Part shown: positions 1-27,655 of the stretch, piece by piece | How the letters are laid out: every line of letters starts with the position of its first letter | Numbering within the stretch: position 1 is the stretch's first letter | NCBI GenBank assembly: GCA_031414955.1 | Contig: JANOQV010000099.1 | Location: 1 to 27,655 of the forward strand | Source of the DNA: Pedosphaera sp. | GTDB taxonomy: Bacteria; Verrucomicrobiota; Verrucomicrobiia; Limisphaerales; SIBH01 | Length of the DNA stretch: 27,655 nt | Direction of reading: 5' to 3' | Notes under the pieces: model-generated | Told to the model about the DNA's origin: nothing | What the model saw: only the letters and a program-made list of their open reading frames with translations | The model's database searches: none | Program-made: the position numbers and the translations under genes

Positions 1-2213
1 CCGCTGGCCAGCAGGTCGGCGGCCTGCAAGAAGCTGAGGCGCCCGTCGGGTCCAATGGTCAGGCCCACGCGCAAGGTGTCCGGCTGGCCATAGAGGCTGA
101 GGTCAAAGGTGTCACCCGGCCCCAGGGTGAGTTTCTCCTGCCACGGGGCCAAGGGGGCGAGCTTGGGGCCGGAGGTTGCGGCGGGTTCGGCGGCGCTCGC
201 GGCGGGGAGCGCGGCGAGGGTGAGCAGGACAGCGGCGAACCAGGAGCGCAGCCGTGATTGGTTGGGCGCGGCCGGGCCGTGGTTCAGCGCGGCGGCAATG
301 AGTTGGGTGTTCATGTTTCTTAGGTTGAGCAGACATTTCCGAGTGAGAGCGACGTCGGCAATCCCCAGGGCGGAGATCCAGAGGACGTTGGGCATGGTGG
401 AAGCGAGCAGGAGTCCTTCGGCGGTCGAGGCGGGCGGGAGTTCGACCAGGATCAAGGCGTTCTCTTCTTCCTTCCAGGCGGCGAGGGCGTGTTCCCAGGT
501 CCGGCGGAAGGCCGGATGGGAGGCGTTGGGGGCAAAGGAGAGCCGGAGGATCATCTCGTTGGGCGGGTGGGCCTCGGACGGGTTCGCCATGGGGGCAAAC
601 AAATCGCCGGCGATAACGGGCGTTAAATCCGGGCGCGGCTCAGGCGCGGAGGAAGTTGGATCGCCGGTCCTTGGGTCGCCGGTCGCCGAATCGGGCCGGG
701 AGATGACGAGCACGCGATTGCCGCGGCGTCCGCCCGCCTCGGCCAGGAGATTCATCCAGGTGGAGCGGCCTTCACCCGCCGTCGAGGAAGTGACGCCGCA
801 GACGAGGGTGCCGCCCTGGGGCTGGCCGGAGAGTTTCTCCACGGCGGCCAGGGTGGCGGTGGCCCAGCATTCCCGAGCCGGGACGGTGAGTTGTTGGAGC
901 GCATCAAGCCGGGGCAGGAGGGGCAGTTCGGTCGCGTCTTCCAAGGTGGCTTCATCCTCGACCCGGCGACGGCGCGAGGACAAGCGCACCACGAGCACCC
1001 CGGCCAGGGCGCCGACGATGGACGCGAGCGAAGTGGTGCGCGCGGTCTGGGGCGCGTCCCAGGTGCGGGTGAGATGAGTGGGATCAGCCGCGCGCCACAG
1101 TTGCAGCAAGTGGCCGGCGGCCAGGATTTTGGCCTGGAGCAGTTCGTCGCGGCGGCGGCTGAGGAGTTCAAACTCACTTTGGAGGCTGGCGTATTGCATC
1201 TCGCGTCCGGCGAGGGTGCGGGAGGCTCCGCGCGCGGCGGCGGCTTGTTTCTCGAGTTCGAGCCATTCACCTTCGAGCACGGTTCGACGAACGCGCACTT
1301 CGACCAGGCGCAAGCCGGCGGGGGAATCGATCATCCCTTCCGGGGTGGCGGCGGCTTGCTTGTGGAGTGCGGCCAGGGCGGCGCGGAGTTCCTTCACCTT
1401 CTGGTGTTCATCCGTGTAGCGGGTCAGGGCGAGGTTCAACTCCTGCTCGATGTTGCGCACGGCGGGGTTGGCCCGGGCCAGGAGGTGCAAGAGATTGGTT
1501 TCCTCGAGGCGCAGGCTGCCGAGTTGGTTTTGCAACTGGCGCTGGTTCGCAGCGAGACGCGCCGTTTCCTCGGGCACGGTCTGTTCAATCGGACGAGAAC
1601 GCGGAGCGGCGCCGCCGGGGTTCACGGAGGCCAACTGCTGGTTGATCGTCTGGAGGCGGTCCTGCACCCCGGCGAGGCGAAGGTCGAGTTCCTGCCGGTT
1701 GCGGACCGTCCATTCGCCCGCACACTCGATGACCCGGTCCGCAAACGCGTTCGCCAGGTGAACCGTGCGGCTCGGGGTGGTCGAGACCGCAGTCAGAGTG
1801 AGCACGGGGCCGCCTTCAGCAGCCTCCATACGGCAACTCGACGCGAGTTCCGAGGGCGACATGCGCTGGGGAAGCTTCCGCGCCACCTCGGCCAGAGAAG
1901 CGGGCGACGAGGCCAACGAAATAAAATCGCGCGTCCCGGCGGGAGTGGCGAACACGCGCTCGTTCATCACCAGCCGGACCGTGGCGGTGAACGGACGCGA
2001 CAGATAGCTGGCCGCGAAGGCCAGGAGCGCGAACGCCATCCCCGCCAGCAGACCCCAAGCGAGGTAACGACGCCCCAAGTGCGCCCTCCCCTGCCCTCTC
2101 CGGCGGGGTGCGGGCACGGGCGTCGCCGGGCGGATCCCCGCCAGCGGAAGCAGCGGTTCCAGCCCCCGGCTCTGCACTGCCCTCTGGTTTGGATCTGGTC
2201 TCATTTGTTCCAT
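1..2213 (-). CDS. Wzc/GumC-like polysaccharide co-polymerase with degenerate tyrosine-kinase domain, fused in frame to a Wza-type polysaccharide export (Poly_export) domain; 3' end outside window
   Basis: Manual translation from ATG 2213 is open to the window edge (~737 codons). It shows TM1 (YLAWGLLAGMAFALLAFAASYL), coiled coils with 'LTRYTDEHQKVKELRA', TM2, Walker-A-like GVTSSTAGEGRST, Walker-B-like LILVELPP and 'IAAALN', then a hydrophobic segment and 'LTLGPGDTFDLSLYGQPD...IGPDGRLSFLQ'. It is absent from the ORF track because it has no stop in the window. Confidence 0.85.
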   Translation of the reverse strand, partial: MEQMRPDPNQRAVQSRGLEPLLPLAGIRPATPVPAPRRRGQGRAHLGRRYLAWGLLAGMAFALLAFAASYLSRPFTATVRLVMNERVFATPAGTRDFISLASSPASLAEVARKLPQRMSPSELASSCRMEAAEGGPVLTLTAVSTTPSRTVHLANAFADRVIECAGEWTVRNRQELDLRLAGVQDRLQTINQQLASVNPGGAAPRSRPIEQTVPEETARLAANQRQLQNQLGSLRLEETNLLHLLARANPAVRNIEQELNLALTRYTDEHQKVKELRAALAALHKQAAATPEGMIDSPAGLRLVEVRVRRTVLEGEWLELEKQAAAARGASRTLAGREMQYASLQSEFELLSRRRDELLQAKILAAGHLLQLWRAADPTHLTRTWDAPQTARTTSLASIVGALAGVLVVRLSSRRRRVEDEATLEDATELPLLPRLDALQQLTVPARECWATATLAAVEKLSGQPQGGTLVCGVTSSTAGEGRSTWMNLLAEAGGRRGNRVLVISRPDSATGDPRTGDPTSSAPEPRPDLTPVIAGDLFAPMANPSEAHPPNEMILRLSFAPNASHPAFRRTWEHALAAWKEEENALILVELPPASTAEGLLLASTMPNVLWISALGIADVALTRKCLLNLRNMNTQLIAAALNHGPAAPNQSRLRSWFAAVLLTLAALPAASAAEPAATSGPKLAPLAPWQEKLTLGPGDTFDLSLYGQPDTLRVGLTIGPDGRLSFLQAADLLAS

Positions 2214-2396
2214 CTCGTGGTCGAAAGCATTCCTCAGCAAACGGTGGCCTTGAACCGGGCGAGGTCCGAAACCCCGGAAAACAGGCCAAAAGCCATGTTT
2301 TGAGACAGAGTGTCCTCGGTTCGTCCCGCCGCAGGACAGGTCCCTGCCACGGCCATGAGGGAAACACCATGGTACGAGGTATGCAGTAGATATGGC

Positions 2397-2528
2397 ATGT
2401 TCATCACTGTAATAGCACTCATCTGGCTCTCAGTGTCGTTTGCTTTCGTGCTTTCGCTGGCCTTGGCGGCCAAGCGCCCGATGCCGCACGCGCGCACCGA
2501 AGAGTGCCTGCTGGATGAAGCGGCGTAA
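2397..2528 (+). CDS. Small single-pass membrane protein (43 aa)
   Basis: MFITVIALIWLSVSFAFVLSLALAAKRPMPHARTEECLLDEAA: a clean hydrophobic helix followed by KR. It fills the gap between two minus-strand genes and stops 7 nt from the convergent NusG-paralog stop. Confidence 0.55.
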   Translation: MFITVIALIWLSVSFAFVLSLALAAKRPMPHARTEECLLDEAA

Positions 2529-2535
2529 TCGCCCG

Positions 2536-3024
2536 TCATACCAGTTCGATTTCTGAAGCCCCCAGCTTCACAGCGGCGGCCTGTCCGATAAAATCCAGCC
2601 GCAACAAGACCGTTTCGCTTCCAAACCTTTCCTCGACCCACCCTTCCACTCCGGCCAGCGCGCCCGACCTGATCTTGACCCGCGCCCCAGCACCGATCTC
2701 CGGCACCAGCCGTATTTCCAAACCAGATTGGAGCGCGGCCAGAATGTCGGCCAGTTGACGGACGAATTGTGGCTGATCCTGGACCTTGAGGATTCGCGCC
2801 ACGTAATCGCTCTGGGCAATCTTGTTCTCTTCCCCGTCTGCCACCTGGAGGAAAACGTAGCCCGGGAACAATGGCTTCTCGAAGACCACGGTCTTGCCGC
2901 GATACTTGTGACGCGAACTGTAGCAAGGCAGCGTGGTCGCCAGGCCCAGACGGGCGCAGTGCTGCACCAGCTTCTTCTCGCAACGCGGACGGGTATGGGC
3001 AACGGACCATAAGGTGGTGCTCAT
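2536..3024 (-). CDS. NusG-family transcription antiterminator (UpxY/RfaH-like)
   Basis: W-x-V-A-H-T-R-P-R-C-E-K-K N-terminus, PLFPGYVF NGN motif and KOW 'GARVKIRSGALAGVEG'; lies within a polysaccharide locus. Confidence 0.9.
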   Translation of the reverse strand: MSTTLWSVAHTRPRCEKKLVQHCARLGLATTLPCYSSRHKYRGKTVVFEKPLFPGYVFLQVADGEENKIAQSDYVARILKVQDQPQFVRQLADILAALQSGLEIRLVPEIGAGARVKIRSGALAGVEGWVEERFGSETVLLRLDFIGQAAAVKLGASEIELV

Positions 3025-3057
3025 GACGCCGGGGCGATGGCGAGTCCGGAGTTCACA

Positions 3058-4344
3058 TCAGGCCTTCCAGACCTGGCCGTCCGCGCAACGAATGCCGGAC
3101 ATGGCGTTGCGGGTGTCCACAATGCACGAGGCCCACTTGGAGAGTTGCTTGTGGTTCACGGATTTGTGCGCCGTCGAGATGAGCACCAAATCAAACTGGG
3201 CGATGGTTTTCTGATTCCACTTCACGGACTTGGTGCCCGTCCAGTGGCTGTGCTCGCGGGTCGGCAGGATCGTCGGGATGTAAGGATCGTGATAAGAAAC
3301 CTGCGCGCCGCCCGCCGTGAGCAAGTCCATGAGGACGAACGACGGCGACTCGCGCATGTCGTCCACGTCGGCCTTGTAGGCCAGCCCCAACACCAGCACG
3401 CGGCTGCCCTTCAAGGGCTTCTGGCTGGCATTGAGCGCGTCCATCACCCGGCTCACGACATACCTGGGCATGGCCGTGTTAATCTCGCCGGCCAATTCGA
3501 TGAATTTGGTCTGCTGGCCGTACTCGCGGCACTTCCAAGTCAGGTAGAAGGGATCAATCGGGATGCAATGTCCGCCCAGACCCGGACCGGGATAAAATGG
3601 CATGAAGCCAAAGGGCTTGGTCTTGGCCGCATTGATGACCTCCCAGACGTCGATGCCCATGGCGGAATAAACGACCTTGAGTTCGTTGACCAAGGCGATG
3701 TTCACCGAGCGAAAAATGTTCTCCAGCAGTTTCGTGGACTCAGCCGCGCGGCAGGAGGAGACCGGCACCAGGGTCTTGATGGCCCGGCTGTAAATCGCCA
3801 TGGCCTTCTCCAGGCACTTGGGGGTCAGGCCGCCGATCACCTTCGGGATGTGCTGCACCACGCTGCTGGGATTGCCCGGATCCTCGCGCTCGGGTGAAAA
3901 GGCCAGATGGAAATCCTTGCCCGCCACCAAGCCGGAACCCTTCTCCAGGCAGGCCCGCAAATCCTCGTCAGTGGTGCCGGGATACGTCGTGGACTCCAGA
4001 ATGACCACCGTGCCCCGGCGCAAATAAGGCGCGATCATCTCACCCGTGCGCAGGATGTAAGAAATGTCCGGCTCCCGGTTCTTGGTCAGCGGCGTGGGCA
4101 CGCAAATGATGGCTCCATCCACCTCAGCCACTTTGGAAAAATCGGTCGAAGCGGCGAAACGCCCACTGCGGAGTTGTTCGGTGATGCTGGTGGGCGAGAT
4201 GTGCTTGATGTAGCTCTTGCCTTCGTTGAGCGACTCCACCTTCCCCGCATCGATGTCCAGCCCGATCACCTTGGTCGCGCTCCGCGCAAACTGCAACGCC
4301 AGCGGAAGCCCCACATATCCCAATCCAATCACAGCAATCTTCAT
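3058..4344 (-). CDS. Nucleotide sugar dehydrogenase (UDP-GlcNAc 6-dehydrogenase, WbpA/WecC family)
   Basis: MKIAVIGLGYVGLPLA Rossmann start (ATG 4344), ICVPTP, ESTTYPGTT, FSPEREDPG, KLLEN, PGPGLGGHCIPIDP (catalytic Cys), GLAYKADVDDMRESP. Confidence 0.95.
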   Translation of the reverse strand: MKIAVIGLGYVGLPLALQFARSATKVIGLDIDAGKVESLNEGKSYIKHISPTSITEQLRSGRFAASTDFSKVAEVDGAIICVPTPLTKNREPDISYILRTGEMIAPYLRRGTVVILESTTYPGTTDEDLRACLEKGSGLVAGKDFHLAFSPEREDPGNPSSVVQHIPKVIGGLTPKCLEKAMAIYSRAIKTLVPVSSCRAAESTKLLENIFRSVNIALVNELKVVYSAMGIDVWEVINAAKTKPFGFMPFYPGPGLGGHCIPIDPFYLTWKCREYGQQTKFIELAGEINTAMPRYVVSRVMDALNASQKPLKGSRVLVLGLAYKADVDDMRESPSFVLMDLLTAGGAQVSYHDPYIPTILPTREHSHWTGTKSVKWNQKTIAQFDLVLISTAHKSVNHKQLSKWASCIVDTRNAMSGIRCADGQVWKA

Positions 4345-5071
4345 AATCAATTCCAACAAACCAATGTCCAAAAGGTCAAACGGCAATCCAGAGGTCGTCC
4401 CTCACGGATCAATTCACGCACCGAGGCTATAGCCAACTCCTGCGCCTTGGCGCAATCCGTAAAGGTACAGCTCACGGCACTGCATTTCCCCGGTGTGCAA
4501 CATCGGCCGGCGAGCAAAAGCACCAGGGCGGCAGGGGAAATTGAGGGACCAAACTTCACATCAGCGGCCCTTCAGTTTTCCTCGTGCCCGCGTGTCGGAA
4601 GCAAAGTTTTAGGGAGAGGCGGCCGCAAACATTCCCTAAGTTCGCGTTGCCGTTGGAAAAACGGTGGGGAAAGCCCAGAGCGGCTTTGCAATTAGGTTCG
4701 CTGTTTCGACCGAAGACTCCAGAGAGTATTGGGCGCGGATTTCCGACGAGAAAATCGGTTGCCAAGGGTAAGGATGTCCTCCAGATACGCCGATAGTCCA
4801 ATGTCGGTCAGATTAGAGGCGGCGATCACTCGTAGCGCAGAGTCCGAGACAGGCGTAGCGGTCGTCGTGCTGCTTCCATTCCGATGCGGCCATTTTCTAT
4901 CGCAACGCACCATGTGTCGGGCGCTTGACAACGAGGATTCATTTCAGTGAAGAATATCGAACCTCGTTACCATACGCCGCTTGGGCAGCGGGGAACGGTG
5001 TTGATCGGAGATAAAATTGCGCCGCGAGGGCGAATGCAGGGTACCGAGTTGGACGATGACTTAGCTAAGTT

Positions 5072-5779
5072 ATGCTGGACACATTAGATTCTATATTCAC
5101 GGCGTTTACCCATGGAGATTATGGGGTGGCGCCGACGAATTTCCCCGCCATGGCGCTGGGGCTTCTGCTGGCCTTCGCCATGGGACACATCATGGCCTGG
5201 GTTTACATGCTCACCCACTCGGGGCTTTCCTATTCCCGCTCCTTCGTCAACGCGCTGGTGGTCATGCCGATGATTGTGGCCATCGTGATGAACGTGCTGT
5301 CGAACAATCTGGTCACGGCCTTCGGCATGATGGCGGTCTTCGCCATCGTCCGCTTCCGCAACATTCTCCGCGACACGCTGGACACCACCTATATCCTGAC
5401 CGTGCTGGTGATCGGCATGGCTTGCGGCTCGCAGAAATTCACCACCGCCGTCATTGGTTGCGGCTTGATGGCAACTGGCATGCTTTACCTCTGGACCACC
5501 GCTTTTGGCAGCCGTCATCGCTACGATTTGATCGTCAACCTGCATTGGGCGCGCCCTCTAGCGGAGTTGCCAGATCTGGGCCGCACTCTCAACCGCCACA
5601 GTCGCCGGACGCTCTGCGCGAGTCAGCGATCCCACGAAGGTTACGAGGGCACGGACCTTTCCTATCGCCTGCTCATGCGCGATCCTCAGCGCATGGAAGA
5701 AATGTTGACGGAGTTGCGGAGCACCACTGGAGTCTCCCGCGTCACGAGCATGCAGGCGGAAGACGAATCGGAAGTTTAA
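5072..5779 (+). CDS. DUF4956-family membrane protein (MgtC-like N-terminus, ACT-like C-terminus)
   Basis: Motifs 'GLSYSRSFVNAL' and 'AFGMMAVFAIVRFRNILRDTLDT', several TM helices, and a soluble C-terminal beta-alpha domain. Confidence 0.85.
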   Translation: MLDTLDSIFTAFTHGDYGVAPTNFPAMALGLLLAFAMGHIMAWVYMLTHSGLSYSRSFVNALVVMPMIVAIVMNVLSNNLVTAFGMMAVFAIVRFRNILRDTLDTTYILTVLVIGMACGSQKFTTAVIGCGLMATGMLYLWTTAFGSRHRYDLIVNLHWARPLAELPDLGRTLNRHSRRTLCASQRSHEGYEGTDLSYRLLMRDPQRMEEMLTELRSTTGVSRVTSMQAEDESEV

Positions 5780-5780
5780 C

Positions 5781-6857
5781 ATGGACGCACTACCCCCCAT
5801 TCCAACACCCGCTGCTCAACGCTGGCGGGAGTTTCGCATTCAGGCACTGCCCTTGGTGACCTTCATCGCCGTTCTCGCTGGCGTAGTGTCACTCTGGCGG
5901 AATTATGTCCTACCCACCAACGTGGTTGGCGAAGTGGAGACGGTACGGGCCAGCATCATCAGCGCGACGCCAGGAACCCTCCGTCAGCTCAAGGTGACCC
6001 GCTTCCAGCGCGTCAAAGCCGGCGAGGAAATCGCGGTTATCAGCACCATGGATTCGGAATCCGTTCAAGCCACACTACGGACGATTGCCGCCGACCTCAA
6101 GCTCATGCGGGCGCGCATGGAACTCGACATTCTCCGCAACACTCAAGGCTACGAAGCCGCGCGGTTGGAGTATCTGAAGGAACGGGTTGATTTAAACATG
6201 AAGAAGGTAGAGCTGCGCTATCAACAAAGCGAAGCCGATCGCCTACGGAAACTGTTCACCAACAACCCGCCGCTCGTGGATCAGACCAAGTATGAAATCG
6301 CGCTCAGTCTGGCTGAGTCTACCGCCACGAACATTCTGGAAGGAGAAACCTACCTCGCCGAACGGGAGAAAAGCCTGCCCAAGCAAGTTCCAACCAGCCA
6401 GTTGGCGGAAGACGCGGTGCTGGAAAACATCAAGGCCCAGGAAGATTTGCTCCGTGTGACCAGCGAGACGGTGTCCTTGAAGTCCCCCATCGACGGTATG
6501 GTAAGTTCGGTCACTTTCCTCGAGGGCCAGAAGGTGGTGGAAAATTCCCCCATCGTCATGATCAGTGCCGTGCAGGCCACGCGGATCATCGGCTACGTGC
6601 GCAAGCCGTTCAGTTCCGTGCCCAAGGCCGGTGACATCGTGCAAATCCGCCGCCAGTCCTTCAAACGTGAGATCGTGGACTCAACTGTGCTGGATGTCAG
6701 CGGGCAGCTCGAACCCATCGCGCTCACGCTGGTGGCACCGACCACCGCCGCCAAGATTGCAGATTTGGGCCTGCCCTTTGTCGTGGCCATTCCCGCTGAT
6801 TTGGTACTCATTCCCGGTGAGCCGGTGGATTTGATTTTCAAGCCACAGCGCCGTTGA
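5781..6857 (+). CDS. HlyD-family periplasmic adaptor / membrane fusion protein
   Basis: N-terminal TM, lipoyl half motifs 'PGTLRQLKVTRFQRVKAGEEIA' and 'LKSPIDGMVSSV..EGQKV', a coiled-coil hairpin and C-terminal 'LIPGEPVDL'; starts 1 nt after the DUF4956 stop. Confidence 0.85.
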   Translation: MDALPPIPTPAAQRWREFRIQALPLVTFIAVLAGVVSLWRNYVLPTNVVGEVETVRASIISATPGTLRQLKVTRFQRVKAGEEIAVISTMDSESVQATLRTIAADLKLMRARMELDILRNTQGYEAARLEYLKERVDLNMKKVELRYQQSEADRLRKLFTNNPPLVDQTKYEIALSLAESTATNILEGETYLAEREKSLPKQVPTSQLAEDAVLENIKAQEDLLRVTSETVSLKSPIDGMVSSVTFLEGQKVVENSPIVMISAVQATRIIGYVRKPFSSVPKAGDIVQIRRQSFKREIVDSTVLDVSGQLEPIALTLVAPTTAAKIADLGLPFVVAIPADLVLIPGEPVDLIFKPQRR

Positions 6858-6880
6858 GCTTCATTTCGGAAAAGTTTTGC

Positions 6881-6913
6881 AAGGCACTCGTCCACCGGGT
6901 GCCTTTTTTCTTT
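6881..6913 (+). terminator. Rho-independent terminator
   Basis: Stem aaggcactcg / cgggtgcctt with a 5-nt loop, followed by a T-rich tract, ~25 nt after the HlyD stop. Confidence 0.65.
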
Positions 6914-6962
6914 CCGCCCCGGGGTGAAGCCGCCATCTTCGCCCCAGACCAAACAGGCAGCC

Positions 6963-8981
6963 ATGATGACGGCAAAACTTTCTCATCTCGCGTACGGCGG
7001 CGACTATAATCCCGAGCAATGGCCCGAGAGCGTGTGGACGGAAGACGCGCAGTTGATGAAGCGGGCCGGCGTCAACCTGGTCACCGTCGGCGTTTTCAGT
7101 TGGGCTAAACTCCAACCCGGCCCAGATCATTTCACCCTTGAGTGGCTCGGTCGCGTGCTCGACCTCCTGCAGGCCCATGAAATCCTCGTCGTTCTCGCCA
7201 CCGCCACCGCATCGCCGCCACCGTGGTTCACCAAGCTCCACCCAGACTCCCTGCCGGTGAACGCCGACGGCACCCGCCACTCGGCTGGATCGCGCCAGCA
7301 TTATTGCCCGAACAATGGCGCCTATCGCCGGTGTTCGGCAGAACTGGCGCGGCAACTGGCGCGGCGATTCGGGAGTCACCCCGCCCTGGCTCTGTGGCAT
7401 GTGAACAACGAATATGGCGCGCACGTCGGCGCCTGCTACTGCGACCATTGCGCCGAAAAGTTTCGACTCTGGCTGCAGCGAAAGTATCAAACCCTCGCCC
7501 AACTTAACGACCACTGGGGTTCGACCGCCTGGAGCCAGTGTTATTCCGCCTGGGATGAAATCCAGCCACCGCGACTCGCCCCGACCTTCATCAATCCCGC
7601 CCAGCAACTCGACTACCGCCGCTTCATGAGCGACTCGCTGCTGGCCTGCTTCCTGAATGAGAAGGAGGTGCTGCGCGAACTCACCCCGGACATTCCTGTC
7701 ACCACGAATTTCTCCGGCGAACACGGTCTGGCGCGGGCCACTGACTATTTCGAGTGGGCGAAGCATGTCGATATCATCGCCTTCAATTCCTGCCCCGATC
7801 CGCTCGACGCCGATCCGGCGGACATCGCCTTCACTTGTGATCTCCAACGCGGCCTTGGCGGCGGCAAGCCCTGGCTGCTCATGGAACAGCCGCCTTCACA
7901 GGTGAGCTGGCGCGCGCACAACGCCGTAAAACGTCCCGGCCAGATGCGGCTCTGGAGTTATCAAGCCGTGGCCCACGGCTCGGACGGCGTGATGTTCTTC
8001 CAATGGCGGGCCGCGCAGGCTGGCGCGGAAAAATTCCACAGCGCCATGCTCCCGCACGGCGGCATCGAGACCCGCACTTTCCGCGAAGTCGAGCAACTCG
8101 GGGCTGAGTTAATCAAACTTCAAGCCGTGCGCGGAGCAGTCACGCGCGCGGAAGTTGCGCTGATGGTGGACTGGGAAAACATGTGGGCGGTGGAGGCCGA
8201 CTCGAAGCCCGGACGCATCAACTATTCGGAACTGGTCCGCAGTTATTACCGCGCGCTCTTCGAGCCGGACGTGCCCATCGACATCATCTCCCCGCAGACC
8301 GACCTGACCGGCTACAAACTCGTCCTCGCCCCGGCCCTCTACCTCGTCCATCCGCAAGTCGCGGAACGGCTCGCGGAATTCGTGGACCACGGGGGCACGC
8401 TGGTCATGACATTCTTCAGCGGCATCGTGGACGCAAGCGAACGCATTCTGCCCGGAGGCCATCCGGGGCCATTTCGTAAACTGCTTGGCCTGCGGGTTGA
8501 GGAATTCGACGCTTTCGGCCATCAAATCCGCCACCTCAAGACGCCCTTGCGAGGCGCACGCTGCACCCTATGGGCAGACGTCATTCACCTGGAAAGCGCG
8601 GAGGCGGTCGCGACTTTCACGGAGGATTTCTACGCGCATCAGCCGGCCATCACTCGCAACGCCGTCGGCCACGGCCTGGCCTACTACATCGGCACCCAGC
8701 CCGAGCCATCCTTCCTGCGATCTTTTCTAGCCGAGTTGTGCGTGAACTGTGGAGTGCGACCGCCCATGCGCGTTCCCTCGGGCGTGGAAGTCACCACGCG
8801 CTCCAACGAGCACGGTGACTTTCTCTTCCTTCTGAACCACACCACCACGATCCAGTTTGTGGACATAGGACTGCGGGCACGACTGGATTTGCTGACGGGC
8901 GAGTGGCTCCAAGGGCAATGCCAGATTGGGGGCCGCGATGTTCGAATCTTGCAACTGACCGGATCGCCAGTTGAGGAGTGA
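6963..8981 (+). CDS. Beta-galactosidase, glycoside hydrolase family 42
   Basis: YGGDYNPEQWP, WHVNNEY (acid/base Glu), CYCDHC Zn motif, WLLMEQ (nucleophile), FFQWR, EKFHSAMLPH and a trimerisation domain. ATG 6963 is preferred over GTG 6924. Confidence 0.95.
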   Translation: MMTAKLSHLAYGGDYNPEQWPESVWTEDAQLMKRAGVNLVTVGVFSWAKLQPGPDHFTLEWLGRVLDLLQAHEILVVLATATASPPPWFTKLHPDSLPVNADGTRHSAGSRQHYCPNNGAYRRCSAELARQLARRFGSHPALALWHVNNEYGAHVGACYCDHCAEKFRLWLQRKYQTLAQLNDHWGSTAWSQCYSAWDEIQPPRLAPTFINPAQQLDYRRFMSDSLLACFLNEKEVLRELTPDIPVTTNFSGEHGLARATDYFEWAKHVDIIAFNSCPDPLDADPADIAFTCDLQRGLGGGKPWLLMEQPPSQVSWRAHNAVKRPGQMRLWSYQAVAHGSDGVMFFQWRAAQAGAEKFHSAMLPHGGIETRTFREVEQLGAELIKLQAVRGAVTRAEVALMVDWENMWAVEADSKPGRINYSELVRSYYRALFEPDVPIDIISPQTDLTGYKLVLAPALYLVHPQVAERLAEFVDHGGTLVMTFFSGIVDASERILPGGHPGPFRKLLGLRVEEFDAFGHQIRHLKTPLRGARCTLWADVIHLESAEAVATFTEDFYAHQPAITRNAVGHGLAYYIGTQPEPSFLRSFLAELCVNCGVRPPMRVPSGVEVTTRSNEHGDFLFLLNHTTTIQFVDIGLRARLDLLTGEWLQGQCQIGGRDVRILQLTGSPVEE

Positions 8982-8983
8982 AG

Positions 8984-9059
8984 TGGTGGCTGGGGGCGGA
9001 ATCGAACCGCCGACACGCGGATTTTCAATCCGCTGCTCTACCAACTGAGCTACCCAGCC
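8984..9059 (-). tRNA. tRNA-Phe (GAA)
   Basis: Reverse complement GGCTGGGTAGCTCAGTTGGTAGAGCAGCGGATTGAAAATCCGCGTGTCGGCGGTTCGATTCCGCCCCCAGCCACCA: 76 nt, cloverleaf, anticodon GAA, encoded CCA. Confidence 0.97.
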
Positions 9060-9167
9060 GCCGTAAAGAGCGGTAATTGATAGGGGCTAAAACCGTTTTC
9101 GCAAGGGATTTCCTGCTGCAATGCGCAGGCGGATTGTTATCTTCCCGCCGCACCAACAATTCGACCC

Positions 9168-10232
9168 ATGAACACAACACCTATGAAGGCAATTCAGACC
9201 CTTTCGCTTTGGCTCTTCGCCGCCTGTCCCGTCCTCGCCGCCGATCGAACGCTCGACATTTACTGGATCGATTCCGAAGGCGGCGGCTCCACCCTCATCG
9301 TTACTCCGGCGGGCGAGTCGGTGCTGATTGACTCCGGCAATCCTGGCGGTCGCGACGCCGAACGCATCCACCAGACGGCCACGGCCACGGCCGGCCTCCA
9401 ACGCATCGACCATTACATCACCACGCATTTTCATCGGGACCACTTCGGTGGCGCGGCGGAATTAGCGACCAAGCTGCCTCTCGGCACGGTCTGGGACAAC
9501 GGAATCCCCGGGCACGATCCAGACGGCGGCCTCAACACCAACCGCTGGCTGGAGAGCATCCAACCCTATCGCCAGATGAAAGCCGAAGCACGCCGGCAAA
9601 TGATCCCGGGCACCGTGTTGCCCCTCAAGCAAGGCCCAGACACGGCGAAACTGTCCATGCAATGCTTTGCCAGCCGGCAGAAGGTGGCGCACCCGCCGGG
9701 CAAACGACGGGCCTCCAACCCGGATTGCGAAGCCGCACCGGCCAAATCCGCCGACACCTCGGACAATCGAAACAGCATCGCGATGCTGCTGACGTTCGGT
9801 GATTTCCGGTTCTTCGACGGTGGCGATCTGACGTGGAACACGGAGAAGGAACTGGTCTGCCCCGTCAACTGGGTGGGCCGCGTGGACGTCTACCAGGTCA
9901 ACCATCACGGTCTCGACGTGAGCAACAACCCTCTCCTCATTCAGTCGCTCGCCCCCATCGTGAGCGTCATGAACAACGGCGCGACCAAGGGCACGGAGAA
10001 ACAAACCATCGCCACGCTGCGCGCCACGCCCTCCCTCCAGGCCCAGTATCAGTTGCACAAAAACCTCCGCGCGGATGGGACCAACAACACGTCCGACGAG
10101 TTGATCGCCAACCTCACCCGTGACTGCGCCGGCGACTACATCAAGCTCTCCGTGCGGCCCGACTCGAAGTCTTACGTCATCAGCATCCCGGCGCGCGGAC
10201 ATGAGCGCACCTTCCAGACCCGGCAACCCTGA
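9168..10232 (+). CDS. Secreted MBL-fold metallo-hydrolase (ComEC/Rec2-like)
   Basis: Signal peptide, '[28 protein letters not shown]', [14 protein letters not shown] and VNHHG. The start may be 9183. Confidence 0.88.
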
Positions 10233-10240
10233 TCGCATCC

Positions 10241-10359
10241 ATGAACGTCCATCACCTCGAACTGTTCTATTACGTGGCGCGCTCTGGACCGGCAAACCCA
10301 CGCTGCTGACCACCGCTTTCGTCGAAGCCGCGCAACGCCGCGTGCAGCAGATCAAGTAG
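10241..10359 (+). pseudogene. LysR-type regulator remnant with large internal deletion
   Basis: ATG 10241 gives MNVHHLELFYYVAR (LysR HTH start), joined out of frame at GGCGCGC (10276-10282) to GALWTGKPTLLTTAFVEAAQRRVQQIK* (LysR-like C-terminal helix). Confidence 0.75.
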
Positions 10360-10604
10360 TGGGGTCACCGGCCACCGTTTGGTAAAATATTTCGCGCAGC
10401 TTATGGACCCGGCGCGGGTGGTCCCGACTGCCTTCGAAGTGCTCCCGCCATTGCCGCCACGCCTCCACCATGCCCTTGAAGGAAAGGCGGCTCACCGGCA
10501 CCTCCTGTCCATCTCCATCCGCCGTCTGATTTTGGTCCGCCGCAGTTAAAATTCATCCCTCGGTTCCGAGGCCAAAAAAGCGGATTCATCCACGCCCGGC
10601 TGAA

Positions 10605-10751
10605 AAACAGGCTGCGTCTGGACAAAATTCAACAACGGCTCCAGCAAAACAGCCTGCGCGAACTCCGAACCAGGCTGCACCGTCCCCAAATTGAACTGCG
10701 GAACCTCGAAACCCAACTGCGCCTGGTCCATTTCAAACAGCGCCCTGCTAC
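10605..10751. repeat. Degenerate 21-bp tandem array (~7 units)
   Basis: Units aaacaggctgcgtctggacaa / aattcaacaacggctccagca / aaacagcctgcgcgaactccg / aaccaggctgcaccgtcccca / aattgaactgcggaacctcga / aacccaactgcgcctggtcca / tttcaaacagcgccctgctac share aa...ctgcg in register. Confidence 0.6.
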
Positions 10752-10825
10752 TGACGGGTCGCAAGCCCACTCCCGCTCAAAATCGTGAATTCAGCCAACC
10801 CGGCAATCGGGCGGGAAAGCGATTG

Positions 10826-10945
10826 TCTCGCGAAGCGGCGAAGGACGCGAAGCCGGTAGTGGGGCATAGCAGTTTGGAGCGCCGGGCATTGCTCCGCTTG
10901 GTCCGCATTCCTGCTTCCTTCGTTCCCGTCGCTCCCTTCGCGCGA
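10826..10945. repeat. Imperfect inverted repeat pair (cgcgaag-type extragenic repeat)
   Basis: tctcgcgaagcggcgaaggacgcgaag (10826-10852) pairs imperfectly with cttcgttcccgtcgctcccttcgcgcga (10918-10945). Confidence 0.55.
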
Positions 10946-10996
10946 CCCAGTTCTTCCTCCGTCGCACGGCGAAATTTATCCGCGTCATTTTTCCCG

Positions 10997-11028
10997 TTGA
11001 CAGGGGGGGGGGTACGCCTTGGTAGAAA
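10997..11028 (+). promoter_or_regulatory. Candidate sigma70 promoter with G10 tract in spacer
   Basis: TTGACA (10997-11002), G10 (11003-11012) and TG-n-TAGAAA (11020-11028), ~45 nt upstream of ATG 11073. The -10 match is imperfect. Confidence 0.4.
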
Positions 11029-11072
11029 CACCATCGCTCGCCAAAAACAATTCTGAGAAAAAGAAAGATATT

Positions 11073-11786
11073 ATGCCTGATCCAATCCCCGCTCCGACCC
11101 CGGAACCCGAAAAGTCCAAGCGCGCCCGCAGCGTCCTCAACCAGGCGCAAATCCAAGCCCTGAGCAAGGCCGAGCAAATCGGCCTCTGCGCGCAGAAGGA
11201 CGACTACGCCGCCAAACTTGCCGAGCGCGAAATTGACGCTGGCTTCGTCAGCACGCTGCTCTCGGATGTCGAGGCCGCGCGCAAGAAAAGCGCCACCGCT
11301 CTCCGCTCCACCACCAGCAAGGAAAGTGCGACCGTCACCGAGGACCACACCGAGCGCGACCTGGTGGTGGCTTTGCAGGAAGTGCAGTCGGCGGCCAAGC
11401 AGAAATACGCGCGGAGCGATGCAGCCCGCCTCCAGGACTACCTCGTGGGCACACGGCTCAACGCCAGCCGCCCCACCCTCGAACAGGCCTCGCTCAACAT
11501 CATCGACAAACTCGGTGAGGATTCCTTGCCCGGGATCACGGCCACCAAGATCACCAACCTCAGCACCCTGCGCCAGGCCTGGATAGCGGCCGACTCCGAT
11601 CAGGGCGGCAACCAGTCCACTGCCACCACGAGCCGCAAGACTTTGGAGGACATGATCCAATCCATCACCGACCGGCGCGTCACCATCCAGTTCGCGGCCG
11701 ACGCCGAGTGGCCCTACAGCAGCGACCTCAACCACGGCATCCGCAAGGAATTTTCCGTACCCTTGAGCATGCCCTTCAATGGGTGA
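11073..11786 (+). CDS. Hypothetical, predicted all-alpha-helical cytoplasmic protein (237 aa)
   Basis: Long ORF with strong C/G third-position bias, amphipathic Ala/Leu/charged helices and no signal peptide; ATG 11073 follows an A-rich leader. Confidence 0.8.
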   Translation: MPDPIPAPTPEPEKSKRARSVLNQAQIQALSKAEQIGLCAQKDDYAAKLAEREIDAGFVSTLLSDVEAARKKSATALRSTTSKESATVTEDHTERDLVVALQEVQSAAKQKYARSDAARLQDYLVGTRLNASRPTLEQASLNIIDKLGEDSLPGITATKITNLSTLRQAWIAADSDQGGNQSTATTSRKTLEDMIQSITDRRVTIQFAADAEWPYSSDLNHGIRKEFSVPLSMPFNG

Positions 11787-11894
11787 AGCCACGGACCACC
11801 CGACCCAACTACCACCAACGAAAGTATAACCAACGAAAGCAGTGGCCATGTAACCAACGACTCCACCAACCACCATCTCCCGCTCCCCACCCGT

Positions 11895-14800
11895 ATGAAA
11901 ACCAACCCTCCATCCGCCCGTCCGGCGATGTCGCCGCCATCCCTCCCGCCCCGCTTCGCAACGCTCCTCGCCCTGGTTCTGCTCGGCGTCGCGCCGTCTT
12001 TTTTCGCCGCGCCGGCCTGGGCCGATTCGCGCTACTCGCCGCCAGTGCGCACGCCCTGGCACCCCGCGACGCGCACGGAGAGCCAGACCCACTGGCAGGC
12101 CGTGACGCTGCGCACCAACACCGCCACGGGCAAGGTCCATGCCCAGACCAACTCTTATACTGAACTCGGCGCGGGCTTGAACGTGCGCCAGGCGGATGGG
12201 CAGTTCGCGCCGGCTGATCCATCATTTCAAATCACGGCCACCGGCGCGGAGGCCACGGGCACGACGCACCAGGTCGTCGTTCCGGCGGACCTTTGGTTGG
12301 GCGAGGGCATCAAGGTCATTCAACCGGGCGGCCAGTCGGTCACATTTCAGCCGCTCGGCCTCGACTATTTTGATCCGGTGGACGGTCGCAGTGTGTTGCT
12401 GGATGCGGTGACGAATGCGGTGGGCTGGCTCACGGCTTCGAATGAAATCATCTACAGCAATTGTTTTACGCGGATCAAAGCCTCGATTCGCCTTCGCAAC
12501 ACGGCCTCGGGTGTGACTCATGATGTGCTGCTGCACGAGCGTCCGCCTGATCCGGCGAGTCTCGGACTTTCGCCCGATTCGCGGCTGGAGATGCTGACTG
12601 AGCAGGTGCAAGGCCCGGCCCCGGCGGCGCAGGCGCGGTTCATCCGGCGTGAAACCGATCCGCAACGGATCGCCAGCATGGTGGCCCCGGATTTCCTCGA
12701 CGCGGATTTGAGCTTCTCCGGGATGAAGATGGCGCGGGGCAAGGCCTTCTCCACCAGCCGGCGAACCAACGCGTTTTCCAGCCTGCCCCAGCCCGTCGGA
12801 AAGTCGGTCGAAGTAATTGATCAGAGGCGCATCATGATTGAGGCCATCGAGCATCGGCAGGCCGCGCCCGGCTTGCGGGAACTGCCGCTGGCCACCAACA
12901 CCTTGAACCAGACCACGGCGGCGCTGGATTTAGGTAGTCCCGCTCGCGCTGCGAGCGGTGTTCCCAATCCTGCGCCCAGCCTCCTGGCCTCGCAGCGCGA
13001 GGCCGGCCACCTGCCGGCCATTCGGTTGCTCCCGCCGCAGGCCGCCGCCGGTACCGCCGACAAAGCGGTGCAGCGCGCCGCCATCCAGCGCGTCAACGGT
13101 AGTCCCGCTCGCGCTTCGATCGGTGTCCCCAACTCGCCTCGCAGCGCGAGGCTCTCCACCCCGGCCGGAGCGCCGGTTGATCAGAGCCTCCTCACGTCGG
13201 CTGCTACGAAGGCCACCTTGGAGGCCGCGCCGCTCTTCGTGCTCGACTACGAACTGGTCAATGCCGGCGGCCTGACCAATTTCACCTTTCGCGGCGACAC
13301 CACTTATTTCATCAGCGGCGCCATCCCGATCTATGGTTCCAACGTGGTGGAAGGCGGGGCGGTGTTGAAGTACGATCTCGACGGCCTCTTCTTCCAAGCC
13401 GGGGCCACGCTCTTCTGCGACACCACTAACTATCTGCCCGCCGTGTTCACCTCGCTGGACGACAACTCGCTCGGCGAAATCATCGCCGGCAGCAGTGGGG
13501 AGCCTTATCGCGTGAACGCGACGGCCCTCGACTTCACCGACGGCCATCCCGAACTGCGCCACTTGCGCTTCAAGCATCTCGACTATGCGGTCTTCACGCA
13601 CGAGAACGCGACGCTCACCGCGCGCCATGTGCAGTTCGTCGATGTCATGGTGGGTCTTGCCACGACCGACAGCACCACTCTCCACGCCTTCAACGCGCTG
13701 GCCGATGGGGCCGACTGGTTTTACGCGGGCGAGATCGTGGCCTTCCGGGGCGAACACCTCACCGTCCATAACGGCACCACCGTGGGCTACGCCGCCAACA
13801 CCAATTCGACCTTGCTGCTGCGCAACAGCGTGCTGGTGGAAATGCAATACGGTCCGAACTACGCCGGCACCGTCACCTACGAGCAAGTGGTCCAGACGGA
13901 TAACGAGACCGCGCAGTTCGCCACCGTGGGCGGAGGCCAACATTATTTGTCCTCCACCAGCACCTACCGCGACCTGGGCACGAACACCATCGACGCCACC
14001 CTGGCCGCCGACCTCGCGCAGATGACTACTTACGCCCCGACGGTGCTGACCGGCACGGTGAGCAACGACCTGGTGCTTTCGCGCCAGTGGATTCGCGACA
14101 GCGCTGCGCCCGATCTGGGGTGGCACTATCCGGCGGTCGATTATCTGGCCCGCGACCTGATCTTGCAGAACTGCACCGTGACTCTGACCAATGGCGTGGT
14201 GCTGGCGGGGGCGGTGAGCAATTCCTCGGCGGCGATTTATCTCAACCCGGGCAAGTTCTTCAGCGTGGGCCTGGCCGCAAGGATGAACCACCTCCTGCGG
14301 GCCAGTCAGGTGCAGGAACACCCCCAACCTCGGGTCAGCCAAATGATCTACGACGGCCTCCAGGACCAGTTTTACCCGGAAATCCGGCTCCGCTTCACCG
14401 CGCTCTCCACGCAGGCCGGGGATTCCATCCTGGTCTTCACGGCCAACAACCTGAGCCTGCTCGAAGTCAGCCACTGCTCGATCCAGAACGGTCTCCTCCT
14501 GCACAACCTTTACGGCGGCGGCTACGGGCAGACCGTGGCCTTCACCAACAACGTGTTCCGCCGCAGCGGCCTGCGTTTCGAGGCCACCTCGCCCGCCACG
14601 GTGTACGCCTATAACAACACCTTCGCTCCGGCCGGATCGCTCTCCCTCACCGGCGGCCGGGAAGAATGGGAACTCAAGGACAACCTCTTCGATCATGTGG
14701 CTCTCACCCAGGACGCCGAGCCAATCACCAGCGATTACAACGCTTACTTCGGCATGACCAACCGCCTGGCCGCCGACACCCACTACGTGACCAACGCCAC

Positions 14801-15149
14801 CTTCACCTACACCAACGGCCCACTCGGCCGCTACTATCACCACAGCACCAGCCTGGTGGACCAGGGCAGCCGCAACTCGACCAACGCGGGACTCTACCAC
14901 TTCACCACCCGGGCCAGCCAACTCAAGGAGACCAACACCGTGGCCGACCTCGGCGCGCACTACGTGGCCACCGACGCCAACGGCACGCCGCTCGATTACG
15001 ACGGCGATGGCGTGCCGGATTACTGGGAGGATGCCAACGGCAATGGATCTCACGACTCGGCAGCGGGCGAGAATGACTGGAGAACTTACACTTCGCCGAA
15101 CGGTCTCTCCATCGGCTCCCCGCTCAGGGTCTATTCACCGCTCAAGTAA
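11895..15149 (+). CDS. Large secreted protein (1084 aa), probable beta-helix/adhesin-like, with C-terminal DxDGDG Ca-binding motif
   Basis: Signal peptide (LLALVLLGVAPSFFAAPAWA|DS), N/T-rich beta-type sequence ('FTNNVF','YNNTF','KDNLF'), a duplicated 'HY/YY...D.G...TT...DLG.HY' module, DYDGDGVPDYWED, ending in LRVYSPLK. Confidence 0.8.
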   Translation: MKTNPPSARPAMSPPSLPPRFATLLALVLLGVAPSFFAAPAWADSRYSPPVRTPWHPATRTESQTHWQAVTLRTNTATGKVHAQTNSYTELGAGLNVRQADGQFAPADPSFQITATGAEATGTTHQVVVPADLWLGEGIKVIQPGGQSVTFQPLGLDYFDPVDGRSVLLDAVTNAVGWLTASNEIIYSNCFTRIKASIRLRNTASGVTHDVLLHERPPDPASLGLSPDSRLEMLTEQVQGPAPAAQARFIRRETDPQRIASMVAPDFLDADLSFSGMKMARGKAFSTSRRTNAFSSLPQPVGKSVEVIDQRRIMIEAIEHRQAAPGLRELPLATNTLNQTTAALDLGSPARAASGVPNPAPSLLASQREAGHLPAIRLLPPQAAAGTADKAVQRAAIQRVNGSPARASIGVPNSPRSARLSTPAGAPVDQSLLTSAATKATLEAAPLFVLDYELVNAGGLTNFTFRGDTTYFISGAIPIYGSNVVEGGAVLKYDLDGLFFQAGATLFCDTTNYLPAVFTSLDDNSLGEIIAGSSGEPYRVNATALDFTDGHPELRHLRFKHLDYAVFTHENATLTARHVQFVDVMVGLATTDSTTLHAFNALADGADWFYAGEIVAFRGEHLTVHNGTTVGYAANTNSTLLLRNSVLVEMQYGPNYAGTVTYEQVVQTDNETAQFATVGGGQHYLSSTSTYRDLGTNTIDATLAADLAQMTTYAPTVLTGTVSNDLVLSRQWIRDSAAPDLGWHYPAVDYLARDLILQNCTVTLTNGVVLAGAVSNSSAAIYLNPGKFFSVGLAARMNHLLRASQVQEHPQPRVSQMIYDGLQDQFYPEIRLRFTALSTQAGDSILVFTANNLSLLEVSHCSIQNGLLLHNLYGGGYGQTVAFTNNVFRRSGLRFEATSPATVYAYNNTFAPAGSLSLTGGREEWELKDNLFDHVALTQDAEPITSDYNAYFGMTNRLAADTHYVTNATFTYTNGPLGRYYHHSTSLVDQGSRNSTNAGLYHFTTRASQLKETNTVADLGAHYVATDANGTPLDYDGDGVPDYWEDANGNGSHDSAAGENDWRTYTSPNGLSIGSPLRVYSPLK
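12933..13207. repeat. Three REP-like palindromic elements inside the coding sequence
   Basis: Two related GTAG-initiated units at 12933-13011 and 13098-13160 with ctcgcgctgcgag/ctcgcagcgcgag arms, plus cagagcctcctcacgtcggctgctac (13182-13207), which ends in CTAC (GTAG on the minus strand). Confidence 0.75.
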
Positions 15150-15168
15150 ATCTTTACCCCACACAGCC

Positions 15169-16167
15169 ATGAAAACGATCATCAAATCCCTTGCCTGTCT
15201 CACGGTCATCGCGTTGAACGGCCCAACGGCCATTGCTGGACCTGAATTCTTCGATATTTACGGCCATGCAACTCCGTCCTGGGCGCAGTGGGCCAGGAAA
15301 CCCATCGATGTGAGGGTTCTCTTGAAAAGCAAAGTGAAGGCAGATAACGGTTCGGCCGTGAGCGTCAAGTTCGACACGACATCCTTCGACAGCACCGGCG
15401 TCTCTTGCAACACCGAAGCTGTTTGGGGTCCAGGGATTGCGTTGCTCCAGCCTTATCGGAGCGTGACGATTTCCGTAACAGGAGCGGCGTTGAACACCAT
15501 CACCCTCGAACTGACGCCCCAGCATCTGATGAGCCTTCAGATTTCACGGGCGGGAGGATCACCTCTGCGCGACAAGGTAAAACTCTTTATCAACAACGTC
15601 GAAACCAACCAGGTCACGGGCAACAACACCAATTGCGGACCCTACTCCACCAATTGGACCGTTGAGTTGCGACCGGACAATGATCGGGACCGGGCGAGCA
15701 GCGTGCGCTCCAAGGTGGGCCGGGATGACGAACGCGACGTGGCGGACAACGCCGCCCCGGGGGATGGAACCTGGCTGGCCATCGGGCCGGGAAGGAGCCA
15801 GATCTCCAACGATATTTCCATGAAGTGGAGTGTGGGTCTCGGGCGTTTGCTCAATGGCAAGTCGGCCGGGCGAATTCACTTTATGGAGCATGGGTTGAAG
15901 GCCAACACCTACACCCCGCTGTCGCTGGTCTTTGCCCAGCCATTCCCGCTGACCAACAGCAGTGATCCCATGACGGCGCAATTGCAGGTGCTGAATAACA
16001 ACCTGATTACGAACCAGGCCGTCATACGCCAAATCAAAGCGCCGCAAGGCATCGCCGATGTGCGCTGGGACACGAATTGCCTCAACGGCTACGAGATTCA
16101 CTTTTATCCGCCGTCCGCCATTGGCAGAAAGGGGTCAGTTCCTAACTTCTACAACTTTTGCGGTTGA
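15169..16167 (+). pseudogene. Truncated N-terminus of a large secreted protein, probably RHS/YD-repeat family
   Basis: Signal peptide at ATG 15169, 19 nt after the upstream stop. 'WSVGLGRLLNGKSAGRI' and 'IRQIKAPQGIADV...YEIHFY' resemble the lead-in of PVC RHS proteins (from recall). The ORF runs into the transposon left end and stops there; no YD core is visible. Confidence 0.55.
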
Positions 16168-17202
16168 AAATCTGAAGTTGAAGCTCAGGCTCCTCACATG
16201 GCACGCAAACTCCGCATTGAATATCCGGGCGCGATCTACCACGTCATGAATCGCGGCGACCGCCGCGAGCCCATCTTCCAGGACGACTTCGACCGCCGCC
16301 GTTTCCTGGAAACCCTCGGTGAAGCCTGCGCCAAGACCGGCTGGCAGGCGCAGGCGTATTGCCTCATGGAAAACCACTTCCACCTCGTGGTCGAGACGCC
16401 GCTGCCCAATCTCGTGGCGGGCATGAAGTGATTCCTCGGCACCTACACCAGCCGGTTCAATCGGCGGCATAAATTGTTCGGCCACCTCTTCAGCGGGCGC
16501 TACAAAGCGCTGGTCGTGGACGGCAGCGGCCAAGGCTACCTGCGCACGGACTGCGACTACGTGCATCTGAATCCGGTGCGAGCCGGGCTGCTGACACCCG
16601 AACAGCCGTTGCGGGCCTATGCGTGGAGCAGCTACGGAGAATACTTGCAGCCGCCGGAGCGGCGGGCGGCGTGGCTGGCGGTGGGGCGGCTCCTGGGCGA
16701 AATGGGCATCCCGCAGGACAGCGCAGCCGGCCGCGCGCAATTTGAGCTGCGGATGGAAGACAGGCGGCGCGAGGAAGGCAATGCGGATTGGAAAGCCGTG
16801 CGGCGCGGCTGGTGCCTGGGCGAGGAGACATTCCGGCAGGAATTGCTGGCGCAGATGAGCGGGCGCGTGGGCGAACACCACTACGGACTCGAACGGGCGG
16901 AGAGCGCGGAAGAAAAAGCCGCGCGGATTGTGCGCGAGGAATTGGCGCGGGCGGGCTGGACGGAGGAAGAACTGCCTCAACGGCCCAAAGGCGATCCCGT
17001 GAAACTGGCGACGGCGGTCCGGCTGCGAGAGGAGACCACGATGACCTTCAAGTGGATCGCCGTGCGGCTGGAAATGGGGGCTTTAGCGCACTTGAATCGG
17101 CGCTTGTACGAGCAGCGCCAAGCAGAGGGGAGGACGCCAAGTTGAAGAAGTTAGGAACTGACCGCTCACGCTAATGGGTGACCCCTTTCCGACCCCTTTC
17201 TG
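16125..17202 (+). mobile_element. RAYT/Y1-transposase element bounded by inverted repeats
   Basis: 16133-16157 and 17139-17163 are a 24/25 inverted match; 16125-16136 and 17191-17202 are a 12/12 inverted match; they enclose one HUH transposase gene. Confidence 0.85.
16198..17145 (+). pseudogene. REP-associated tyrosine transposase (Y1_Tnp, HUH) with in-frame nonsense codon
   Basis: MARKLRIEYPGAIYHVMNRG, YCLMENHFHLVVETP (HUH), GHLFSGRYKA, DYVHLNPVRAG (catalytic Tyr) and a C-terminal HTH-like region; TGA at 16429-16431 in GMK*FLGTY, with both halves in the same frame. Confidence 0.9.
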
Positions 17203-17458
17203 AGCGCGACCCTCCGCAGCCCCGCACCCATTCGTGGCCCGCTGAAGCCGCCGCCATTTTTGCAGCGCGACAAATCCAAACCGCCACTCAGTCTGAACCA
17301 CGTCCATGTCATGAACCACCCTCGCCAGGGCCAGGCCGTGCTTGGTTCTTGCCCTAAACAATCGCTCCCCCAAACTTCCGCCGGTTCATGGCAAAAGAAT
17401 TGAAAACCCGATTGAGTCTATCGTCGCCCTCGCCCGGCCTGATGCAGGCGGCGCGCGG

Positions 17459-20400
17459 ATGAAACTCAATCTCTACACCCGGCTGTATCTCTGGCTCGTG
17501 GCGCACCGGCGCGGCGTGCTGACGGCGACGGCCCTGCTCATGGCGGGAGCGGCCTGGATGTCCTCGCGCATTGATCTCCAGGAGGACGTGCTCGACATGC
17601 TGCCGCGCCACGACGCGCAAGTGGACGAGTACCGTTACACCCTGCGCAAGTTCCGCCAAATCGACCGCGCCTATCTCGACGTAGGCGTGAATCGCGATGA
17701 TCCCGAAACGCTGGCCCGCGCCGCCGATGAAGTCTTCGCGCGCCTGTCCACAAACGAGAGCCTTCAACGCATCACCTATCGCATTGAGGTGGGCGGCACA
17801 GGCAAGGCCATAGAGTTGCTGACCACCGCGCTGCCGAATTTATTTTCCGAGGCCGACGCGCGCGAACTGGAGAAGAAGATCACGCCCGCCGAGGTGCGCG
17901 ACAACCTGACCGACATGCGCCGCAAGCTGGCCGGGCCGGAGGGCATGGTGTTGAAGGACGTGGTGGCCGCCGACCCGATCGGCATGACCGCGCTGGTCGC
18001 GGCCAAGGCGTTGCCGCTCCAGGCCGGTTTCGGCGGCGAACAGATCGTCGATGGCCGCATCACCAGCGCCGACGGCCGGCATGTGCTGATGCTGATCGAG
18101 CCGAAGTTCGGCTCGTCCGACGCCAAGGCCAGCGCGGTGCTGGTGCCTGATCTGTTGCGCGTCGTGGGGGAGGTGGAGAAACAATTTCCCGGCGTCCATG
18201 TCGCGATCACCGGCGGGCACCGGATGGCGGTGGACAATTCCACCATGATCCGCACCGACGCCACGCGGTGCATCTCCATCGGCTCGGCGGGGATGCTGGT
18301 GCTCTGCTGGGTGGCTTACCGCCGACGCTGGCTGGCGGTGCTTTCTTTTTTGCCGTCGCTCTTTGGCACGCTCATGGCCGGCGTGGTGCTGTCCTTGTGG
18401 CAGAACCAGCTCTCGGCCATCGCCACGGGCTTCGCCTCCATCGCCGTCGGCATCACGGTCGATTACGCCATTCACGTCATTTACCACCTCGACAACGCGG
18501 GCGGCTCGGACCATCGCGCCATTGGGCAGCACCTCAGCCGCCTGGTCTTTCCCATCGGCATCGGCGTCATCACGACCATCGCGGCCTTTCTTGTCATGCT
18601 CACTTCGCCCATGCACGGGTATCAACAGCTCGGCATTCTGGGCGCCATCGGCGTGGTCTTCTCGGCGTCCTTCGCGCTGCTGGTGCTGCCCCTGCTCGTG
18701 CCGGTGGCGAAGAAATCCGGCCAGCCGCCGCTCTGGCTGACGCGCTGGTGGGAAAGATATTTCCAGTGGGAAAAACGCCGCCGCCTCTGGCTGCTCCTGG
18801 GCGTGGTGGTGCTGACGGTGGTGACCGCGTTCGGGATCAAACGACTCCGCTTCGAAGGTGATGTGTCGAAGCTCAACGGCATCACCGACTCGACCCGGCG
18901 CGATGACGCGCTCATCCAGAAGTCTTGGGGTCACGCCCTCGGCTTCACCATGGTCGTGGCCCGGGGCGACACGCCGGACGCGGCCCTCGCACAGAACGAC
19001 CTCGTGGCCGCGAAACTGGCCGGGGAACCAAACGTGGCCGCGACCTACTCGCTCGCCTCCGTCTGTCCATCGTCCGAAACACAGCGCGCCAGTCTGAAAC
19101 GCTGGCGCGAATTCTGGACGGCGGAGCGGCGCGCGTCGTTGCGTGAGTCGCTGGACAAATCCGCCGCCGAACTGGGCTATCGCGCCGGCGCCTTCGCGAA
19201 ATTCTGGAACCTCATCGAGGGCGAACCCGCGCTGCTCACCCTCGATTCCTTTCGCGGCACCCCGTTTGAAAACGCCCTGGCCGAGCGCGTCGCTTCCGGC
19301 CCGGACGGCACGGCCATCAGCACGCTGGTGAAACTCAAGAACCGCGCGGAGGCGGCCCAACTGCGGACGACCCTGCCCGGCACCATCGTCCTCGACAGCC
19401 AGGGGCTGGCCACGCACATCGCCGGCCTGGCCAAGAGCGGACTGAAGGATTTTGCTTTCTGGACCGGCCTGTTCGTAGTCGGCCTGCTGTGCGTCAGCCT
19501 CGTCTCGGTGGAACTGGTGCTCATGACCATGGTGCCGCTGGCTTTTGGTTTGTTGTGGACCTTCGGATTGATGGGTTGGCTCGGGCTGCCCATCGACTTG
19601 ATGAACAGCATCTTCGTCATCTTCGTCATCGGCGTGGGCGAGGATTACGCGGTCTTCCTCGTGACGAGCAAGCTGGAGGAATGGCGCGGGCGGCCCGGCC
19701 ACACCGCCGTGAACAGCGCGTCAGTGCTGGTCTCGGCGCTGACCACGATCTTCGGCTTCGGCGTCATGGTGCTGGCCCAGCATCCGGTGCTCTTCTCGAT
19801 GGGCACGACGGTGCTGATCGGCATGGCCTTCGCCTTCCTCGCCACCCTGGTCCTCACCCCGCTGGGCATGAATCTGTTGCTCTTCAAAGACCCGCCACGC
19901 GGTGCGCCGAAATGGTGGCACCTGCTGGGCACACTCTGGGCCGGGCTGCACCTCGCCAGCGGCGAAGTCTTTCTCTACTGCGTGCTGCGACCGGCGCTCA
20001 AAGTCTTCACTCCGCGCACCGCCGACGACACCTTGCGCCGCGCCACCCGCTGGATGGCGCGCGGTCTGATCAAGGGATTGCCTTTCGGCAGATTGGAATA
20101 TCAGAACATCTCCGAGGAGACGTTCCGCAAACCTTCCATTGTGATCAGCAACCATCAATCCGCCGTGGACGTGATGCTGGTGGTGGGCCTGCCCGGCGAC
20201 ATCCGGCAGACGGCCAAGAAGCGCGTCTTCGACAACCCGATGCTCGGCCTTGGCTGCAAGCTGCTCGGCCATGTCATGGTGGAACCAAACGATCCCGAGA
20301 CCACGCTGCGCCGCTGCCGCGAGCGGCTGGCCTCGGGCGCGTCGGTGCATTTTTACCCCGAAGGCACGCGCTCGAAGGACGGCTTCGTGCAGCGCTTCCA

Positions 20401-21289
20401 TCGCGGTGCCTTCGAGTTGGCGGTGGAACTCAAGCAAGACATCCTGCCCGTCGTGCTCTGCGACACCGCCACCGCCATGCCGCGCGACGCCTACTGGTTC
20501 GAGCGCTACCACGCCACGGTCCGGGCGCTGCCCCGCATCACGCCCGCGACGTTTGATTACTCGCTCGGCAGCACCGCGTTGATGAAGCACTGCGAGGCCG
20601 TGGTGCGCGAGGGATTGCAACGCCAACTCGACGAGGTGAACACGCCGCGCGTGTTGCGCCGCAAAGTGGCGCGGCTCTATCGCTACCAGGGAGTTTACGT
20701 CGAGCAGTTCGTTCACTGGAAGATGAAGCTCGATCCGGTCTTCACCGCGCTGGAGCAGGCCGTGCCCCGGCACGGCTTCGTGCTCGATCTGGGCTGCGGC
20801 TACGGATTGGCCACGCACTGGCTGGCGCAGGGCACCGACCAGCGCACGTTCCTCGGCGTGGACTACGACGAAGATAAAATCCGCGTCGCGAAGCGCTCCG
20901 CACCGGGCCATGAACGCGTGAGCTTCGAACTGCGCGACATCCTCGAATGGGAATATCCGCCCTGCGACACCGTGCTGCTGTTCGACGTGCTGCACTACTG
21001 GACGCCCGACAAGCAGCAGTTGATCCTCGAGAAAATTCACCGTGCCCTGCGCCCCGGTGGACGGCTGGTCCTGCGCGATGCGGCGCGCGCGGAAGACGCC
21101 GCGCACGGACGCGTCGAATGGTGGGAGAAGTTCGCCACGCGCTTCGGCATGAACAAGACGAAGGAGGGCCTGCACTTCCGCACGCTGGCCGAGACCGAAG
21201 CGGCGCTGAAGCTCGCCGGCTTCGCGCGCTGGGAGATCAAGCGCGGGGCAGGACGGGACTCAAATGTTCTGCTCGTGGCGACGGCCTGA
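17459..21289 (+). CDS. Trifunctional MMPL/RND-like transporter - PlsC-type acyltransferase - class I SAM methyltransferase
   Basis: Two MMPL halves (GITVDYAIH; GVGEDYAVF), NHQSAVD and YPEGTRS acyltransferase motifs, and VLDLGCGYG ... LRPGGRLVL. ATG 17459 is preferred. Confidence 0.9.
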   Translation: MKLNLYTRLYLWLVAHRRGVLTATALLMAGAAWMSSRIDLQEDVLDMLPRHDAQVDEYRYTLRKFRQIDRAYLDVGVNRDDPETLARAADEVFARLSTNESLQRITYRIEVGGTGKAIELLTTALPNLFSEADARELEKKITPAEVRDNLTDMRRKLAGPEGMVLKDVVAADPIGMTALVAAKALPLQAGFGGEQIVDGRITSADGRHVLMLIEPKFGSSDAKASAVLVPDLLRVVGEVEKQFPGVHVAITGGHRMAVDNSTMIRTDATRCISIGSAGMLVLCWVAYRRRWLAVLSFLPSLFGTLMAGVVLSLWQNQLSAIATGFASIAVGITVDYAIHVIYHLDNAGGSDHRAIGQHLSRLVFPIGIGVITTIAAFLVMLTSPMHGYQQLGILGAIGVVFSASFALLVLPLLVPVAKKSGQPPLWLTRWWERYFQWEKRRRLWLLLGVVVLTVVTAFGIKRLRFEGDVSKLNGITDSTRRDDALIQKSWGHALGFTMVVARGDTPDAALAQNDLVAAKLAGEPNVAATYSLASVCPSSETQRASLKRWREFWTAERRASLRESLDKSAAELGYRAGAFAKFWNLIEGEPALLTLDSFRGTPFENALAERVASGPDGTAISTLVKLKNRAEAAQLRTTLPGTIVLDSQGLATHIAGLAKSGLKDFAFWTGLFVVGLLCVSLVSVELVLMTMVPLAFGLLWTFGLMGWLGLPIDLMNSIFVIFVIGVGEDYAVFLVTSKLEEWRGRPGHTAVNSASVLVSALTTIFGFGVMVLAQHPVLFSMGTTVLIGMAFAFLATLVLTPLGMNLLLFKDPPRGAPKWWHLLGTLWAGLHLASGEVFLYCVLRPALKVFTPRTADDTLRRATRWMARGLIKGLPFGRLEYQNISEETFRKPSIVISNHQSAVDVMLVVGLPGDIRQTAKKRVFDNPMLGLGCKLLGHVMVEPNDPETTLRRCRERLASGASVHFYPEGTRSKDGFVQRFHRGAFELAVELKQDILPVVLCDTATAMPRDAYWFERYHATVRALPRITPATFDYSLGSTALMKHCEAVVREGLQRQLDEVNTPRVLRRKVARLYRYQGVYVEQFVHWKMKLDPVFTALEQAVPRHGFVLDLGCGYGLATHWLAQGTDQRTFLGVDYDEDKIRVAKRSAPGHERVSFELRDILEWEYPPCDTVLLFDVLHYWTPDKQQLILEKIHRALRPGGRLVLRDAARAEDAAHGRVEWWEKFATRFGMNKTKEGLHFRTLAETEAALKLAGFARWEIKRGAGRDSNVLLVATA

Positions 21290-21456
21290 GGTCGGTGGCG
21301 CCCCGCTGGATCGCGGATTTCCCATCCGTATCGGCCTCCAATCGCGGGTTCGGTTCAGGGCAAACTGCCCCCACCTCGAGCTGTGCCGGCCAATCTCGCC
21401 GCCGAGATTGTCGCTCGCCAAAATATATTCCGCCTGCCAGCGTCCAAATCACGCAC

Positions 21457-24048
21457 ATGAAACCCATACACTTGCTTTGCTCCGTGGTTGGCTCGCTCGC
21501 GGTGGCCCTGTTCGCGGCGGAACCGCCCGCACCTCTCAAGCCGCTCGGGGCCAACGGCCAACCGCTCAACCTCGATTTCGAGTCCGGCACGCTCCAAGAT
21601 TGGACCGCCACCGGCGACGCCTTCGACCAGCAGCCCACCAAGGGCGACACCGTCTCGGCGCGGCGCGGCGACATGAAGAGCGGGCACCAGGGCCAGCACT
21701 GGCTGGGCGGCTTCGAGGCGAAGGGCGATGCCGGCACCGGCACGCTCACCTCCGCTTCGTTCAAGGTCACGCAACCGTGGGCGAGTTTCCTCCTGGCGGG
21801 CGGTTCCACGGACAAGTCGCGCGTCGAGGTCGTGCTCAAGAATGCCGCCAAGGATCTGGTCATCTTCAAAATCTCCGGCGTCGAGTCCGAGACGCTCAAG
21901 CGCGCCGTGGTGGATTTGCAGCCGCATCAAGGGAAGGAAATCTTCGTCCGCGTGTTTGATGAAGGAAAGGCCGCCTGGCAGCACGTCAACTTCGATGACT
22001 TTGTCTTCCATGCCGCCAAGCCGCAGTTCGCCGCCGCGCAACTGGCTAAGGTCGCCGCGCCGCTGCCGACCGACGACGTGAAGTTCTCCGGTGTCTCCGC
22101 GGCCCAGGCCGCGCAGGAATTCACTGTGCCCCAGGGTTTCAAGGCCACGCTCTTCGCTGGCGAGCCGGACATCATTCAACCCATCGCCTTTTGCATCGAT
22201 GATCGCGGGCGGCTCTGGGTCGCGGAAGGCATGACCTATCCCAAGCGCAAGGGCGCCCCGCCCTCTCCCATCGCCGCCGATGGCAAGCCCACCCCGGAGC
22301 AACTCGCCGACATCTACGGCAGCAACGACCGCATCCTCGTGCTCGAAGACACGGACGGTGACGGCAAGTTCGACCAGCGCACCGTGTTCCTGGACAAGCT
22401 CAACCTCGTCAGCGGCCTGGAAGTCGGCTTCGGCGGAGTTTACATCGGCGCCGCGCCTTACCTGATGTTCGTTCCGGTGAAGAACTGGGACCATCCCGCA
22501 CCCGCGGGCGACCCGCAGATTCTGCTTGATGGCTGGGATTATACCCGCGACTCACACGAGACGCTCAACACCTTCAAGTGGGGGCCGGACGGCTGGCTTT
22601 ACGGATGTCACGGCGTCTTCTGTCCCTCGAATGTCGGCCAGCCCGGCACGCCCAAGGCCGAGCGCCAATGGGTCGATGCCGCCGTCTGGCGCTTTCATCC
22701 CACCAAGAAACAGTTCGAGGTGTTTGCCGAAGGCACGAGCAATCCGTGGGGCGTGGACTTCGACGAGAACGGCCAGTGCTTCATCGAGGCGTGCGTCATT
22801 CCGCATCTCTTCCACATGATTCAAGGCGGCAAATATCAGCGGCAGGGCGGCTCTCATTACGCGGCCAACGCCGACGAGACGAGACGCTTCGCCGCGAACA
22901 AGGAGGGCAAGTCCGATAAGACGCTCAACCCTTTTGTCTATGACGACATCAAGACCATTGCCGACCACCGCCATTACCTCGGCGACAAGGGTCCGCACGC
23001 GGCCAACGGCAAGAGCGACGCGGCGGGCGGCGGTCACGCGCACGCCGGACTGCTCGTCTATCAGGGCGACAGCTTCCCGGCGGAATATCGCGGCCAGCTC
23101 TTCATGAACAACATCCACGGCCAGCGCATCAACATGGACAAACCCGTGCGCACCGGCAGCGGCTTCGTGGGCAAGCACGGCTCCGATTTCATCAACTTCA
23201 ACGACAAGTGGTCGCAAGTGCTCGATCTGCGCACGGGACCGGACGGCTCGGTCTTCATGATCGACTGGTATGACAAGAACCAGTGCCACCACAACGACGT
23301 GAACGGGCATGACCGGAGCAATGGGAGAATCTTCAAGATCAGTTATGGCGATGCAAAACGGAAAGTGGATTTAGCCAAATCCACGGATGAGCAACTCATT
23401 GCTTGCCTCAAACTGAAGAACTCCTGGCACGCCCAACATGCCCAAAGAATCCTGACCGAGCGGGTCTGGGCCATCTCCGGAGCCAACAGCGCGCTGGGAA
23501 CGGGTGCTGAAAAAGTGCAAAGCACCTTGGACGGTTTCGGCAAAGCCTCCGACATTCGCCGACCCGGACTCATCATTTCGCGATTGGAAGAACTCAGCGC
23601 CAAAGGAAGCACCACGGCGGAACGCCTGCGAGGTCTGTGGACCCTTCACTCCGTAGGAGGATTCACGGAAGACATCGCGAAGAAGAATTTTAAGGAAGCA
23701 GACGAATACATCCGCGCCTGGGCCATCCAACTCGCCTCCGAAACGAAGCCCTCGGACACTCTGCTCAAGGAATTCGCCCGCCTGGCTCGCGAAGACAAGT
23801 CGCCGGTGGTGCGCCTTTACCTCGCTTCCGCGCTCCAGCGTTTGCCGGTCGCGCAACGTGGGGACATTCTCGAGGGTCTGCTCGCCCATGCCGAGGACGC
23901 CAAGGACCACAATCTGCCCCTGATGTATTGGTATGCCGCCGAGCCGGTGGCCGGACAAAGCGTGACCGCCGCCGCCAAGCTCCTGGCCAAGACCAAGATT
24001 CCCCAGGTCCGAGAATACATCACCCGCCGCATGACCGAGGGGAAGTGA
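21457..24048 (+). CDS. PVC-type membrane-bound dehydrogenase-domain (beta-propeller) protein with N-terminal carbohydrate-binding-like domain and HEAT repeats; no CxxCH
   Basis: Signal peptide at ATG 21457, 'GFKATLFAGEPDIIQPIAFCIDDRGRLWVAE', DTDGDGKFD, WGPDGWLYG, NPWGVDFD, GPDGSVFMIDWYD and a HEAT-like C-terminus. Confidence 0.85.
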   Translation: MKPIHLLCSVVGSLAVALFAAEPPAPLKPLGANGQPLNLDFESGTLQDWTATGDAFDQQPTKGDTVSARRGDMKSGHQGQHWLGGFEAKGDAGTGTLTSASFKVTQPWASFLLAGGSTDKSRVEVVLKNAAKDLVIFKISGVESETLKRAVVDLQPHQGKEIFVRVFDEGKAAWQHVNFDDFVFHAAKPQFAAAQLAKVAAPLPTDDVKFSGVSAAQAAQEFTVPQGFKATLFAGEPDIIQPIAFCIDDRGRLWVAEGMTYPKRKGAPPSPIAADGKPTPEQLADIYGSNDRILVLEDTDGDGKFDQRTVFLDKLNLVSGLEVGFGGVYIGAAPYLMFVPVKNWDHPAPAGDPQILLDGWDYTRDSHETLNTFKWGPDGWLYGCHGVFCPSNVGQPGTPKAERQWVDAAVWRFHPTKKQFEVFAEGTSNPWGVDFDENGQCFIEACVIPHLFHMIQGGKYQRQGGSHYAANADETRRFAANKEGKSDKTLNPFVYDDIKTIADHRHYLGDKGPHAANGKSDAAGGGHAHAGLLVYQGDSFPAEYRGQLFMNNIHGQRINMDKPVRTGSGFVGKHGSDFINFNDKWSQVLDLRTGPDGSVFMIDWYDKNQCHHNDVNGHDRSNGRIFKISYGDAKRKVDLAKSTDEQLIACLKLKNSWHAQHAQRILTERVWAISGANSALGTGAEKVQSTLDGFGKASDIRRPGLIISRLEELSAKGSTTAERLRGLWTLHSVGGFTEDIAKKNFKEADEYIRAWAIQLASETKPSDTLLKEFARLAREDKSPVVRLYLASALQRLPVAQRGDILEGLLAHAEDAKDHNLPLMYWYAAEPVAGQSVTAAAKLLAKTKIPQVREYITRRMTEGK

Positions 24049-24151
24049 GCTGTTCACATGCCCGGCACCTCGCCGGGTTGGAGTCTGGGATTGAATTCGG
24101 GCCGACCCCCGCTCCATCGGGAGCGCGCCCGGGCACGTTCGGCAGCCAAGG

Positions 24152-24979
24152 CTAAACCAACTTTACTTCGATGAACTCGCGCTCGACGCGGCCCTCCTTG
24201 GCCCGGCAGAGGAAGTAGCCCTTCTCCGTCGTCTTGTCGTGATTGCCGCGCGCGATGGAGCAGCACTTGTTCGTGGTGAACACCGTCTCGCCCACCTTCT
24301 TCTCGGTGAACCCGTGGAAGTGACCGTTGAACACGGCCACAAGATTGAAATCTTTGAATCGCTCCAGCATCACGTCGGTGTTCAACGGACGGTAGGTGGT
24401 GCCCGGCCCGAGCGGGAAATGAGTGAACAGAATGGTTGGCAACTTCGGGTCGAGCTTTCTGGCCTGGGCATCGAGCCATGAGAGCGTCGCGGGCTGAATG
24501 CTGGTGCCCTGATACTTCAAGCCATCGCTCGAATCGAGCGCCACAAACTGCCAGCCGCGATGCTGGAAATGATAATTCAGGGAACCGGGAAACAATTCAT
24601 CCCACGGCGTGCGATCCGTCTGCGCGGCGTAATCATGATTCCCGATCACCACATGGAACGGCAGGCCCAGGCCGCGCAACACATCCCGCATCCCGCCCAG
24701 TTCTGCCGCCGTCCCCTTTTCCGCCAGGTCGCCCACCATCAGGCAAAGCTCGGGCTTGGGCGTGTGCGCGCGAATGCTGGCCGTGACGCGCCCGAACCAT
24801 TCCGGACACTTGGGACTGGAGTAATGCGTGTCGTTGATTTCGATGAACGTGAACTCGCCGCCGCGGCCGTTGCCGGCAAAGCGCGCGCATCCAGGCCACA
24901 GGCCCAGCGCCAGCGTGGCCGCGGCGGAAGTCCGAATCCATTCACGGCGGGATGTGCGTGGAGCGGTGATGATGTTCAT
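24152..24979 (-). CDS. Calcineurin-like metallophosphoesterase with Tat signal
   Basis: SRREWI twin-arginine leader; DTH, GDL, GNHD, THFP and GHFH motifs. Confidence 0.9.
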   Translation of the reverse strand: MNIITAPRTSRREWIRTSAAATLALGLWPGCARFAGNGRGGEFTFIEINDTHYSSPKCPEWFGRVTASIRAHTPKPELCLMVGDLAEKGTAAELGGMRDVLRGLGLPFHVVIGNHDYAAQTDRTPWDELFPGSLNYHFQHRGWQFVALDSSDGLKYQGTSIQPATLSWLDAQARKLDPKLPTILFTHFPLGPGTTYRPLNTDVMLERFKDFNLVAVFNGHFHGFTEKKVGETVFTTNKCCSIARGNHDKTTEKGYFLCRAKEGRVEREFIEVKLV

Positions 24980-24985
24980 GCGGGA

Positions 24986-25020
24986 AATCCTCAATCCTCA
25001 ATCTCCAATCTTCAATCCTC
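24986..25020. repeat. Heptamer tandem repeat (aatcctc)x5, degenerate
   Basis: aatcctc aatcctc aatctcc aatcttc aatcctc directly upstream of the phosphoesterase start. Confidence 0.8.
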
Positions 25021-25033
25021 AATTGGCTGTTTG

Positions 25034-25173
25034 CGGAGCGCGACGCACCGACGTCGCGTCAGACCTGGTCAGCACGGTTGCTGGTCGGTTGGAGGAATCG
25101 CTTCCGCACCTGCCTGCTTTGAAGCTCTCCAACTCCATCGAGTTGGTGCGCGACGTCGGTGCGTCGCGCTCCG
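25034..25173. repeat. REPIN-like element: perfect 25-bp inverted repeat with 90-bp spacer
   Basis: cggagcgcgacgcaccgacgtcgcg (25034-25058) and its exact reverse complement (25149-25173); GGAG foot followed by the internal palindrome gcgacg...cgtcgc. Confidence 0.85.
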
Positions 25174-25180
25174 ACGCTCC

Positions 25181-26320
25181 TCAGGCTCCCGCTAGCTCCC
25201 GCTCCGTCTTGAGCCGCAACTGCCCGCAGGCCGCGTCAATGTCGTGCCCCTTCTCGCGGCGCAACGTGGCCGTGACCTCCAGCTTCTCCAGCGCGGCGAG
25301 GAACTTCTCCTGCACTTCCTCGCTCGGACGTGTCCAGGGCAGACCTTCCACCTTGTTGTAGGGAATCAGATTCACCTTGGCGTTGAGCTTCCTCGCGAGC
25401 TGGGCCAGCGGCTTGGTTTGCACCAGCGCGTCGTTCACACCTTCGATGAGGATGTATTCGAGCGTGATGATCTTGCCCTTGCGCTTCTGGTAATACTCGC
25501 AGGCGTCCGTCAGCTCCTTGAGCGGGAACTTGCGGTTCACCGGCATGATCTTCTCGCGCACGGCATCCGTGGCGCCGTGCAACGAGATGGCGAGGCGGAA
25601 TTGCAGTGGATCATCGGCCAGTTGGCGGATCTTCGGCGCGAGGCCGCTCGTCGAGATCGTGATCTTCCGCGCGCCGATTCCGTAACCCCACGGCGCGTTC
25701 AGGATGCGCAGCGCCTTCATCAGGGCCTCGTAGTTCGCCAGCGGCTCACCCATGCCCATGATGACCAGATTGTCGATGAAACGATCCGCAGCCTTGGGCT
25801 GCAGGTCGGTGGGGGCGGGTTCAGACCCTGGACTTTGAACCTTGGACTTTGGGCTTTCATCCGCGTTCCAGCGCTCCACCGCGAGAATCTGATCCACAAT
25901 CTCTTCCACGCCGAGGTTGCGTTTCCACCCATCCATTCCGCTCGCGCAGAACTTGCAACCGTAGGCACAGCCGACCTGCGTGGAGACGCAGAGCGTGTGG
26001 CGATCCGCGCGCTCGCCGTAGAGATCGGGATTGGCCGGGATCAACACGCTCTCGACGAACGAGCCATCGTGCAGCTTCCAGAGAAATTTCTGCGTGGTGT
26101 CGCGTGCGCCCTGCTTACGGGCCAGTTCCAGCGCCGTGAGGGAAAACTCTGCGCGCAATTTCTCGCGCAAGGCCTTGGGCAGGTTCGTCATGGCGTCCCA
26201 GGTCGCGACGCGACGCTGGTAAAGCCAGCCCAGCACCTGATCGATGCGATAAGCCGGCTCGCCCCAGGCGGCAAAGCGGACCGCCAGTTCCTCGCGCGTC
26301 AGTGATTTGATGTCCGTCAC
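25181..26320 (-). CDS. rlmN: Dual-specificity 23S rRNA/tRNA m2A methyltransferase RlmN
   Basis: TLCVSTQVGCAYGCKFC radical-SAM motif, MGMGEP, LAISLHG, VNLIPYN, IDAACGQL; GTG start. Confidence 0.96.
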   Translation of the reverse strand: MTDIKSLTREELAVRFAAWGEPAYRIDQVLGWLYQRRVATWDAMTNLPKALREKLRAEFSLTALELARKQGARDTTQKFLWKLHDGSFVESVLIPANPDLYGERADRHTLCVSTQVGCAYGCKFCASGMDGWKRNLGVEEIVDQILAVERWNADESPKSKVQSPGSEPAPTDLQPKAADRFIDNLVIMGMGEPLANYEALMKALRILNAPWGYGIGARKITISTSGLAPKIRQLADDPLQFRLAISLHGATDAVREKIMPVNRKFPLKELTDACEYYQKRKGKIITLEYILIEGVNDALVQTKPLAQLARKLNAKVNLIPYNKVEGLPWTRPSEEVQEKFLAALEKLEVTATLRREKGHDIDAACGQLRLKTERELAGA

Positions 26321-26404
26321 CCGCCGAATCTAGGGCAATCAAACCTGAACTAAAGGATGGATTCGTCTGCGACCGTGACGGGGAACGTATCTCCGCAATT
26401 CGTC

Positions 26405-26664
26405 AGCGCCGGAGGCGCGGAAGAGAGTAGCCCACGGCTCACGCCATTGGTATCTACACAAGTCAGGAAGTGTCCGATTTCATTGATCTTTCTCCCTCGC
26501 CCCCTGACGCAGGAAGGAGGAGAGGGCCGGGGAGAGGAGGCCTGTTTTGCTGGGGATTTCCCTCTCCCTGACCCTCTCCCCACTCCTGCGTCGTGGGGAG
26601 AGGGGACTTGTGTAGATACCAATGGCTTGCGCCGCGGGCTACTCTCTCACGCACCTCCGGTGCT
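26405..26664. repeat. Nested composite palindrome (outer REP pair, 22-bp perfect IR, inner ccctctccc/gggagaggg pair)
   Basis: Outer arms 26405-26438 and 26631-26664 (29/34); middle arms 26443-26464 and 26605-26626 (22/22); inner purine/pyrimidine-skewed units at ~26491-26540 and ~26560-26606. Confidence 0.85.
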
Positions 26665-26690
26665 AAAGCCATCCAGGCCACGACCCGCAA

Positions 26691-27597
26691 TCACTCCTTC
26701 GTCAGCACTTTCTCCAGTAACTGGTTCAGCCGGGTCAACATCGTGCGCGGGTCTTCCAGCAAGCCCGCCGCGACGCGGGCGTTGTCCAACACCTGTTCGG
26801 CCACGCTGGCGGCCAGAGCGCCGTCCTTGTGCCGCATGGTGTCCAGCCGTGCCATGATGGGGTGCGCGGGATTGATTTCCAGGTCGTGCTTCACGGTCTC
26901 GGGGCCGGACTCCTGCTTCATCGACTGCATCATGCGGCGCATGCTCGCGGTCATGAACTTGTCCGGGTCCACCACCACCGCCGGACTGTCCACGAGGCGT
27001 TGCGAGGCGCGCACCTCGCCGATTTTGTCCCCGAGAGTTTCCTTGAGCCATTGGGCGAGCGACTTGGTGGCGTCCTCCGAGAGCGCGCCTGCCTTCTTCA
27101 CCTCGCTGAGATTCAACTCCGCCTTCTCGGCGAGCTTGAGCGGCTTGCCGTCGAAGGTGTGCAGATGCTCCATCACGAACTCGTCCCACGCGTCGTACAT
27201 GAACAACACCTCGAACTTGCGCTCGCGGAACACTTCGAAGTACGGGCTGCTCTCGGCGGCAGCGCGGTTGGGCGCGAGCAGGCAGTAAATTTCCTTCTGC
27301 TCGGATGACATGCGCTTCACGTAGTCCGCGAGCGAGGTGAGTTGGCCCTTGTCCAAGGATGAGGATTCATAACGGAGCAGCTTGCCCAGAGCCTCCTTGT
27401 GCGTGAAGTCGGTGACCACGCCCTCCTTCAGGAAACGCTGATACTCGCCATAAAACTTCTCGTAGGCCGCCGCTTCCTTCTCCGACTGATCGTCGAGGAA
27501 CTTCAGCAGGCGACCCGTCAGGACCCGGTTCAACTTCTGCATCAGCGAGGTGTCCTGCATCGTCTCGCGCGAGATGTTGAGCGGCAGGTCTTCCGAG
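26691..27597 (-). CDS. htpG: Molecular chaperone HtpG (Hsp90), C-terminal part; 5' portion missing
   Basis: SEDLPLNISRETMQD, FLKEG, LLRYESS, TSLADYVKRM, SPYFE, SQRLVDSPA, LEINPAHP. Confidence 0.95.
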
Positions 27598-27655
27598 CAG
27601 AAGGAAATTTACTGCCTGCTCGCGCCCAACCGCGCTGCCGCCGAGAGCAGCCCGT
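27592..27655. other. 64-bp inverted duplicate of 27242-27305 (fold-back, probable chimera or assembly artefact)
   Basis: The last 64 nt are the exact reverse complement of 27242-27305; the junction is at shared TCCGAG. Confidence 0.85.

Follow-up and report, generated by a model that had tools for sequence, protein, structure and literature searches.

A stretch of DNA from a Pedosphaera sp. genome (27,655 nt, hereafter the window) contains a broken Y1/HUH transposase gene enclosed by inverted repeats, and the left repeat lies where a gene for a large Rhs protein is cut off. The right repeat is itself split by two short extra pieces of DNA. An earlier reading of the locus, made from the sequence alone, took these pieces for captured fragments and the whole for an undescribed system, possibly one that shuffles RHS/toxin loci. 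The locus thus raises the question of which family the element belongs to, where the two pieces came from, and what happened to the Rhs gene.

The window element and its family

When positions 17164-17194 are omitted, the right end (17139-17202) forms with the left end an inverted repeat of 33 nt with one mismatch, as the sequence-only reading had described. The unsplit 28-nt arm scored 22, and 150 pairs drawn at random from the genome with identical geometry reached at most 14. Because of a TGACC overlap, the extra DNA is better written as a 20-nt unit followed by a doubled 11-nt unit (Table 1).

Table 1. Features around the element in the window.
Feature	Position	Strand	Remarks
Gene of ~1080 aa	11895..15149	+	Of the kind preceding this Rhs subfamily in 4/5 intact loci; outside the element
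Rhs protein, N-terminal sixth	15169..16167	+	Breaks off at the element's left end; homology to about 16130
Left terminal inverted repeat	16125..16157	+	Motif GGGGTCAG at 16131-16138, fits GGGGWSAS
TIRYT (Y1/HUH, RAYT-like) transposase pseudogene	16198..17145	+	315 codons; TGA at 16429-16431
Right inverted repeat, inner arm	17139..17160	+	Ends at the TG core, the putative IS1111-type insertion point
Putative IS1111-type IS110 right-end stub	17159..17178	+	20 nt; subterminal repeat at 17164-17176
Right repeat, outer tip	17179..17200	+	11-nt unit in tandem x2, one T/C difference

The transposase frame opens with an ATG and is interrupted by a single internal TGA, at a position where 77 of 79 homologues have a Trp. 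It matches Pfam Y1_Tnp and retains the HUH motif (HFH) and the catalytic Tyr. The same genome has two intact TIRYT paralogues (one of them at C161:3181-4116), each 64% identical to the window gene, together with two short TIRYT fragments and several solo ends. A TGG at 16431 in runs X3/X4 may derive from paralogues. A promoter scan of the left end of the element gave no sites; TTGAC was seen by eye within the left repeat of most homologues.

Homologous loci (n = 79) were collected, and 78 were scored for inverted repeats, one being left out for its short flank. The expectation that homologues would share the repeat was borne out: a gene-flanking inverted repeat was present in 65 of the 78 and in none after shuffling. 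The motif GGGGTCAG lies in the core conserved among the homologues. The inner arm varies between elements, yet it agrees between both ends of one element, and in 62 elements with both ends anchored this covariation spanned -13 to about +6 nt from the T of TGACC, fading by ~+11 nt. The named homologues came mostly from Verrucomicrobiota MAGs.

That HUH enzymes lack terminal inverted repeats, from which an undescribed system had been deduced, does not hold for this group. RAYT-like genes between long terminal inverted repeats were named TIRYT/TIRtron in 2013 by Di Nocera et al., with GGGGWSAS as the published TIR motif (PMC3733652). TIRYT was later equated with TnpA-Y1 subclass 2.1 by Quentin et al. 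in 2018, who placed 20 of 26 examples there and marked the subclass by a C-terminal HTH of the Bac_DnaA_C, HTH_23 or HTH_28 type (PMC6006769); it contains RAYT Group 1 of Bertels et al. 2017 (PMC5581495). The window element has the RAYT-like Y1 gene, the long terminal inverted repeats, the GGGGWSAS motif, the long C-terminal extension and the solo TIRs elsewhere in the genome. It is very probably a decayed TIRtron, a grade that holds jointly for this identity and for the identities given below for the two extra pieces.

The family also probably belongs to subclass 2.1, although the published mark was not confirmed in its C-terminal domain: a Pfam scan of nine C-termini (E<=1) found no Bac_DnaA_C, HTH_23 or HTH_28 and gave one weak HTH_31 match. 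Pfam Y1_Tnp was matched by 72 of 73 aligned family members, and the NF047646 match scored under its cut-off. A fold of an intact paralogue predicted from an alignment (pLDDT 85.8; from the single sequence it was poor, pLDDT 41) was nearest to the E. coli RAYT 4ER8, followed by IS200/IS605 TnpA, and includes a helical C-terminal domain. A PDB sequence search with the transposase gave no match.

The HUH/Y1 fold and the lack of target duplication are shared with RAYT/TnpA-REP (4ER8) and with IS200/IS605 TnpA (IS608, ISDra2). In 61 elements no offset or length of a target-site duplication stood convincingly above permutations, so that the family also differs from classical IS with their direct repeat of target DNA. 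Unlike RAYT and IS200/IS605 TnpA, the TIRYT protein is about twice as long, the ends of the element are one sequence inverted, and no REP hairpin or GTAG guide is present. GTAG-tagged REP hairpins, which flank the gene in a REPtron, were not found at the element ends, where the long-range inverted pair was the only notable repeat.

Origin of the two extra pieces

A source for the 20-nt piece could be traced. Five copies are present in this genome, three of which follow the same type of TIR, and among the 401 genomes searched from the order 35 have a match, compared with one match for the control; matches to the G-variant were mostly chance ones in coding DNA. Upstream tracing led to a complete IS110-family element (locus L182) inserted in the repeat on the left side of a TIRYT gene. 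Over 17159-17188, which covers the 20-nt unit, the window is letter-for-letter identical to the end of the complete IS in L182/L204. The L182 recombinase (DEDD, IS110) scored above the cut-offs of PF01548, PF02371 and NF033542; its gene is absent from the window and, despite the five stub copies, was not matched in this genome at E<=1e-80.

The IS of L182 has subterminal inverted repeats with outer extensions of 6-7 bp on the left and about 3 bp on the right, and a non-coding region of ~520 nt lies downstream of its gene. Such repeats, extensions of 6-7 bp and 3 bp and a long downstream non-coding region are features of the IS1111 group (PMC11187229, PMC11208160). Its left junctions resembled TIRYT arms in 23 of 30 distinct cases, compared with 2% of random sites. 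By these comparisons the 20-nt piece very probably comes from the right terminus of an IS110 element of the IS1111 type with TIRtron repeats as its target. Capture of foreign DNA was rejected on the copy number in the genome, the matches in the other genomes and the origin in an IS end. Two other candidates, a second TIRtron repeat and the end of an integrative element, were dropped once the complete IS110 element had been found in L182.

The IS1111-type element is predicted to be RNA-guided. A predicted guide loop lies just 3' of the stop codon and holds first the sequence complementary to the right half of the target and then the left target half. This order, in which the top-strand guide precedes the bottom-strand guide, is that of the seekRNA/bridge-RNA elements of the IS1111 group (PMC11187229, PMC11208160). 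Ten distinct predicted guides were compared with their own left targets and agreed at 71 of 80 positions; the permuted mean was 52, and none of 20000 permutations came to 71. The count was made after nine of 21 loci that could not be parsed were left out and among elements that are related and not independent. An Rfam scan of six IS-end loci returned nothing meaningful.

Some further observations concern the non-coding region of the IS. It holds another conserved loop, which agrees with the right end of the IS and covaries with it (L218, L219). The last two bases of this loop follow the first two of the target (L215), as if the inserted junction were being read (L182/L204-L224). A miniature derivative of the IS1111 type was also seen at L147:2670-2790, where the left and right ends lie ~100 nt apart with no gene between them.

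TIRtrons were already known, and so were IS1111 elements aimed at the repeats of other elements; what is new here is the pairing of a TIRtron host with an IS1111-type parasite. The repeat of another element is likewise the target of IS4321/IS5075, which reportedly target the TIRs of Tn21, and of ISPpu9. The latter targets REPs (PMC12288879). Unlike these and the IS1111 group at large, the present element has the TIRtron end as its target and survives mostly as stubs anchored at the right end, only 20 nt of it being retained in the window. Searches of open-access full text yielded no paper on an IS1111 element aimed at the ends of TIRtrons, on stutters at such ends or on a connection between TIRYT and Rhs; related TIRs may be shown in PMC3733652, in its figure 9 and its supplementary TIRYT alignment. 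The clade adds naturally reprogrammed pairs of predicted guides and targets directed at the ends of another element.

The 11-nt piece is best read as a tandem copy of the TIRtron's own tip, a stutter, so that neither piece looks like captured DNA. GACC-bounded extras nevertheless proved to be real and recurrent in the family. Of the 62 elements, 19 had extra end copies no more than 60 nt away (by eye, L066 and L069 among them look like miscalls), compared with 2 of 60 in each of two sets of control windows. The proposal that joining took place repeatedly at (T)GACC is upheld. A tandem unit was found at 37 of 263 distinct ends, and the commonest length was 11 nt (10 of 37, the window being one of the ten). 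Stutters also occurred at ends without IS sequence. Their outer breakpoints vary from about +3 to +11 nt and indicate no single nick site; a fixed RAYT-like C|T cut agreed with the window unit and not with several other units.

Could the composite right end be an assembly chimera formed through the repeated 30-mer? The contigs of both possible source runs do break at 17159-17188, and none of the contigs listed for the two runs bridges these positions, so that the join in the window is plausible, not proven. The glycosyltransferase gene that usually neighbours the downstream MMPL gene lies on another contig (below). Against a chimera, the depth on either side is similar (10.4/10.4 and 13.4/15.3), the join of TIR and stub lies within one contig in each run, and in a second study a relative has this downstream flank too, starting from the stub. 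The junction of TIR and 20-nt unit recurs at two other places in the genome and in other genomes, which means that this structure itself is real. A chimera is in our judgement highly improbable. In runs X3/X4 a contig from a relative that spans 17159-17515 includes 11 gap letters, which equals the stutter in size; the location of the gap is not shown and it was not counted.

Flanking genes and the Rhs neighbourhood

The RHS-like nature of the upstream gene and its break at the element were confirmed. The ORF at 15169 encodes the N-terminal ~317 aa of an Rhs protein whose homologues have frames of 2009-2072 aa, and one homologue, scanned in full, matched TIGR03696. The missing 3' part did not turn up, the genome search for the continuation (aa ~330-780) being negative. 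On contig C300 (30102-34896) an Rhs gene of this subfamily lacks its 5' part; it starts near aa 790, sits directly behind an IS5-type transposase gene and was rejected as the missing piece.

The gene at 11895-15149 has no Pfam match and ends in a D-x-D-G-D-G repeat; three further paralogues of it in the genome precede or are fused to other large proteins. Downstream, 17342-21289 encodes an MMPL exporter-acyltransferase-methyltransferase fusion. In relatives of the genus a glycosyltransferase gene precedes this MMPL gene, whereas here it is found on contig C184, which suggests that the element marks a rearranged junction or else a mis-join.

Loss or rearrangement of the flank, as had been proposed, is seen across the family. 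A gene was cut at one end of the element in 11 of 62 loci, a survey in which 30 of the 62 gave no informative flank match, and in none of the 11 did the gene resume across the element. Judged by eye from best match or translation, seven of the 11 cut genes were not Rhs.

Is the element then a dedicated shuffler of Rhs and toxin genes, acting at the GACC of Asp-Pro codons? Among the 79 homologous loci, nine (~10%) had Rhs sequence in a flank, all nine on the strand of the transposase, as were all three Rhs neighbours of a genome-wide check, and several TIRYT ends cut directly into Rhs genes. Among 33 full TIRYT copies in 13 genomes, three lay <=8 kb from an Rhs core, and about 0.4 were expected from genome averages. 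Just 5' of both intact paralogues in the genome there are toxin-like and immunity-like genes (L001:56-2170 and L002:194-2415, by eye); neither kind had a match in Pfam or NCBIfam. The enrichment expected next to RHS genes held in the unmatched comparison (9 of 79 vs 1 of 64, p=0.02) and not in the matched control of ten genomes, in which Rhs lay near 3 of 30 TIRYT and 1 of 64 DDE transposases (Fisher p=0.09), the rve family having been searched in five of the ten.

The other results speak against such a shuffler: 70 of the 79 loci had no Rhs, most of the cut genes were of other kinds, no TIRYT lay within 16 kb of any of five intact homologues of the window Rhs, and by eye the readable junctions inside Rhs genes shared no common Asp-Pro position. 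We consider a dedicated shuffler very unlikely. The counts hint at an enrichment of TIRYT near Rhs genes, with about nine in ten elements located elsewhere.

IS remnants and a possible one-ended activity

The IS persists mainly as stubs in which the right end is fixed and the start is variable, and these are often stacked on TIRtron ends. Among the matches listed, 161 distinct IS right ends comprised 18 full elements, 41 at a contig edge and 102 5'-truncated stubs (49 of <=30 nt and 53 longer). Within this set a TIR arm lay directly to the left of 26 of the 102 stubs (15 of 49 short, 11 of 53 long; null 0 of 400), and at the strict threshold used the remaining 76 had no recognisable arm beside them. 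Six of the 53 long stubs listed start just past a complete TIR core (null 0.9%), a position that simple in-place deletion would not give. The metagenome scan gave at least 119 stretches, 80 of which were used, and its pattern required YGAC after the IS end and so biased the right flank. The sampled genomes are related MAGs, and the counts are therefore not independent.

Left-end stubs are fewer. In the same 401 genomes ~40 right-end stubs (counted by eye) compare with seven left-end stubs, about five-fold, although the two patterns were searched at different stringency and the polarity is not absolute. The 20 matches of the left-end search consisted of two chance matches, ten with the gene, one at an edge and the seven stubs. 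Taken together, the stub pattern suggests that each end acts alone and joins neighbouring DNA without target duplication.

Three explanations may be considered. The one we favour by a modest degree is that TIRYT handles each TGACCCC end singly and on one strand, a reaction that would account alike for the stutters, the stubs of the IS and the truncated flanks, with no duplication of target DNA. It builds on the family identity, the origin of both extras, the target site of the IS, the covariation of guide and target and the absence of target duplication, all as read from sequence. In this scheme the IS would insert into the TIR at AAC-TG-ACCCC, and TIRYT (the window gene before its breakage, or a paralogue) would nick about 3-4 nt outside TGACCCC. 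The freed 3' end would then be joined, aided by short homology, to DNA at a variable distance upstream of another TGACCCC. Joining inside the same end would produce stutters of 11-49 nt; joining into the IS would produce right-end-anchored stubs, with the internal TGACC of the IS (the 20-nt unit) as a hot spot; joining into a neighbouring gene would delete or swap the flank, as with Rhs here. The 20-nt and 11-nt extras are likely the scars of such repeated cutting and rejoining at the right end, not of foreign capture.

The chemistry of this scheme is inferred from relatives. For RAYT, HUH 3'-OH strand transfer at a variable distance from the repeat has been shown (PMC8266576), and one-ended cleavage and strand transfer of ssDNA, shared with RAYT and IS200/IS605, would be plausible for TIRYT. 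The papers searched gave no account of an active TIRYT.

According to the second explanation, the stubs are made by the IS1111-type recombinase, which would attach just the right end of the IS to a new target TIR by direct transfer of one strand. The remainder would be trimmed off by repair at the internal TGACC, and TIRYT would be a passive landing site. Direct transfer of the top strand only has been reported for single IS110 junctions (10.1101/2025.10.25.684509), and modular circles for ISPpu9 (PMC12288879). The short stubs are located exactly at the guide-specified site, and even a full IS (L303) has its 20-nt unit tandemly doubled. This explanation does not account for stutters without IS sequence, stubs behind a complete TIR core or cut flanking genes, and we hold it to be unlikely.

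The third is ordinary decay, in which a full IS was inserted, host replication or repair deleted the DNA between TG(ACC) direct repeats, and the 11-nt doubling arose by polymerase slippage at paired inverted repeats. The stub junctions share 2-6 nt of sequence, the left-end stubs L383 and L387 stop at an internal GACC fused to the right half of the target, as microhomology deletion predicts, and the window transposase is itself broken. The excess of right-end over left-end stubs, the stubs that follow a complete TIR end and the presence of up to 12 right-end matches in one genome all argue against decay, which we hold to be slightly less likely still. The window junction alone, with its TG/TGACC overlap, fits plain deletion or partial transfer by the IS equally well.

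Returning to one-ended handling by TIRYT, stuttered ends, an IS parasitic on the TIR and flank deletions set the window family apart from the TIRtron description in the available text of PMC3733652 and PMC6006769. TIRtrons are widespread (a match in 32 of 41 genomes searched), yet the 2013 paper left their mechanism open (PMC3733652), and a later test was not found in open-access full text. The IS stubs and stutters predict a cut just outside TGACCCC, with the ends acting singly, and in this way make the mechanism directly testable with short oligonucleotides. It is also possible, if doubtful, that every TGACCCC end is a lone one-ended, rolling-circle-like origin that copies inner DNA of variable length to other ends and nearby genes. 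If so, the IS1111 parasite would be a natural tracer of this activity, and the same activity would truncate and re-fuse Rhs and other genes.

A nested arrangement was also observed in the genome. On contig C161 an intact TIRYT with another inner arm lies in the first codons of a second TIRtron. The host TIRtron has the TIR type of the window, with the TIR doubled, and its right tip carries two 11-nt stutters (locus L001:2990-4200).
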